In this document: positions 1-64,000 of the stretch, in pieces | Numbering within the stretch: position 1 is the stretch's first letter | Layout: every line of letters begins with the position of its first letter | Assembly (NCBI GenBank): GCA_022826705.1 | Contig: JAJDUJ010000015.1 | Location: 75,167-139,166, forward strand | Length of the DNA stretch: 64,000 nucleotides | Direction: 5' to 3' | From: Acidimicrobiia bacterium | Lineage (GTDB): Bacteria > Actinomycetota > Acidimicrobiia > Acidimicrobiales > Bin134 | Program-made: the position numbers and the translations under genes | Notes under the pieces: generated by a model | What the model was told of the DNA's origin: nothing | Database searches by the model: none | What the model saw: the letters and a program-made list of their open reading frames with translations, nothing else

Positions 1-1401
1 CATCGACCGGGCGATCCCCGGCGTGGCGATGTTGACCCCCAGAAGCATCAACAGCGCCCCCAACCCGAGCGGAAGCAGGAGCTGGGAGGTGGGGAGGTTG
101 GCCAGCAGGCCGATCAGCATCAGTATCAGCCCCACCCCGCCGGCTGCCGATCCGATGACGAGGGCGCGCCGCCGGTTGAAGGGATCGATCTCGGCCTCGT
201 CGGCCAGCGCCACCATGGGCGTCACCCGGCGGGCCCGCATGGCTGGCCAGATGGCGGTGACCATGGTCACACCGATGCCGATTATCAGCGCGGCCGCAAC
301 GGTCCACCCGCCGATGATGATGTCGATAGCGGGAAGGTGAGCGCCGGCGCTGTTGAGCGCTCCGGCAATGCCAAGAGCCACCAAGATGCCGAGTCCGAAC
401 CCCGCGATGGTGGCCACGATCCCCACGATCAAGGCTTCGACCGCCACGACTTGGGCGACTTGGCGCCGCTCGGCGCCCAGCACCCGCAGCAGGCCCAATT
501 CTCTTATGCGCTGCCCCATGACCAGGGTGAACGTGTTGTAAGTGATGAACGCCGAGATGATCAAAACGATCACCGCGAAGGCCAGCAAGAGGTTCTGGAT
601 GCGGTCGATGTTTCCGGCAAACTCCGCGTTGCTCTCATCGATGTTGTCCTGCTGGGAGATCACCTCGATATCGGGGCCCACGCGGGCCCTGATGGCCGCG
701 GCCACCTCCTCGTACGATGCTCCCGGTGACAGCTTCCCGTGGATATGGTCGTAGCCGCCGCCATCGTGCAAGAGCCGAAGGGCGGTGGGCATGTCCCACG
801 TCACGGTCTGAAGCGCTATCCGGGTCTCAGGGTCGAGGAAGTACAAGTATCCGACCAGCTCGTAATCGTCGGTACCGCCAGGGGTGGCCACCTTGTAGCG
901 CTGGCCTATGACGAAGTTGTTCTCCCGGCCGGTGAAATGGTCGATGGCGAATTCGTCGGGCCCGACGGGCCGGCGGCTGATGCCGTCGTCGTAGACATAG
1001 ACCGTGCTCAGCGACTCGACTTCCGGCCAGCCGTATCCGATTTGTCGTCCTACCCCGGGGTCCAAGGCGTTGCCTTCGCCGTCGATGGCCACGACGTTGT
1101 ATTCCTGCGCCAATCCCGCCACCGCTTCTACTCCGTCGATCGACGTGAGCTCTTCGCTCAGCGACACAGGAACCAGTGGCACGCCCTCGTTGCGGTCGCC
1201 GACGTCGGAGGCGGCGCGCACGGTGAAGTCGAACTTTTCGTAAATCTGGCCCGACAGATCGTTGAGAGAGGCCCGGAGACCGTCGGTGGCGATCAGCACG
1301 CCGGTGGTGAGGGCCACACCGATGATCACCGCCAAGGTGGTGAGCGCGAACCGGACCTTGACGCCGGCGATGCTTCGGAGGCTGTATCGCAGGAGAGTCA
1401 T
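1..1401 (-). CDS. ABC transporter permease, FtsX/MacB-type (partial; C-terminus lies beyond the window edge)
   Basis: Manual minus-strand translation from ATG at 1401-1399 gives MTLLRYSLRSIAGVKVRFALTTLAVIIGVALTTG... The frame appeared open by eye down to nt 1 (1401 nt = 467 codons; not every codon checked). It contains an FtsX-type segment, LRVLGAERRQVAQVVAVEALIVGIVATIAGFGLG. It is absent from the ORF track because its stop is outside the window. It lies 55 nt downstream of the ABC ATPase gene on the same strand. Confidence 0.8.
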   Translation of the reverse strand, partial: MTLLRYSLRSIAGVKVRFALTTLAVIIGVALTTGVLIATDGLRASLNDLSGQIYEKFDFTVRAASDVGDRNEGVPLVPVSLSEELTSIDGVEAVAGLAQEYNVVAIDGEGNALDPGVGRQIGYGWPEVESLSTVYVYDDGISRRPVGPDEFAIDHFTGRENNFVIGQRYKVATPGGTDDYELVGYLYFLDPETRIALQTVTWDMPTALRLLHDGGGYDHIHGKLSPGASYEEVAAAIRARVGPDIEVISQQDNIDESNAEFAGNIDRIQNLLLAFAVIVLIISAFITYNTFTLVMGQRIRELGLLRVLGAERRQVAQVVAVEALIVGIVATIAGFGLGILVALGIAGALNSAGAHLPAIDIIIGGWTVAAALIIGIGVTMVTAIWPAMRARRVTPMVALADEAEIDPFNRRRALVIGSAAGGVGLILMLIGLLANLPTSQLLLPLGLGALLMLLGVNIATPGIARSM

Positions 1402-1456
1402 TGGCCGATTACCTGATCATGAACTTCGAGGTCGGGCTACCTAGCTGCGCCCAAAC

Positions 1457-2287
1457 TCAGTCGTCCAGATCCTTCATGTATTCCAAGACCTCTTCCATAG
1501 TGGCCCCCTCTGGTATGCCCTTGACGAACTGGCCCACTTGCAGAATCTTCATGTAGTCGAGAATCTGATCGGCGGTGGGGTTGAGCATCTCGCCCTGGAG
1601 CAGGCCGTCGGCCAAGAACACTGTCCGGTCGGCGAAGGATGCCGCTTTGGCGTCGTGGGTGACCATGACGATGGTTTGCCCTAGATCATCCACCGCTTCG
1701 CGCATGAACTTCAGCACGTCATTGCCCGATCGGGAGTCGAGGTTGCCGGTGGGCTCGTCGGCAAAGATGATCTCCGGCTGGCTGGCCAGCGCCCTCGACA
1801 CGGCCACCCGCTGTTGCTGACCTCCCGAAAGCTCGTTGGGCCGGTGGCTGAGTCGATCACCCAATCCCACAGTGGTGATCACACTGTCGACCCACTCCTG
1901 ATCGGGCTCGCGCCGGGCTAGATCCATGGGCAGGGTGATGTTCTCGATTGCGTTCAAGGTGGGTACCAGGTTAAACGCCTGGAAGATGAACCCCAGCCGA
2001 TCGCGGCGCAGCAAGGTGAGCTCTTTGTCGTTGAGGGTGCTCAGGTCGGTGTCGCCGATAAATGCCTGGCCCTCGGTGAGGTTGTCGAGCGCGGCCATAC
2101 AGTGCATGAGGGTGGACTTGCCCGAGCCCGACGGGCCCATGATGGCAGTGAACTTGCCCTTCTCGAAGGTGATGTCCACCCCGTCGAGGGCTCGAACCTC
2201 GGTCTCGCCCGACCCGTAGATCTTAACCGCGCTTACCGCACGGGCGGCGGCCATGGTGTCGGTGGCCAGCGTGGACGCGTCACTCAT
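1457..2287 (-). CDS. ABC transporter ATP-binding protein (MacB/LolD-like)
   Basis: 276-aa ORF with Walker A GPSGSGKST, ABC signature LSGGQQQRV and Walker B IIFADEPTGNLD. It sits directly upstream of the FtsX-type permease. Confidence 0.93.
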   Translation of the reverse strand: MSDASTLATDTMAAARAVSAVKIYGSGETEVRALDGVDITFEKGKFTAIMGPSGSGKSTLMHCMAALDNLTEGQAFIGDTDLSTLNDKELTLLRRDRLGFIFQAFNLVPTLNAIENITLPMDLARREPDQEWVDSVITTVGLGDRLSHRPNELSGGQQQRVAVSRALASQPEIIFADEPTGNLDSRSGNDVLKFMREAVDDLGQTIVMVTHDAKAASFADRTVFLADGLLQGEMLNPTADQILDYMKILQVGQFVKGIPEGATMEEVLEYMKDLDD

Positions 2288-2333
2288 GTAGATAGCCCTT
2301 CGTTGACGTGAGCCGGACTTTTGTCGGCGGAAA

Positions 2334-2963
2334 TTATGGCTGGGAGACTACACGAAGGTAGGGCTTTTGCTCGTCCCAGCCGTCCGGGAACAGCTCCGCG
2401 GCCTCTTCATTGGAAAGGGCGGGAACGATGATCACGTCGTCGCCGTGCTGCCAGTTCACCGGGGTGGCCACCTTCTTGGAGGCGGTGAGCTGGAGCGAGT
2501 CGATTACCCGCAGCACCTCGTCGAAGTTGCGCCCCGTGCTGGCCGGATAGGTGATGGTGAGCTTGACCGTGTTGTCGGGGCCGATCACGAACACCGAGCG
2601 CACCGTCATGGTGTCGCTGGCGTTGGGGTGGATCATGTCGTAGAGGTCGGCCACGGCGCGGTCGGCGTCGCCGATCATCGGGAAGTTGGGACGGATGCCC
2701 TGAGTGTCCTCGATGTCCTGCGACCAGGCCACATGGTCTTCCACCGAGTCGCACGACAGGCCGATCACCTTCACATTTCGGGCTGCGAACTCTTCGGCCA
2801 GTTGGGCGGTGTAGCCAAGCTCGGTGGTACACACTGGGGTGAAGTCCTTGGGATGGGAGAACAGAACCGCCCAAGAGTCCCCTTTCCACTCGTGGAAGGA
2901 GATGGTTCCCTCAGTGGTCTCGGCAGTGAAATCGGGGGCGGCATCCCCAAGTCGAATAGCCAT
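2334..2963 (-). CDS. 1-Cys peroxiredoxin (Prx6-like)
   Basis: Track ORF 2334..3026 trimmed to the ATG at 2963, which is preceded by AAGGAG with a 6-nt spacer. MAIRLGDAAPDFTAETTEGTISFHEWKGDSWAVLFSHPKDFTPVCTTELG contains the PVCTTE peroxidatic-Cys motif. Confidence 0.9.
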   Translation of the reverse strand: MAIRLGDAAPDFTAETTEGTISFHEWKGDSWAVLFSHPKDFTPVCTTELGYTAQLAEEFAARNVKVIGLSCDSVEDHVAWSQDIEDTQGIRPNFPMIGDADRAVADLYDMIHPNASDTMTVRSVFVIGPDNTVKLTITYPASTGRNFDEVLRVIDSLQLTASKKVATPVNWQHGDDVIIVPALSNEEAAELFPDGWDEQKPYLRVVSQP

Positions 2964-3067
2964 GTTCAGCTCCTTTTGTGCGGCAGTTGATGAAAGAAGT
3001 CTGCCCACCCTACTCCGCTGAGGCAATACCTGACTAAAGAGGTCTGGATTGATGTCGCGGCTTGTCT

Positions 3068-4003
3068 CTACTCCGCGTCTTCGGGGGTGCCGCGCCGGCG
3101 TAGAAGGCGGCGGATGCGACCGCCTTCAAGGTCCTCGGTGGTGTCTTCGGGCACGCCGACCGCAACCTCAAGGGCATCCTCGGGATGGTCTTCCAAGTCG
3201 AAGGCGGACCCTGAGTCATCTCGCACCATGATCGGGACCTCGAAATCGGGCTCGTCTTCTTCTGGCTCGTCGGTTTCGACCAGTGCCGTCTCCAGTGCCG
3301 TTCGTATCTCCTCCAGTTCGAATTCGGCGGTGGACATAACCGCTCGCAGGTTGCTCATGGGCTCTTCGGAGAATTGGCGCAGCCGCTCGATCCACTCGTC
3401 CCGATACTGCACGTAGATGAGGTGCTGGCGACGGGCGGTGGCGTAGTCGCTTTTGATCACCGCGAACACCGCCGCCTCCCCGGCCACGTGCATGGCGCTC
3501 AGCTCGGCCCTCATGACCGGCGAAGGATGGCTGGCGATGGCCTCCCGCATCTTCGGGGCCAGTTCTTCATGGCCGGCCAAGAGTTCGTCACGATTGTCCA
3601 TATCGACCTGGAGGCCCGAGGCATTGATTTCGCCCAGCACTTTCTGGTGATTCTCGATCCAGGCCGAGACCGTCTGGTTGTGGTGCCGGTGCCATTCGGC
3701 CAGGCCCTCATGGTCGGGCCGAGAGGTGTCCACTGCGTGTGGCACCTCGTCTGTGGTGTCACCTACCAGCTCAAGTTTCGGTTTCCCGTTGGAGGCCTCT
3801 GATTCGACCTCGGAATCGGAGAAATCAAGCTCGCCGTCGAAAGGGACCGGCCCCTCTTCTGAGGCGGCCTGGCTTGCCTCCGGGACCGGGCCCGGGAAGA
3901 TATCCCACAGGGCCCGTTTCTTGCGGGTAGCCATGGCCACGATGCCGGCCAGCAGACCGCACCCCAAGATGATGATCGCGGGAATGGCGAGCCCGGCGTT
4001 CAC
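3068..4003 (-). CDS. hypothetical membrane-anchored protein with acidic C-terminal region
   Basis: Track ORF 3068..4246 trimmed to the GTG at 4003. High third-position GC begins only there (GTG AAC GCC GGG CTC GCC ...). The N-terminal TM helix is AGLAIPAIIILGCGLLAGIVAMA followed by RKKR. The rest is Glu/Asp-rich and I recognise no family. The start is uncertain because there is no clear RBS. Confidence 0.5.
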   Translation of the reverse strand: MNAGLAIPAIIILGCGLLAGIVAMATRKKRALWDIFPGPVPEASQAASEEGPVPFDGELDFSDSEVESEASNGKPKLELVGDTTDEVPHAVDTSRPDHEGLAEWHRHHNQTVSAWIENHQKVLGEINASGLQVDMDNRDELLAGHEELAPKMREAIASHPSPVMRAELSAMHVAGEAAVFAVIKSDYATARRQHLIYVQYRDEWIERLRQFSEEPMSNLRAVMSTAEFELEEIRTALETALVETDEPEEDEPDFEVPIMVRDDSGSAFDLEDHPEDALEVAVGVPEDTTEDLEGGRIRRLLRRRGTPEDAE

Positions 4004-4037
4004 GAGAAGACAATCGCGGGAAGGACAACCCTGACGT

Positions 4038-4178
4038 TCACGACTCGCCGACCGTGCTGGCAGCCAGCACGCGGACATTGGCGGTCGGGGCCGGAGTGGT
4101 GGCGGTGTGCTGGCGGCACGACCAACAGGTGTCGCGCGCCGTGCCCCACCATGTGACATCGCAGCGTGGACACCACAT
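4038..4178 (-). CDS. small zinc-ribbon protein (CxxC-x11-CxxC), about 46 aa
   Basis: In the frame of the 68-aa track ORF 4038..4244: MWCPRCDVTWWGTARDTCWSCRQHTATTPAPTANVRVLAASTVGES. Third-position GC is high in this frame. The overlapping frame of the 392-aa ORF is Arg/Pro/Ala-rich, which looks like off-frame translation. The start could instead be one of the upstream ATGs at 4244 or 4235. Confidence 0.4.
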   Translation of the reverse strand: MWCPRCDVTWWGTARDTCWSCRQHTATTPAPTANVRVLAASTVGES

Positions 4179-4260
4179 GGTGGCTTTGCGCCGCGCTCTC
4201 GGCGCAAATAACCAGGCGCGAGCCGGAACGGCCATATGGCCCACACTAGAAGCGCGGTTA

Positions 4261-4313
4261 GCGCAAGTTGTGGATATCCGCCATGAGGGTGTGGTCAGCC
4301 CAAGTTGTGGATA
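4261..4313. promoter_or_regulatory. pair of 13-bp direct repeats CAAGTTGTGGATA containing DnaA-box-like 9-mers
   Basis: Copy 1 is at 4264-4276 and copy 2 at 4301-4313, a 37-bp period. Copy 2 reads TGTGGATAA (4306-4314), the exact reverse complement of TTATCCACA. Copy 1 reads TGTGGATAT, an 8/9 match. The pair lies in the 74-bp gap between the LysM gene stop and the zinc-ribbon/TM genes. Confidence 0.45.
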
Positions 4314-4320
4314 ACTGTCG

Positions 4321-4866
4321 CTATGGAGCGGGCTCTTCCTCGTCGGGGGGGATGATCAACGCTTGGCCGATCTGGATCAGTTCGGCCGCGACGATGTTGT
4401 TGGCTTCGGTGATCTCATCCAGCGTCTTGCCGTACTGGAGGGCGATCCCCAGCAGTGTGTCGCCTTGGACAACGATATGGGTGCGCTCGCCGGGGCGGAC
4501 GGTGCCGTCGCTGTTGAGAACGACCGGCGCGTCTTGGGGGATTTCGATCTCTTGGCCGATGCTCAAGACGTTGGGGTTCTCCAACTCGTTGATCGCGTCG
4601 ATCTCCTGCCAGGTGATGCCGAACTCGTCGGCGATGCTGCCCAGCGTGTCGCCCTCTCGAACCACGTATATGAATGCCTCGGGGGTTGAGGTTGGCGTAG
4701 GGGTGGAGGGCGGAGTCGGAACAACGACCTGAGCGGTGGGAGGGGCCAACTCGTCGGAGTCCGCGCCGAGCGGGCGATCCTCCGAAGTCGTTCCCCCTCC
4801 GCCGCCGCAGGCCGCGCCCAACACGGCCAACATCAGCACCATCAAGAACAATTGGGCCCGGCGCAT
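4321..4866 (-). CDS. secreted lipoprotein with two LysM peptidoglycan-binding domains
   Basis: Track ORF trimmed to the ATG at 4866. Signal peptide plus lipobox-like Cys: MRRAQLFLMVLMLAVLGAACGGGG. Two LysM repeats: YVVREGDTLGSIADEFGITWQEIDAINEL...IGQEIEIP and HIVVQGDTLLGIALQYGKTLDEITEANNI...IGQALIIP. Confidence 0.85.
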   Translation of the reverse strand: MRRAQLFLMVLMLAVLGAACGGGGGTTSEDRPLGADSDELAPPTAQVVVPTPPSTPTPTSTPEAFIYVVREGDTLGSIADEFGITWQEIDAINELENPNVLSIGQEIEIPQDAPVVLNSDGTVRPGERTHIVVQGDTLLGIALQYGKTLDEITEANNIVAAELIQIGQALIIPPDEEEPAP

Positions 4867-5009
4867 GGCGACACCTCCTCTGAACCAGTGGCCCTCAACA
4901 ATACGCAACGCGCTCCCAAACCTAAAAAAGAGGGATCACCGTCGTGTACTGAGAACTGCGAAGGACTGTGGATGACCGCCCACTGGACGGGTGCTGACAA
5001 CATGGAGGA

Positions 5010-6023
5010 GTGTCCACTTTCGGCATCCTGGTAAACCCGCGATCGGGCAGCGATGTGCGGCGTCTCCTCACTAGTGCAGGCTCCTCCACCATCGAGGACA
5101 AAGTGAGCATTCTGCGCCGCCTCATACACGGTGCGGTGGAAACAGGTGCCGAGCAGGTGGTGCTGACCCGGGATCCGTTCTCCATCTCCCGTCGGGCAAC
5201 CGAGAACCTCCAGCTGCCTTTGAAGGTGGAGTTTCTCGACCTGCCCCTGCACCACAACGAACGTGATTCGGTGGACGCGGCTCAGGCCATGCGAGACGCG
5301 GGGTGCGGCTCGGTGATCAGCTTGGGCGGCGACGGTACCAATCGGGCGCTGGCTCTGGGATGGCCCGACGTCCCGCTGATTCCGGTTTCCACCGGTACCA
5401 ACAACGCCTTTCCCGTCCACGTTGAGCCCACCGTGGCCGGTATGGCCGCGGGACTCATCGCCACCGGAGCAGTGGACCTCGACGCCCACTCGTCTCGGGC
5501 CAAGGTGGTGGCGGTGGAGGTTAACGGTGGCGGCTCCGACACCGAAACCGACATGGCCCTCGTCGATGCCATTGCAGTGGATGACCCCTATGTGGGTTCT
5601 CTGGAGCTGTTCGACCCGGAAACCATGATGCTCGGCGTACTGACCCGCGCCGACCCAGCCGCCATCGGCTTCAGCGGCTTGGCAGGCACGGTGTTGCCCT
5701 GCACCCCTGATGAAGAAAGGGGAGTGGTGCTGGAGTTCATGCCCCCGAGCCAGAATCCGGCTCGGCTAGTGCGGGGGGCGCTGGCACCGGGGTGGTTCGC
5801 GTCGGTTGGCTTGGCCCGAAGCCGGTATCTGGAACTCGACGTCTCTGTGGAAGTGGCCGGGCCATGTCTGCTGGCCTTCGACGGAGAGCGCAGCCGCCGC
5901 CTGCACTCCAGCCAGACCGCTTCGCTGCGGGTGGTGCGTGGTGGGCCCCGGGTGATCGATGTGGGCTCGGTGGTGCTCTCCGGTGCTCGAACGGGCAAGT
6001 TCGAAATCCGCGTGGGAGACTGA
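5010..6023 (+). CDS. ATP-NAD kinase / diacylglycerol-kinase-fold family protein (AcoX-like)
   Basis: GTG start at 5010 directly after GGAGGAG. N-terminus FGILVNPRSGS and a GGDGT motif (SLGGDGTNRA) are typical of the NAD-kinase/DAGK catalytic fold. Confidence 0.75.
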   Translation: MSTFGILVNPRSGSDVRRLLTSAGSSTIEDKVSILRRLIHGAVETGAEQVVLTRDPFSISRRATENLQLPLKVEFLDLPLHHNERDSVDAAQAMRDAGCGSVISLGGDGTNRALALGWPDVPLIPVSTGTNNAFPVHVEPTVAGMAAGLIATGAVDLDAHSSRAKVVAVEVNGGGSDTETDMALVDAIAVDDPYVGSLELFDPETMMLGVLTRADPAAIGFSGLAGTVLPCTPDEERGVVLEFMPPSQNPARLVRGALAPGWFASVGLARSRYLELDVSVEVAGPCLLAFDGERSRRLHSSQTASLRVVRGGPRVIDVGSVVLSGARTGKFEIRVGD

Positions 6024-6028
6024 GACGC

Positions 6029-7696
6029 ATGAGTGCAGACGTAGTAATTCGCGGGGGAACTGTGGTGGACGGCTCAGGAGAGCCAGGACGGGAGGCCGAT
6101 GTCGCCATCACCGGGGACCGCATTAGCGAGATCGGTTCGGGGCTGTCGGGCAAGGTCGAACTGGATGCCAGCGGCCAGGTGGTGGCTCCCGGCTTCATCG
6201 ACATCCACACCCATTACGACGCCCAGGTGTTCTGGGATCCGGCGCTCAGCCCCTCGTGCTACCACGGGGTGACCTCGGTGATCGCGGGCAACTGCGGCTT
6301 CTCCATCGCCCCCACCCGGTCCCGCCACCAGGATCTCATCGCCCGCACCCTCGAGAACGTCGAGGACATGAACGTAGACAGCCTGGCCGAGGGCATCCCC
6401 TGGGACTTTGAGACGTTCCCTGAGTATCTGGACTCCATTTCTCGCCGGGGCATTGCCCTCAACTTCGGGGCCTACATCGGCCACACCGCTTTGCGGCTGT
6501 TTGTGGTGGGCGACGAGGCCTACGAGCGGGCGTCAACCGATGAGGAAGTGGCCCGCATGGTGGAGGTGGTGGCTGAGGCCATCGACGCCGGAGCGGCCGG
6601 GCTGGCCACCAGCTTTGCCATGACCCACCGCGGGGCCGATGGACTGCCCATCCCCAGTCGATTCGCCACCCGGGACGAGTTCGAAGCGCTCATCGGCGTG
6701 CTCGGCCAAAAGCGCCGGGGCGTGGTTTCGATTGCCCCCGGCGAGCAGGTGGGCATCGACGACATGTACGCGTTGCAGCCCCAGGTGGGCGTGCCGTTCA
6801 CCTACGGCGCCCTTCTGACCTTCCCCAATGGGAACCACGAGAAGAGCGCGGCCAAGAACCGGGAGGCGTGGGAAAAGGGAATTCAGGTGTGGCCCCAGGT
6901 CACTCCTCGCCCGCTCACTTTCCAGATGGTGATGACCGATCCGTTCACCCTCAACGTGAACCCCGAGTTCGCCGCGCTGATGAGCGAGGACCACGACGCC
7001 CGGCTCAAGGCCTACGACGATGAGGACTGGCGCAACCGGACGGCGGAGGCCTTCAAGCACCAGAAAGCCATGGTTCCCCGGTGGGAGACTTTCCAGATCG
7101 CTGAGACGGCTTCTCGCCCGGAACTGGTCGGGCGACGGCTCACCGACGTAGCCGAAGAGCTGGGAGTGCGCCCCCTCGACGTGCTTCTCGACACCGCGGT
7201 ATCCGACGACCTGGCCACTCGGATCAGCTGCATCATCGCCAACGACGACCCCGACGGGGTGGCCATGCTGTTGCAGCAGGACGGCTGCACGCTGGGCCTG
7301 TCCGACGCCGGCGCCCATGTGGGCCAGTTGTGCGATGCACCGCAGGCCACCGACTTCTTGGGCAATTGGGTGCGTGACCGCGAGCTCATGCCCATGGAGA
7401 AGGCGGTGAGGAAGCTCTCCGCAGTGCAGGCCGACTTGTTCAACCTGGTGGACCGGGGCTATCTGCGGGAGGGGGCCTATGCCGATGTGGTGGTGTTCGA
7501 CCCCGACACGGTGGCGCCCGGGCCACTGCGCCGGGTGCGGGACTTCCCCGCCAACGCCGAGCGGCTCACCGCCGACGCCTCCGTGGGCATCACCCACGTG
7601 CTGGTGAACGGCACCCCCATCCGCCGCGATGGCGAGGTTGACGAGAGCGGCGTAGGCGCCCATCCCGGCGACATCCTGCGCCCCTCCGCCCGCTAG
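6029..7696 (+). CDS. N-acyl-D-amino-acid deacylase (D-aminoacylase) family amidohydrolase
   Basis: Track ORF 5792..7696 trimmed to the ATG at 6029, 5 nt after the upstream stop. MSADVVIRGGTVVDGSGEPGREADVAITGDRISEIG...APGFIDIHTHYD matches the metal-dependent amidohydrolase HxH motif and D-aminoacylase architecture. Confidence 0.85.
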   Translation: MSADVVIRGGTVVDGSGEPGREADVAITGDRISEIGSGLSGKVELDASGQVVAPGFIDIHTHYDAQVFWDPALSPSCYHGVTSVIAGNCGFSIAPTRSRHQDLIARTLENVEDMNVDSLAEGIPWDFETFPEYLDSISRRGIALNFGAYIGHTALRLFVVGDEAYERASTDEEVARMVEVVAEAIDAGAAGLATSFAMTHRGADGLPIPSRFATRDEFEALIGVLGQKRRGVVSIAPGEQVGIDDMYALQPQVGVPFTYGALLTFPNGNHEKSAAKNREAWEKGIQVWPQVTPRPLTFQMVMTDPFTLNVNPEFAALMSEDHDARLKAYDDEDWRNRTAEAFKHQKAMVPRWETFQIAETASRPELVGRRLTDVAEELGVRPLDVLLDTAVSDDLATRISCIIANDDPDGVAMLLQQDGCTLGLSDAGAHVGQLCDAPQATDFLGNWVRDRELMPMEKAVRKLSAVQADLFNLVDRGYLREGAYADVVVFDPDTVAPGPLRRVRDFPANAERLTADASVGITHVLVNGTPIRRDGEVDESGVGAHPGDILRPSAR

Positions 7697-7823
7697 GCAC
7701 AACCAAGCGTTTCCGCAGAATTCGCCAAAGTCCTCTGGCGCGCTCCAGGGGAGTGAGCCTAAGCTGAGGTTGAACGCAAGAGCGACAGCGTGGTCGTTCC
7801 CACATGATGACGAGGAGATCGCC

Positions 7824-8243
7824 ATGGGGGAAAACACAGACTGGCGCATTGAGTTGAACCGGGCCGGAGTTGGCCTGCAAGCGCTCTTGTCCGAGGGCAT
7901 GCCCGCCGACAATCTCGACGAGTGGGTGCAGCGCCTAGAGGACCAACTCGGAGAACTCAGCCGGGCGCTTACCGGATTTTGCTCGGACTGCGACCTCGGG
8001 CTTTTCGATGACTGCATCGAGCTGGCCCCTCGGCTGGTGCCCCAAGTGAACAAGATCCGCACCGAGCAGGTTCAGCTTCAGGCCTCGGTGCAGGAGCAAA
8101 TCCACCGACTGCACACCCAAAAGCCGGACTCAACATTGGAACGGTCGATGGCCGACATCGTCCACCGGGTGGACCAGCTCAACCACCACGCGGTCGACGT
8201 GGTGTACAGCGCATACGACACCGACCTCGGCGGTCCCGGCTGA
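7824..8243 (+). CDS. hypothetical protein
   Basis: Track ORF trimmed to the ATG at 7824, preceded by GAGGAG. The protein is helical and acidic. No family recognised. Confidence 0.5.
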   Translation: MGENTDWRIELNRAGVGLQALLSEGMPADNLDEWVQRLEDQLGELSRALTGFCSDCDLGLFDDCIELAPRLVPQVNKIRTEQVQLQASVQEQIHRLHTQKPDSTLERSMADIVHRVDQLNHHAVDVVYSAYDTDLGGPG

Positions 8244-8264
8244 TCCTTCCCCCGTCGGGTTCGC

Positions 8265-8888
8265 TCAGAGCTCTCCGAACTGACGGTCGCCCGCGTCTCC
8301 CAAGCCGGGCACGATGTAGGCCCGATCGTTGAGCCCCTCGTCGACTGACGCGGTGAACAGGCGCACGCCAGGGGCGGCGGCTTCTAGTGCCTTCACCCCC
8401 TCAGGGGCGGCCAGCACGCACACTGCGGTGATCTGTCCGGCGCCGGCGGCGGCCATCCGCCCGCACACGTAGGCCAGCGACCCTCCGGTGGCCAGCATCG
8501 GCTCTAATACCAGCACGGCCTGACCGCGGAGATCGTCGGGCACGGTGTTGAGATAGGGCTCGGGCTGGAACGTCTCCTCGTTGCGGCGCACGCCCAGAAA
8601 ACCCACGGCCGCCTCCGGCAACAGCTTGCGAGCGGCTTCGAGCATTCCCAGCCCGGCTCGCAGCACCGGCACCAGCAGTGGGGGGTCGTCGATTCGGATT
8701 CCAGATGTCGGCGCCAGCGGCGTGTCGACTCTGACCACGGCGGCAGGAAGATCCCGCAGGGCTTCGTAGACCAACAGCCCGCTCAGCTCATCTAGGGCCC
8801 GCCGGAACTCCGGTGAGGGGGTGTCGGCCCCGCGTAGGGCGGTCAGGCGGGCCTGCGCCAGCGGGTGATCGACAACCGAAACCTCCAT
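8265..8888 (-). CDS. upp: uracil phosphoribosyltransferase
   Basis: 207 aa. [39 protein letters not shown]... and the PRPP loop [13 protein letters not shown] plus C-terminal [15 protein letters not shown] are classic Upp features. Confidence 0.93.
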
Positions 8889-8922
8889 AGCCTCACCTTA
8901 GGCATTCATCACGGGTGACTGG

Positions 8923-9891
8923 TTGTCGAACTCCCGCCCTATCCTTGGGCGAGTGACCGATCTGCTCGCCGTGGAGACCCCGGCAGGGGCCGCCGATGCC
9001 GTGGCCGGGGTGCGCATCACCCCGGTGGACGCGGTGGGGCTGGAGCAACGGGCTGCCGCGCTGTGTACTCGGTCCATCAAAACATCCTCCAAGGCGGCGG
9101 CGCTCGACTTGGCCATCCGGGTGATGGACCTGACCACCCTCGAGGGTGCTGATACGCCGGAGCGGGTTGAGGCCCTGTGTACCCGGGCCCACCATCCCGA
9201 CGCGGCCGACTGGTCGGTGCCCTCCGTGGCTGCGGTGTGCGTATATCCCGAATTGGTGCCGGTGGCCGCCGAGGCGTTGGCCAACAGTCCGGTGGCGGTG
9301 GCCAGCGTGGCCGGAGGATTCCCGGCTGGACTGGCCCCTCTGGAGGCTCGACTGGCCGAGGTCGCCTGGGCGGTAGCCGCGGGGGCCGACGAGGTGGACA
9401 TCGTGCTGAACCGTTCGGCATTTCTGTCCGGGCGGTACCAAAAGGCCTATGACGAGATCGCCGGGGCCAAGCAGGCCTGTGGGTCGGCCCACTTAAAGGT
9501 GATATTGGAGACCGGCGAGCTGGGGTCGTACGACCAGATCAGGCGGGCGTCGATGCTGGCCATGGTGGCGGGCGCCGACTTTATCAAGACCTCCACCGGC
9601 AAGATCGGCACTTCGGCCACCCCGGCTGTCGCCTTGTGCATGGCTGAGGCCATTCGGGACATGGCCGAGCAAACCGGGCGGTCCGTGGGCCTCAAGCTGG
9701 CCGGGGGAATCCGAACCGCCAAGCAGGCCTGGCACTACCTGGTGATTGTGGGCGAGACATTGGGACCGGGGTGGCTGACCCCAGAGCGTTTTCGCTTGGG
9801 CGCCTCCAGCCTGCTCAACGATGTGCTCATGCAGCGGGCCAAACTCCGCGACGGCCGCTATCAGCGGCGGGAGGACTACAGCGTTGACTGA
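8923..9891 (+). CDS. deoC: deoxyribose-phosphate aldolase (long actinobacterial form)
   Basis: DEVDIVLN and the Schiff-base lysine context FIKTSTGK identify the DeoC fold. TTG start at 8923; the true start could be the GTG at 8953. Confidence 0.88.
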   Translation: MSNSRPILGRVTDLLAVETPAGAADAVAGVRITPVDAVGLEQRAAALCTRSIKTSSKAAALDLAIRVMDLTTLEGADTPERVEALCTRAHHPDAADWSVPSVAAVCVYPELVPVAAEALANSPVAVASVAGGFPAGLAPLEARLAEVAWAVAAGADEVDIVLNRSAFLSGRYQKAYDEIAGAKQACGSAHLKVILETGELGSYDQIRRASMLAMVAGADFIKTSTGKIGTSATPAVALCMAEAIRDMAEQTGRSVGLKLAGGIRTAKQAWHYLVIVGETLGPGWLTPERFRLGASSLLNDVLMQRAKLRDGRYQRREDYSVD

Positions 9892-11371
9892 CCGCTCGTC
9901 TCCAGGACATGAGGTGGAGCCGGTAGGCGATTTCGATCTCGAGTATGCGGCTGCCCTCGAATCCACCGCCCCGGTGCGCTTGGGCTCGCAGTACGGCCTG
10001 TTCGTGGAGGGCGAGATGGTGGAGCCGGCTGCCGGTCGGCTCGCCCCCACCGTCAACCCCGCCACCGGGGAGGCGTTGGCCGAAGTCAGCGTGGCCGATG
10101 CCGCCGACGTGGACCGGGCCGTGGCCGCGGCCCGCACCGCCTGGGAAGGGGGATGGCGTGATCTGCCCGGTGCGGAGCGGGCCAAGTACCTGTACCGGGT
10201 GGCCCGGCTGCTGCAGGAACGGGCTCGGGAGTTCGCCGTGCTGGAGACGATGGATGGGGGCAAGCCCATCCGGGAGTCCCGCGATCTCGATATCCCGCTG
10301 GCCGCGGCCCACTTCTTCCACTACGCCGGTTGGGCCGACAAGCTCGACTACGCCTTCAGCGGCCGCCGGGCCGCACCCCTGGGTGTGGCTGCCCAGGTAA
10401 TCCCGTGGAACTTCCCCTTGCTGATGGCGGCTTGGAAGCTGGCCCCTGCGCTGGCCTGTGGGAACACCGCGGTTCTCAAGCCGGCGCCCACCACTCCGCT
10501 GACCGCTTTGCTGCTGGCCGAGGTGCTGCGTGATGCCGAACTTCCCCCCGGAGTGGTCAACATCATCACCGGAGACGACGCCGCCGGGGCCGCGCTGGTG
10601 GCCCACCCCGGCGTGGACAAAGTGGCGTTCACTGGCTCTACCGAGGTGGGCCGGGCCATTGCCGCCGAGATGGCGGGGACCGGCAAGCGCCTCACTTTGG
10701 AGCTGGGGGGCAAGGCGGCCAACATTGTGTTCGACGACGCCGCCCTCGACCAGGTGACCGAGGGCATCGTGAACGGCATCTACTTCAACGGCGGCCAAGT
10801 GTGCTGCGCCGGATCCCGTCTGCTGGTGCAGGAGACGGTGGCCGACACCGTGGTGGGCAAGCTCCAGCGGCGAATGGACACCTTGCGGGTTGGTGATCCG
10901 CTGGACAAGAACACCGACATCGGGGCCATCAACTCCCAAGCCCAACTCGACCGCATCACCGAGTTGGTGGCCTCGGGGGTGGCCGAGGGGGCCGAGCTGT
11001 ACACGCCGGACTGCGTGCTGCCCGAGCGCGGTTTCTTCCACGCCCCGGCGCTGTTTACCAATGTGTCCACCGCCCACCGCATCGCCCAGGAGGAGATCTT
11101 CGGGCCGGTGCTGTCGGTGCTCACTTTCCGCACCGCCGAGGAGGCAGTGGCCAAGGCCAACAACACGCCCTATGGGCTGTCGGCCGGCATCTGGACCGAG
11201 AAGGGGTCGCGCATCTTGTGGATGGCCGACCAGATGCAGGCCGGCGTGGTGTGGGCCAACACCTTCAACCGGTTCGACCCGGCCAGCCCCTTCGGCGGCT
11301 ACCGGGAAAGCGGCTACGGCCGCGAGGGCGGCCGGGCCGGTCTCCTGCCCTACGTGGAGCTAGTGGCATGA
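9884..11371 (+). CDS. NAD(P)-dependent aldehyde dehydrogenase
   Basis: Track ORF trimmed to the TTG at 9884, preceded by GGGAGGA and overlapping the deoC stop (TTGACTGA). Motifs: VIPWNFPLLMAAWKLAPALACGNTAVLKPA, catalytic Glu in ELGGKAANIVF, catalytic Cys in FNGGQVCCAGSR. Confidence 0.9.
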   Translation: MTDRSSPGHEVEPVGDFDLEYAAALESTAPVRLGSQYGLFVEGEMVEPAAGRLAPTVNPATGEALAEVSVADAADVDRAVAAARTAWEGGWRDLPGAERAKYLYRVARLLQERAREFAVLETMDGGKPIRESRDLDIPLAAAHFFHYAGWADKLDYAFSGRRAAPLGVAAQVIPWNFPLLMAAWKLAPALACGNTAVLKPAPTTPLTALLLAEVLRDAELPPGVVNIITGDDAAGAALVAHPGVDKVAFTGSTEVGRAIAAEMAGTGKRLTLELGGKAANIVFDDAALDQVTEGIVNGIYFNGGQVCCAGSRLLVQETVADTVVGKLQRRMDTLRVGDPLDKNTDIGAINSQAQLDRITELVASGVAEGAELYTPDCVLPERGFFHAPALFTNVSTAHRIAQEEIFGPVLSVLTFRTAEEAVAKANNTPYGLSAGIWTEKGSRILWMADQMQAGVVWANTFNRFDPASPFGGYRESGYGREGGRAGLLPYVELVA

Positions 11372-12243
11372 GCGATCGGCTGGTGGTCAACAAGACCTAC
11401 AAGCAGTTCATCGGCGGGGCGTTCGAGCGCTCCGAGTCGGGTCGGTCGTATCCGGTTGCCGGGGTCGGAGGAGAGCTCTTGGCCAACGCGGTCCAGGGTT
11501 CGCGCAAAGACGTTCGGGACGCAGTGGCGGCGGCCCGGTCGGCTCAAGGTGGCTGGGCCGGGCGCACGGCCTACAACCGGGGCCAGATCTTGTATCGGGT
11601 GGCCGAGGTTATGGAGTCCCGGCGAGACGAATTCAGCGCCGAGGTGGCTCGAGCGGGCGATGGGTGCTCCGACGAGGCCGCAGCCCAGGAGACAACCGCA
11701 GCCATCGACCGCTGGGTGTGGTATGCGGGCTGGGCCGACAAGTTCGCCACCGTGCTGGGCGGGGCCAACCCGGTGGCCGGTCCTTACTTCAACCTCAGCG
11801 TGCCCGAGCCGGTTGGCGTGGTGGGGATTGTGGGCTTCGGCGAGCCGCCCCTGCTTCCGCTGGTGTCTCGGCTGGCCCCGGTAATCGTGTCGGGAAATAC
11901 TGCGGTGGTTCTGGCCTCCGAGCGCTGTCCGCTGGTGGCCATCACCTTGGCTGAGACCCTGGCACTGAGCGACGTCCCCTCCGGAGTGGTCAACATCATT
12001 ACCGGCCATCGAGACGAGCTCGTCCCGCCGTTGGCCGGCCATGTGGCGGTCGACTCGCTAGACCTCACCGGCTGCGAACCCGACATGGCCGCCGATGCGT
12101 CCCGTCAAGCAGCGGCCACCATTACCAGGGTGGTGAGCGCATCGGCCGCCGAGCGGCAATGGGCTGATGAGAGCGCCCAGAGCCCCTATCTCATCGACGC
12201 CTTCTGCGAAACCAAGACCGTCTGGCACCCCAAGGGCCGATGA
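11368..12243 (+). CDS. aldehyde dehydrogenase-family protein, short form lacking the catalytic ELGG/Cys motifs
   Basis: ATG at 11368 overlaps the previous stop (ATGA). The N-terminus YKQFIGGAFERSESGRSYPV... and the cofactor-domain region GNTAVVLASE are ALDH-like. The protein ends at 291 aa without ELGGK or a GQxC catalytic loop. Confidence 0.75.
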   Translation: MSDRLVVNKTYKQFIGGAFERSESGRSYPVAGVGGELLANAVQGSRKDVRDAVAAARSAQGGWAGRTAYNRGQILYRVAEVMESRRDEFSAEVARAGDGCSDEAAAQETTAAIDRWVWYAGWADKFATVLGGANPVAGPYFNLSVPEPVGVVGIVGFGEPPLLPLVSRLAPVIVSGNTAVVLASERCPLVAITLAETLALSDVPSGVVNIITGHRDELVPPLAGHVAVDSLDLTGCEPDMAADASRQAAATITRVVSASAAERQWADESAQSPYLIDAFCETKTVWHPKGR

Positions 12244-12911
12244 GCGCGGGACCGTTTGTCTTCGGCGTTGATCTCGACGGGGTGTGCGCTGAGCACACCG
12301 TGGCCTTCCGCAAGATCGTGGCTCAGGAAAAGGGTGTGCCCGAGGAGTCGTTGACCTTGGAGTGCAGCTGGGGCTTCGAGGAATGGGGCTTCGGGGAAGG
12401 CGATTTCGAGGACTACCACCGCCGGGCGGTGGCGGAGCACCGGATGCTGGCCGACATGCCGGCTATGCCCGGCGCTTCCAAGGCGCTGTGGCGGTTGTCG
12501 GAGGCCGGGGTGTGGATCCGGATCATCACCCACCGGCTCTACACCAACTGGGACCACGCCATCGCCGCGGGCGACACAGCGGAGTGGCTCGACAAGGCCA
12601 AGATTCCCTACCGCGACCTCTGCTTCGTAGGCGGGAAGTCAGCGGTGGACGCCCACGTCTACATCGAAGACGCCCCCCACAATGTCGAGGCCCTCAGGTC
12701 GGAGGGCCGAACTGTGATCGTGTTCGACCAGCCCTACAACCGAGACCTAGACCCGCCCCGGGCCACCTCTTGGGAAGAAGTAGAGGCCATGGTGTACGAC
12801 GAGCTGGCCGCCCATCAAGGCGCCGTCCAACACCAACTCCCCACCTTCGACCCCAGCACCGACCGCCTTTTACAAAAGGATGAACCTTCTGGACACGAGC
12901 AGGATTCTTAG
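12240..12911 (+). CDS. 5'(3')-deoxyribonucleotidase-like HAD phosphatase (NT5C family)
   Basis: ATGA overlap with the upstream gene. HAD motif I FGVDLDGVCAEH and an NT5C-like length (223 aa). The last ~14 codons (LLQKDEPSGHEQDS) are encoded by the AT-rich island DNA. Confidence 0.75.
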   Translation: MSAGPFVFGVDLDGVCAEHTVAFRKIVAQEKGVPEESLTLECSWGFEEWGFGEGDFEDYHRRAVAEHRMLADMPAMPGASKALWRLSEAGVWIRIITHRLYTNWDHAIAAGDTAEWLDKAKIPYRDLCFVGGKSAVDAHVYIEDAPHNVEALRSEGRTVIVFDQPYNRDLDPPRATSWEEVEAMVYDELAAHQGAVQHQLPTFDPSTDRLLQKDEPSGHEQDS

Positions 12912-12995
12912 AGCCTTGTGTAGGTCACAGTAAGTTCCACAGAAAATGAGGAGACCAGGTTGGTCTGCAGGGAAACCGAGAATAGGAGACCATAA

Positions 12996-14657
12996 GTGAA
13001 AATATCTCAAGATGCTATGGAAGATGCGTTGGTCGACTTCCATGAGTTGCAATATAGCCGAGAACTGGCATCGTTGTATGAGAGCTATCTGGTGGCGAAG
13101 TGGTTTGAAGCAAATGAACTTGAGCAACCGCAAATATCTGACGCCAATGATGCCGTAGATGCAATCTTTGCTCTTTCACCAGCGCACACGTTGGGCAGAC
13201 TTTATCCATTCAGATACGACTGGACGACAACTGAGAGTTCAGGAAGAAAAACAGTATGGAACAATACAACACGAGGGGGGAGCACACTCGCTGCTTCGAT
13301 TTTCAATGAAGGAGGAGAGGGGAACGAGAAGGACATCAGACATGGGTTGCAGAGCACAGCAGCACGGCAAGTAAAGGAAGCAATCACTAGTAAGAACAAG
13401 AGATTCCCCAGATGGACCTCTCTGGCTTGCTTGATATTGCGTGAATACGAATTCAATGACGAAGACGAGTGGAATGATGTACGCGCTTTATTGAAACAAC
13501 GGCTTAACCTTACTGACGGCGATTTAGAGTTAATAACGAATCAACCCATTGACCATCTCCCCCTATTGGCGGACTCTGAATGGCGTATTGACCTCCTGCC
13601 TGACAAATTGGCCCCCAGAGAGTCAGCAGGTCGAAAACAACTTGGAATAACGGAGTATGAACGAAGCGCAGATGAGATAGTAGAAGTGGTACTCGATAGA
13701 CGTGTAGAGGAAATGTTAAAACAAGCGGTCAGTAAGTATCCCTTTATCATGCTGGTTGGTCCTCCAGGAACTGGAAAAGGAACCTTGATTAAGTGGTTGA
13801 TGGAGGATATTTCAATTGATCCGACAAAATATGGGTTCAAAGAGGCCTTTAAGCCGCCTTCCTTGTGGCGAACTCCAGACGAGAGTTGGTCGGCTTTTGA
13901 ACTCATTGGAGGCTATGTACCCAATTCAGAAGGAAATCTAGAATGGTCTCCTGGCCTATTGTTGAACGCACTTGTTGATGAGAAGTGGCTGATTCTAGAC
14001 GAGGCCAACCGGGCGGATATGGACAGAATCATGGGCCCGCTTCTGACTTGGCTCTCTGAGCAAGATGTGGAGATAGGGAGAACAAGACCGCATGACGGAG
14101 AGTCAATAGTGTTGGGATGGACCAAAGCTCCAGAAAACAGAGTTCATTCTACAACTGACGGAATTCCAGTAAAGTACTTGGCAGGGTCTCACTGGAGAAT
14201 GTTTGGTACGTATAATCCTCAAGACGCCCTGAGAGTGTTTCGTTTTGGACAGGCCCTGTCTCGGAGGTTCGTAATAGTGCCGATACCAGCCATATCATCA
14301 GGCCAGTTTGAAGAACTATTGAATTCAAATTACCGTAGCCTAGGTGATGACTATTCGAACATGATAACAGGACTTTATTCGGCACATCTCCAAGACAAGG
14401 ATACGACATTAGGTCCCGCAGTATTTCTACGTATGGCACGTTATCTTCACCCTCTTGGCAGTGACATGGATATGGTTGACGACAAGAGCATGAAGGATAA
14501 GGTTGCTGAGGCATATGTCATGAATGTTGGAAAATACTTAGCTTCTTACGACGACGACATGCTGAACTCGCTTATGTATCGAGTTCTTGAGGAGTGGCCT
14601 GTGTTTGGTGTAATTCAATGGGACTGGATCATGGCACAACGCAATACAATCTTATAG
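12996..14657 (+). CDS. McrB-like AAA+ (AAA_5) NTPase with unassigned ~240-aa N-terminal domain
   Basis: GTG at 12996 lies 6 nt after AGGAGA; an alternative ATG is at 13017. P-loop VGPPGTGKGTL is verified in the DNA (ggt cct cca gga act gga aaa gga acc at 13758-13784). Walker B with the N-R signature: WLILDEANRADMDRIMGPLL. TYNPQD corresponds to the McrB NTAD (NxxD) motif, and ALSRRF is also McrB-like. Confidence 0.8.
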   Translation: MKISQDAMEDALVDFHELQYSRELASLYESYLVAKWFEANELEQPQISDANDAVDAIFALSPAHTLGRLYPFRYDWTTTESSGRKTVWNNTTRGGSTLAASIFNEGGEGNEKDIRHGLQSTAARQVKEAITSKNKRFPRWTSLACLILREYEFNDEDEWNDVRALLKQRLNLTDGDLELITNQPIDHLPLLADSEWRIDLLPDKLAPRESAGRKQLGITEYERSADEIVEVVLDRRVEEMLKQAVSKYPFIMLVGPPGTGKGTLIKWLMEDISIDPTKYGFKEAFKPPSLWRTPDESWSAFELIGGYVPNSEGNLEWSPGLLLNALVDEKWLILDEANRADMDRIMGPLLTWLSEQDVEIGRTRPHDGESIVLGWTKAPENRVHSTTDGIPVKYLAGSHWRMFGTYNPQDALRVFRFGQALSRRFVIVPIPAISSGQFEELLNSNYRSLGDDYSNMITGLYSAHLQDKDTTLGPAVFLRMARYLHPLGSDMDMVDDKSMKDKVAEAYVMNVGKYLASYDDDMLNSLMYRVLEEWPVFGVIQWDWIMAQRNTIL

Positions 14658-14663
14658 CCAAAT

Positions 14664-15878
14664 ATGGAGCAGAAAAGCATAGAAGTTCCGAGGGCAGGGT
14701 TAGCTGAACTGACGCGGAGCTGGTCTGGTACTGGCCATCTGATAGATTTACTTTCTCACGTACAAGATGATAGCTACTCAATACAGTGGAAACGTCAAGA
14801 TATAGTCCGCAGATCCAATCGAGTGCTCCTTGAAAAGATGGAGCCGTTTATTCTCAATTGGCCATCTACATTGCGCCAATGGGAGGCATTTCTTCCGGCT
14901 ACCGCGCTTTCGGAAAGCCAGATATCGGATAGACCGCGTGGAACAGTCAATTGGCTTCATACATATCGTAAATTCGGATGGCCCCCTAGCCATTATATGA
15001 CAAAGACAAGGAATAGGGATTTTGGTGGAGTAGCAATAACTGTTATGGGTTGGCTGTCCAAGCAACTGAAGGACATTGAAAGAGATGTACGCGAATTGAG
15101 TTCCGTTCTTGTAGACAGGGTTGCCGATCAAACTCGAGTGTTATCTCAAGTTGTAGAAGAGCACTCTTTGCATTCAGAATTTGCGGTTCCCGACAACTTT
15201 GAAATACGTGCTCTGACTTCTGCCGGTATGCCTTGGAGTAGTATCTCTAGAGCGGTTGAATTGATTGTGCGGTCTACACGGGATCCAGAATTTCTGGCCT
15301 ATGAACTTCTTGAGCCAGATCCAAAGATGGAGCACGATCTCTTTCATCTGGCAGTGCTTGGCTATTTGATAGCTTCATTGCGCGATCATAATTTTGAGAT
15401 AGTTTGGAAGTCCATTCTGAAGGGGTCGCAACGGTATCCTCATATTCAAGCGATTCAAATGGACGGAACAGAATGGGACGTGTGGTTTGAGGCAAGATCG
15501 GTTCGAGATCATTATGAAGCGTCTCCTTCCGCCTATCAGTCTGCTGTTAAGGGTATCGATTATCAAGAGAAGTCCCTGAGCTACGACATTCTGCTCATAT
15601 CACCAGAACGGCGCGCCTTGATTTTAGAGTGCAAGTGGAGAGTCGATCCGCAAAGCGTTGGTCGAGAGGGGTTTCATCAAGCTTCCAGTTATGCATTAGA
15701 CGTCAAAAATGATTTGGCTGAAGAAGTCTGGGCATTTGTAGTTGGACCGGAGGAGCTAGTTTCTTCAGTTAGCGTAGCGTCGGAGAATTATCTTGCTCTT
15801 TCTGTCATGCTTGGTTCGACTCCGGCCACCAGAATATCAGACGTCGTTACTCTCTTCCTCTCTGAAGAGATAAGTTAA
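14664..15878 (+). CDS. McrC-like partner protein with C-terminal PD-(D/E)xK nuclease motif
   Basis: ATG lies 6 nt after the stop of the AAA+ gene, with no separate RBS. The C-terminal YDILLISPERRALILECKW gives D-x13-E-x-K, followed by QASSYA. The N-terminal ~300 aa are unassigned. The McrC analogy comes from gene order and the motif, not from a search. Confidence 0.65.
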   Translation: MEQKSIEVPRAGLAELTRSWSGTGHLIDLLSHVQDDSYSIQWKRQDIVRRSNRVLLEKMEPFILNWPSTLRQWEAFLPATALSESQISDRPRGTVNWLHTYRKFGWPPSHYMTKTRNRDFGGVAITVMGWLSKQLKDIERDVRELSSVLVDRVADQTRVLSQVVEEHSLHSEFAVPDNFEIRALTSAGMPWSSISRAVELIVRSTRDPEFLAYELLEPDPKMEHDLFHLAVLGYLIASLRDHNFEIVWKSILKGSQRYPHIQAIQMDGTEWDVWFEARSVRDHYEASPSAYQSAVKGIDYQEKSLSYDILLISPERRALILECKWRVDPQSVGREGFHQASSYALDVKNDLAEEVWAFVVGPEELVSSVSVASENYLALSVMLGSTPATRISDVVTLFLSEEIS

Positions 15879-17170
15879 GATTGGACCGAATGGTCTGGGC
15901 TCTCAATTTGTTCTAGGCGTTCTTTTGCAATCGAAAGATACGTCTGAGAAATATCAAAACCCAAGAATCTGCAGCCATGATGTAGCGCGGCCACTCCAGA
16001 GTTACCGGACCCTACGAAGGGGTCGAGTACAAGGTCGCCTGGCTCAGTGGAAAGGGCTATGCATCGTCCGGGCAGGGCGGTAGGAAATTGGGCACCATGG
16101 CCGTTTCCTCCTGTGGAGGTATTTAGGACCCAGACATCAGATAGTTTTTCGGTTTCGCAGAACTCGTCTCGACCGCCGAATTGGGGATCAGCAGTGAGGT
16201 AGGCATTCTTAATGAACTTGGGCGTTCGCGTTTTTGAAATGTGGAGTACATATTCCAAATTTCGACTTACACGCGAGTTGTGAGGTTCAGGTAGCGTGCT
16301 TCGTTTCGCCCATGTGATGACGGACTTGACATACAATCCGACTCTACTGGCTCGCTCTGCGATGAGAGCAGGAATAAGGCACTGCTCTCCATCCTTGAGA
16401 TAGGAATGGCCTGCCGAATAACGGCGCATACTGTGGTCGTGCCACTTTCTCGAATCCTTGCCTTCCATTGCTCTCAGTGCTTCAACGGCTGAGTTTCGGA
16501 TTTGAGTGCGTGTATTGAAACTGTCCATTATGTTCCACCAGATAGATCCGTCATCTGTAAGAACTCTGGCGAGTGAGTCGATTACTTCTGTGGTATGGCG
16601 TACGAACCCTTCAGGCGTTTGTTCTAGGCCATACGGGCATATTTCCCCGTCGGCCCACGGTGTGGCTTGAGCGTCCTCGTAGGTGCGAGTACCCCAATAT
16701 GGGGTTGACGTTACGATACATTGGACAGTTGATTCAGGGATGGTGTGAATCAGATCAAGTGCATTTCCAAGTCGTAGATCGTATGTCGATGGATTCGGGG
16801 TGTAATTGGTCTCCATCGTATTCTGCTGTAGTGAACTGAGATAGGCAATGACCTGCGAACGAGGAGTGATCGTTTCCTGGAAGGCATCGAGATCCAAGAG
16901 CTGTAGGACGTTCTGTGCGTTGAGTCTGTCCTTCTGGCTTGTGGCCTTCCGCACGAACAGCGGGGACATTCCAACGGCCTTGGCCACATGGTCGAGGCGA
17001 TAGGAATGATCAAGTGTCTTAATGTGATCACGATCGAGAGAGGTGAGGGGAGTGTGTGGCTTTATGTCCGAGGGGTGCCACGTCATAGAGCTGTTTGGCA
17101 TGGCCTGTATCTCCTGCTCGGCTTCACGGATGTAATTTGTCGAGGACATGATGGCATGACCTTGTGACAC
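15875..17170 (-). CDS. beta-class N4-cytosine/N6-adenine DNA methyltransferase (N6_N4_Mtase family) with ~130-aa N-terminal extension
   Basis: Motif IV variant IVTSTPYWG (aa 152-160) lies upstream of HGAQFPTALPGRCI and AdoMet motif I LVLDPFVGSGNSGVAA (aa 381-396). The IV-then-I order indicates the beta class. Start is the GTG at 17170; alternatives are the ATG at 17149 and Met24. The N-terminal segment LDHVAKAVGMSPLFVRKA is HTH-like. Confidence 0.88.
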   Translation of the reverse strand: MSQGHAIMSSTNYIREAEQEIQAMPNSSMTWHPSDIKPHTPLTSLDRDHIKTLDHSYRLDHVAKAVGMSPLFVRKATSQKDRLNAQNVLQLLDLDAFQETITPRSQVIAYLSSLQQNTMETNYTPNPSTYDLRLGNALDLIHTIPESTVQCIVTSTPYWGTRTYEDAQATPWADGEICPYGLEQTPEGFVRHTTEVIDSLARVLTDDGSIWWNIMDSFNTRTQIRNSAVEALRAMEGKDSRKWHDHSMRRYSAGHSYLKDGEQCLIPALIAERASRVGLYVKSVITWAKRSTLPEPHNSRVSRNLEYVLHISKTRTPKFIKNAYLTADPQFGGRDEFCETEKLSDVWVLNTSTGGNGHGAQFPTALPGRCIALSTEPGDLVLDPFVGSGNSGVAALHHGCRFLGFDISQTYLSIAKERLEQIESPDHSVQS

Positions 17171-17295
17171 ATTGGGCGATGGTGAGCTCCATTGCAGCTG
17201 ATGGCTGACGAGGGAAGAGCCCGAAGTGAAGTTGGTGGGGGTCGGACAGCTCCACCCAACGACAAACTGTCACCGTCTGCCCGCACAATGGACAT

Positions 17296-17637
17296 ATGCC
17301 GGATCCTGCGGAATTTGAACTTCCGCCTCGCCCCGGCCACCCCGTTGCCCGGGAGGAGTCGACGTCGTGGCCGGATCGCGTTGGCACGACCATGCTTGGC
17401 TCTGGCTATGAGGGGGTATTGGTAGAAGACGGATACGGCTTCCTGGCGATCTTTTGGCACGGCGATTCAGCCACGCAACTGTGGGCTGCCCGGTTGGTCG
17501 ACGTTGCGCGGGTGAAAGTCGGCGTGAGGGCTTTGGATTCCGAAGAGTGGCTGACGTTCAGCCCCGACGACTCTTTGCGGCTGCAAGAACTGTGGGGTAT
17601 CCCCGTCTACCTGCTGGAATGCCCGGAATTGTTGTGA
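17296..17637 (+). CDS. hypothetical protein (weakly supported)
   Basis: 113-aa ORF between the island and the HAD gene. Its third-position GC looks intermediate (many NNT/NNA codons) compared with neighbouring host genes. No motif recognised, and it may start at the internal Met (MLGSGYEG). Confidence 0.3.
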   Translation: MPDPAEFELPPRPGHPVAREESTSWPDRVGTTMLGSGYEGVLVEDGYGFLAIFWHGDSATQLWAARLVDVARVKVGVRALDSEEWLTFSPDDSLRLQELWGIPVYLLECPELL

Positions 17638-17655
17638 CCGAGGCTTAAGGATCCG

Positions 17656-18354
17656 CTACTGGCCGTCCAGCCAGGGGGGGAGTTGGCGGATGTCGGATAG
17701 TTCCACCCAGTTGTCGTGGGGGGAGATGGTGGCGTGCTCCAGGTCCCAAGTGAGGTGGTAGGGGATGTGGACACCGCGGCCGCCGAGGGCGACCACGGGC
17801 TCGATGTCGGAGCGCACCGAATTTCCCACCATCACGAATCGGTCGATGGCGATGTCGTGGCGCTGGAGCAGTCGGGAGTAGGTGGACTGGTCTTTCTCGG
17901 CCACGATCTCCACTGCGTCGAAGTGATCGGCCAGCCCGGAGGCGGCGATCTTGGTCTCCTGATTCCACAGGTCGCCCTTGGTGATGAGCACCAGGCGATA
18001 GTGGTGTTCCAACACCTCTATGGTCTCGGCTACTCCGTCGAGCAGCTCCACTGGGTGGGCGTGCATTTCCTTGGCCCAGCCCACAATGGTGTGGATCTCC
18101 TCCGCGGTGATCTGTCCTTCGGTGGCCTCGATCGCAGTCTCGATCATCGACAGCACGAACCCTTTGATCCCGTAGCCAAAGATGGCCACGTTGTGCCGCT
18201 CTAGTTCGATGAGTCGCTCGTGGAAGTCCACATCGGGCAGGTAGCGGGCCACCAGGTCGGCCATCCGCTGCTCGTAGTCGGCGAAGATCGACTCGTTGTG
18301 CCACAGGGTGTCATCGGCATCGAGGCCGACGGCGTGAATGGGGGCTGCGGTCAC
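17656..18354 (-). CDS. HAD-superfamily hydrolase/phosphatase
   Basis: Motif [13 protein letters not shown] near the N-terminus, with later LITKGD and MVGNSVRSD motifs. ATGA-type 4-nt overlap with add. Confidence 0.85.
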
Positions 18355-19451
18355 AGCGCCAGGGATCCGTAGGCCGGCTTGACCACCTTGTTGATGATCT
18401 CCAGGCGCTCATCGAAGGGGATGAAGGCGCTCTTCATGGCGTTGATGGTGAGCCACTGGATGTCGGCCCAGCCAAAGCCGAACTCGTCCACCAACTGCAT
18501 CACCTCTTGGGTCATGGAGGTGGCGCTCATGAGGCGGTTGTCGGTGTTGACCGTCACCCGGAACCGCAGGTCGCTCAGCACCTTGATGGGGTGCTCGGCG
18601 ATGGACGGAGCCGCCCCGGTGTGGACGTTGGAGGTGGGGCACAGCTCCAATGGGATGCGCCGGTCCCGCACGAAAGCGGCCAGACGGCCCAGCTTGGGGG
18701 TGCCGTCGGGATGGAAGTCGATGTCGTCCACGATGCGGACCCCGTGGCCCAGTCGCTCGGTGCCGCAGTATTGCACTGCCTCCCAGATGGACGGCGGGCC
18801 GTAGGCCTCGCCGGCGTGGATGGTGAAGTGGAAGTTCTCCCGCTGGATCAAGTGGAAGGCATCCAGGTGGCGGGTGGGAGGGTTGCCGGCCTCGGCCCCG
18901 GCGATATCGAAGCCCACTACCCCCTGGTCGCGGTGGCGGATGGCCAGCTGCGCGATCTCCAGCGAACGGGCCGCGGTGCGCATGGCGGTGAGCAGCGTCC
19001 CAATGCGGATGTTCCGGTTGGCGCTTCCTGCCTCGAAACCGGCCACCACCGCCTCCACCACCTCGTCCAGGCTCAACCCGCCCTCAGTGTGCAATTCAGG
19101 AGCGAAGCGGACCTCGGCGTAGACCACGCCATCGTCGTCCAGGTCTTCGGCGCACTCGGCCGCCACCCGCTCCACAGCGTCGCGGGTCTGCATGACCCCC
19201 ACGGTGTGGGCGAACGTCTCCAAGTACAAGGTGAGGTCGAGTCGGCTGGCCCCCCGCACCATCCACCGGGCCAAATCATCGGCATCGGTGGTGGGCAGAT
19301 TGTCGTAACCGGTTTCTTCCGCCAACTCCACCACGGTCTGCGGACGCAGCCCCCCGTCCAAGTGGTCGTGCAACAACACCTTGGGGGCGGCTCTTACTTC
19401 TTCGATTGTCGGATGTATCACTGGCTTAAGGTTAGGCAACCCGGTCGGCAA
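18351..19451 (-). CDS. add: adenosine deaminase
   Basis: [12 protein letters not shown] metal-binding motif, FHFTIHAGE, and the [11 protein letters not shown]-terminal motif. 366 aa. Confidence 0.93.
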
Positions 19452-20700
19452 TCAGGCGGCGAGGTTCAGGAGCGGTGTCGGCGATGGTCAAGGCCGAACT
19501 CAGGGCGTCGTGGGCCGTGGGCAATAGGGAGGGGTCTTCGGTGTGGAGTTCGGCGATCACCTCGCCGGCAGACACCCGGTCGCCGTGGACACGGCGCAGG
19601 AGCACCCCGGCCGAGGCCGACACGTCGTCTTCTTTGCGGGCCCGTCCTGCCCCCAGCCGCCAGGCGGCCACTCCCACTGCCAGGGCATCAATGCGGTTGA
19701 TCACCCCATCGGCCGGCGCGGTCCAGTGGTCCACCACTTTGGCGGTGGGCAGGGGAGCGGCGGGATCGCCGCCTTGGGCGGCCACCATGGACTGCCAGGC
19801 GTCCATGGCCTGGCCGGAAGCCAGCACTTGGGCGGGATCGGCGTCCAAGTCAGCCAGAACCACCATTTCTTGGGCTAAGGCCAGGGTTACTTCCACCAAG
19901 TCGGCGGAGCCACCTCCGGCCAATGCCTCGATTGCCTCGGCTACTTCGAGGGCGTTGCCCGCAGCCAGGCCCAGTGGTTGGTCCATGTCGGTGAGGAGGG
20001 CCACGGTGTTCACGCCGTGGGCGTGGCCCAAACCGACCATGGTTCGGGCCAGCTCCTCACCCATGGCCGGGTCGGGCAGGAAGGCCCCCGAGCCGAATTT
20101 CACATCCAGCACCAGACCGGCGGTGCCCTCGGCGATCTTCTTGGACATGATCGAACTGGCGATCAGTGGGATCGACGCCACCGTCCCGGTCACGTCCCTC
20201 AGGGCGTACAGCACTCGGTCGGCGGGGGCCAGATCTGCAGTAGCCGCGGCGATCACCGCGCCTACGTCCTGAAGTTGGGCGAGGAACTCGTCGTCGCTCA
20301 GGGCGGCCCGCCAGCCGGCGATGGCCTCCATCTTGTCGAGCGTGCCCCCGGTATGGCCCAAGCCCCGGCCGGAGAGCTGTGGCACCGCCGCGCCGCAGGC
20401 CGCCACCAGCGGGCAAAGCACCAGCGACACCTTGTCGCCCACGCCGCCGGTGGAGTGCTTGTCGACGGTGGGGCGTTCCAGGCTCGACAAGTCCAACCGC
20501 TGGCCGCTGTTGATCATGGCCGCGGTCCAGGTGGCCAGCTCCCGGGAGGTCAGGCCCCGCCATACGATGGCCATGAGAAGCGCGGCGGCCTGCTCGGCCG
20601 GGATGTCTCCCGTGGTGACCCCCTCGATGAACCAGTTGATCTGCTGGTCGCTCAGTTCGCCGTCGTCTCGCTTGGCGACGATGAGATCGACTGCGTTCAC
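19432..20700 (-). CDS. deoA: thymidine/pyrimidine-nucleoside phosphorylase
   Basis: N-terminus [20 protein letters not shown], plus HSTGGVGDK and [14 protein letters not shown] motifs. 422 aa. Confidence 0.93.
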
Positions 20701-20736
20701 GATCCGTCCTCGCCTCGAAGCCTCATGCGCTTGCGT

Positions 20737-21126
20737 TCACGGCAGGTCGTCGGGGCCGAAGGCACCGGGCAGCAGATCCCCCACGGTCTGGGTCTCGTTC
20801 ACCTGGCAGCTGGCCCCGCCCGCCTCATAGAGCAGTTGGCGGCAGCGTCCGCACGGGGTGAGCGGGTTGCCGTCCCCATCGGTCACCGCCACCGCTACCA
20901 GCCGTCCGCCCCCAGTACGGTGCAAGTCGCCCACCAGGCCGCACTCGGCGCACAGCGTGAGCCCGTAAGAGGCGTTCTCCACATTGCAGCCGGTTACCAC
21001 CCGGCCGTCGTCGGTCAGCGCGGCCGCGCCCACCGACAGCTTCGAGTATGGGGCGTAGGCGCTCGCGGAGGCTCTATGGGCAGCAGCCCACAGCTCGCTC
21101 CACGGAATCGCCTGTTCAGTGCTCAT
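20737..21126 (-). CDS. cdd: cytidine deaminase
   Basis: 129 aa. Zinc ligands in CAECGLV and PCGRCRQLL. Confidence 0.93.
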   Translation of the reverse strand: MSTEQAIPWSELWAAAHRASASAYAPYSKLSVGAAALTDDGRVVTGCNVENASYGLTLCAECGLVGDLHRTGGGRLVAVAVTDGDGNPLTPCGRCRQLLYEAGGASCQVNETQTVGDLLPGAFGPDDLP

Positions 21127-21141
21127 CTGACCTTGCTTCTA

Positions 21142-22452
21142 CTACTTACTTCGCTGGAAGGGCTGGCCCGCAGCCGCCGGTGGGATCGACCGGCCCACCG
21201 CCCCGGCCACCACCACCAGCGTGACAATGAACGGGAGGGCTTGGAGGAATTCGCTGGGAATCTCGAATCCGCTCACCTCGACCCCCAGGAACTGGAGCCG
21301 GGTGCCCAGTGCCCGGGAGAAGCCGAACAGCAGCGCTCCGCCGAAGGCCCCCCACGGGGTCCACTTCCCGAAGATCAGGGCGGCCAGAGCGATGAACCCC
21401 GCCGCGTTGGTCATGTTGTCTTCGAAGCGGGTTTGCGACTCCATGGAGAACCAGGCCCCGGCCAGACCGGCGATGAGCCCGCCCAAGATCACCGACTGAT
21501 AGCGGATCCGCACGACGTTCACCCCCAGCGTCTCTGCTGCATGGGGGTTCTCGCCGCACGATCGCACCCGCAGCCCCCACGGCGTGCGGAACATGACCAA
21601 CCAGGTGCCGATCACCACCAGATACATCATCCAGTAGATGGGCTTGCCCCGGAACAGCTGGTCGCCGATCACCGGGATCTCCGACAGCAAGGGCAAGCCG
21701 AACTCGGAGGTGCCCACCCCGGTGGTGATGCCGGTTTTGACGATCACCTCTGAACGCAGGAAACCGGTGAGCCCCAGGGCGAACAGGTTGATCACCACGC
21801 CGCCCACGATCTGGTTCACCCCGAAGCGGATGGACAGCACGGCGAGGAGGGCGGCCACTAATCCGCCGGCCAGCACTGAGATGAGGATGGAGAACCACAG
21901 CCACCCGGTGGACTGGGCATCTCCGATTGTGGCGTAGGTCATGTAGCCGATGCCCGCACCGGCCAGCATGGTGCCCTCGATGCCGATGTTGATGATGCCC
22001 GACCGCTCGCACCACAAGCCGGTGGTTGCTCCCAATGCCAGCGGGGTGGCCAGCACCAGTGACTCGTTGAACAAGTTGACGATGTTGGTGCTGGGGTTGT
22101 CGGACAAGGCCAGGCTAAGCACCAGTAGTAGTGGAATCACCGCCAGCGCACTCAAGAGCCGGGCCGGGCTGGCCCATCGTCGGGCTTCGGGCGGGGCGAA
22201 TCCCAGCACGGCGGTGAGCAAGAACAGCACGCCGATGGCGACCACCCAGGTTGGGGGATGGAACCCGATTCCCGCCGGGTCGGGCGGCGGCTCGAAGTTG
22301 AACCGCCGACTGTTGCCGCTGATGGCCGGGGCGACCCCGGCGAGCAGCGCGATGCCCAGCAGTCCGAACACCAGTCCGGTGATCGACTGGCGATTCAGCC
22401 CAATCCGCCCTGAGGCCCCGGTTGCGCCCACGGCGTGCTCCACGGTGGTCAC
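21142..22452 (-). CDS. nucleoside (BMP-family) ABC transporter permease
   Basis: 436-aa polytopic membrane protein. It has a 4-nt overlap with the upstream permease and lies in an operon with the BMP lipoprotein and a double-domain ATPase. Confidence 0.88.
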   Translation of the reverse strand: MTTVEHAVGATGASGRIGLNRQSITGLVFGLLGIALLAGVAPAISGNSRRFNFEPPPDPAGIGFHPPTWVVAIGVLFLLTAVLGFAPPEARRWASPARLLSALAVIPLLLVLSLALSDNPSTNIVNLFNESLVLATPLALGATTGLWCERSGIINIGIEGTMLAGAGIGYMTYATIGDAQSTGWLWFSILISVLAGGLVAALLAVLSIRFGVNQIVGGVVINLFALGLTGFLRSEVIVKTGITTGVGTSEFGLPLLSEIPVIGDQLFRGKPIYWMMYLVVIGTWLVMFRTPWGLRVRSCGENPHAAETLGVNVVRIRYQSVILGGLIAGLAGAWFSMESQTRFEDNMTNAAGFIALAALIFGKWTPWGAFGGALLFGFSRALGTRLQFLGVEVSGFEIPSEFLQALPFIVTLVVVAGAVGRSIPPAAAGQPFQRSK

Positions 22453-23609
22453 ATTGCCCCCTCGATGGAGGTGGCCTTGAACGGGCTCTGGTCGAGCTCG
22501 CGCACCCGGAACAAGTAGCGGACGATGGCGTCAGCGGCCACGAACAACAGCACCATGGCCTGGATTATCCTCACCACGTCGATGGACACGTCGGCCTCCT
22601 GCTGCATCAGCGGCGCTCCCGACAGCATCGATCCCCACAGCAGGGCGGCAGCGATGATGGCTACCGGGTTGGTGCGGGCCAAGAGCGCAATGGCGATGCC
22701 GTCGAAGCCCATCAGGAAGAAGGTGCCCGGCTGGAAGAATCCGTTGGTGCCCGAGATCTCCGAGGCTGCGGCCAAGCCAGCGAAGGCCCCGGACGCGGCC
22801 ATCGAGGCCACGATCACCCGGTTTACGTTGATGCCGGCGTAGTGGGAGGCGTGGGGGTTCAATCCAACGGTGCCCACCTCAAAACCGAACGTGGTGCGCT
22901 TGAGCACGAAGGCCACCACGAAACAGATCCCGACCAGGGCGAACAGCCCGACGTGGAGAACGGGCTGGCTGTCCACTAGTTCGGGCAGCACCGCGGTGTC
23001 GGAGATGGAATCGGTGCGGGGAACTGTGCTCTCGGTGTCTCGCAGCACCACCGGATCGCGGGAGTTCACCATCCAGCGGACCCCGAACAGCACCAAAGAG
23101 TTGAGCATGATGGTGCTGATCACCTCATGGGCGCCGGTCTTGGTTCGCAGCACGCCGGGAATCCCGCCCCAGATGGCGCCCCCCATCGTGCCGGCGATGA
23201 GGATCAGTGGAATGGCCACGAAGCCGGGCAAGTCGGACATCCACGAAAGGGCGCCGACGTAAGCAGCGGTGATGCCGCCGGCCAGCAGCTGTCCCTCGGC
23301 GCCGATGTTGAACAGCCCGGCCCGGAAGGCGAAGGCCAAGGCCAGCGCCGATCCGATGAAGGGCACCGACCGGGCTACCGACCCCGCGATCTCGTCGCCC
23401 CCGCCCACCATGCCCCGCAGCAGCGCCCAGTAGGCGGTGAAGGGGTTCACCCCGATGATGGAGATCAGCACGCCGCCGACCACGAACGACAACAGGATGG
23501 CGTAGAGCGATACGTAAAGCGGCTGCAGCCGCCACGCCTCGGTGAGCACGCGGTGGATTTGGCTGGCCGCCCGGCCAACCCCGGCATTGGCGTTTCGGGC
23601 CCCGTTCAC
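22449..23609 (-). CDS. nucleoside (BMP-family) ABC transporter permease
   Basis: Track ORF 22449..23687 trimmed to the GTG at 23609, which lies 6 nt after GGAGG. The longer version would overlap the ATPase stop by 44 nt. The protein is polytopic and hydrophobic. Confidence 0.85.
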   Translation of the reverse strand: MNGARNANAGVGRAASQIHRVLTEAWRLQPLYVSLYAILLSFVVGGVLISIIGVNPFTAYWALLRGMVGGGDEIAGSVARSVPFIGSALALAFAFRAGLFNIGAEGQLLAGGITAAYVGALSWMSDLPGFVAIPLILIAGTMGGAIWGGIPGVLRTKTGAHEVISTIMLNSLVLFGVRWMVNSRDPVVLRDTESTVPRTDSISDTAVLPELVDSQPVLHVGLFALVGICFVVAFVLKRTTFGFEVGTVGLNPHASHYAGINVNRVIVASMAASGAFAGLAAASEISGTNGFFQPGTFFLMGFDGIAIALLARTNPVAIIAAALLWGSMLSGAPLMQQEADVSIDVVRIIQAMVLLFVAADAIVRYLFRVRELDQSPFKATSIEGAM

Positions 23610-23656
23610 CGCTGGCCTCCAGCGCTCAGGCTGTCTACCCCGTTCACCGCTGGCCT
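23600..23656. repeat. perfect 19-bp direct repeat CCCCGTTCACCGCTGGCCT (38-bp period) at the ATPase/permease junction
   Basis: Copies are at 23600-23618 and 23638-23656. On the coding strand each copy carries GGCCAGCGGTGAACGGGG, which includes a GTGA stop/start overlap. Confidence 0.9.
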
Positions 23657-25188
23657 TCCGATGAGCCCGTGGCCATGAGCAGGCCAAGCTCTTCCCGGGT
23701 GGCGTCGGCGGCGTTTACCGTTCCGGCCAGTCGGCCCCGATAGAGCACGCCAATCCGATCCGACAGCGACAAGATCTCGTCCAGCTCGGCCGACACCAAA
23801 AGCACCGCCACTCCCCGGTCGCGCAGCTCGATGATCTTGCGGTGGATGAACTCGATGGAGCCCACATCCAGGCCTCGGGTGGGCTGGGCCACCACCAGGG
23901 CCTTGAGGTCGCCGGTCAGCTCTCGGGCCACGATCACCTTCTGCTGGTTGCCACCCGACAGCGTGTCGATGACGGCGTCGACCCCGGGGGTGCGGACGTC
24001 GAATTGCTCGACCAGCTCTTGGGCTTCGGCGTTGATGGCCCCGGTGTTGCGCACCCCACGCTGGGAGAACTTGCGGTGGTGGTAGCGGTTGAGCACCAGG
24101 TTGTCGGCGATGGTGTACTGGGCCACCACTCCGTGCTTGCTGCGGTTCTCGGGCACGTGGGCCACGCCGAGCTCGTTGATCTTGCGGGGACTCCAGTCGG
24201 TGGTTTCCTGGCCGAGCATCTCCACCCGCCCCCCGGCGGTCGGGCGCATCCCGCAAATGGCCTCCACCAGTTCCCGCTGGCCATTGCCCTCCACCCCGGC
24301 GATTCCGAAGATCTCACCGGCTCTCACTTCCACGTCGAAACCGGTGACCGTTTCCACTCCCCGGTCGTCGGCAACCCGCAGGTCTTGGGTCCGGAGCACC
24401 GGTGCCCCTGGATCAGCCTCGGCCTTGTCCACTCGGAAGACCACGTCGCGGCCCACCATCAAGTTGGCCAGAGACTGCTGGGTGGCGCCTTCGGCTGTGG
24501 CGGTTCCCACCACCTGTCCAGCTCGCAGCACGGTGATGCGGTCGGCCACCGCCAGCACCTCGCGCAGCTTGTGGGTGATGAAGATGATCGACTTGCCCTG
24601 GCCGGTGAGGCTTTCCACCACCCCGAAGAAGTCGTCCACCTCGCCGGGGGTCAGCACTGCGGTGGGTTCGTCGAGAATCAAGATGTCGGCATCGCGGAAC
24701 AGCGCCTTAACCAGCTCCACCCGCTGTTGTTCCCCCACCGACAGGTCGCCCACGGTGGCGTCCGGATCCACAGCCAGCCCGTAGCGCTCAGCCAGGCTAT
24801 CGATCTGGCGGCGGGCTGAGTCCAGATCGAGAAACGCCCCTTTGGTGACCTCGTTGCCCAAGATGATGTTCTCGGCCACCGTGAACACCGGTATGAGCTG
24901 GAAGTGCTGGTGGACCATGCCGATGCCCCGGGCAATGGCATCACCCGAGTCTTCGAAGTGAACCTCTTCGCCCCGCACCTTGATGGTGCCCTGGTCGGGC
25001 CGGTACAGCCCGAACACCATGTTCACCAGGGTGCTCTTGCCCGCGCCGTTCTCTCCCAGCAGGCAGTGGATCTCGCCTTGGTTGAGGGTGAGGCTCACGT
25101 CGTCGTTGGCCACTACCCCTGGGAAGGCCTTGGTGATTCCCTCAACCTCCAGCACCGGACGTGCCGCGCCCCCGCTTGCTTGAGCCAT
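23644..25188 (-). CDS. ABC transporter ATP-binding protein with two fused ABC domains (nucleoside/sugar type)
   Basis: Domain 1: GENGAGKSTLV, LSVGEQQRVELVKAL, ILILDEPTAVL. Domain 2: degenerate P-loop GVEGNGQRELV, LSGGNQQKVIVAREL, LVVAQPTRGLD. Confidence 0.93.
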   Translation of the reverse strand: MAQASGGAARPVLEVEGITKAFPGVVANDDVSLTLNQGEIHCLLGENGAGKSTLVNMVFGLYRPDQGTIKVRGEEVHFEDSGDAIARGIGMVHQHFQLIPVFTVAENIILGNEVTKGAFLDLDSARRQIDSLAERYGLAVDPDATVGDLSVGEQQRVELVKALFRDADILILDEPTAVLTPGEVDDFFGVVESLTGQGKSIIFITHKLREVLAVADRITVLRAGQVVGTATAEGATQQSLANLMVGRDVVFRVDKAEADPGAPVLRTQDLRVADDRGVETVTGFDVEVRAGEIFGIAGVEGNGQRELVEAICGMRPTAGGRVEMLGQETTDWSPRKINELGVAHVPENRSKHGVVAQYTIADNLVLNRYHHRKFSQRGVRNTGAINAEAQELVEQFDVRTPGVDAVIDTLSGGNQQKVIVARELTGDLKALVVAQPTRGLDVGSIEFIHRKIIELRDRGVAVLLVSAELDEILSLSDRIGVLYRGRLAGTVNAADATREELGLLMATGSSEGQR

Positions 25189-25227
25189 GCGCAGCCCAGG
25201 CTACGCCATACAACCGAAGCGGCACGC

Positions 25228-25266
25228 GAAAGGCGGCGGCTGAAACTCGCTCAGCCGCCGCCTTTC
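25228..25266 (-). terminator. perfect 16-bp stem / 7-nt loop hairpin between the binding-protein and ATPase genes (attenuator or mRNA-stabilising element)
   Basis: GAAAGGCGGCGGCTGA-aactcgc-TCAGCCGCCGCCTTTC. On the transcribed strand only 3 U follow the stem, so it is at best a partial intrinsic terminator. Confidence 0.5.
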
Positions 25267-25287
25267 AATTGTCGATCGCGGGATCGG

Positions 25288-26523
25288 TTAGTCGCAGAGT
25301 GAGCCCTCGCCCATGAACAGGCCATCGATGCCGCACACCCCGGTGTCGATGGTGCCGGCGGCCAGGCCGGCCCGCACCATCTCCACAGCAGCGGCGGCCT
25401 CAGCGCTCACCGCCGCGTCGTGGAACGGGGCGTAGGTGATGCCCAGGTTCTCGGCGGTCAGCACGAACGGCCCACCGGCGAAGCTGCCTTGGATGGTGGT
25501 GGCGATGTTGCGGAACACCGACAGGTCCACCCGCTTGATGGCCGAGCTGGCCAGGTTCTCCGAACCAGGCGCCGTGCCGCCGTTAAAGGTGGTGTAGTAC
25601 TCGTCTTGGTCCACGCCGATGCCCCAGGCTCCAGCCTCAGCAGCGGCCTTGATTCCACCTGAGCCGGTGGGGCCGCCAGCGCCGAAGATCACATCAGCGC
25701 CGTCACCGATGAACTGTTGGGCGTCGGACGCACCCTTGGCCGGATCGGTGAAGCTCTCGTTGTACACCGACAGCACCTGGATGTCGGGGTTGATGTACTT
25801 GGCGCCGGCTTCGTAGCCGTTGACGAACTTGACCACCGGCGGCACGTCCTCGCGTCCGGCCACCACTCCGACCACGCCCGACTCGCTGAGCGAGGCGGCC
25901 AAGGCACCGGCGATGAAGCCGCCCTCGTGCTCGTTGAACAGCACGCCCACGTAGTTGGATGGGTACTCGGGGTGCCACTGGTCGATGCCGATGTAGTTGA
26001 TGTTGGGGTTCTCATCGGCCGCCGCCATGGTGTCGGTGCCGAGCAGGAAGCCCACGGTGATGAGCACGTCGGGGTTCTCGCTGGCCGAGGTGCTCAGGTT
26101 GGCGTCGTAGTCGGCCTCCGACGCAGTCTCGATCACACTGGTGTCTTCGATACCGAAGCACTCGGCCGCGCCAATCATGCCCTCATAGGCGAACTGGTTG
26201 AAGGTGCCGTCGTCCACCTTGCCGATATCCGTGACCATGTTCACTCGGAATCCGTCCGGGGCCTGGATCCCACCCCAAGCCGCGCACTCCTCTTCCAAGC
26301 TGATGAGAGCCCCAGAAGGTGCCTCGGGGGCGGGTGCTTCGGTGGGCTCAGGCTCGGGTGCCTCGGTGGGCGCGGGTGCCGGGGCCTCGGTTGGTTCTGG
26401 GGCCGGGGCCTCGGTGGCCGCGGGCGCCGGGGCCGTTTCGGTGTCGTCGTCGTTGCCGCAGCCTGCCGCTACCAAGGCCAAGCAAAACAGCAAAGCCAAC
26501 AAAGCCATCAATTTCTTACGCAT
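25288..26523 (-). CDS. BMP-family (PnrA/Med-like) nucleoside-binding ABC transporter lipoprotein
   Basis: Signal peptide plus lipobox MRKKLMALLALLFCLALVAAGC, then a Pro/Glu/Ala/Thr linker, then a BMP-like body (...NYIGIDQW..., VVGVVAGREDVPPV, FGAGGPTGSG). It heads the ABC operon. Confidence 0.9.
   Translation of the reverse strand: MRKKLMALLALLFCLALVAAGCGNDDDTETAPAPAATEAPAPEPTEAPAPAPTEAPEPEPTEAPAPEAPSGALISLEEECAAWGGIQAPDGFRVNMVTDIGKVDDGTFNQFAYEGMIGAAECFGIEDTSVIETASEADYDANLSTSASENPDVLITVGFLLGTDTMAAADENPNINYIGIDQWHPEYPSNYVGVLFNEHEGGFIAGALAASLSESGVVGVVAGREDVPPVVKFVNGYEAGAKYINPDIQVLSVYNESFTDPAKGASDAQQFIGDGADVIFGAGGPTGSGGIKAAAEAGAWGIGVDQDEYYTTFNGGTAPGSENLASSAIKRVDLSVFRNIATTIQGSFAGGPFVLTAENLGITYAPFHDAAVSAEAAAAVEMVRAGLAAGTIDTGVCGIDGLFMGEGSLCD
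26317..26415 (-). repeat. in-frame tandem 24-bp repeats encoding (TEAPxPxP)x4 linker
   Basis: aa 37-69 of the lipoprotein read TEAPAPEP TEAPAPAP TEAPEPEP TEAPAPEAP. The periodic ggtgcctcggtggg units are visible on the + strand. Confidence 0.8.
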
Positions 26524-26627
26524 CTGAACCCCTCCGTCTGATGCCAGTAGTAGGACTCACGAGGCTAGTCCAGCACGGTGACAACCACAGTGTCGGACCG
26601 GCGGCTTGGAGTGTCTACTCTGGGGCC

Positions 26628-27365
26628 ATGTCAAGGCTTGCAGGAAAAACAGCAATTGTCACCGGCGCGGCCCGGGGTACCGGAGCGGTCATCGCCCAAA
26701 TGTTCCGGGACGAGGGAGCGACGGTGGTGGCCACCGACATTGCCGACGGGGATGGAATCGTCAAGCTAGACGTGACCAACGAGGCCCACTGGGACGAGGT
26801 GGTGAGCGGGATGGACCAGGTGGATGTGCTGGTGAACAACGCCGCCATCTTGCACATGGGACCCATCGAGCGGACCTCGGCCGAGTCCTACCGCCAGGTG
26901 CTGGACGTGAACCTGGTGGGGCCGTTCTTGGGCATGCGGGCGGTGGTCGGGCCGATGCGGGCTTCCGGGGGCGGTTCCATCGTCAATATCAGCTCCATTG
27001 ACGGGCTCATCGGCATGAACGGGATATCCGCTTACGGGGCCAGCAAGTTCGGCCTCGGGGGGCTGATGCGCTGCGCGGCCCTGGAGCTGGGCCGATCCGG
27101 CATCCGGGTAAACAACGTGTGCCCCGCGGGCGGCAACCCGGCCATGTACTCCCAGTGGTTCGACCAGATGATGTCGTTCATGGATCAGACTGCGGCCTAC
27201 TCGGCCAATAGGGGCATCCCCGGCGAGGTCCCCCTGGAGTGCATCGCTGCCGCGGCGCTGTTTCTGGCTTCCGACGAGTCGTCGCACATTACCGGCGCCG
27301 ACTTGCCGGTGGACGGCGGAGCGGCGGCCGGAGTGGTTATCGAGGGCTTGAACAGCTTGGAGTGA
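26628..27365 (+). CDS. SDR-family oxidoreductase
   Basis: Track ORF trimmed to the ATG at 26628. MSRLAGKTAIVTGAARGTGAVIA is a TGxxxGxG Rossmann motif; NNAAI and the YGASK catalytic Tyr/Lys are also present. Confidence 0.88.
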   Translation: MSRLAGKTAIVTGAARGTGAVIAQMFRDEGATVVATDIADGDGIVKLDVTNEAHWDEVVSGMDQVDVLVNNAAILHMGPIERTSAESYRQVLDVNLVGPFLGMRAVVGPMRASGGGSIVNISSIDGLIGMNGISAYGASKFGLGGLMRCAALELGRSGIRVNNVCPAGGNPAMYSQWFDQMMSFMDQTAAYSANRGIPGEVPLECIAAAALFLASDESSHITGADLPVDGGAAAGVVIEGLNSLE

Positions 27366-27448
27366 GCCAACGCCGCGAGGTCTCATTTGAGGCCTTCGGG
27401 AGTATCATTCAATCAATCGCCTGACCAAAGGCGGCAGAGGAGAGACGC

Positions 27449-28585
27449 ATGGCTCCGCCCACTCGCACCGATGAGGAGATCATCGGACGCTCCGATGTCA
27501 ACGACATCGACACCATCATCGACATCTCCCGAACCAACAGCGACGTCACCTCAATAATCCACGCGGTCCAAGACAACAGCGACGCCCTGTTCACCTGGGA
27601 CTACGCCAAGGGGGCCCGGCCCAAGTTGGAGCGCCTTTATGAGAAGGCCAAGACGTCGCAGTGGAACGCCCAAACCGACCTGGACTGGTCAATCGAGGTG
27701 GACCCGTACGAGGCGTTCAACATATTCACCGAGTCCGGGAGCCGCGATGAGTTTGAGCGCGAGGACAGGCCCGATCTGCCCACCGCCAACTGGGGCGAGG
27801 CCGAGTGGCGGGAGTTCTCCCTGGAGACCTTCAAGTGGCGGATGAGCCAATTCCTCCACGGCGAGCAGGGGGCCCTGCTGTGTACGGCCAAGATCGTCGA
27901 GACCGTCCCGTGGATCGACGCCAAGTACTACGCCGCCACCCAGGTGGTGGACGAGGCCCGGCACGTGGAGGTGTTCGGCAAGTACCTCGACGAAAAGCTG
28001 GGCGACTCCTATCCGATCAACGTCCACCTCAAGATGCTGCTCGACGACATCATCAACGACAGCCGCTGGGACATGACCTATCTGGGCATGCAGATCATGG
28101 TGGAGGGTCTGGCCCTGGCCGCCTTCGGCTTCATGCACCAGCTAACCCCCGAGCCCCTGCTCAAGAAGCTCCTCCGCTATGTGATGGCCGACGAGGCCCG
28201 CCATGTGGCCTTCGGCGTGCTCAGCCTCCAGGAGTTCTATAGCGAGCTCACCACGCCCGAGCTGCGCGAGCGCCAGGAGTTCGCCTTTGAGGCCGCGGTG
28301 CGGATGCGCGACCGGTTCTTGTCCCAAGAGGTGTGGGAGCGCATGGGCGTGCCGGTGCGGCCCATGGTGGAGAATTTCCTGTCGTTACCCGCCGATCAGA
28401 AGCCGTTCCAGAACATCCTGTTCTCCAAGATCGTGCCCAACTGCAAGAAACTCGGTTTGCTGGATGCCGGCGACGGCTGGCTCCGGCGCCGGTTCGAGGA
28501 GATCCACGTCATCGAATTCGAAGACTGGGTGGACACCGGCGAGGAATACGAGGACTTCCAGTTCGAAGAGGCCGCCGCGGTCTGA
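27449..28585 (+). CDS. ferritin-like di-iron oxygenase family protein (AurF-like)
   Basis: Two E...(D/E)EARH motifs: VVDEARHVEVFGKYL and VMADEARHVAFGVL, with upstream Glu residues, typical of di-iron carboxylate proteins. Substrate unknown. Confidence 0.7.
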   Translation: MAPPTRTDEEIIGRSDVNDIDTIIDISRTNSDVTSIIHAVQDNSDALFTWDYAKGARPKLERLYEKAKTSQWNAQTDLDWSIEVDPYEAFNIFTESGSRDEFEREDRPDLPTANWGEAEWREFSLETFKWRMSQFLHGEQGALLCTAKIVETVPWIDAKYYAATQVVDEARHVEVFGKYLDEKLGDSYPINVHLKMLLDDIINDSRWDMTYLGMQIMVEGLALAAFGFMHQLTPEPLLKKLLRYVMADEARHVAFGVLSLQEFYSELTTPELRERQEFAFEAAVRMRDRFLSQEVWERMGVPVRPMVENFLSLPADQKPFQNILFSKIVPNCKKLGLLDAGDGWLRRRFEEIHVIEFEDWVDTGEEYEDFQFEEAAAV

Positions 28586-28589
28586 GGCC

Positions 28590-29015
28590 TCATCGGTTGC
28601 AGGTGGGGCGACTGCCTGGCCGGCGGATTCGGTAGCGGTTGTCGGCTACCAGACGGTATGTCCAGCGAGCGAGCGGGCTGATGGGGCCGAGGGTGAGCAT
28701 GCGGCCCAGCGCAGGCCATGGGGCTTTCATGGCTCCGAGGGCTTTGGCAATGCTGTGGTGTTCGTCCCAGCGGGTGCCGTCGGGGTCGATCCACCACGCG
28801 GAGCGGACCACGTCTTCTTGGCTGAGGCCGAGAATTTCCAGATCAACTTGCTGGGAGGGGACCACCCGGTAGTTGTCGCTCAGCCGGCGCTGTGCCCAGC
28901 GAGCGGTAGCGGTGCAGAACCCGCAGTCGCCGTCGTAGATCAGAGTGCCCGAGGCGATAGGCGGAGAGGAAGGGTTGGGCTCAGCTGTTGCGCCCGGCAT
29001 TGGGCTTGCGCCCAT
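28590..29015 (-). CDS. thiol-disulfide oxidoreductase DCC family protein (DUF393)
   Basis: LIYDGDCGFCTATARWAQRR carries the family CxxC motif. Track ORF trimmed to Met51 (29015); Met56 (29000) is equally possible. Either start overlaps the 3' end of the bL37-like micro-ORF in another frame. Confidence 0.8.
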   Translation of the reverse strand: MGASPMPGATAEPNPSSPPIASGTLIYDGDCGFCTATARWAQRRLSDNYRVVPSQQVDLEILGLSQEDVVRSAWWIDPDGTRWDEHHSIAKALGAMKAPWPALGRMLTLGPISPLARWTYRLVADNRYRIRRPGSRPTCNR

Positions 29016-29070
29016 GGTTGGCCTTCTTGCGTCGTGCTCTGGCCTTGCGTTTTTGGGTGCGCTTCGACAT
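28981..29070 (-). CDS. 29-aa highly basic peptide, probable actinobacterial ribosomal protein bL37
   Basis: Not in the track as a separate ORF because it is under 60 aa. ATG at 29070 lies 5 nt after GGAGG. MSKRTQKRKARARRKKANHGRKPNAGRNS has a KANHG(K/R)(R/K)PN C-terminal block that matches my memory of mycobacterial bL37. Confidence 0.65.
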   Translation of the reverse strand: MSKRTQKRKARARRKKANHGRKPNAGRNS

Positions 29071-29124
29071 TCGAACCTCCGCGTCTCTAGAAAGACTACC
29101 GACTCCAGGTAGCGTGAACGACCC

Positions 29125-30201
29125 GTGGAGCGCTTCGGGTTCGTCGGTTTGCCCAACTCCGGCAAGTCTTCCCTCTACAACGCCTTGATCGGGTCGGACG
29201 TGCTGGCCGCCCCTTATGCCTTCGCCACCACCGACTCCAACGTGGGCGTGGCCAAGGTGGTGGATCCCCGCCTTGATGCCATTGCTCAGCTCAGCGGCTC
29301 CCGCACCGTGACGCCGGCCAGCGTGCAATTCACCGACATCGGAGGTCTGGTGGAGGGGGCCAGCCGGGGCGAGGGGCTGGGTAACCGCTTTCTGGCCGGC
29401 ATCCGCGAGGTGGACGCGGTGGTTTACGTGCTCCGAGCCTTTGTCCACCCCGACGTGCCCGGGCCCACCGACCCCTTGGAGCACCTGCGGGTGCTGGAGA
29501 TCGAGTTGACGCTGGCCGACTTGGAGTCGGTGGAGAATCGGCTGGTCAAGCGGCGCAAGTCCGCCGTCCAAGACCGCTCGCTAGCCGGGGAAGTGGCTGC
29601 GTTGGAGGCGGCCGCCGACGTGCTGGGCGAGGGCATCCCCATCTACCGGAGCGATCTGACCCCTAGCCAGCGGGTCGACCTGCGGGAGAGCTTCCTGCTG
29701 ACCAACCGCCCGGTGCTGGCTGTGGTCAACATCGGGGAGGACCAGCTAGACGAGGCCGAATCGGTGATCGAGCCGGTGGCCGTTGAGTTGGACGGCCGGG
29801 CCGGAGTCATGGCGGTGTGCGTGCAGCTCGAGGCTGAGGCCGCCCAGCTCTCCGCCCAGGAGCGGGCCGAGATGCTCGACGGCCTGGGACTGGGGGAGGG
29901 AGCGTTGGGCCGGTTCACCCATGCGGCCTACGACTTGCTGGGCCTGCGGACCTTCTTCACCACCGGCGACAAGGAGACCCGGGCCTGGACCTTCCGCTTG
30001 GGGGCCACCGCCCCGGAAGCGGCGGGCCGGATCCACACCGACTTCCAACGAGGGTTCATCCGAGCCGACGTGATCGGTTGGCAGGAGTTGCTGGACGCAG
30101 GCGGCTGGACCAAAGCCAAGGAACTGGGCGTGATGCGCACCGAGGGCCGCGACTACTCGGTGGCCGACGGCGACGTGATGGAGATCCGCTTCAACGTGTA
30201 G
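29125..30201 (+). CDS. ychF: redox-regulated ribosome-binding ATPase YchF
   Basis: FGFVGLPNSGKSSLYNAL P-loop, a 358-aa length, and C-terminal DGDVMEIRFNV typical of the YchF/OLA1 TGS end. Confidence 0.95.
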   Translation: MERFGFVGLPNSGKSSLYNALIGSDVLAAPYAFATTDSNVGVAKVVDPRLDAIAQLSGSRTVTPASVQFTDIGGLVEGASRGEGLGNRFLAGIREVDAVVYVLRAFVHPDVPGPTDPLEHLRVLEIELTLADLESVENRLVKRRKSAVQDRSLAGEVAALEAAADVLGEGIPIYRSDLTPSQRVDLRESFLLTNRPVLAVVNIGEDQLDEAESVIEPVAVELDGRAGVMAVCVQLEAEAAQLSAQERAEMLDGLGLGEGALGRFTHAAYDLLGLRTFFTTGDKETRAWTFRLGATAPEAAGRIHTDFQRGFIRADVIGWQELLDAGGWTKAKELGVMRTEGRDYSVADGDVMEIRFNV

Positions 30202-30273
30202 GGGTGGGTGGTCGAATCAGAGGTTGTCCAACTTTCTCTTGAACAAACGCCGCTGGAGTTGGAAAATCTGGTG

Positions 30274-30621
30274 ATGGCGTGGCTCGTCTGTGACGACCGG
30301 GTGCTGGCCACCGTGGAGATCGCCACCGGATGGCGGGAACGGGCCCTCGGGCTGTTGGGCCGCGACGAGTTCGACAATGCGCTGCTGCTTCGGCCGGCGT
30401 TCTCGGTGCACACCTTGGGGATGCGGTTTCCCATCGACGTGGCCTATTTGGACCGCGATCTGGTGGTGCTGAAAGCAGCCACCATGGCCCGGTTTCGGAT
30501 CGGTCTGCCAGTGTGGCGGGCCCGGGCGGTGCTGGAGGCCGAGGCCGGTTCGTTTGCCCGCTGGGGGCTAAAGCCCGGCAACCGATTGGAAGTGCGGCAG
30601 ACTGCATGGGAGAGGGGATAG
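30274..30621 (+). CDS. DUF192 domain-containing protein
   Basis: Track ORF trimmed to the ATG at 30274. RERALGLLGRDEFDNALLLRPAFSVHTLGMRFPIDVAYLDRDLVVL fits the DUF192 (COG1430) pattern. Confidence 0.72.
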   Translation: MAWLVCDDRVLATVEIATGWRERALGLLGRDEFDNALLLRPAFSVHTLGMRFPIDVAYLDRDLVVLKAATMARFRIGLPVWRARAVLEAEAGSFARWGLKPGNRLEVRQTAWERG

Positions 30622-30648
30622 CGGTCAACCGACCACGAGGGAGGTGGC

Positions 30649-31476
30649 ATGACTGGAAGGCTGGTTTTGGTTGCCACCCCAATCGGCAACCTGGGCGACC
30701 TATCCCCGAGGGCCGTGGAGGTGCTGGCCGACGCTGACGTGGTGGCCTGCGAGGACACTCGCCGCACTGGAAAGCTGCTGGCCCATGCGGGGGTAAGCGC
30801 ACCCCGGCTGCTGGTGGTGAACGAGCACACCGAGGCCGCGGGTGCCGATGAGATCGCCCAGCTGGTGGCGGGGGGCAACACCGTGGTGTTGGTGACCGAT
30901 GCCGGCACACCAGCCGTGTCTGATCCGGGGTCCAGAGTGGTCCAAGCGGTTCTGGACACCGGGGGCGAGGTGGAGGCGGTGCCGGGCCCGTCGGCCGCCC
31001 TCGCCGCTCTGGTGGTGAGCGGCCTTCCCACCGGGCGCTTCTGCTTTGAGGGGTTTCTGCCCCGAAAGGGCCGACACCGGGCCGATCGGATCCGCGAGCT
31101 GGGCCAAGAGTCCCGCACCATGGTGCTGTTCGAAGCCCCTCACCGGCTGGCTCGCACCCTGGGTGATTTGGCCTTGGCCCTGGGGGGCGACCGGGCAGTG
31201 GCCATCGTGCGGGAGCAGACCAAGCTGCATGAGGAGGTATGGCGGGGCACGCTGGCCGATGCCGTTGTCCGAGCCGACGGTACCGAGCCTCGAGGCGAGC
31301 ACGTACTGGTGGTGGCCGGTTGCCCCGACCCGCTCCCGCCCTCAGCACCCCAGATCAAAGCGGCCCTTGATGAGAAGCTGGCCGAGGGACTGTCCCGTCG
31401 GGATGCGGCCGCCGCGGTGGCCGCCGATCTCGGCATCTCCCGGCGTGCTGTGTATCAGCTCAGTCTGGGAGACTGA
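30649..31476 (+). CDS. rsmI: 16S rRNA (cytidine1402-2'-O)-methyltransferase
   Basis: LVLVATPIGNLGDLSPRAVEVLADADVVACEDTRRTGKLL is the canonical RsmI N-terminus. 275 aa. Confidence 0.92.
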   Translation: MTGRLVLVATPIGNLGDLSPRAVEVLADADVVACEDTRRTGKLLAHAGVSAPRLLVVNEHTEAAGADEIAQLVAGGNTVVLVTDAGTPAVSDPGSRVVQAVLDTGGEVEAVPGPSAALAALVVSGLPTGRFCFEGFLPRKGRHRADRIRELGQESRTMVLFEAPHRLARTLGDLALALGGDRAVAIVREQTKLHEEVWRGTLADAVVRADGTEPRGEHVLVVAGCPDPLPPSAPQIKAALDEKLAEGLSRRDAAAAVAADLGISRRAVYQLSLGD

Positions 31477-31524
31477 CCGGGTTCAAAATCCCGTAAATCT
31501 CTGCCGGTTGACGAAGGAGTCCCC

Positions 31525-31989
31525 ATGAGCGACGTCAAGCCCATTCCCGACGACTATCCCCGGATCACCCCCTATCTGTGCGTGGGCGGCGCGGCCGCGG
31601 CTATCGATTTCATGGTCGAGGTGTTCGGCGCCACCGAACGGATGAGGATCTCTGCGCCGGGCGGCATGATCGGCCACGCCGAAGTGGCCATCGGCGACGG
31701 GCTCATCATGGTGTCCGACGAGTACCCCGAGATGGGGGTGCTCGGACCAAAATCCATTGGCGGCACCGCCGTCACCATCAGCGTGTATGTGGAAGACGCC
31801 GATGCCACTTACGCCAAGGCTGTTGCCGCCGGAGCCACCGCTGAGCGGCCGGTGGAAACCCAGTTCTATGGCGACCGGGGTGGCATGTTCGTCGACCCGT
31901 TCGGCCACCGTTGGCACGTCGCCACCCATGTGGAGGATGTGTCCCCCGACGAGATGGCCCGCCGCTCCGCCGAGATGTTCGGGGAGTGA
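31525..31989 (+). CDS. VOC/glyoxalase-family protein (PhnB-like)
   Basis: ITPYLCVGGAAAAIDFMVEVFGA...GHAEVAIGDGLIMVSDEYPE and DPFGHRWHV are PhnB-like VOC motifs. Confidence 0.8.
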   Translation: MSDVKPIPDDYPRITPYLCVGGAAAAIDFMVEVFGATERMRISAPGGMIGHAEVAIGDGLIMVSDEYPEMGVLGPKSIGGTAVTISVYVEDADATYAKAVAAGATAERPVETQFYGDRGGMFVDPFGHRWHVATHVEDVSPDEMARRSAEMFGE

Positions 31990-32051
31990 CCCTGGTCTCT
32001 ACCGGGCTTTCCCAGTCGGGATCAGAAGGCCGAGGAAAGTAGTGTGAAGCG

Positions 32052-33551
32052 GTGTCGCGCTATTTCTTGACGACCCCGATCTTCTACGTCAACGACGCGC
32101 CCCACATCGGCCACGCCTACACCGTGCTCAACGGTGACGCCGTCACCCGCTGGCACCGGCTCCTGGGCGAGGACGTCTTCTACCTGACCGGCACCGACGA
32201 GCACGGCCTGAAGGTGCAGCGGGCCGCCGAGGCCAACGGCCTGTCCCCGCTGGACCAGGCCGACGGAACCAGCCAGCGCTTCCGGGAAGCGTGGGCCGAA
32301 CTCGGGGTGGCCAACGACGAGTTCATCCGAACCACCGAGCCCCGTCATCACCAGGCCGTGCAGACGCTCATGCAGCGGGCCTACGACAACGGCTACATCT
32401 ACTCGGCGGTCTACGACGGCTGGTACTCGGTGTCTGACGAGGCCTATGTGTCAGAAGAAGACGTGACCGAAGAGGACGTCGAGTCGGGCCGGGTGGAGCG
32501 GATGACCGAGGAGAACTACTTCTTCAAGCTCTCCGAATTCGAGGCGCCGCTATTGGAGTGGTTCGAGTCGAACCCCGCCAACATCACTCCCGAGGGCTAC
32601 CGCAACGAGGCTCTGGGCATCATCCGCGGCGGCCTGCGGGACATTTCCATCACCCGCACCTCCATCGACTGGGGCATCCCGGTGCCCTGGGCCGAGGGCC
32701 ACGTGTTCTACGTGTGGTACGACGCGCTCACCAACTACGCCACCGCCGCGGGCTATGGGGCCGACGACGAGCAGTTCGCGGCGTGGTGGCCGTCGGTCCG
32801 CCATCTGCTGGGCAAAGACATCATCCGCTTCCACTGCGTGTACTGGCCCGCCATGCTGTTGGCCGCCGGCGTGACCGATCTGCCCCGCTATCACGTCCAC
32901 GGCTGGCTGCTGGTGGGTGGGGAGAAGATGTCCAAGTCGGCCTTCAACCAGATCTCGCCCACCGACCTCATCGCCGACTTCGGCGTGGACGGATTTCGCT
33001 ACTCCCTGCTCAGGGATACACCGTTCGGCCCCGACAGCGAGGTCAGCCATGAGGCTCTCCAGCACCGCTACAACACCGATCTGGCCAACAACTTCGGCAA
33101 CCTGTTGCAGCGCTCTTCCACGCTGGTTCACAGCAAGTGCGGTGGAATCGGACCCGCCCCCGACCCCGACCACCCGCTGGCCGACGTGGCCGCCCAGGTG
33201 TACGCCGATGCCGCCGCGGCCTGGGACCGGTTCCAGCCCTCGGTGGCGTTGGAGGCCACTTGGCGCCTCATTCGCGACACCAACGAATACCTCCAGGCCA
33301 CCGAGCCGTGGAAGATGGAGCCCGGTGGCATGGTGAACACGGTGCTCGGCAACGCCTTGGAGGCTCTGCGCATCGTGTGCGTGCTGGCCAGCCCGGCCAT
33401 TCCCACCTCTTGCGAGGCTGCCTGGACCCGTCTGGGCTTGGACGGGTCGCCGCTCGACCAGCGGCTGCCCGCCGCCGCAGTGTGGGGGCAGTATCCCGGT
33501 GGCCTGCCGGTGGCTGAGGGCGATCCACTGTTCCCCCGCTTGCGTGATTAG
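32052..33551 (+). CDS. metG: methionine--tRNA ligase
   Basis: HIGH-type motif APHIGHAYT and the KMSKS motif (GEKMSKSAFN). 499 aa. GTG start. Confidence 0.95.
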   Translation: MSRYFLTTPIFYVNDAPHIGHAYTVLNGDAVTRWHRLLGEDVFYLTGTDEHGLKVQRAAEANGLSPLDQADGTSQRFREAWAELGVANDEFIRTTEPRHHQAVQTLMQRAYDNGYIYSAVYDGWYSVSDEAYVSEEDVTEEDVESGRVERMTEENYFFKLSEFEAPLLEWFESNPANITPEGYRNEALGIIRGGLRDISITRTSIDWGIPVPWAEGHVFYVWYDALTNYATAAGYGADDEQFAAWWPSVRHLLGKDIIRFHCVYWPAMLLAAGVTDLPRYHVHGWLLVGGEKMSKSAFNQISPTDLIADFGVDGFRYSLLRDTPFGPDSEVSHEALQHRYNTDLANNFGNLLQRSSTLVHSKCGGIGPAPDPDHPLADVAAQVYADAAAAWDRFQPSVALEATWRLIRDTNEYLQATEPWKMEPGGMVNTVLGNALEALRIVCVLASPAIPTSCEAAWTRLGLDGSPLDQRLPAAAVWGQYPGGLPVAEGDPLFPRLRD

Positions 33552-33553
33552 CG

Positions 33554-34300
33554 GTGCGCTGGATCGACAACCACTGCCACCTGGAGTCGGACTCGCTAGC
33601 TGAAGTGGTCGCCCAGGCGACAGCGGCCGGGGTGGAGCGCATGATCGACATAGGCACCGATGCGGCCACCTCGATCGCCGCGATTTCCAAGGCCGCGGCC
33701 AGCGACCGGGTGTGGGCCACGGTGGGGGTTCACCCCCACGAGGCCCGTCGCGGCATCGGCGGCATTGAGGCGTTGCTGGGGTCGGATCGAGTGGTGGCGG
33801 TGGGGGAGTGCGGGCTCGACTACCACTACAACCATTCGCCCCCCGCCGACCAGCGGGCGGTGTTCGCAGCCCAGATCGAGATGGCCCATCGGCACCGAAT
33901 GCCCCTGGTGATTCACACCCGGGAGGCGTGGGACGACACCTTCGCCATTCTGGACGAGTGCGGGGTGCCCGAGGGCACCGTGTTCCACTGCTTCACCGGT
34001 GGCCCCGATGAGGCCAGGGCGGCACTGGACCGCGGGGCATATCTGTCATTCAGCGGAATCGTGAGCTTCCCCTCCGCCGACGACGTGCGTGAGGCGGCTG
34101 GGCTGTGCCCCTTCGACCGGTTGCTGGTGGAGACCGACTCGCCGTATCTGGCCCCGGTTCCACGGCGAGGCAAGCCCAATGTTCCGGCCAACCTGCCCTT
34201 GGTGGGGGAGGCGTTGGCCCGAGTCCACGGTGTTGCCCCCGAGGTGGTGGCCGAGCACACCTGGGACAACGCGGCCGGTTTCTACCGACTCGGCCCGTGA
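33554..34300 (+). CDS. tatD: TatD-family metal-dependent hydrolase
   Basis: WIDNHCHL, ECGLDYHY, VIHTREA, HCFTG and ETDSPYL motifs. Confidence 0.9.
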   Translation: MRWIDNHCHLESDSLAEVVAQATAAGVERMIDIGTDAATSIAAISKAAASDRVWATVGVHPHEARRGIGGIEALLGSDRVVAVGECGLDYHYNHSPPADQRAVFAAQIEMAHRHRMPLVIHTREAWDDTFAILDECGVPEGTVFHCFTGGPDEARAALDRGAYLSFSGIVSFPSADDVREAAGLCPFDRLLVETDSPYLAPVPRRGKPNVPANLPLVGEALARVHGVAPEVVAEHTWDNAAGFYRLGP

Positions 34301-35115
34301 CCCTCACCCGCAGCCAAGTGCTAGAGCTGCTCGACCGCCACGGTCTGGCGCCGAGCCGGGCAATGGGCCAGAACTTCGTGGTCGATCCCAACACCATCGC
34401 CGCCATGGTCCGGGCCGCAGAGCTGTGTTCCGATGATTCGGTGGTGGAGATCGGCCCCGGATTGGGGTCGCTCACTCGGGCGCTGGCTGCCGAAGCGAAT
34501 CAGGTGCTGGCTGTTGAGGCCGACCGCCACATGCTGGCACCGTTGGCCGAGGCGGCCGACGCCCTCAACGTGGAGATCGTTCACGCCGACGCCACCACTC
34601 CCGAATGGCGAGCCAAGCTCGGGGCCGCCGACCAGCGGTGGGCCCTGGTGGCCAACCTGCCCTACAACATCGCCGTTCCCCTGCTGTTGGACCTGCTCGA
34701 CAACGAGCCCCGCATCAAGACCTTCACCTTCATGGTGCAGAGGGAAGTGGCCGAGCGGCTGGTGGCCCCGGTGGGCACCAAGGCCTACGGCATTCCCACC
34801 CTCAAGGTGGCGTACTGGTGCGAGGCTCGCATCGTCCGCTCGGTGCCCGCCACGGTTTTCTACCCCCGTCCCCGGGTGTCGTCGGCGGTGGTCCGGCTGG
34901 TGCGGTTGCCGGCGCCGGCTGTTGAAGCCGACCCCGACCGGCTGTTCTTCCTCATCCGCACCGCCTTCGCCCAGCGCCGCAAAATGCTGCGCCGCTCCCT
35001 GGCCGCCCACGTCACGTCTGACCAATTCGCCCAAGCGGCCATCCCCTCCACCGCCCGCCCCGAGCAGCTCAGCCTCGCCGACTGGGCCGAGCTTGCTGCC
35101 ATAGCCTCGTCTTGA
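34297..35115 (+). CDS. rsmA: 16S rRNA (adenine1518/1519-N6)-dimethyltransferase
   Basis: Track ORF 34105..35115 trimmed to the GTG at 34297, which overlaps the tatD stop (GTGA). GQNFVVDPN, VVEIGPGLGSLT and NLPYNI motifs. Confidence 0.92.
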   Translation: MTLTRSQVLELLDRHGLAPSRAMGQNFVVDPNTIAAMVRAAELCSDDSVVEIGPGLGSLTRALAAEANQVLAVEADRHMLAPLAEAADALNVEIVHADATTPEWRAKLGAADQRWALVANLPYNIAVPLLLDLLDNEPRIKTFTFMVQREVAERLVAPVGTKAYGIPTLKVAYWCEARIVRSVPATVFYPRPRVSSAVVRLVRLPAPAVEADPDRLFFLIRTAFAQRRKMLRRSLAAHVTSDQFAQAAIPSTARPEQLSLADWAELAAIASS

Positions 35116-35825
35116 TGACCACGGTCACGGCTCCGGCCAAGCTCACGCTGTCGCTCAGCATCACCGGCGTGCGAGCCGACGGTTACCACTTGATCGATGC
35201 GGAGATGGTGTCGCTTGATCTGGCCGACACGCTGAAGATCGAGTCGGGCCGCGGGGTGGTGGTCGAGGGTACGGGCGAGGTTGACCCCGACGACAACCTC
35301 ATCACCCGGGCGCTGGCTCTGGTGGGGAGAACCGCGCGGGTCACGGTGGCCAAACGGATTCCGCCGGGGGCCGGGTTGGGGGGAGGGTCGGCTGACGCTG
35401 CCGCCATCTTGCGCTGGGCGGGCTACGCCGACACCCAAGGAGCGGCCCAACTGGGCGCCGACGTCCCCTTTTGCCTGGTTGGCGGGCGGGCCCGGGTCCA
35501 GGGAATTGGTGAGCTCATTGAGCCGCTGGAGCACATCCCCCGAACGCTCACCTTGCTCATACCGCCGTTCGGCTGCTCCACTCCGGCGGTGTACCGCCGC
35601 TGGGACGAGATGGGCGGCCCGAAGGGATCGAATGGCAACGACTTGGAGCCTGCGGCACTGGAAGTGGAGCCCCGTCTCGACCAGTACCGCCGAGCGTTGG
35701 AGCAAGCCACCGGTCAGACGGCGCGGCTGGCGGGCAGCGGCTCGAGTTGGTTTGTGGAAGGCGCCTACCCCGGCGACGACCGCATCGTGGTTGGCACCAC
35801 GCCCGCCTCATTTCAACGGGCTTGA
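35112..35825 (+). CDS. ispE: 4-diphosphocytidyl-2-C-methyl-D-erythritol kinase
   Basis: ATGA overlap with rsmA. APAKLTLSL N-terminus and GHMP motif KRIPPGAGLGGGSADAAA. At 237 aa it is compact. Confidence 0.88.
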   Translation: MMTTVTAPAKLTLSLSITGVRADGYHLIDAEMVSLDLADTLKIESGRGVVVEGTGEVDPDDNLITRALALVGRTARVTVAKRIPPGAGLGGGSADAAAILRWAGYADTQGAAQLGADVPFCLVGGRARVQGIGELIEPLEHIPRTLTLLIPPFGCSTPAVYRRWDEMGGPKGSNGNDLEPAALEVEPRLDQYRRALEQATGQTARLAGSGSSWFVEGAYPGDDRIVVGTTPASFQRA

Positions 35826-35838
35826 AGAAGGGGGAGAA

Positions 35839-35940
35839 CTACTTCCCGCGGGCCCGCCGCTGGAAACGAGTGCGCTTCAGCATCTTCTTGTGCTTCTTCT
35901 TGCGCATCCGCTTGCGGCGCTTTTTGATCAACGATCCCAT
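35839..35940 (-). CDS. 33-aa ribosomal protein bS22 (actinobacterial micro-protein)
   Basis: Not in the track because it is under 60 aa. Manual translation gives [33 protein letters not shown]. This is near-colinear with the mycobacterial bS22 sequence as I remember it ([21 protein letters not shown]...), and has the same 33-aa length. Confidence 0.85.
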   Translation of the reverse strand: [33 protein letters not shown]

Positions 35941-36052
35941 GGTGCGCCCACGCTAGTCCGGCCAGCATCACCAGCAATAACCCGAGCGTTCATCCGGCGG
36001 CAATGAAGTAGCCTGCAAATGGTGCCTGATGACTGCCAAGCAAAGGGCTCTT

Positions 36053-36128
36053 TGGCGAGTAGTTCAAGTGGCAGAACGCCTGGCTTTGGACCAGGAGGTT
36101 GCAGGTTCGAGTCCTGCCTCGCCAGCCA
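36053..36128 (+). tRNA. tRNA-Gln (anticodon TTG)
   Basis: Manual cloverleaf fold: acceptor TGGCGAG/CTCGCCA; D arm GTTC-AAGTGGCA-GAAC; anticodon arm CCTGG-CTTTGGA-CCAGG; variable AGGTT; T arm GCAGG-TTCGAGT-CCTGC; discriminator G; encoded CCA at 36126-36128. Confidence 0.93.
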
Positions 36129-36190
36129 CACGAGTAATCGCGCTAGAAATACACCCGTGAAGGTGCAGAGCGGGTTGGCCCGCTGAACCC

Positions 36191-37156
36191 ATGACGACTG
36201 ACTTTCTGCCCCTGTCTGCGGTGGTGTTGGCCGCGGGCCGGGGCGCTCGCATGAGATCGGGGCGGCCCAAGCCTCTCCATGACGTTTGCGGTCGGGCCAT
36301 GCTGCTGCACGTGATCGACGCGGTGGCTGCGGTCAATCCCCGCCAAATCACTGTTGTGGTGGGATTTGGCGCGGAAGAAGTGGCCAAGCACGTCACCGAA
36401 GAGGCCTTCGATCTGCGCATCGACTTCGTCGAGCAACCGGTGCAGAGGGGCACAGCTGATGCCGCCGCCCTGGGCCTTTCGGCTCTGGACGGCGATGTCG
36501 ATGATGAAGACGTGCTGGTGGTATCGGCCGACATGCCGCTCATCCAGGGACAGACACTGCGGGGCCTGGCCGCCCAGCATCGGCTCTCCGGGACGGCGGC
36601 CACCGTGGCTACTGCGGCCGAGGAGAACGCTGAGGTCTTCTGCTTCCGCCGCGGCCTGCTGTCTCCGGCCCTGCGCCGACTGGCGGCCAGCGACTCGGGC
36701 CGCGAATACAGCCTTGCTGATGCGGTCGCCGTGCTCACCTCTGCCGGACATGATGCAGGGTCGTTCGCCATCGACGAGGCTGAGGCGCAGGGGGTGGACG
36801 ATCGGGAGCAGCTCGCTTTCGCCGAGGCGGAAATGCGCCAGCGCATCAATCGCAACTGGATGGTGGCCGGGGTGCGCATCATGGCGCTCCACAGTGCCTA
36901 CATCGACGTCAGTGTGAAACTGGCCCCCGATGTGGTCATTCACCCCGGTGTCGTGCTCAGAGGACAGACAGTGATCGGCGAGGGTGCGGTGATCGGCCCC
37001 CACACCCATTTGGTGGATTGCGTGGTCGGTCCTCGAGCGGTGCTGGAGGCGGTGTCGGCCACCGATGCCGAGATTGGTGCCGATGCCCATGTGGGGGCCT
37101 ACATCACACTGGAGCCCGGCGCCCAGATCCCGCCTGCTTCGACGCAAGGAGACTGA
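36191..37156 (+). CDS. glmU: GlmU-like N-acetylglucosamine-1-phosphate uridyltransferase with shortened left-handed beta-helix domain
   Basis: AVVLAAGRGARMRSGRPKPLHDVCGRAMLLHV is the nucleotidyltransferase signature. LbH hexapeptide repeats start near aa 235, but the protein stops at 321 aa, 4 nt before prs. Confidence 0.8.
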   Translation: MTTDFLPLSAVVLAAGRGARMRSGRPKPLHDVCGRAMLLHVIDAVAAVNPRQITVVVGFGAEEVAKHVTEEAFDLRIDFVEQPVQRGTADAAALGLSALDGDVDDEDVLVVSADMPLIQGQTLRGLAAQHRLSGTAATVATAAEENAEVFCFRRGLLSPALRRLAASDSGREYSLADAVAVLTSAGHDAGSFAIDEAEAQGVDDREQLAFAEAEMRQRINRNWMVAGVRIMALHSAYIDVSVKLAPDVVIHPGVVLRGQTVIGEGAVIGPHTHLVDCVVGPRAVLEAVSATDAEIGADAHVGAYITLEPGAQIPPASTQGD

Positions 37157-37160
37157 AACG

Positions 37161-38141
37161 ATGGAACTGGTTACCAAGAAGAAGCTGGCCATCATCTCGG
37201 GGCGGGCCAATCACGATCTGGCCGCTGAGATTGCCGAGGTGCTTGATGAAGAGCTGGTGGAGCCCAATATCGCCGACTTTGCCAACGGCGAGATCCACTG
37301 CCGGTTTGAGGAATCGGTGAGGGGCACCGACGTGTTCATCGTCCAGAGCCATACCGCCCACGACGACGCCTCCATCAACGACGCGGTAATGGAGCATCTC
37401 ATCATGGTGGACGCCGCCCGGCGAGCATCGGCCAAGCGGATCACCGCGGTGTGCCCCTTCTACGGGTACGGTCGCCAAGACCGCAAAGCTGCGGGCCGCG
37501 AGCCCATCACCGCAAAGCTGATGGCCAACTCCTTCCGCACCGCCGGGGCCAACCGCATGCTGAGCGTCGATCTCCACTCCGGGCAGATCCAGGGATTCTT
37601 CGACGGCCCCTGGGACCACCTGACCGCCATGCCGGTGCTGGTGGACTATCTCAAGGACTTCAACGGCGATCTGGTGATCGTGTCGCCCGACGCCGGCCGG
37701 GTGAAGGTGGCCGAGCGCTACACCAACGAGCTGGATGCCGACCTGGCCATCGTCCACAAGCGCCGGGCCATGGATGTCAAGCACGCGGTGGAGGTCATCG
37801 AGGTGGTGGGGGACGTGGAGGGCCGCACCTGCGTGCTCATCGACGACATGATCGATACCGGTGGCACCATCGTGGCCGCGGCCGACGCCTTGGCCGCCCG
37901 GGGAGCGGCCACCATCGTCGCCGCAACCACCCATGGCGTGTTCTCCGGCCCGGCCGTCGACCGGCTCAAGAACTCGGTGATCTCCAAGGTGGTGATCACC
38001 AACACCCTCCCGCTGTCGCCCGACAAGCAGATCGACAAGATCGAAGTGCTCTCGGTGGCCCGAATCATCGCCGACGCCATCGACGCCGTATTCGAAGACA
38101 CCTCCGTCTCTGAGATCTTCGGCGGCAAGAACCTCTCCTAG
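37161..38141 (+). CDS. prs: ribose-phosphate pyrophosphokinase
   Basis: Track ORF trimmed to the ATG at 37161 (MELVTKKKLAIISG). DLHSGQIQGFF, VSPDAGRV and the PRPP loop VLIDDMIDTGGT are present. Confidence 0.95.
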   Translation: MELVTKKKLAIISGRANHDLAAEIAEVLDEELVEPNIADFANGEIHCRFEESVRGTDVFIVQSHTAHDDASINDAVMEHLIMVDAARRASAKRITAVCPFYGYGRQDRKAAGREPITAKLMANSFRTAGANRMLSVDLHSGQIQGFFDGPWDHLTAMPVLVDYLKDFNGDLVIVSPDAGRVKVAERYTNELDADLAIVHKRRAMDVKHAVEVIEVVGDVEGRTCVLIDDMIDTGGTIVAAADALAARGAATIVAATTHGVFSGPAVDRLKNSVISKVVITNTLPLSPDKQIDKIEVLSVARIIADAIDAVFEDTSVSEIFGGKNLS

Positions 38142-38188
38142 CCGTTAGAGGTTTCGGGCTGCGGCCCGATAACATTTCTAGCTGCGCT

Positions 38189-38887
38189 ATGGCTGAGCTG
38201 ATCTTGAAGACCGACACCTCGCGTGAGCTGGGAACCCGGCCGTCGCGTCGTCTGCGCCGGACGGGGCGGGTGCCCGGCGTGGTGTACGGGCTGGGAGGGG
38301 AGTCGGTTTCTGTGGCGGTGGATGCCAGCGAGCTGCGGTCGGCCCTGACCACCGATGCCGGTCTCAACGCACTGCTCACCTTGGAAGTGGACGGCGACCG
38401 CCAGCTCGGCCTGGTCAAAGAGTTGCAGCATCATCCCGTGCGCAACGAGGTCATCCATGTGGACTTCATCCGGGTGGATGCCGACGTTGCCGTGGAGGTA
38501 GAGGTCCGGATGGTGCTCGAGGGCGACGCCACCGCGGTGACCAACGAAGACGGTGTGGTAGACCAGGCCGCCTTCACCATCCGGGTGCTGGCCAAGCCGG
38601 AGGCCATTCCCAACGAGCTGACGATCGATATCAGCGAGATGGTGATGGGCGACTCGGTGAGGGCCGGCGACCTCGAACTGCCCGAAGGGGTGGATCTGGC
38701 GGGTGACCCCGATGAGCTGGTGGCCAGCACTTCGATACGGGTCATCGAGATCGAAGAGCCCGAAGTTGATGAAGAGCTTGAGGTGGAGCTGGACGAAGAC
38801 GGCCAGCCGATTGTCCGCGAGGACGCCGACGAAGACGCCGAGCAGGCCGACGCCGACGCCGACACCTCCGAAGACGCCGAGAGCTGA
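38189..38887 (+). CDS. rplY: 50S ribosomal protein L25 / general stress protein Ctc
   Basis: N-terminus RELGTRPSRRLRRTGRVPGVVYG. It has the long Ctc form with an acidic C-terminal tail and the conserved position between prs and pth. Confidence 0.9.
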   Translation: MAELILKTDTSRELGTRPSRRLRRTGRVPGVVYGLGGESVSVAVDASELRSALTTDAGLNALLTLEVDGDRQLGLVKELQHHPVRNEVIHVDFIRVDADVAVEVEVRMVLEGDATAVTNEDGVVDQAAFTIRVLAKPEAIPNELTIDISEMVMGDSVRAGDLELPEGVDLAGDPDELVASTSIRVIEIEEPEVDEELEVELDEDGQPIVREDADEDAEQADADADTSEDAES

Positions 38888-38907
38888 GCTGATCGGCGCC
38901 TGTCGCC

Positions 38908-39519
38908 GTGCCTTCCCGCTGGCGATCCCGTAAGAAGCACACCGACACCCCGGCCGATCTTGTGATCGTGGGGTTGGGCAACCCCGGGGACAAGTTCGTG
39001 GGTTCCCGCCATAACGTGGGAGCCGAGGCGGTGGAGCTGCTGGCCGAGCGCTACGGGCAGACGCTGCGCAAGAGCCGGGAAGCGGCGCTAGTAGCCGAGG
39101 CCCGGGTTGATGGTCGCCGGGTGGTGCTGGCCTTTCCTCAGACCTTCATGAATAAATCGGGCGAGGCAGTGCGGGCGCTGGTGCGGCGTTGGAGCATCGC
39201 CGAGCATCTGGAGCGCCTGGTGGTGATCCACGACGAGCTTGATCTGCCCCCAGGGCGAGTCAAGGTGAAACACGGCGGGGGGTTGGCCGGCCACTACGGC
39301 CTGTCGTCCATCAAGGGCCACCTTCGCACCGCCGACTTCACCCGGATTCGCGTCGGAGTGGGCAAGCCCCCCAATCCCCAAGCCGGCGCCGACTATGTGC
39401 TGAAGCGGCCGGGCCGAGCCGACCGCGACCTGTTGGACGATGCGGTAGAGCGGGCTGCTGAGGCCGCATTGGCCCTGCTCGATCATCCGGTTGAGATCGT
39501 GATGAACAGGTTCAACTGA
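38908..39519 (+). CDS. pth: peptidyl-tRNA hydrolase
   Basis: LVIVGLGNPGDKFVGSRHNVGAEAV is the canonical motif. The start may be further downstream (GTG at 38962). Confidence 0.92.
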   Translation: MPSRWRSRKKHTDTPADLVIVGLGNPGDKFVGSRHNVGAEAVELLAERYGQTLRKSREAALVAEARVDGRRVVLAFPQTFMNKSGEAVRALVRRWSIAEHLERLVVIHDELDLPPGRVKVKHGGGLAGHYGLSSIKGHLRTADFTRIRVGVGKPPNPQAGADYVLKRPGRADRDLLDDAVERAAEAALALLDHPVEIVMNRFN

Positions 39520-39531
39520 TGGTGAGCAGGT

Positions 39532-42500
39532 TTGGCCGATGACGGACAGGCTCAATTGATGGCCACCGCGGTTGCTGGTGTGGGGCCGGGTTTGGCTGGC
39601 CTTGGGCGGCTGCTGGCTGCCGAGCCCGCGGTGATCGACGTGCTCGGAAGACGCGACGCCTCGTTGGCCGTGGCCGAGTCGGGCCAGGCTGCGGTGCTGG
39701 CCGCCATCGCCGAGTTGAACGGCCGCCGACCAGTGGTGGTGGCCACGCCCACCACTTCCGACGCCGAGCGCTTGGCCGGCGACCTGTCGACGATGCTCAA
39801 CGGCAGTGTTGCCCTGTTCCCGGCGTGGGAGACCTTGCCGTTCGAGCGGATCAGCCCTGGAGTGGAGACAATGGGCCGGCGTTGTCAGGCCATCTGGCAG
39901 CTCCACCACCCTCAGCAGTGCCCGGCGGTGCTGGTGGCCCCGGTTCGGGCCCTGCTTCAGCGATTGGTGTTTGATTCCGACGATGCCGAGCCGGTGAGGG
40001 TGGCATCGGGCGATCGGGTTGATTTGGGCCAGTTGGCCGCTGACCTGGCCGCCCGGGGCTACCGGCGCGACGTGCAGGTGGAGCACCGGGGCGTGTTCGC
40101 GGTGCGGGGTTCCATCGTGGATGTGTTCCCGTCTACCGCCGACAGCCCGATCCGCATCGACCTGTGGGGCGATGAGGTGGACCGCCTCACCGAGTTCTCG
40201 GTGGCCGATCAGCGTTCCACCGAATCGCGGGAGCAAGTTGAGATATTTCCTGCTCGGGAGGTGCGGCCAGTGCCGGCGGTTCGGGCTGCGGCCGAGAGGC
40301 TGGTGGCCTCCCGCCCCTGGGGACGAGAGCAGTGGGAGCGCCTGTCTGAGGGCCAGTTCTTCGACGGGATGGAGTCGTGGCTGCCATGGCTGATCGACAC
40401 CGACGAGATCATCACCGACCGTCTCGGCTCCGATGCCCTGATGGTGCTGCTGGAACCGGGGCGGCTCCGGGACCGGGCGTCTGACATCGCCGCCGAGGAG
40501 GCCGACTTGGCCGGTGCGCTGGCCCAGACTTGGGGAGCGACCGGAGAAGAGTTCCCCCGTCTGCACGTGGACTACGACCGGTTGCTGGCCTCCTGCTCCT
40601 CGCCGGTGTGGACCATGACCGCAGTGCCGCCCGGGCCGACGACCCCGGTGGTGGCGGTGGGGGGCTGGGCCTCGGCCATCGGTGATCCATCGGCTCCGGT
40701 GGAGCAGGTGTCCCGGCTGCTGGGCGAGGGGTACCGAGTGCGGTTGGCGGCCGATGGAGAAGGGTCGGCCAACCGTTCCGCCGCCGTGCTGCGTGAGCAC
40801 GGGGTGGACCTCTCGGTTCGAATTGGCGAGGGTGCAGGATTCGGCGACGCTTCCGATTCGGGAGGCTGTGTGGTGGTTGCCCCCCTCCAAAGGGGGTTCG
40901 TGCTGCCCGGCTCCCGTCTGGCCGTGCTGGGCGAGGCCGACCTCACTGGCCGGCGCCGGGCCCACCGGCGCAGCCGCCCCCGGCCGTCGTTGGCCCAGGA
41001 GATGGACGATCTGGCGGCGGGCGACCATGTCGTCCACCGCCACCACGGCGTGGGCCGCTATGGCGGCATGGTGACCCGAACCATTGCCGGGGTTACCCGC
41101 GACTACCTGTTGGTGGAGTATCGGGGTGGCGACAAGCTGTACGTGCCCACCGATCAGGTGGACGCCGTGCGCCGCTATTCCGGGGGCGAGACCCCCACCC
41201 TCAGCAAGATGGGGGGTGCCGACTGGCAGCGGACCAAGAGCGGGGTGCGCTCCGCGGTCAGCGAGATCGCCAAGGAGCTGGTGGTGCTGTACCAGCGCCG
41301 TGTCACCACCCCCGGACGGGCGTTCTCCGCCGACACGCCGTGGCAGACGGAGATGGAGTCGGCCTTCGGCTACCAGCTCACCCCCGACCAGCACAAGGCC
41401 ATCACCGATGTCAAGGGCGACATGGAGCAGCCCCTGCCCATGGACCGGCTGATCTGCGGCGATGTGGGCTTTGGCAAGACCGAGGTGGCCATACGGGCGG
41501 TGTTCAAGGCCGTTCAAGACGGATCGCAGGCTGCCGTGCTGGTGCCCACCACCCTTTTGGCCCAACAGCACTACCAGACTTTCAGCGAGCGGTTCGCCGG
41601 CTATCCCATCCGGGTGGAGGTGCTGAGCCGGTTCTTGTCGCCCGGTCAGGCCCGCAAGGTGGTGTCGGGGTTGGCCGACGGGTCGGTGGACGTGGTGATC
41701 GGCACTCACCGCCTGCTGTCCGACGACGTGTCGTTTCAGAACCTGGGCCTGTTGGTGGTGGACGAGGAGCAGCGCTTCGGGGTCACCCACAAAGAGGCCA
41801 TCAAGTCGATCAAAGCCGACGTCGACGTGATCACCCTTACCGCCACGCCTATCCCCCGCACCTTGGAGATGAGCCTGACCGGCATCCGCGACCTCACGCT
41901 GCTGCACACGCCCCCCGCCGACCGCCAGCCCATATTGACCTATGTGGGGGCCTACGACGAGCGCCCGGTGGCCGAGGCCATCCGCCGGGAGTTGCTGCGC
42001 GACGGTCAAGTGTTCTTTGTGCACAACCGGGTGGCCAGCATCGACCACGTGGCCGCCGATCTGCGGGAGCTGGTGCCCGAGGCCCGCATCGCGGTGGCCC
42101 ACGGCCAGATGGACGAGGGCACCCTGGAACAGGTGGTGATCGACTTCTGGGAACACGCCTACGACGTGCTGGTATGTACCACTATCATCGAGTCGGGCAT
42201 CGACATGCCCACGGTGAACACCCTGGTGGTGGATCGGGCCGACCTGCTGGGTTTGGGGCAGCTCCACCAGCTTCGGGGCCGGGTGGGGCGGGCCGGGACT
42301 CGGGCCTACGCCTACCTGTTCACCCCCGAGGGGCGGGTGCTCACCGAGGAGGCCTACGAGCGGCTCAAAACCATTGGCGAGGCCACCGAGCTGGGATCGG
42401 GGTTCAAGATCGCCATGCGCGACCTGGAGATTCGGGGAGCGGGCAACATGCTGGGCACCGGCCAGTCGGGCCACATCGCCGCGGTGGGCTACGACTTGTA

Positions 42501-43035
42501 CTGCCAACTGGTCACCGAGGCGGTGGCCGAGCTGAAGGGCGAAACCCCGCCCGAGCCGGTGGAGATCAGCATCGACTTGCCGCAGGCTGCCAGCATTCCC
42601 GCCGACTACATGCCCAAAGAGGAGCTGCGTCTCGAGGCCTACCGCCGGGTGGCCGCCTGCGTTACCCCCGACCAAGTAGACGACGTGGCTGCGGAGTGGG
42701 CCGATCGCTACGGGCCGATCCCGGAGGTGGCCCAGGTGCTGCTGGGGGCGGCTCGGCTGCGGTGCGAGTGCCTGCGCACCGGAGTTCGGGAGGTGGCGGT
42801 GGCGAAGGGCCCTGGCTTTGGCGGCCCCAAGTGGCTGGCCCGGATCAGTCCGGTGAGGCTCCGGCCCAGCCGCCGGGTGCGCTTGGAGCGCCTCTACCCG
42901 GGAGCGGACTACTTGGAGGGTCCCGGGCTGCTGAAGCTCCCGCTGGATTCGGCCGCTGCCTCCGTGGACACCCTCATCGGCACCTTGCGAGATCTGGTTC
43001 CCGACGATGAGCCGGCCGAGGCGGCGGCATCGTGA
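39532..43035 (+). CDS. mfd: transcription-repair coupling factor
   Basis: 1167 aa. A UvrB-homology N-terminus, the CarD-like segment GDHVVHRHHGVGRY, and helicase motifs GDVGFGKTEVA and VVDEEQRFGV. The start is the TTG at 39532 or the ATG at 39559. Confidence 0.95.
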   Translation: MADDGQAQLMATAVAGVGPGLAGLGRLLAAEPAVIDVLGRRDASLAVAESGQAAVLAAIAELNGRRPVVVATPTTSDAERLAGDLSTMLNGSVALFPAWETLPFERISPGVETMGRRCQAIWQLHHPQQCPAVLVAPVRALLQRLVFDSDDAEPVRVASGDRVDLGQLAADLAARGYRRDVQVEHRGVFAVRGSIVDVFPSTADSPIRIDLWGDEVDRLTEFSVADQRSTESREQVEIFPAREVRPVPAVRAAAERLVASRPWGREQWERLSEGQFFDGMESWLPWLIDTDEIITDRLGSDALMVLLEPGRLRDRASDIAAEEADLAGALAQTWGATGEEFPRLHVDYDRLLASCSSPVWTMTAVPPGPTTPVVAVGGWASAIGDPSAPVEQVSRLLGEGYRVRLAADGEGSANRSAAVLREHGVDLSVRIGEGAGFGDASDSGGCVVVAPLQRGFVLPGSRLAVLGEADLTGRRRAHRRSRPRPSLAQEMDDLAAGDHVVHRHHGVGRYGGMVTRTIAGVTRDYLLVEYRGGDKLYVPTDQVDAVRRYSGGETPTLSKMGGADWQRTKSGVRSAVSEIAKELVVLYQRRVTTPGRAFSADTPWQTEMESAFGYQLTPDQHKAITDVKGDMEQPLPMDRLICGDVGFGKTEVAIRAVFKAVQDGSQAAVLVPTTLLAQQHYQTFSERFAGYPIRVEVLSRFLSPGQARKVVSGLADGSVDVVIGTHRLLSDDVSFQNLGLLVVDEEQRFGVTHKEAIKSIKADVDVITLTATPIPRTLEMSLTGIRDLTLLHTPPADRQPILTYVGAYDERPVAEAIRRELLRDGQVFFVHNRVASIDHVAADLRELVPEARIAVAHGQMDEGTLEQVVIDFWEHAYDVLVCTTIIESGIDMPTVNTLVVDRADLLGLGQLHQLRGRVGRAGTRAYAYLFTPEGRVLTEEAYERLKTIGEATELGSGFKIAMRDLEIRGAGNMLGTGQSGHIAAVGYDLYCQLVTEAVAELKGETPPEPVEISIDLPQAASIPADYMPKEELRLEAYRRVAACVTPDQVDDVAAEWADRYGPIPEVAQVLLGAARLRCECLRTGVREVAVAKGPGFGGPKWLARISPVRLRPSRRVRLERLYPGADYLEGPGLLKLPLDSAAASVDTLIGTLRDLVPDDEPAEAAAS

Positions 43036-43089
43036 TGATCGTGATGGGCAACACGAGACCGGCGGTGGCGTCGTGATAGGCAGGGCAAC

Positions 43090-44412
43090 ATGGCCAAGGT
43101 GATTGTTGCCGGTCTCGGTCCGGCCGGACCCGAGCTCATCACCGGGGCGGTGGTGGACGCCATCAGCCAGACCAGCCGGCGCTTCGTCCGCACTCGGCGC
43201 CACCCCGCGGCCGCGGCGGTGGAACCGGCCGAGTCGTTCGACGACCTCTACGACCGGGCTTCGTCGTTCGAGGAGGTGTATCGGGCCATTGTGAATCGGC
43301 TGGCCGCGGAGGCCGAGCACGGCCACCAAGACGTGCTCTATGCCGTGCCCGGCTCCCCGCTGGTGGCCGAGCGCACGGTGGAGCTGTTGCGGGCGGAGTC
43401 CGGTGTGGAGCTGGAGGTATTGGCCGGCCTCTCGTTTGCCGACTTGGCGTGGGACCGGCTGGGTGTCGACCCGCTGGCCGCTGGGGTGCGGCTGGTGGAC
43501 GGGCGCCGCTTCGCGGTGGACGCCGCCGGGGAGCGAGGGCCGCTGCTCGTAGGCCAGTGCGACGCCGCCCATGTGCTGAGCGAGGTCAAGCTGGCAGCCT
43601 TGGACACCCTCGACCGTTCGGCCGCCGCCGGGACCCACCCGCCGGTGGTGGTGTTGCAGCGCCTGGGTTTGCCCGATGAACAGGTCTTCGAGGTGGCCTG
43701 GGCCGATCTGGACCATGAGGTGGACCCCGACCATCTCACATCGCTCTATGTGCCCGAGCTCGGCGCGCCCATCGCCGGAGAAGTGGCCCGGTTTGCCGAT
43801 CTGGCCATTGAACTGCGCCGCCGCTGTCCCTGGGACCAGGAGCAGACCCACCAGTCGCTGCGGGGCCATCTGCTGGAGGAGACCTACGAGGTGCTAGAGG
43901 CGCTGGACGGGGTAGACCCCGACACATTGTCGGGATACGAGGAACTGGAGGAGGAGCTGGGCGATCTGCTTTACCAGATCGTGTTCCACTCGGTGCTCGC
44001 TGCCGAGGCCGGCCAGTTCACCTTGGCCGACGTGGCCCGGGGGATTCACGACAAGCTCAAGTCCCGCCATCCCCATGTGTTTGGCACCCCCAATTCCGGT
44101 CTGGTTGAGGTGGAGGACTCCGATGAGGTGCTGGCGAACTGGGAGGCCATCAAGCGGGATCAGAAGGGGCGGTCATCGGTGATGGACGGCATCCCGCCGG
44201 GGTTGCCCGCGCTGCTATTTGCCGACAAGGTGATCCACAAGGCCCGCTCGGTGGGAGTGGTGCCGGATGTGGACACCGCCACGGTGGCGGGCCGCCTCTA
44301 CGACGCCGTTCTGGCCGCTCAAACAGCGGGTCTGGATGCCGAATCTGAGCTCCGAACCTTCGCCAATGCCGTTGGAGAGCAAATTCGCGCCCGTGAAATT
44401 TCTTCTTTGTAA
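43090..44412 (+). CDS. mazG: MazG nucleoside-triphosphate pyrophosphohydrolase fused to an N-terminal tetrapyrrole-methylase-like domain (YabN-type)
   Basis: N-terminus KVIVAGLGPAGPELIT is TP-methylase-fold-like. The C-terminal half has MazG motifs LLEETYEVLEALD, ELGDLLYQIVFH and RHPHVFG. It follows mfd, as is common in actinobacteria and firmicutes. Confidence 0.85.
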   Translation: MAKVIVAGLGPAGPELITGAVVDAISQTSRRFVRTRRHPAAAAVEPAESFDDLYDRASSFEEVYRAIVNRLAAEAEHGHQDVLYAVPGSPLVAERTVELLRAESGVELEVLAGLSFADLAWDRLGVDPLAAGVRLVDGRRFAVDAAGERGPLLVGQCDAAHVLSEVKLAALDTLDRSAAAGTHPPVVVLQRLGLPDEQVFEVAWADLDHEVDPDHLTSLYVPELGAPIAGEVARFADLAIELRRRCPWDQEQTHQSLRGHLLEETYEVLEALDGVDPDTLSGYEELEEELGDLLYQIVFHSVLAAEAGQFTLADVARGIHDKLKSRHPHVFGTPNSGLVEVEDSDEVLANWEAIKRDQKGRSSVMDGIPPGLPALLFADKVIHKARSVGVVPDVDTATVAGRLYDAVLAAQTAGLDAESELRTFANAVGEQIRAREISSL

Positions 44413-44504
44413 TTTGCGGCAATCCCTAGTCAAACCGGACTTTATCGTCTATTTTTTTAACTCCAGCCACATCAATAACACGCGATGGGCGAGGGAATCC
44501 CTGA

Positions 44505-46147
<1,643 letters not shown>

Positions 46148-46164
46148 CGGGATAGCTTCAGAGC

Positions 46165-46974
46165 ATGACCAGCTCTGACAACTCCCCGATTCCGCACTAT
46201 CCCGATCTGCTGCGCCTTGACGGCAAGGGCTTCGTGGTGGTCGGCGCGGGGCAGGGCATGGGCCGCCAAACCAGCCATGCGCTGGTGCAGTGCGGTGCCC
46301 GGGTGGTTTGCGTGGATATCGACGCTGACCGGGCCGCGGACATCGCCGAGGAGGTGGGCGGCACACCGTGGTCGGGCGACGCCACCGCGCGGGCCGACGT
46401 GGAGCGACTGCTAGAAGACTCGGTGGCCGCACTGGGCCAGGTGTACGGGCTGGTGGACATCATCGGCATGGCCGAGTGGGGCTTCATCGTGGATATGGAC
46501 GACGGGGTGTGGGATCGCCAGATGGCCATCAACCTGCGCCACGCTTATCTGCTGGGCCAGGTGTTCGGCCGCCACATGGTGGCCAACGGGGAGGGGTCGT
46601 TGGTGTTCATCGCCTCGGCTTCGGGGATGGACGGCGCCCCGAACCACGCCGCCTACGGGGCGGCCAAGGCCGGGCTCATGGCCTGGGTGAAGTCGATGGC
46701 GGTGGAGATGGGCCCCCACGGGGTTCGGGCCAATGCGGTGGCCCCGGGGGCCATCGCCACCCCCCGGATCATGGACATGCTGAGCGATGCCCAGCGCGCC
46801 CACTCCAGCGGCAACGCGCCGATCGGCCGCATGGGTCTGCCCGCCGACATCGCCGGAGCGGCGCTGTTCCTGTCGTCGCCGCTGGCCAGCTACGTGAGCG
46901 GCCGCACTCTGCTAGTGGACGGCGGTGTTGGTGCCAAGTTCCCCTACTCCTCTCTCAGCGTTTTGGATGATTGA
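46165..46974 (+). CDS. SDR-family oxidoreductase
   Basis: Rossmann motif VVVGAGQGMGRQ and the catalytic YGAAK. 269 aa. Confidence 0.88.
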   Translation: MTSSDNSPIPHYPDLLRLDGKGFVVVGAGQGMGRQTSHALVQCGARVVCVDIDADRAADIAEEVGGTPWSGDATARADVERLLEDSVAALGQVYGLVDIIGMAEWGFIVDMDDGVWDRQMAINLRHAYLLGQVFGRHMVANGEGSLVFIASASGMDGAPNHAAYGAAKAGLMAWVKSMAVEMGPHGVRANAVAPGAIATPRIMDMLSDAQRAHSSGNAPIGRMGLPADIAGAALFLSSPLASYVSGRTLLVDGGVGAKFPYSSLSVLDD

Positions 46975-46984
46975 CTGAGGGGTC

Positions 46985-47641
46985 ATGCCGGAGCGGTCGC
47001 ACTACGACGTTCTGGGCGTGTCCCCCGGCGCGAAGCCCGATGCCATCCGACGGGCCTACTTGCGCCAGGCCCGCCGGTGGCACCCCGACCGCCCGACGGG
47101 CGATGCCGAGCAGATGCGGGCCGTCAACGAGGCCTGGGAAGTCTTGGGCGACATTCGATCCCGCGCTGCCTACGACCGGAGTCTGGCCCGTGGAGTGCCC
47201 CGTCCGCCCAGCCCGTCCCGACCGGCGGGTTCGCGTCCGCCACCCAATGCCCCCCGTCCCGCGGCCAGCCCTCGATCTTCCGAGTCCCCTCCAAGTCCGC
47301 CCCTCGAGATTGTCGGCATCCGCTGGCGATGGCTCAGCCTGGCGGCGGTCGTCTTGGCCGCGGTGGCGGTTGTGGTGATCTTCTTGGCCACATCGGCCAT
47401 CGACGACTCCGATCCCGCTGCCCCCATCACGGCGTTGGCCCCGGTCTCCGAGTCCCGCCCCGAGTCCGGAGACTGCTTTCGCATCGGCACCACCACCCTC
47501 ATCACTGTGCCCTGCGATCACCCTCACGACGGCAAGCTCGTGGAGTGGGTTCCATTGGGCGCTCCCTGCCCCCCAGACACAGACCTTCACTGGGTGCGCT
47601 CTGCCCAAGAAGCCGTCTGCTACCTGACCCCGTCTGGCTAG
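46985..47641 (+). CDS. J-domain (DnaJ-like) membrane protein
   Basis: HYDVLGVSPGAKPDAIRRAYLRQARRWHPDR carries the HPD tripeptide. A Pro-rich linker is followed by the TM helix LSLAAVVLAAVAVVVIFLA. Confidence 0.8.
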   Translation: MPERSHYDVLGVSPGAKPDAIRRAYLRQARRWHPDRPTGDAEQMRAVNEAWEVLGDIRSRAAYDRSLARGVPRPPSPSRPAGSRPPPNAPRPAASPRSSESPPSPPLEIVGIRWRWLSLAAVVLAAVAVVVIFLATSAIDDSDPAAPITALAPVSESRPESGDCFRIGTTTLITVPCDHPHDGKLVEWVPLGAPCPPDTDLHWVRSAQEAVCYLTPSG

Positions 47642-48825
47642 CTGCCCGGCGCACCGACGCGTAGGCGCGAGATCACCGCGGACATGGCCAGGAATCCGAT
47701 GACGCTGGGGAGGGTGACGATGGCGATGGCGCTGCCCACCGAGAGGCGGGTGGCGGCCAGCGTGCCCACCAACAGGGGGACGGTGAGGTTGGCGGTGCGG
47801 AGGCCGCCGGTGAGCGCACCGAGGCCGACACCTGGACGCCCGGGATGCTGGGCTGCGGTGTCGTAGAGGATCGGGCTCAGGTTGGCCACCCCCAGGCCAG
47901 CAATGGCGTATCCGACGAGGGTGAAGTTCTGGCCGGGAGACAGGGTGGCGGCAGCCAGCCCGACGCCGGTCAAGACGATCGACATGCTGAGGAGTCGGTT
48001 TCCCCCCAGTCGGGCAGCAATGAAGTCGCCTGAGAAGCGGCCCCCGGTCATCCCTGCGGCCACGGCCACATAGCCCAGAGCGGCCACGCCGGTGGTGGCT
48101 GCGAAGTCGTCGGTGAGCCGGAACGCAGCCCAGTCGATCGCGGTGGACTCAAGGGCAATGGAGAAGAAGCCGACCAGCAGAAAAGCCGCCAGCACGGGCG
48201 AGAACCGCCGCTTTGCGGCGCTGCCCCCATCCATAGGGCCCGAAGCGTCGCTGGCGGGGTGCTCGTCGACCCGGAGCAGACCTCGGCTGGCGAGACCGAG
48301 GGCCATGAGGAGGATCGCCGCGGCGCAGGCCAAGTGGACGGATATCGAGATGCCCGCGGCAGCGATTCGAGACGCGGAAACGCCACCGATCACGGTTCCG
48401 AGGCTCCAGAGGCCGTGAAGGCGGGTCATTACCGGGGTGTGCCGCCGAGCGCTCAACCACGACCCCTGCATGTTCATGGCCACGTCCATAAGCACGTCGA
48501 AGGTTTGCAGGGCGATCAAGCCGACCAGCAGGACCAGCGGGGAGCGGGCGATGCCGATGACCGGGAGTGACAGGGCGGTGAGGGTGCCGGCGGCCAGCAT
48601 TACCTGCCGGGTTCCGAAGCGGCTGACGGCCGGGCCGACCACCGCGCTTCCCACCAGGCCGCTGATGCCGGCAATCGACAGGAGCAGGCCGACTTCGGCC
48701 ACGCTGATGTCCACTCGGTCTCGGATTTCGGGAAGCCGGGGGATGAACGAGGCAAATATTGCGCCGTTTACGAAGAACTGGACGGCGACCGCTCCCAGCG
48801 CCCGTTGGTCCGATGGGGTGAACAT
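47638..48825 (-). CDS. MFS transporter
   Basis: 395-aa polytopic hydrophobic protein with an MFS loop-2/3-like GPAVSRFGTRQV. 4-nt convergent overlap with the J-domain gene. Confidence 0.8.
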   Translation of the reverse strand: MFTPSDQRALGAVAVQFFVNGAIFASFIPRLPEIRDRVDISVAEVGLLLSIAGISGLVGSAVVGPAVSRFGTRQVMLAAGTLTALSLPVIGIARSPLVLLVGLIALQTFDVLMDVAMNMQGSWLSARRHTPVMTRLHGLWSLGTVIGGVSASRIAAAGISISVHLACAAAILLMALGLASRGLLRVDEHPASDASGPMDGGSAAKRRFSPVLAAFLLVGFFSIALESTAIDWAAFRLTDDFAATTGVAALGYVAVAAGMTGGRFSGDFIAARLGGNRLLSMSIVLTGVGLAAATLSPGQNFTLVGYAIAGLGVANLSPILYDTAAQHPGRPGVGLGALTGGLRTANLTVPLLVGTLAATRLSVGSAIAIVTLPSVIGFLAMSAVISRLRVGAPGS

Positions 48826-48954
48826 AGCGAACGGGCAATAGTAGGTCTTGGCCCGTTCGATGGGTGTGGCTCGCCGTCTGCTACCACCTGTCGTCCGGTT
48901 GCCCTACTCTGGGCGGACCAACTGACATCCAGCAGCAGTGGAGGAGAGCCGGAT

Positions 48955-50169
48955 ATGCGGCATGGGTACAAGGTTTTTGACGCCGACGGGCACGTGGTGG
49001 AGCCCAAGAACCTGTGGGAACGGTTCTTGGACCAGAAGTTCCAGCACCGGGTGGGCTGGAAGGAGGTCCCTGGCCGGGAGGCGTTCCGCCCGGCCACCGT
49101 GGACGGCCGGTACACCCAGAGCCGGGTCACCATCTATGGCGATTTCATGGAAGCGGTGAACTGGACCTACGACGTAATGCGGGAAAAATACGGCCAGGCC
49201 GTGGTGGACAACGGTTTTCCCGGTGACGCGGTGGCCCAGGCCATGCCATTGGACGGCATGGACTTCATGGTGATCTACGGCCCCGGCTACGACCTGTGGT
49301 CCGACGGCATGGACCCCGAGCTCCAGGCCGCCATGTGCCGGGCCTACAACCGCTGGGGCCAGGAGATGCGGGAGATGTCGGGCGGGCGGGTCATCGCCTC
49401 GGGGCCGGTGGTGATGAACGACGTGCATCGGGCGGTGGAGGAGATCCAGTACGCCTACGACCATCTGGGCACCCGGTGCTTCTTCGCCCGGCCCAACATG
49501 TTCAACCGCCGGATGCTGGGCGACCCCTACTACGACCCCATGTATGAGCTGCTCCAAGACCTGGACTGCGCCTTCGCCACCCACGACTTCATGGGCCACA
49601 ACGGGTCGTCGGCCGGCGCCGACCGGTTCGAGACGTTCACCGAGTGGCACACCGTCTGCCACCCCCACGAGGCCCAGATGGCCATGCTGTCGATGATCTG
49701 CAACGGGGTGTTCGAGCGGTTCCCCCGGCTGCGGGTGGCCTACATGGAGGCCAACTGCGCCTGGCTGCCGTGGTGGCTGTGGCGCATGGAGGAGCACATC
49801 GAGCTGTCGGGCGATTACGAGAAGCCGGGGCTCACCAAGTCGCCCCAGGAGTACTTCCAGGACAACTGCTTCATCTCGGTGGAGCCCGACGAATACCTCG
49901 TGTACCACGTAATCGAGGAGCTGGGCGACGACAAGATCGTGTGGGAGAGCGACTACCCCCACCCCGACTCCAAGTACCCGGAGGCGGTGCAGTCCTTCTT
50001 GGACCTGCCCAAGATCTCAGACGAGTCCAAACGCAAGATCCTGTGGGACAACTCCCTCGACCTGTACCGGTTCCCCGAGGGCTACCTGCCCGACGAGTTC
50101 ATCGAGGCCACCACCTACGAGTACGACCCGTCGAACTACGTGCCGAAGGTGGCAGCGGGGGTGGGCTGA
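48955..50169 (+). CDS. Amidohydrolase_2 family protein (ACMSD/LigW-like decarboxylase/hydrolase fold)
   Basis: Track ORF trimmed to the ATG at 48955, after GGAGGAGAG. KVFDADGHVVEP N-terminal metal motif and the WESDYPHPD C-terminal motif. Confidence 0.85.
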   Translation: MRHGYKVFDADGHVVEPKNLWERFLDQKFQHRVGWKEVPGREAFRPATVDGRYTQSRVTIYGDFMEAVNWTYDVMREKYGQAVVDNGFPGDAVAQAMPLDGMDFMVIYGPGYDLWSDGMDPELQAAMCRAYNRWGQEMREMSGGRVIASGPVVMNDVHRAVEEIQYAYDHLGTRCFFARPNMFNRRMLGDPYYDPMYELLQDLDCAFATHDFMGHNGSSAGADRFETFTEWHTVCHPHEAQMAMLSMICNGVFERFPRLRVAYMEANCAWLPWWLWRMEEHIELSGDYEKPGLTKSPQEYFQDNCFISVEPDEYLVYHVIEELGDDKIVWESDYPHPDSKYPEAVQSFLDLPKISDESKRKILWDNSLDLYRFPEGYLPDEFIEATTYEYDPSNYVPKVAAGVG

Positions 50170-50172
50170 GCA

Positions 50173-50667
50173 ATGGCATCGCCCCATGAAGTTCCCGGCG
50201 TGGAGCCCATCTTCCGCCACCTAGACGATGAGGACTTGAAGATCCAGCAGGTCCGCACCCAAATGCACCCCGACGGGCAGAAGTCGGTGTGGGAGAAGTG
50301 GTTCACCTTTGGCAGCCACGGCAAGCAGTACCTGTCGATGTGGGCCCACTGGGACCCGGGCATGATCGTGCACCGCCACGGCCACCACTCCCCCCAGGTG
50401 ATGTACGTGCTGAGCGGCGAATTGATGTGCGGCGACGTCCACTGCCCGGCCGGCACCCACATAGAGCTCCCCCACGGCGCGGCGTTGGGCCCCCTCATCG
50501 CAGGCCCCGACGGCGTAGAGCTCTTCGAGGTGATGATGGGCGACGCCGCCTCCTGGGCCGCCGACCCCGAGGGCTTCGAAGCCCTCCTGGCCAGCAGGAA
50601 CATCACCAAACTTCCCGACCCCCCCATAGACCTCCCCGAAGACTTCGAAGACCGCCGCCACCAGTAG
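50173..50667 (+). CDS. cupin domain-containing protein
   Basis: HRHGHHSPQVMYVLSGEL...GTHIELPHG resembles the two cupin motifs. It starts 3 nt after the upstream gene. Confidence 0.7.
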   Translation: MASPHEVPGVEPIFRHLDDEDLKIQQVRTQMHPDGQKSVWEKWFTFGSHGKQYLSMWAHWDPGMIVHRHGHHSPQVMYVLSGELMCGDVHCPAGTHIELPHGAALGPLIAGPDGVELFEVMMGDAASWAADPEGFEALLASRNITKLPDPPIDLPEDFEDRRHQ

Positions 50668-50706
50668 CACCGCGGCCGGCGGGATTCTGCCCTGGGAGGG
50701 CTTGGG

Positions 50707-51819
50707 TTAGTTGTATTTGTAGACGCGGGCGGCGTTGGCGTAGAGGACTTTTTCTTTGTCGGGCTCGGTCATGTTTTGGACGAGCTCGGCGATGATCTTG
50801 CGGCTGTCGGGCCACAGGGTCACCGAGTGGGGGTAGTCGGACGACCACATGGACATGTTCACCAAGGTCTGGTTCCCGCCGGCCATCTGCATGTGGCCGT
50901 TGTGGTCGTCGAGGCCGGTGACGAACACGTTGGTGCCCAGGTAGCTGCTGGGCTCGCGCTCCATGGGCGAGTCGGACCAGGCCGACTGGGTGTGGTACTC
51001 GTCGTCCATGGTCTGGTACCAGAACGGCACCCAGCCGTAGTTCACCTCGGCGGCCACCACCTTGAGGTTGGGGTGACGGTCGAAGATGCCGGCGAAGATC
51101 ATGTAGGTGAGCGGGCGCACCGCGCTGAAGAACCGGTTGACGATGCCGGGCACCGACACGTTCTGCTCCACCAGCTCGTCCCAGTCGGAGTCGGGCGGCT
51201 TGCCGCCGAAGGTGCGGTGGAAGGTAACTGGCACGTCCAGCTCCGAGCACGCCTTCCACAGCGGCTCGTAGTACGAGTCGTTGTAGGGGCGGGTGGGCAT
51301 GCCGGGGATGAACAGCCCTTTGGCCCCCTTCTCCATCACCCGGTCGACCTCGGCCAGGGTGACGTCCATGCCGTCCTCGGTGGGCAGCATGGGCAGGCCC
51401 CGCAGCCGGTCGGGGGCCGCGCCCTGGAACTCGTCGAGCACCCAGTCGTTGTAGCTCCGCATACAGGCCACCGCCAGGCCTCGGTCGGACTCCAGGTAGG
51501 TGAAGATGGAGTTGGCCGGGTACACCACCGAGCCCCACACGCCGTCGATGTCCATGTCGGCGCAGTGGGCGGTGCCGTCGTAGTTGCCCGGCATGATCTC
51601 CTCGAACTTCATCCCCGAGAGCTTGTAGTCCTCCTTGGCCACCCCGGCCATGGCCTCGATGCCGAAGCTGCGCTTGGGCGGCCCGCCGTCAAACGACCAT
51701 CCGTCGCCTCCGTCGGGGGCGGGCATCATCCGGGGGATGCGGTCTTTGTACTCCTCTGGAACCCGCTCGAACACGTGGGGCGGCTCGTTGATGTGGCAAT
51801 CGGCCGAGATGACTTTCAC
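50707..51819 (-). CDS. Amidohydrolase_2 family protein
   Basis: Track ORF 50707..52119 trimmed to the GTG at 51819 (VKVISADCHINEPP). C-terminal MWSSDYPH motif. The upstream 100 codons are Pro/Ala/Arg-rich and overlap the divergent promoter region. Confidence 0.82.
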   Translation of the reverse strand: MKVISADCHINEPPHVFERVPEEYKDRIPRMMPAPDGGDGWSFDGGPPKRSFGIEAMAGVAKEDYKLSGMKFEEIMPGNYDGTAHCADMDIDGVWGSVVYPANSIFTYLESDRGLAVACMRSYNDWVLDEFQGAAPDRLRGLPMLPTEDGMDVTLAEVDRVMEKGAKGLFIPGMPTRPYNDSYYEPLWKACSELDVPVTFHRTFGGKPPDSDWDELVEQNVSVPGIVNRFFSAVRPLTYMIFAGIFDRHPNLKVVAAEVNYGWVPFWYQTMDDEYHTQSAWSDSPMEREPSSYLGTNVFVTGLDDHNGHMQMAGGNQTLVNMSMWSSDYPHSVTLWPDSRKIIAELVQNMTEPDKEKVLYANAARVYKYN

Positions 51820-51912
51820 GGTCGAAACGCTAGTTGGCGGCTGCGGTTTCGTGCAGCGGCGGCACTTGTCGTCTGTTGCCGTTGGTCCCGGCGCGGGTAC
51901 CGTGGCTGGTCT

Positions 51913-53307
51913 ATGAGCACGGGGATGCGCCGCCCGCACGAGCTGGACTACGACGCCATCCAGCGCCTGTTCCCGCCCCCGCCGGAGTACTTCGAGACCA
52001 CCTTCTTCGAAGACCCCGACGCCATCGCCCGCAAGCAGCTCCTGCGCCTCCAAGACCGGGCCCAGCGGGCCTGGCAGGTGCCTTTCTTCCGCAAGCGGTG
52101 GGAGGCAGCCGGCTTCCACCCCGACCAGCTACAGACCCTCGACGACCTGTGGAAGGCCCCGGCCTACACCGTGGACGACATCCGGGCCTCCATCAATGAG
52201 AACCCCCCGCTGGGCGACTACCAGAGCATCGGCCTGGAGGACGCCCGCAGCGAGCCCATGCGGCTGTACGTGTCGGGAGGCACCACCGGTCGGTCTCGGC
52301 CCACCCTCTACACCGCCTGGGACCGGGAGGTGGGGGCCATCACCATGGCCCGGGCGCTGTACGCCGAGGGGATCCGCCCCGGCGACGTGGTGATCAACGC
52401 CTGGGCCTATTCCACCCACAACGGGGCCCACGCCTTCGACGAGGCGCTGTACCGGTGGCTCAACTGCGTGGTGCTCACCACCGGAACCGGCAACGTGACC
52501 TCCACCCGCAAGCAGGTGGAGTTGGCGCATGAGTACGGGGCGGCGGCCATCTTGACCACCGGCGACTACATGTTGAAGATGGCCGAGACCGCGGTGGAGA
52601 TGGGCCTCGACCCCAAGGCCGACTTCAACATCCGGGCCCTGCCCGGTGGCCACATCGGCGACGCCGAGCGGGTCAAGGAGGTGTGGGGGGTGACCCCGGC
52701 CCAGCCCTACGGATTCCACGAAGTGCAGAACGTGGCCATCGAGTGCCCGCTGCGCAACGGCCAACTCCACATCTTCGAGGACTGTTTCGTGGTGCAGGTT
52801 GTGGATGTGGAGACCGGTGAGCAAGTGCCCGACGGCACCCAGGGGGCGCTGGTGATCACCGAGGTCTACAAGACCGGCTCGCCCCAGTTCCGCTACAACA
52901 TCATGGACTTGTCGTTCCTCTATCCGCCGGGCCAGTGCGAGTGCGGCTCGTGGCTGCGGCGCATGGGGCCGTTTGCCGGGCGGGGCGACAACATGGTCAA
53001 GCTGCGGGGGGTGAACGTGTGGCCCGAGGCCATCGGCGATGTGATCAGCGACGTGCCGGGTGTGACCGAGGACTTCTTCTGCCGGGCGGTACGGGCCGGC
53101 AACCGCGACGAGATGATCGTGATGGTTGCCAGCGACGCCTCGCCTGATGAGTTCGGGACGGTGGCCGAGCAGGTGGAGGACCGGATCAAGGAGGTCATGA
53201 GTGTGCGGATGACCGCTGAGGTGGTGCGTCCCGGCGAGCTAGACGAGCTCACTGGCATGGCCTCTGGCGCGGCCAAGCTGGTGCGGTTCAAGGACGAGCG
53301 GCCATGA
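51913..53307 (+). CDS. phenylacetate--CoA ligase family (PaaK / F390-synthetase-like) adenylate-forming enzyme
   Basis: The 843-aa track ORF is trimmed to the ATG at 51913; its upstream part is antisense to the amidohydrolase. WKAPAYTVDDIR, the P-loop-like YVSGGTTGRSRPT and the C-terminal KLVRFKDER are PaaK-like. Confidence 0.85.
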   Translation: MSTGMRRPHELDYDAIQRLFPPPPEYFETTFFEDPDAIARKQLLRLQDRAQRAWQVPFFRKRWEAAGFHPDQLQTLDDLWKAPAYTVDDIRASINENPPLGDYQSIGLEDARSEPMRLYVSGGTTGRSRPTLYTAWDREVGAITMARALYAEGIRPGDVVINAWAYSTHNGAHAFDEALYRWLNCVVLTTGTGNVTSTRKQVELAHEYGAAAILTTGDYMLKMAETAVEMGLDPKADFNIRALPGGHIGDAERVKEVWGVTPAQPYGFHEVQNVAIECPLRNGQLHIFEDCFVVQVVDVETGEQVPDGTQGALVITEVYKTGSPQFRYNIMDLSFLYPPGQCECGSWLRRMGPFAGRGDNMVKLRGVNVWPEAIGDVISDVPGVTEDFFCRAVRAGNRDEMIVMVASDASPDEFGTVAEQVEDRIKEVMSVRMTAEVVRPGELDELTGMASGAAKLVRFKDERP

Positions 53308-54176
53308 GCGTTGCCGCGCCGGCCGAGGGTGCCATCGACTACTGGTGCAACCGGTTCTTCCCCGAACAAGCCGACGTGTGGAACGCGGCCTTGGAGGCCA
53401 CCGGCATCGCGGTGAAGGTCCGCACCGACGATACCGACTCCTTCTGCGACGCCAACACCATGGTGGCCCGCATGGACGAGCTGGACATCGCCGCAGTGAT
53501 CCTACCCGTGACCCATTTGCCCGCCCATCCCGAGGCCACCGACTTCGAGTTGGTGGCCGCCCAGCCCGATGACTTAGACCGGCTGGCCAACGACCACCCC
53601 GGCCGGTTCTTCGGCCAGTGGTCGGTGGATCTTCGCACCGGCATGGCCGGGGTGGACGAGGCCGCTGCCATGCTGGACCGGCCGTGGTGTGTGGGCCTGC
53701 ACACCCACACCCACAGCTTCGACCGCCGGTTCGACCACGCCGACTACTACCCGTATTACGCCCTGTGCGCCACCAGCGACGTGCCCTTCGTGATGCAGGC
53801 CGGCACCTCGGGCGGGCTCATGCCCAGCGAATGCGGGGTGCCTATCAGCATCGACCGACCCGCCCTCTACTTCCCCGATGTGCGCTTCGTGCTCTCCCAC
53901 ACCGGCTGGCCGTGGGTGACCGAGTGCATCGCCATGGCTCTCAAGTTCCCCAACGTGTACCTGGGCACGTCGGTGTACCCGCCCCGGCATTGGTCGGCTG
54001 AGCTGGTGGCGTTCATGAACGGCGCCGGGCGGCGCAAGTGCCTCTGGGGCACCGGCTTCCCCACCGTGGGCCACCGTCACGGCTTGGGCCAGTTTGGTGA
54101 AGTGGAGCTGAGCGACGAGGCCCGGTCCAACCTGCTTGGCGGCACCGCCCGCCGGGTGTTTACTCGCCTGTTATGA
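53304..54176 (+). CDS. Amidohydrolase_2 family protein
   Basis: ATGA overlap with the ligase gene. FVLSHTGWPWV and CLWGTGFP motifs. 290 aa. Confidence 0.8.
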   Translation: MSVAAPAEGAIDYWCNRFFPEQADVWNAALEATGIAVKVRTDDTDSFCDANTMVARMDELDIAAVILPVTHLPAHPEATDFELVAAQPDDLDRLANDHPGRFFGQWSVDLRTGMAGVDEAAAMLDRPWCVGLHTHTHSFDRRFDHADYYPYYALCATSDVPFVMQAGTSGGLMPSECGVPISIDRPALYFPDVRFVLSHTGWPWVTECIAMALKFPNVYLGTSVYPPRHWSAELVAFMNGAGRRKCLWGTGFPTVGHRHGLGQFGEVELSDEARSNLLGGTARRVFTRLL

Positions 54177-54348
54177 CATTGCTGGCGAGAAGCCCCGCCG
54201 GGTTTCTGGCAGTGTCCGGGCGGCGGGTCCTGTCCGGGTCCAGCCCACCGTCCTCGCTGGCGCTGCGGGCGGCGGGCGCCCTGAACCCGGCCACCCACCG
54301 CCCTCGCGGGATGTCTCCACCCGGGTGGATTCTGCTTTGGCGCTCAGG

Positions 54349-56475
54349 ATGATTGTTCCTGAGCTCGAGGTGAAGGAGCAGTTGGCCGACGCTGGTGTGA
54401 TGGTTCCGAAGGGGGTCAGCGTGTCCTTTGCCGATGCGGTGGCCAACCCTTCGGTGCTGGCCGCGGCCGCGGAAGCCGGGGGACTAGCTGGGACGTTGGT
54501 GCTCAAGGGCTGGGGCGGCGGGCTCGTCCACAAATCGGACGTAGGGGCAGTGCGTCTGGGGCTGGCGCCCTATGAACTGGACTACGAGGCCTCGACGATG
54601 GCTGCGGAGGCCGCGGCGGCAGGCGTCCGCCTCGAAGGGTTCCTGATTGAGGAGCAGGCCGAGGCCGGGGTTGAGCTTTTGGTGGGTGTGGTGGACCGGC
54701 CCCCGTTCGGCCCGGTGGCTGCCTTGGGTCTGGGCGGCACCCTCACTGAAGTGCTCGACGAGGTGGTGCTGCGGCTGGCCCCCATCTCTCGAGCCGACGC
54801 CGAGGAGATGGTGCTGGGGTTCAGGGGCGCGGAGCTGCTGAGCGGATTCCGGGGGCTATCGCCTGTGGACATTGATTCGCTGATCGAGCTGCTGCTGGTG
54901 GTGGCCGGGCCCGATGGAGTGGCCGAACAACTGGGCCAGCGCTTGGTTGAGTTGGAGTGCAACCCGGTTATTGCCACGCCCGATGGCGCCATCGCCGTAG
55001 ATGCCCGGCTCATCACCCGGGATGCGCCGGACGAGACGCGCCCCGAGCCACCGCCCACCGACTTCGGACCGCTATTCGCCCCTCGGGGCATCGCGGTAGC
55101 CGGGGCCTCGACCAGCCGGCCCGGCTTCGGCAACACCTTTCTCACTGCCTACCAGGAGCTGGGCTGGGGGCCGGGCACTCTGTGGGCTGTCCACCCCAAG
55201 GCAACCGAGATCGACGGGGTGCCCGCGGTGCCCACGGTGGCCGACATCGACGGTGACGTGGACTACGTGGTGGGGGCGGTGCCCGCTGCGGCCTGCGCTG
55301 ATTTGGTGAGGGGGGCGGCGGGCAAGGCCAAGTTCGTTCATGTCATCAGCGGCGGGTTCCGGGAGGCCAGTGCCGAGGGCAACGATCTGGAAGAGGCGCT
55401 GGGCGCGGTGGCTCGGGATTCAGGGGTGCGGGTGCTCGGCCCCAACTGCCTGGGGGCCTACGCGCCGGCTGGCCGTCAGACCTTCTTGCGCAATGCTCCA
55501 ATGGATGTGGGCCGTGTGGCCATGATCTCTCAGAGCGGCGGTCTGGCCGGAGACATGGTCAAGGGCGGGGCGATCCGGGGCATCCGCTACACCAAGCTGT
55601 GTACCGTCGGCAACAGCATCGACGTCACCCCCGGGGAGCTGCTGGAGTGGCTGGTAAGCGACCCCGACACTGGGATCATCGGCCTGTACTTGGAGGACCC
55701 CCGCGACGGTCGCCGCCTGTATGACGCCCTCTATGCCGCCAAAGGGGTCAAGCCGGTGGTGATGCTGGTGGGGGGCCGCACCGCCCAGGGCGGGGGAGCG
55801 GCGGTGTCGCACACCGGGGCCCTGGTGGCTGATCACCGCATTTGGGATGCCGTCAGTGCGTCAACCGGAGTCAGCATCGTCGGCACCCTCGAGGAGCTGC
55901 TGTCGGCCATCGCCTACCTCCAGCGGTGGGCCGAGGCCGACATCAGCGGCGACCTCGACACCCTGGTGCTGGGGGTGGGCGGGGGTGCCTCGGTGCTGGG
56001 CACCGACGCCGCCGACCAGGCCGGCCTGGTCACCACCCCGGTCAGCGACCAGGGCCAGCAGGCGGTTCGGGATCTGGGCTATGGGGTGGGCACCAGCATC
56101 CGCAACCCCATCGAGATCGGCTTCGGCCCTGTGTCCGACCCCGACGTGCTGGTCAAAGCCCTCGATCCCATCCTCGAGACCCAGCCCTACCCCGACGTGG
56201 TGATCCACTCCAACGTCCAGGCCTTCTTCAGCTACGCCGGGGACGGCATCGAGCGCCTCTTCCCCATCATTGAAACCACCGCCGCCCGAGCCTGGCCCCA
56301 CTCCCGCCTGTCCCTCGTCCTCCGCAACCTCGACTGCGCCCCCTCCGACATCGCCGCCCGCATCCAGCAAACCTGCCTAAGCGCCAACATCCCCACCTTC
56401 ACCCGTTTCGCCGAGGCCATGGCCGCCGTAGCCGCCGCCAAACGCCACGCCCGCAACCGCGCCCTCGCTGGGTAG
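54349..56475 (+). CDS. ADP-forming acyl-CoA synthetase (ACD family), fused beta-alpha order (ATP-grasp then CoA-binding/ligase-CoA domains)
   Basis: Track ORF trimmed to the ATG at 54349; the GTG at 54325 is possible. ATP-grasp part: VKEQLADAGVMVPKG...LKGWGGGLVHKSDVGAVRLGL...ECNPV. CoA-binding part: GIAVAGAST...VPTVADIDGDVDYVVGAVPA. It continues with RVLGPNCLG and the HTGAL phosphohistidine-loop-like motif. Confidence 0.82.
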   Translation: MIVPELEVKEQLADAGVMVPKGVSVSFADAVANPSVLAAAAEAGGLAGTLVLKGWGGGLVHKSDVGAVRLGLAPYELDYEASTMAAEAAAAGVRLEGFLIEEQAEAGVELLVGVVDRPPFGPVAALGLGGTLTEVLDEVVLRLAPISRADAEEMVLGFRGAELLSGFRGLSPVDIDSLIELLLVVAGPDGVAEQLGQRLVELECNPVIATPDGAIAVDARLITRDAPDETRPEPPPTDFGPLFAPRGIAVAGASTSRPGFGNTFLTAYQELGWGPGTLWAVHPKATEIDGVPAVPTVADIDGDVDYVVGAVPAAACADLVRGAAGKAKFVHVISGGFREASAEGNDLEEALGAVARDSGVRVLGPNCLGAYAPAGRQTFLRNAPMDVGRVAMISQSGGLAGDMVKGGAIRGIRYTKLCTVGNSIDVTPGELLEWLVSDPDTGIIGLYLEDPRDGRRLYDALYAAKGVKPVVMLVGGRTAQGGGAAVSHTGALVADHRIWDAVSASTGVSIVGTLEELLSAIAYLQRWAEADISGDLDTLVLGVGGGASVLGTDAADQAGLVTTPVSDQGQQAVRDLGYGVGTSIRNPIEIGFGPVSDPDVLVKALDPILETQPYPDVVIHSNVQAFFSYAGDGIERLFPIIETTAARAWPHSRLSLVLRNLDCAPSDIAARIQQTCLSANIPTFTRFAEAMAAVAAAKRHARNRALAG

Positions 56476-56488
56476 CTACCATCGCTCC

Positions 56489-57253
56489 ATGCCTGGGGAG
56501 AATGAGTTTGAGGGGCGGGTGGCGCTGGTCACGGGGGCGGCGGGAGCGGCCATTGGGTCGACCACTTGCCGGACGCTGGCCTCGTATGGGGCTGGGATCG
56601 TGGTGCTGGACAACCACGAGCGCCGCACCCATGAGACCGCCGAGGCCCTGCGGGAGGCCTATGACGTGCCGGTGATGGCCGCGGTTGCCGACATCGGCGA
56701 CCGGGAGCACATGGCTAGGACCATGGACGAGGTCTATGCCGAGATGGGGTCGGTTGACATCCTGGTGAACAGCGCGGCGGTCAACGTGCAGGGGAGCATC
56801 TTCGACTACAAGCCCGAGGACTGGGACTGGGTCATCGGCGTGGATCTCACCGCCTGCTGGTGGCTGATCTGGCGCACCATCGGGGCAATGCGGGATCGCC
56901 AGTGGGGGCGCATCGTGAACGTTTCGTCTGTGGCTGCCTACCTGGGGGGCAACGGCAGGGAAGGGCCGTACGCCGCGGCTAAAGCCGCCCTCAATGAAGT
57001 GACAAGAGGAGCGGCCATCGAGGGCGGTCCGTACAACATCCGGGTCAATGCGGTCGCCCCCGGCCTGATCCGCTCCAAGTGGGTGGACGCCCAAGCTGAG
57101 TACTACGAGTCGTTCCGGGAGGAGACTCCGCTGCGTCGCCATGGCGAGCCCGAGGACGTGGCCAACACCATTGCCTTTCTGTGCGGCGACGAGTCCGCCC
57201 ACATCACCGGCCAGGTGATCAATATCTCCGGCGGGTGGTACCTCACCCCGTGA
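56489..57253 (+). CDS. SDR-family oxidoreductase
   Basis: VALVTGAAGAAIGS Rossmann motif, NSAAV, and catalytic YAAAK. Confidence 0.88.
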   Translation: MPGENEFEGRVALVTGAAGAAIGSTTCRTLASYGAGIVVLDNHERRTHETAEALREAYDVPVMAAVADIGDREHMARTMDEVYAEMGSVDILVNSAAVNVQGSIFDYKPEDWDWVIGVDLTACWWLIWRTIGAMRDRQWGRIVNVSSVAAYLGGNGREGPYAAAKAALNEVTRGAAIEGGPYNIRVNAVAPGLIRSKWVDAQAEYYESFREETPLRRHGEPEDVANTIAFLCGDESAHITGQVINISGGWYLTP

Positions 57254-57269
57254 ACCTGAATCCCAGCCG

Positions 57270-58049
57270 ATGAGCGGAATCGGCGACCGGATTCGGGCCG
57301 CCGCTCCAGTACCGGGGGAGGTGGACCGCAACGCGGTGGTCCTCATTCTGTTGGCTATCGGCACCGTCATCGCCATCCGCTACGGCGGGCTGTCGTCCAC
57401 CACCGACTGGCTCACCGCCACCTTCGACGGCCTGGCCCTCGATGGGCTGGCCGACCGCTTCGAGGAAGCGTTGAGTGCTTCCGAGCACGCCGGGTTTAAC
57501 CGCCGCATGTACTGGGGCCTGTTCCGCTGGGTGGTGTACGTGGTGCCCGCCGTGCTGGTAGCCCGCTACGTGCTGCGCACCCGCCTGCGGGACCTCGGCC
57601 TCAAGGCCGGTCCCGAACTCCGCCGCCACGCGCCCCTCTACCTGGGCCTCTACCTGGTGCTGCTGCCGTTCGTAGTGGCGGCCAGCTTCAACGGCGAATT
57701 CCAAGACACCTACCCCTTCTACGAGCCGCCTCCCGGCATCGGCTACTGGCCCCGCTTCTACATCTGGGAAGCGGTATACGCCGGACAGTTCTTGGCTTTG
57801 GAGTTCTTCTTCCGCGGCGTGTTGGTCCACGGCCTGGCCCGCCGATTCGGCGCCATGGCTGTGTTCATCGCCCTCATCCCCTACGTGATGATCCACCTCA
57901 CCAAACCCCTGGCCGAAGCCCTCGGCTCCATCGTTGCCGGCACCGTCCTCGGATTTCTCAGCCTAAGGACCGGCTCCGTCTACCTAGGCGCCGCCCTCCA
58001 CTTCGCCGTAGCCCTCACCATCGATCTGCTGGTCTTAGGCATCCAGTAG
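57270..58049 (+). CDS. CPBP-family intramembrane glutamic endopeptidase (CAAX protease-like)
   Basis: Polytopic protein with LALEFFFRGVLVH (the EExxxR-type motif 1) and later His-containing helices (MIHLTKP, ALHFAVAL). Confidence 0.75.
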   Translation: MSGIGDRIRAAAPVPGEVDRNAVVLILLAIGTVIAIRYGGLSSTTDWLTATFDGLALDGLADRFEEALSASEHAGFNRRMYWGLFRWVVYVVPAVLVARYVLRTRLRDLGLKAGPELRRHAPLYLGLYLVLLPFVVAASFNGEFQDTYPFYEPPPGIGYWPRFYIWEAVYAGQFLALEFFFRGVLVHGLARRFGAMAVFIALIPYVMIHLTKPLAEALGSIVAGTVLGFLSLRTGSVYLGAALHFAVALTIDLLVLGIQ

Positions 58050-58091
58050 TCCCTGGGCTGCCATTAGCGCCCACAACCTAAGCTGAACCCC

Positions 58092-59285
58092 ATGGCCGCT
58101 CTCGGCTACCGCACGTTTGACTCCGACAACCACTACTACGAGGCGCCCGACTGCTTCAGCCGCCACATCGAGTCCCGCTACGCGGAAAAGGCGATAACTG
58201 CTTCCCAGCGAGCCGACGGGGAGTGGGAGGTGAAGGTGGGCGACCGGCCTTACAACTTCATGCATGTGAAGTTCGACAAGACCAACGCTCCCGGTTCCAT
58301 GTACGAGATGTTCAAAGCTAAGCGCGACAACCCCGACTTGAGCTGGGGCGACTCCTACACCGCAGAGAACATGTTGCCTGCCTACAAGCAGCCCGATGCT
58401 CGCCTCGAACTGCTCGATTCCCAGGGCGTGGAGTGGGCCGTCTTGCTTCCCACCTTCGGTGTTTCTGTAGAGGAATACATGGTGGACGACATCGAGCAGA
58501 CCTACGCCAACCTGCGGGCCTTCAACCGTTGGCTAGAGGACGACTGGGCCTACGACTACCAGAATCGACTGTTCACCCCGCCGCTGTTGTCGTTGCTGGA
58601 TCTAGAACATGCCATCGAGGAACTCGACCGAGTGCTCGAAGCCGGAGCCCGCATCGTGCACCTGCGCCCCTGTCCCTGGGGCGGCGATGGCCGTTCAATC
58701 GCCGACCCCTACTACGACCCGTTCTGGGCCCGCCTCAACGAGGCCCCGATTCCCGTGGCGTTCCACATCTCCGACCTGCGCTATGGCGACCTGGCTGTGC
58801 GAATGGGCGACGACCCGGTGGCCAATGTGCGGGAGATGTCGGCCTTCCAGTGGGCCTTCCTCCACGGAGACCGCCCCATCATGGAGACGTTCGGGGCGCT
58901 GCTCTACGGCAACATGCACGAGCGATTCCCCAACCTCAACTTCTTGAGCATCGAGAACGGCTCCGACTGGGTCCACTACCTGCTCACCTTGATGGACAAG
59001 AAAAAGGGCATGGCCCGCTTCGGCCCCTGGCCCGCCGGCCGCCCCGCTGGGCGCATGAGTGAGATCTTCAAGCAGTGCTGCTTCGTGTCTCCCTACCCCG
59101 AAGACGACGTTGAGGCCCTAGTCGAGAGAATCGGCGCCACCCAGGTCCTATTCGGCTCCGACCACCCCCATCCCGAAGGCATCGCCGACCCCAATTCCTT
59201 CATCACCCTCATCGCCAACCGCCCCGAAAAAGAACAACGCCAAATCATGCGAGAAAACGCCGTCACCCTCTTCAAAGTCGCCTGA
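58092..59285 (+). CDS. Amidohydrolase_2 family protein
   Basis: RTFDSDNHYYEAPD N-terminal motif and LFGSDHPHPEG C-terminal motif. 397 aa. Confidence 0.85.
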   Translation: MAALGYRTFDSDNHYYEAPDCFSRHIESRYAEKAITASQRADGEWEVKVGDRPYNFMHVKFDKTNAPGSMYEMFKAKRDNPDLSWGDSYTAENMLPAYKQPDARLELLDSQGVEWAVLLPTFGVSVEEYMVDDIEQTYANLRAFNRWLEDDWAYDYQNRLFTPPLLSLLDLEHAIEELDRVLEAGARIVHLRPCPWGGDGRSIADPYYDPFWARLNEAPIPVAFHISDLRYGDLAVRMGDDPVANVREMSAFQWAFLHGDRPIMETFGALLYGNMHERFPNLNFLSIENGSDWVHYLLTLMDKKKGMARFGPWPAGRPAGRMSEIFKQCCFVSPYPEDDVEALVERIGATQVLFGSDHPHPEGIADPNSFITLIANRPEKEQRQIMRENAVTLFKVA

Positions 59286-59288
59286 GGT

Positions 59289-60122
59289 CTATCTCGGGGG
59301 GATGAAGCCGCCGTCGATGATTATGCATTGGCCGGTGATGTAGCTGCCAGCGTCGGAGGCGAGGAGGAGGGCGGCGCCTACTAGCTCGTCGGGGTGGCCG
59401 ATGCGGCCGATGTGGCTGAGGTCGGCCATGCGGGCCATGGCCTCGGGGCCGGTGTTGCGGGTCATTGTGGTGTCGACGGTGCCGGGGGCGATGGCGTTCA
59501 CCCGCACGCCGTGGGGGGAGTACTCACCGGCCATCGACCGGGTGAACGACAGCAGGCCGGCCTTGGCCGCCGAGTACATGGAGGTATTGCCCGCGGGTAT
59601 GTAGGCCCCCACCGAGATCACGTTGATCACCGAGGCGTGGTCGGATTCCAGCAGCGAGGGCAAACAGCGCTGGAACAAGAAGAACGGTCCCCGCAGGTTC
59701 ACGGTGAACGAGCTCTCCCACGCCTCAGGGGTGATGTCGGTCATGGGCAGGCCAAGTGGGTTGGCGGCGTTGTTCACCAGGATGTCGATCTGGCCGTAGT
59801 GCTCCAGGGTGGTATCGGCCAGCTGGTTCACGCTGTCGAGGTCGCCCATGTGGGCGGGTATGGCCAGCGCCTCGCCGCCCGCCTCGACGATCTCGGCCAC
59901 GGCCCGGTCGCAAGCCTCGGCCTTGCGGCTGGCCACCACCACCTTTGCCCCTTGGGCGGCGAAGCCGTGGGCGATGGACAACCCGATTCCCCGGCTGCCC
60001 CCGGTGACGATCGCCACCCGCCCCGAAAGGTCGAACATCTGGGCGGCGTCCAGCGATGACGAGTCGGGACGGGGAGCGAACTTCGGGTCGGTGGTGGGAT
60101 CAGCGGCGGGGGAGTCGGCCAT
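59289..60122 (-). CDS. SDR-family oxidoreductase
   Basis: VAIVTGGSRGIGLSIA, NNAAN and the YSAAK catalytic motif. Confidence 0.88.
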   Translation of the reverse strand: MADSPAADPTTDPKFAPRPDSSSLDAAQMFDLSGRVAIVTGGSRGIGLSIAHGFAAQGAKVVVASRKAEACDRAVAEIVEAGGEALAIPAHMGDLDSVNQLADTTLEHYGQIDILVNNAANPLGLPMTDITPEAWESSFTVNLRGPFFLFQRCLPSLLESDHASVINVISVGAYIPAGNTSMYSAAKAGLLSFTRSMAGEYSPHGVRVNAIAPGTVDTTMTRNTGPEAMARMADLSHIGRIGHPDELVGAALLLASDAGSYITGQCIIIDGGFIPPR

Positions 60123-60153
60123 GGCCGCACCCTAGAGCGAGAACTGAATCGAC

Positions 60154-61059
60154 CTAGAAGTGATAGGGGAACTGGGAAAAATCAGCCGGTCGCTTCTCCA
60201 GGAACGAGTCCCGGCCCTCGGCGGCCTCGTCGGAACCGTAGGCCAGGCGGGTGGCCTCCCCGGCGAACACCTGCTGGCCCACCAATCCGTCGTCGATGAG
60301 GTTGAAGGCGAACTTCAACATGCGCTGCGCGGTGGGGCTCTTGGCGTTCACCGCCTCGGCCCACTCCAGCGCCGTCTGCTCCAGCTCGGCGTGGGGCACC
60401 ACGGCGTTGACCATGCCCATCTCGTAGGCCTCAGCCGCGGTGTAGGCCTTGCCCACGAAGAAAACCTCCCGGGCCCGCTTCTGGCCCACCTGGCGGGCCA
60501 GGTAGGCCGAGCCGAAGCCACCGTCGAAGCTGGCCACATCAGCGTCGGTCTGCTTGAACATGGCGTGCTCGGCTGACGCCAGGGTCATGTCGCTCACCAC
60601 ATGCAGGCTGTGGCCGCCGCCGGCCGCCCACCCCGGCACCACTGCGATCACCACCTTGGGCATGAACCGGATGAGCCGCTGAACCTCCAAGATGTGCAGG
60701 CGCCCAGTGCGGGCGTCGTCCACCGTGTCGGCGGTCTCTCCGCTGGCGTACTGGTAGCCGTCGGCTCCCCGGATGCGTTGGTCGCCCCCCGAGCTGAAGG
60801 CCCAGCCGCCGTCGGTGGGCGACGGCCCATTGCCGGTGAGCAGCACGGTGCCCACATCGGGGGTCATGCGAGCGTGGTCCAGCGTGCGGTGCAACTCGTC
60901 CACCGTGTGGGGACGGAAGGCGTTGCGCACCTCGGGACGGTCGAAGGCAATCCGCACCGTGGCCTGGTTGACGGCGCGGTGATAGGTCACGTCGGTGAGG
61001 TCGAACCCCTCCACCGGCTTCCACAGTTCGGCGTCGAACAGCTCCGAGACCATGCCCAA
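60154..61059 (-). CDS. menB: 1,4-dihydroxy-2-naphthoyl-CoA synthase
   Basis: RIAFDRPEVRNAFRP, FSSGGDQRIRG, VVPGWAAGGGHSLHVV and a C-terminal FPYHF-type end match actinobacterial MenB (crotonase fold). 301 aa. Confidence 0.92.
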   Translation of the reverse strand: MGMVSELFDAELWKPVEGFDLTDVTYHRAVNQATVRIAFDRPEVRNAFRPHTVDELHRTLDHARMTPDVGTVLLTGNGPSPTDGGWAFSSGGDQRIRGADGYQYASGETADTVDDARTGRLHILEVQRLIRFMPKVVIAVVPGWAAGGGHSLHVVSDMTLASAEHAMFKQTDADVASFDGGFGSAYLARQVGQKRAREVFFVGKAYTAAEAYEMGMVNAVVPHAELEQTALEWAEAVNAKSPTAQRMLKFAFNLIDDGLVGQQVFAGEATRLAYGSDEAAEGRDSFLEKRPADFSQFPYHF

Positions 61060-61062
61060 AGA

Positions 61063-62166
61063 CTACGGGCGATGGGGTGGGGGCAGGTACTCGAATCCGG
61101 CCGGAGCGTCGTCCCGCCAATCTTGATAGGTGTCCTTGGCCTTGGCTGTCGTTCTCTTGCGGACGGTCTTGGCCACCTTCTTCTTGGCTTTCTCCGCCGA
61201 TTGGGTGAGGGTGTAGTACTGCATCTCCTTGAACGCCCGGCGGCGGCCCATCTCCACCAGCGCCCTAGCCGCGCTCAGCGTCTTACCCGTCCCCAGGGGC
61301 ATGGCCACCCGCCCGGCGAACATCAGCGCCGACTTCCAATCGCCCTGGCTCAGCGCATACAGAGCCCGGGTGGTGTCCACAATCTCGCCCACTACCGGCA
61401 GCACTCCGGCGGCCTCCATGGCCCAGAACCCCACGTCGTCCCAGCCGAAGCCGTCCTTGCGGTGGTAGGCCCCATGGGCGATGACCGCGGCGGCCGCTTC
61501 GCGAACTTCCGGGGGCAGGCTCACGTCGGCGGCGATGGCCTCGAAGTCTGCCTTCGACAAGAACCGGTCGGCCTTGGTGGGATCGCCCTGGGCCGCGGTG
61601 TCGATGGCGGCCAGATAGGGCAGCAGCGTGGTGTAGGCCGACATCTTGTCCTCGAAGGCATCCAGGTCGTCGAGGCTGATGCGCCCATCCCCACCGCTGG
61701 CCGAGAACCCCTCGGTGGGGTCGGACAGGTAGTCGCGATTGTTCTTGGCCGTGTCCACCATGGTGAACAGGCTGCGATTGGTGAGCAGGATCCGGGCCGC
61801 CTCCCCCAAGTCGTCGGTGCGGGTTACGAAGCCTTCCAAGTCGCCCCGCGACACGATGTGGTCGCCGCCCCACGCCTCGGGAGCGTCGCGGAGAACCTCG
61901 ATGGCCCACAGGGCCAGATCGAGTCCCTCGGGACCCAGCAGGATCATCTGCGCTCTCTGGGCGATGTCCCCGGAGTCGATGCGTAGCTGCTGGGCGATCC
62001 CGCCCAGCGACTGCTCCACCGGGTACTGCTCGCCCCCCAGCCAATACTCAACCTCACCCACCACCGCGGCCCACCGCAGGCGCCGCAGGTCGATCTCATC
62101 AGCTACGGCCTGGTAGTCGATGGCCAGTTCAAAGGCTGCTTCGGCATCCATTCCCACGGTGGGCAT
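61063..62166 (-). CDS. hypothetical protein with Lys/Arg-rich C-terminal tail
   Basis: 367-aa ORF with high-GC codon usage that ends 3 nt before menB. No family recognised. Its tail is AEKAKKKVAKTVRKRTTAKAKD. Confidence 0.5.
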   Translation of the reverse strand: MPTVGMDAEAAFELAIDYQAVADEIDLRRLRWAAVVGEVEYWLGGEQYPVEQSLGGIAQQLRIDSGDIAQRAQMILLGPEGLDLALWAIEVLRDAPEAWGGDHIVSRGDLEGFVTRTDDLGEAARILLTNRSLFTMVDTAKNNRDYLSDPTEGFSASGGDGRISLDDLDAFEDKMSAYTTLLPYLAAIDTAAQGDPTKADRFLSKADFEAIAADVSLPPEVREAAAAVIAHGAYHRKDGFGWDDVGFWAMEAAGVLPVVGEIVDTTRALYALSQGDWKSALMFAGRVAMPLGTGKTLSAARALVEMGRRRAFKEMQYYTLTQSAEKAKKKVAKTVRKRTTAKAKDTYQDWRDDAPAGFEYLPPPHRP

Positions 62167-62211
62167 AAAGGAAAGATATCGAAAATAAGTGAAATTAGCT
62201 ATATGGAATTG

Positions 62212-63558
62212 CTATGCCGATTGCCTTGTTCCAGACCCGCCGTTTTTCCTTATGGGCCGGGCGGGGCGGCGCAGCAGATTGACGGCCATCGCCGAGGCTC
62301 GCACCGGCCACGGCGCGAACTTGGTCTGCTCATTGACGAGGATGCCTTTGCGGGCGGCGATCCTCCACCCGATGAACATCGTGATCACCGCGTGGGGCGC
62401 CACCAGAACAATGAAGAAGGCCCACGGGACGGTGAGGGCCATGGCCAGCCCGGCCGCCACCGGGCCGATCACCGCACCCACTCCGGTCACTCGTACCAGT
62501 CCCGCGCTGGCCCCGTTCAACTGATTGGACGGAACCCAGTCGCCGGTATGGCTGATGGCCAGGGAGTAGAGGGGGAACGTGGTGCCCCCGAAAAGGAACA
62601 TTAGGGCCAGAGAAAGGCCCGACCCGGGCTCGATCATGGCCATGACCGCGGCTATGCCCGCAGCGCCCGCAGCCACCATAAAGATGACTACTCGCCGGGA
62701 CATGCGATCAGAAATCGCCCCGATGGGCCAGGTCAACACGATGGCTCCGATGGTGGCCACCGACAGGAATAGCGCAATGCGCGAAGCGGGCAGCCCCTCA
62801 CTGGCTGCATATATCGCACCAACCCCAAGTAGGGCGCCGTGGCTGATGCCAGCGCAAAAACTGGTCAGCACTCCGGAAGGCACCAGCGCGATGAGATGGC
62901 GCAGCGGCAGGGGTTCGGGCGCAACCAGGGGGGGTGCGCTGGTGGCCGACAGGGCGATGGGAACCAGCGCAACCGAGATGAGCGCTGAAGAGAAGATGTA
63001 GAGGTCGAAATCCGCGGGGTCACCGCCGTTGAGCAGAAGCTGTCCAACCGACAACCCGCCCATGGTCACCACCAGATACATGCCCAGCACGCGGCCGCGG
63101 TTGGTGTTGGTGCCCATGTCATTGAGCCATGACTCCACCGTCACGTAGATGCCGGCCATGGCCAGTCCGAAGATCACTCGCAGCACCACCCACGCGGGAG
63201 GATTCACCCACAGCGGATGGAGGATGGACACCGCGGAGGCCACCGAGGCCAATGCCGCGAACACTCGAATATGGCCTACCGCGCCCAGGAAGTGCTCGGC
63301 CAGCCTGGCCCCGAGCAGAAAGCCCACGAAGTAGCCGGCCATGACCGCGCCGCTGACGGCCAGCCCGAACCCCTCGTTCTCCGCTCGCACTCCCAGCACC
63401 GCTCCTTGGAGGCCGTTGCCCGCCATGATGAGCGCCATCCCGGCCAGCAGTGCCCGGGCCGCTCCCAGGGCGCGCCCCTTGGGCTCGGTCTCAATCCAAG
63501 GACCGCCGACGACACCGCCGTCGTCATCCTCTAGCCACCCGACGGCGTTCTCGGCCAC
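62212..63558 (-). CDS. MFS transporter
   Basis: 448-aa polytopic protein with an MFS motif-A-like loop GAISDRMSRRVV. Confidence 0.8.
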   Translation of the reverse strand: MAENAVGWLEDDDGGVVGGPWIETEPKGRALGAARALLAGMALIMAGNGLQGAVLGVRAENEGFGLAVSGAVMAGYFVGFLLGARLAEHFLGAVGHIRVFAALASVASAVSILHPLWVNPPAWVVLRVIFGLAMAGIYVTVESWLNDMGTNTNRGRVLGMYLVVTMGGLSVGQLLLNGGDPADFDLYIFSSALISVALVPIALSATSAPPLVAPEPLPLRHLIALVPSGVLTSFCAGISHGALLGVGAIYAASEGLPASRIALFLSVATIGAIVLTWPIGAISDRMSRRVVIFMVAAGAAGIAAVMAMIEPGSGLSLALMFLFGGTTFPLYSLAISHTGDWVPSNQLNGASAGLVRVTGVGAVIGPVAAGLAMALTVPWAFFIVLVAPHAVITMFIGWRIAARKGILVNEQTKFAPWPVRASAMAVNLLRRPARPIRKNGGSGTRQSA

Positions 63559-63649
63559 TGCTGCTTAGCCTACCGACGCGCCCCCAGATTCCAAGATGAA
63601 TTTCGCCATTCCAGGGAGCATCTTTTTCGGCGCCAAGCCGCTCGTGGAG

Positions 63650-64000
63650 TCAGTCGTTGAGCGCGGCCGGATCGGCGATGATCTCTGCCAAGGTCTGGAG
63701 GAATTGGGCTCCCGGTGCACCGTCCACCGCGCGGTGGTCGATGGTGAGGCTGAAGGTGATCATCTGGCGCCAGGCCACATCGTCGCCGTCGCGGACGGGC
63801 ACCTCTACCGCCTGCCCCACGCCGAGGATGGCCACTTCGGGAGGGTTGATTATCGGGGTGAAGGCGTCGATGCCGTAGGCGCCCAGGTTCGTGACCGTGA
63901 ACGTGCTGCCGGAGATCTCCGATGGCGTGGCGGATTTGGTGCGCGCCCTCTCGGCGAGATCGCGCACCTCGCCAGAGAGCTCGGCGAGGGACTTGGCGGC
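63650..64000 (-). CDS. 2-oxoacid dehydrogenase E2 (dihydrolipoamide acyltransferase), C-terminal catalytic domain; partial, N-terminus beyond the window
   Basis: GSTFTVTNLGAYGIDAFTPIINPPEVAILGVG and the catalytic SLTIDHRAVDGAPGAQFL motif. The frame stays open upstream of 63967 to the window end (AAKSLAELSGEVRDLAERAR...). Confidence 0.9.
   Translation of the reverse strand, partial: AAKSLAELSGEVRDLAERARTKSATPSEISGSTFTVTNLGAYGIDAFTPIINPPEVAILGVGQAVEVPVRDGDDVAWRQMITFSLTIDHRAVDGAPGAQFLQTLAEIIADPAALND

What the first reader, a model, noticed from the sequence alone, without database searches (positions are those of the whole stretch)
12867..17190. Low-GC island with a three-gene McrB-like / PD-(D/E)xK / amino-methyltransferase cassette: candidate undescribed restriction-defence module
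Seen in the sequence:
- GC drops from 63% (12601-12660) to 40% (13201-13260) and 47% (15301-15360), then returns to 62% (17701-17760), by hand counts.
- The island holds exactly three genes with AT-rich codons.
- A is an AAA+ protein with McrB-family hallmarks: Walker B plus N-R (LILDEANRAD), TYNPQD in place of McrB NTAD, and ALSRRF.
- B starts 6 nt after A and ends in D-x13-E-C-K (YDILLISPERRALILECKW).
- C is a convergent beta-class N6_N4 MTase, with motif IV STPY before motif I DPFVGSGNSG.

Established knowledge: canonical McrBC is a modification-dependent type IV enzyme without a cognate MTase. The McrBC-like enzymes I know that travel with MTases (LlaJI and, as far as I recall, BsuMI) use C5-cytosine MTases.

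Inference: a McrBC-type motor/nuclease pair is coupled to an amino-MTase here. The cassette has no integrase or transposase and sits in the middle of a nucleoside-salvage locus of a high-GC actinobacterium. I do not recognise this combination as a described system.
Basis: partly seen in the sequence, partly recalled or inferred. Interest (0 to 1): 0.85.

Follow-up and report, generated by a model that had tools for sequence, protein, structure and literature searches.

The report
Divergent McrBC-like restriction-modification cassette
A low-GC, three-gene island in a sponge-associated actinobacterium most likely encodes a restriction-modification system built like LlaJI (a motor ATPase, a McrC-like nuclease and a protective DNA methyltransferase): the design is known, but the protein families are unannotated, and the motor and nuclease genes are swapped as a unit between close relatives.

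Summary
GC is 0.48 in the island against 0.66-0.68 in the flanks, and GC3 is 0.42-0.52 against 0.82-0.89. The three ORFs, their spacing and every quoted motif are present.

- **A** has a 215-residue N-terminal domain with no detectable relative, followed by an AAA_5 module. The module aligns end to end with E. coli McrB (hhalign 95%, E 2.6e-8). By fold it is equally close to MoxR-type NorQ/CbbQ.
- **B** matches no sequence profile. Its confident AF2 model finds McrC chains first (E 1e-9), and D-x13-ExK plus QxxxY are conserved across the family.
- **C** is a beta-class N6_N4 MTase with invariant motif IV STPY, probably an m4C enzyme.

The triad stays together in 19 of 19 loci with intact A and B and enough flanking sequence, in two gene orders, all in Actinomycetota. 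It is best read as a modification-blocked, McrBC-like R-M system of the LlaJI type. The "undescribed combination" claim is overstated: McrBC relatives linked to MTases are known and considered ancestral. What is new is the sequence families (B has about 296 clusters, none annotated), a deviant Walker A (GKG) and the single amino-MTase.

An unexpected extra: the NT5C|HAD junction is a defence hotspot in Ca. Poriferisocius. There the A-B cassette is only 47-57% identical between congeners whose flanks are 89-97% identical and whose MTase is 79-95% identical.

The parts
12869..17652 (.). Variable (accessory) segment of the NT5C|HAD hotspot: the triad plus one small GC-rich ORF
   Evidence: blastn homology to congeners L028, L029 and L030 ends at 12868/12869 and resumes at 17653/17655. 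GC of the segment is 0.49.
12985..12990 (+). Ribosome-binding site (AGGAGA) for A, 5 nt upstream of the GTG start
   Evidence: Read directly from the sequence.
12996..14657 (+). Gene A: motor subunit, 553 aa (N-terminal domain, linker, AAA_5 module, helical lid)
   Evidence: ORF. Pfam AAA_5 E 9.8e-10. hhalign against EcMcrB 95%, E 2.6e-8. AF2 pLDDT 86.4. More than 450 homologs.
12996..13640 (+). A residues 1-215: conserved N-terminal domain of unknown fold family, inferred to be the DNA-recognition domain
   Evidence: pLDDT about 85-97, followed by a disordered linker at 217-226. Invariant GRL-PF, SGRKTVWN and DIR-GL blocks. No PDB or Pfam relative.
13683..14285 (+). A residues 230-430: AAA+ core with Walker A GPPGTGKG (13758-13781), Walker B DEANRAD, NPQD and ALSRRF
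   Evidence: Foldseek matches to NorQ/CbbQ, dynein and McrB.
14664..15878 (+). Gene B: McrC-like nuclease subunit, 404 aa
   Evidence: AF2 pLDDT 87.7, pTM 0.82. Foldseek top hits are EcMcrC 6hz4_M 1.1e-9, 6ut6_G, TgMcrC 6ut7_G and BsuMI YdjA-YdiS 9a5m. No Pfam, NCBIfam, PADLOC or PDB sequence hit.
15585..15695 (+). B catalytic core: D308, E322-x-K324, Q339-x3-Y343
   Evidence: Invariant in 27 aligned homologs. ExK plus QxxxY in 148 of 157 full-length homologs. Aligns with the EcMcrC D-A-K strand.
15875..17101 (-). Gene C: beta-class N6_N4 DNA methyltransferase (408 aa from the ATG; the ORF extends to a GTG at 17170)
   Evidence: Pfam N6_N4_Mtase 2.2e-37. PADLOC MTase_II 1.5e-49. Gene call of 408 aa.
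16697..16708 (-). C motif IV, S-T-P-Y (catalytic loop)
   Evidence: TSTPYWG is invariant in 17 loci. Position.
15995..16024 (-). C motif I, DPFVGSGNSG (AdoMet binding), C-terminal to motif IV, which is the beta-class order
   Evidence: The Pfam alignment covers residues 149-417.
17296..17637 (+). 113-codon ORF with host-like GC inside the variable segment, function unknown; probably not part of the system
   Evidence: 91-100% identical in L002, L003 and L044; absent from L001, L028, L029 and L030. GC about 0.62.

Best explanation
The island encodes a modification-blocked, NTP-dependent restriction-modification system with the architecture of LlaJI.

C methylates host DNA at a defined site, probably producing N4-methylcytosine. 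A uses its N-terminal domain to bind unmethylated sites and assembles through its AAA+ module into a ring. B, a McrC-like protein, docks its N-terminal helical-bundle/stalk domain on that ring and carries the PD-(D/E)xK active site. NTP hydrolysis by A moves DNA until the complexes stall, and B then cleaves it.

Shown here: the domain architectures, the conserved catalytic motifs, the McrC-like fold of B, the McrB-like alignment of A, tight co-inheritance of the three genes, and the accessory nature of the island.

Inferred: DNA binding by A's N-terminal domain, the A-B complex, protection by methylation, the nucleotide used, and the methylated base.
For: (1) **Linkage.** A, B and C are adjacent in all 19 loci that have intact A and B and enough flank. 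The order is A>B><C in Acidimicrobiia and <C A>B> in Leifsonia, Gordonia, Micromonospora and one metagenome contig. At large scale the three trees are congruent.

(2) **B.** The AF2 model (pLDDT 87.7) finds McrC of E. coli and T. gammatolerans and the BsuMI R3 model as its top four hits (E 1e-9 to 4e-5, probability 0.99-1.0) over about 430 alignment columns. Other nucleases score E > 0.007. D308, E322, K324, Q339 and Y343 are invariant.

(3) **A.** hhalign against EcMcrB gives 95.2%, E 2.6e-8, over 222 columns. It aligns the P-loop, SWSAFELIGGYVPN with SYSYEDFIQGYRPN, DEANRAD with DEINRAN, NPQD with NTAD, and ALSRRF with ALRRRF. In the profile search against PDB sequences, McrB ranks directly after midasin and no MoxR, CbbQ or NorQ appears in the top 60. 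The layout is an N-terminal variable domain, a linker and the AAA+ module, as in McrB and LlaJI.R1 (PMC1459862).

(4) **Selection.** dN/dS is 0.19 for A, 0.16 for B and 0.13 for C between the window and L044.

(5) **Decay asymmetry.** R genes are broken while C is intact in L025 and L035. No locus has clearly intact A and B without C.

(6) **Context.** The same junction holds other restriction or addiction cargo in congeners (ResIII + Mrr_cat_2 + AAA_14 in L028; a VapC/HTH pair in L044) and is nearly empty in L029. In Gordonia the triad lies beside a Wadjet-like cluster.

(7) **Precedent.** LlaJI, LlaI and BsuMI are McrBC relatives that restrict unmethylated DNA and need MTases.
Against: - No experiment exists for any member of the family.
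- A's AAA+ fold is not closer to McrB than to MoxR-type NorQ/CbbQ, and no McrB-specific profile in PADLOC or NCBIfam detects it.
- B has no significant sequence similarity to McrC (hhalign 0.5%, E 0.12; no Pfam hit in 27 members).
- Walker A lacks the canonical Ser/Thr (GKG in 112 of 120 homologs), so the NTPase chemistry may be unusual or weak.
- Within Ca. Poriferisocius the A-B cassette has recombined independently of C. That fits a sequence-specific R-M only if the exchanged alleles share one specificity.
- In L026 the MTase is reduced to a fragment while the A and B ORFs keep their motifs, although both lack normal start codons.
- B was not found on any catalogued plasmid or phage, so its mobility route is unknown.
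Confidence: 0.68

Rival explanations
1. A-B is a modification-dependent (type IV) McrBC-like enzyme that attacks foreign modified DNA. C is a separately acting MTase whose mark A-B does not target, for example an epigenetic or anti-restriction methylase, kept nearby for another reason.
For: Canonical McrBC is modification-dependent, and McrB N-terminal domains often read modified bases. The A-B cassette recombines independently of C within the genus, which is easier if A-B specificity does not have to match C. Type IV systems also sit in variable 'immigration control' hotspots.
Against: Adjacency to C is kept in 19 of 19 loci despite gene-order rearrangement, and the A, B and C trees are congruent at large scale. 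The decay pattern (R broken with M intact, never clearly the reverse) is what a toxic R restrained by M would give. All characterised McrBC relatives that carry a linked MTase are modification-blocked.
Confidence: 0.15
2. A is a MoxR/NorQ-like remodelling ATPase working with B in a non-defence DNA transaction, such as repair, or regulation coupled to methylation. The module is not a restriction system.
For: Foldseek's best hits for A are NorQ and CbbQ (7e-10 to 4e-9). JGI names several homologs 'MoxR-like ATPase'. The Walker A is deviant. The island lies within a nucleoside-salvage cluster.
Against: No VWA partner gene is present, whereas MoxR-class ATPases are typically paired with one (my own knowledge; neighbours). 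The Pfam bpMoxR hit is only E 0.069, below the cutoff. The partner is instead a McrC-like protein with an intact nuclease triad. The module is accessory, with present, absent and alternative-cargo states at the same site, and its GC3 is foreign. The salvage context is specific to one genus; other hosts place the triad elsewhere.
Confidence: 0.07
3. The cassette is mainly a selfish addiction module (post-segregational killing by a stable R and an unstable M) maintained by its own toxicity, with little benefit against phage.
For: It occupies a hotspot that also collects a VapC toxin-antitoxin pair. The R genes decay frequently. It has a foreign GC and no mobility genes.
Against: This is not exclusive of the main explanation: it has the same molecular mechanism and differs only in the selective rationale. 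Purifying selection on A and B and old alleles maintained within one genus fit phage-driven selection at least as well.
Confidence: 0.1

Closest known systems
LlaJI R-M system (Lactococcus lactis pNP40; homologs in Helicobacter pylori)
   Same: Two restriction genes. R1 is a unique N-terminal DNA-binding domain joined to a McrB-like NTPase; R2 is a McrC-like PD-(D/E)xK nuclease. The system is linked to MTase genes and restricts unmethylated DNA. A, B and C have the same layout.
   Different: LlaJI has two MTases for an asymmetric site; from my own recollection they are m5C enzymes. Here there is one beta-class amino-MTase, probably an m4C enzyme. LlaJI.R1's N-terminal domain is a B3-like fold, while A's is an unrelated domain of unknown family. 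A and B are not detected by McrB, McrC or RE_LlaJI-type profiles. Walker A is GKG. The hosts are Actinomycetota.
E. coli / T. gammatolerans McrBC (type IV)
   Same: An AAA_5-branch NTPase with Walker B DExNR, NxxD and ALxRRF, preceded by an N-terminal DNA-reading domain. The partner has a helical-bundle/stalk N-terminal domain and a C-terminal PD-(D/E)xK domain and is encoded immediately downstream.
   Different: McrBC has no cognate MTase and cuts modified DNA. Sequence similarity is low for A (hhalign E 2.6e-8 against a single sequence) and insignificant for B. A is structurally as close to MoxR-type ATPases as to McrB.
LlaI and BsuMI (non-canonical three-gene McrBC systems)
   Same: McrB-like and McrC-like restriction components act with accompanying MTases and target DNA site-specifically. 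Their R2 motors use ATP and GTP alike. The BsuMI R3-R2 model 9a5m is B's fourth-best structural hit.
   Different: In those systems the DNA-binding module is a separate R1 protein, giving three R genes. Here it is fused to the motor, giving two.
MoxR-family AAA+ ATPases (NorQ, CbbQ)
   Same: They are the best Foldseek matches for A's AAA+ core (TM normalised to the target 0.62-0.72) and belong to the same Pfam AAA_5 branch.
   Different: Those enzymes lack A's 215-residue N-terminal domain. From my own knowledge they work with VWA-domain partners on protein substrates. Here there is no VWA gene and the partner is a nuclease.

Membership tests
McrB-like AAA+ NTPase | AAA+ fold of the AAA_5 / H2-insert branch | tested here: met
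   Pfam AAA_5 scores 39 bits against a cutoff of 22. Foldseek probability is 1.0 to McrB, NorQ and dynein.
McrB-like AAA+ NTPase | Canonical Walker A GxxxxGK[S/T] | tested here: not met
   The motif is GPPGTGK-G in 112 of 120 homologs, with S in 7 and T in 1. EcMcrB has GPPGVGKT at the aligned position.
McrB-like AAA+ NTPase | Walker B DExNR plus the NxxD signature motif, said to be present in all McrB-like GTPases (PMC11090510) | tested here: met
   DExNR[AG]D is present in 120 of 120 homologs and N-P-Q-D in 119 of 120. NPQD aligns with the McrB NTAD. Caveat from my own knowledge: MoxR and midasin carry a similar NPxE/Q at this position.
McrB-like AAA+ NTPase | Closer to McrB than to other AAA_5 clades (membership of the clade) | tested here: inconclusive
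   With the sequence profile, midasin scores 1e-22, then EcMcrB 6e-6 and TgMcrB 2e-5, and no MoxR appears in the top 60. By structure, NorQ/CbbQ score 7e-10 to 4e-9 against McrB at 1e-8. No McrB model in PADLOC or NCBIfam matches.
McrB-like AAA+ NTPase | GTP-dependent ring assembly and McrC-stimulated hydrolysis | not testable with these tools
   Needs biochemistry. Known non-canonical R2 motors use several NTPs.
McrC | Sequence membership in DUF2357 / McrBC / PDDEXK McrC profiles | tested here: not met
   None of the 27 family members has a Pfam hit at E <= 0.1. hhalign against EcMcrC gives 0.5%, E 0.12. The exhaustive profile search finds only 296 clusters, a closed family.
McrC | Fold: N-terminal helical bundle with a stalk, plus a C-terminal PD-(D/E)xK domain | tested here: met
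   The Foldseek top four are McrC or BsuMI R3 chains, E 1.1e-9 to 4.4e-5, over about 430 columns. The model shows a beta-hairpin at 79-88/111-120, helices at 123-241 and an alpha/beta core at 245-400.
McrC | Conserved catalytic D...(D/E)xK | tested here: met
   D308, E322 and K324 are invariant. ExK plus QxxxY occurs in 148 of 157 full-length homologs.
LlaJI-type modification-blocked McrBC-like R-M | Conserved linkage of a DBD-NTPase gene, a McrC-like gene and MTase gene(s) | tested here: met
   19 of 19 informative loci, in two gene orders.
LlaJI-type modification-blocked McrBC-like R-M | Restriction of unmethylated DNA, with protection by the cognate methylation | not testable with these tools
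   Only indirect support: R genes are broken while M is intact in L025 and L035, and the reverse is never clearly seen.
Beta-class N6_N4 DNA methyltransferase | Pfam N6_N4_Mtase above its cutoff, with motif IV N-terminal to motif I | tested here: met
   129.6 bits against a cutoff of 26.7. STPY is at residue 155 and DPFVGSGNSG at 383.
Beta-class N6_N4 DNA methyltransferase | Target base (m4C or m6A) | tested here: inconclusive
   Ser at the first position of motif IV (invariant TSTPYWG) and N4-cytosine MTases as the best PDB sequence hits (8s9m, 2e-16) favour m4C. CcrM and DpnA (m6A enzymes) also match.
MoxR-type chaperone system | MoxR-specific profile match and an adjacent VWA-domain partner | tested here: not met
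   bpMoxR scores E 0.069, 12.7 bits, against a cutoff of 27. No VWA gene appears in any neighbourhood examined.

The most novel reading that the evidence does not exclude
A and B may be an independently evolved (or very early-branching) nuclease motor rather than a derived McrBC. On this reading an AAA_5 ATPase lying between the MoxR/midasin and McrB clades, with a P-loop that has lost its Mg-coordinating Ser/Thr, was recruited to a McrC-like nuclease. Because whole A-B cassettes that are only about 50% identical are exchanged against a nearly constant MTase in one genus, the restriction module would recognise the absence of the methyl mark in a way that tolerates large sequence change. It would be a 'plug-compatible' R cassette kept diverse by pressure from phage anti-restriction proteins.
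Probability: 0.15. Interest if true: 0.7.

Novelty: new variant of a known kind. Interest (0 to 1): 0.45.

Why it matters
- **Gap in current annotation.** This is an Actinomycetota-wide restriction-modification family that annotation and defence-finder profiles miss. B has no Pfam, NCBIfam or PADLOC match, and A is labelled only 'AAA family ATPase' or 'MoxR-like'. Genomes carrying it, including cultured Gordonia, Micromonospora and Leifsonia, probably have an unrecognised barrier to transformation and phage infection.
- **Range of the McrBC design.** It extends modification-blocked McrBC-like enzymes to a single amino-MTase partner and to a motor with a non-canonical P-loop. That bears on how nucleotide use evolved in this AAA+ branch.
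- **A natural experiment.** The NT5C|HAD hotspot in the sponge symbiont Ca. Poriferisocius has deeply divergent A-B alleles beside a conserved MTase. It shows how restriction subunits diversify while methylation specificity is held constant.

Tried and rejected
- **Sequence-profile searches for B.** Pfam, NCBIfam, PADLOC, PDB phmmer, a PDB profile search, Pfam on 27 members, and hhalign against EcMcrC all gave nothing significant. Only structure comparison identified B.
- **A's N-terminal domain.** A profile search against PDB sequences and Pfam on 13 members gave nothing. Foldseek on full-length A (PDB and BFVD) returned only AAA+ hits, so the domain's fold family stays unknown.
- **Mobility signals.** There are no meaningful direct or inverted repeats at the borders and no tRNA nearby. 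B has no tblastn hit in 72,556 plasmids or 50,697 phages, and no IMG/VR hit.
- **Promoter and terminator scan.** Counts equal the shuffled expectation. Rfam finds only a distant tRNA.
- **Is the family in the published McrBC census?** The only held supplement lists CoCoNuT systems and was truncated, and it contains none of the accessions or taxa searched. I cannot tell.
- **Hypermutation or fast local evolution of A-B.** Rejected: dS for A and B (0.28) lies within the flank range (0.12-0.48) and dN/dS is 0.16-0.19.
- **Some apparent truncations of B.** L017, L020 and L023 are gene-calling artefacts; each has a single full-length ORF.
- **Low GC as a general property of the module.** Rejected: only the Ca. 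Poriferisocius clade has GC 0.46-0.48. Elsewhere the triad is at 0.59-0.66, close to its host.

Full report
**1.
- GC over 12867-17190 is 0.478. One-kb windows elsewhere in the 64-kb window average 0.662 (sd 0.022, minimum 0.613). The island is the only region below 0.6 (z about -8).
- Third-codon-position GC is 0.45 for A, 0.42 for B and 0.52 for C, against 0.82-0.89 in the neighbouring genes.
- ORFs: A at 12996-14657 (+, 553 aa; GTG start with AGGAGA five bases upstream). B at 14664-15878 (+, 404 aa), six bases after A. C is convergent on the minus strand, with its stop overlapping B's stop. C is probably 408 aa from the ATG at 17101, although the ORF runs to a GTG at 17170.

**2. What the three proteins are.**

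*Gene C.* C is an ordinary beta-class amino-methyltransferase. It scores 129.6 bits on Pfam N6_N4_Mtase (cutoff 26.7) and 1.5e-49 on a PADLOC type II MTase model. Motif IV (STPY, residue 155) precedes motif I (residue 383). TSTPYWG is invariant in 17 loci. The serine, together with N4-cytosine MTases as the best PDB sequence hits, favours m4C. CcrM and DpnA also match, so the target base is not settled.

*Gene A.*
- It passes the Pfam AAA_5 threshold but matches no McrB-specific model in PADLOC or NCBIfam.
- A 25-sequence family profile searched against PDB sequences finds midasin first (1e-22, inflated by six AAA domains per chain). E. coli McrB (6e-6) and T. gammatolerans McrB (2e-5) come next, then generic AAA+ proteins. 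No MoxR, CbbQ or NorQ appears in the top 60.
- hhalign of that profile against E. coli McrB gives 95.2% probability and E 2.6e-8 over 222 columns covering the whole AAA+ module. It aligns GPPGTGKG with GPPGVGKT, SWSAFELIGGYVPN with SYSYEDFIQGYRPN, DEANRAD with DEINRAN, YNPQDA with MNTADR, and ALSRRF with ALRRRF.
- The AF2 model (pLDDT 86.4) matches NorQ/CbbQ (7e-10 to 4e-9), dynein and McrB (1e-8) about equally. So A belongs to the MoxR/dynein/McrB branch, has the McrB motif set and architecture, and cannot be assigned to the McrB clade with these tools.
- Residues 1-215 form a confidently folded, well-conserved domain, separated from the motor by a disordered linker. It has no relative in PDB sequences or Pfam. 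A family-specific N-terminal domain ahead of the NTPase is the McrB and LlaJI.R1 layout, and in those proteins that domain binds DNA.
- The Walker A reads GPPGTGK-G in 112 of 120 homologs, so it lacks the usual Ser/Thr. Walker B, NPQD and ALxRRF are essentially invariant.

*Gene B.*
- It has no hit in Pfam, NCBIfam, PADLOC or PDB sequences, whether searched as a single sequence, as a profile, or member by member.
- An exhaustive HMM search of 1.84 billion cluster representatives finds only 296 clusters at E <= 1e-3. The family is small and closed, with no sequence bridge to McrC.
- Its AF2 model is confident (pLDDT 87.7, pTM 0.82). The four best Foldseek matches in the PDB are E. coli McrC (6hz4_M 1.1e-9; 6ut6_G 3e-6), T. 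gammatolerans McrC (1.3e-5) and the B. subtilis BsuMI YdjA-YdiS model (4.4e-5), each over about 430 columns. Can2, BsoBI and SgrAI follow at E > 0.007.
- D308, E322, K324, Q339 and Y343 are invariant. ExK plus QxxxY occurs in 148 of 157 full-length homologs.
- The only stretch hhalign pairs with E. coli McrC is the catalytic strand, ALILECKW against ILIVDAKY.
- B is therefore McrC-like by fold and by active site, but not by detectable sequence.

**3. The three genes are one unit.**
- A pattern scan of GTDB reference genomes with the B alignment returned 16 loci. Fourteen have the full triad, one is cut by a contig end, and one is a relic.
- Further loci from Gordonia and Micromonospora and from JGI metagenomes bring the count to 19 of 19: every locus with intact A and B and enough flank also has C adjacent.
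- Two gene orders occur. Acidimicrobiia have A>B><C. Leifsonia, Gordonia, Micromonospora and one metagenome contig have <C A>B>. Linkage has therefore survived rearrangement.
- The A, B and C trees agree at large scale.
- C is always the best conserved of the three, followed by A and then B, as is usual for R-M systems.
- Verified decay cases: A frameshifted with C intact (L025). A deleted except its last 80 residues, with B and C intact (L035). All three damaged (L026). A B relic only (L016). No locus has clearly intact A and B without C.
- All identified hosts are Actinomycetota.
- B is absent from the plasmid, phage and IMG/VR collections.

**4. The island is accessory cargo in a defence hotspot.**
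- The window organism is a Candidatus Poriferisocius, a member of the Acidimicrobiia; close relatives of its flanking NT5C protein are named so.
- Against three congeners, nucleotide homology stops at 12868/12869 and resumes at 17653/17655.
- At this NT5C|HAD junction the states are:
  - L029: a single repeat-protein gene, close to an empty site.
  - L028: a ResIII helicase, an Mrr_cat_2 nuclease and an AAA_14 ATPase.
  - L030: an inversion with no cargo.
  - L044: the triad plus a VapC/HTH pair.
- In Gordonia the triad lies beside a Wadjet-like JetB/JetC cluster.
- There is no integrase, transposase, tRNA or border repeat.

**5. An unexpected feature: the A-B cassette is allelic.**
- L001, L002 and L003 carry the triad at the same site as the window. 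Their flanking proteins are 89-97% identical to the window's. Yet A is 52-57% identical and B 47-54%, while C is 79-95%.
- Sliding nucleotide identity drops from about 0.9 to 0.45-0.65 exactly at 12900 and stays low to 15880. Against L003 it then jumps to 0.97-0.99 over C, which is higher than in the flanks.
- The A and B trees pair (window, L001) and (L002, L003). The C tree pairs (window, L003) and (L001, L002). The A-B cassette and the MTase have therefore recombined with a breakpoint at the B/C stop-codon junction.
- This is not hypermutation. Between the window and the closer allele in L044, dS for A and B (0.28) lies within the flank range (0.12-0.48) and dN/dS is 0.16-0.19. Old, divergent, functional A-B alleles are being exchanged within the genus.
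- The strong GC depression is specific to this clade (0.46-0.48). In other hosts the triad is at 0.59-0.66, near host values.
- I have no tested explanation for why old alleles remain AT-rich in a 66% GC genome.

**6. Mechanism.** The best-supported reading (confidence about 0.68) is a modification-blocked, NTP-driven restriction-modification system of the LlaJI type:
- C methylates the host.
- A reads unmethylated sites through its N-terminal domain and forms an AAA+ ring.
- B docks on the ring and cleaves.

The architectures, motifs, folds, linkage, purifying selection and accessory status are shown here. DNA binding by A's N-terminal domain, the A-B complex, protection by methylation, the nucleotide used and the methylated base are inferred. 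The rivals are a type IV enzyme with an unrelated MTase (about 0.15), a MoxR-like non-defence function (about 0.07), and a purely selfish addiction role, which has the same mechanism and differs only in selective rationale.

**7. Comparison with what is known.**
LlaJI was described in 2006 as a McrBC-like enzyme that acts with MTases on unmethylated DNA, and similarly organised systems were noted then (PMC1459862).
- LlaI and BsuMI are further examples (PMC3874153).
- The McrBC census finds MTase association in all three McrB branches and calls it probably ancestral (PMC11090510).
- This family differs in five respects: sequence families that standard profiles do not recognise; an N-terminal domain of unknown kind; a GKG P-loop; a single beta-class amino-MTase; and an actinobacterial range.
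- I could not determine whether the census already includes it.

**8. Verdict.** This is a real, coherent and probably functional system. It is a new variant of a known kind rather than a new kind. Interest is moderate (0.45). Its value lies mainly in the annotation gap it exposes, the unusual P-loop, and the allelic A-B cassette in a symbiont defence hotspot.

Noticed in passing
window 12869-12911 (3' end of the NT5C ORF 12240-12911): The window's NT5C is 223 aa, against 213-215 aa in congeners. Nucleotide homology to them ends at 12868/12869, so its last ~14 codons come from island DNA: the insertion supplied a new C-terminus and stop codon.
   Followed up: partly
window 12900-15880 compared with L001, L002, L003; C at 15900-17000: The A-B cassette is only 47-57% identical (amino acids) between congeners whose flanks are 89-97% identical. 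C is 79-95% identical, and 0.97-0.99 at nucleotide level against L003, higher than the flanks. The A/B and C trees are incongruent within the genus, which indicates recombination at the B/C junction.
   Followed up: yes
L044 6776-7818 (ENA ERZ23495297 scaffold_651): A VapC-like PIN toxin (PIN_3, VapC50_C) and an HTH_17 gene lie between NT5C and A in a strain whose triad is 89-98% identical to the window's.
   Followed up: no
L028 9769-17831: The same NT5C junction holds a different cargo in a congener: a 1312-aa ResIII/DEAD helicase, an Mrr_cat_2 nuclease, an AAA_14/DUF4143 ATPase, an HTH_38 gene and three unannotated genes. The HAD gene is missing there.
   Followed up: partly
L029 9636-10421 (minus strand): The nearly empty site carries a 261-aa ORF made almost entirely of roughly 9-residue repeats (HRLESQEQI / HQQETQKQI) after an N-terminal hydrophobic helix. 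Its GC is 0.54 against 0.65 in the flanks.
   Followed up: no
L030 9749-17294: In this congener the whole block from the ABC transporter to HAD is inverted relative to NT5C, with the breakpoint at the same junction.
   Followed up: no
window 13758-13781 (A residues 255-262): The Walker A is GPPGTGK-G. The Ser/Thr that normally coordinates Mg2+ is Gly in 112 of 120 family members, which recalls the adenylate-kinase type P-loop (weak NCBIfam adk hits).
   Followed up: partly
L017-L019 11626-17283 (Gordonia): Next to the triad are a ParA-like ATPase, a JetC/SMC-like 1114-aa protein and JetB/MksE (a Wadjet-like cluster). Upstream is an RHS/T7SS-signal toxin gene.
   Followed up: no
window 17296-17637: A 113-codon ORF with host-like GC lies inside the variable segment. 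It is 91-100% identical in L002, L003 and L044 and absent from L001, L028, L029 and L030. It has no family match, and it is unclear whether it belongs to the cargo or the host.
   Followed up: partly
L024 10434-11738 (= L001): Ca. Poriferisocius chromosome NZ_OZ241965 has two extra unannotated genes (189 and 228 aa, GC about 0.60) between C and HAD, in place of the 113-codon ORF.
   Followed up: no
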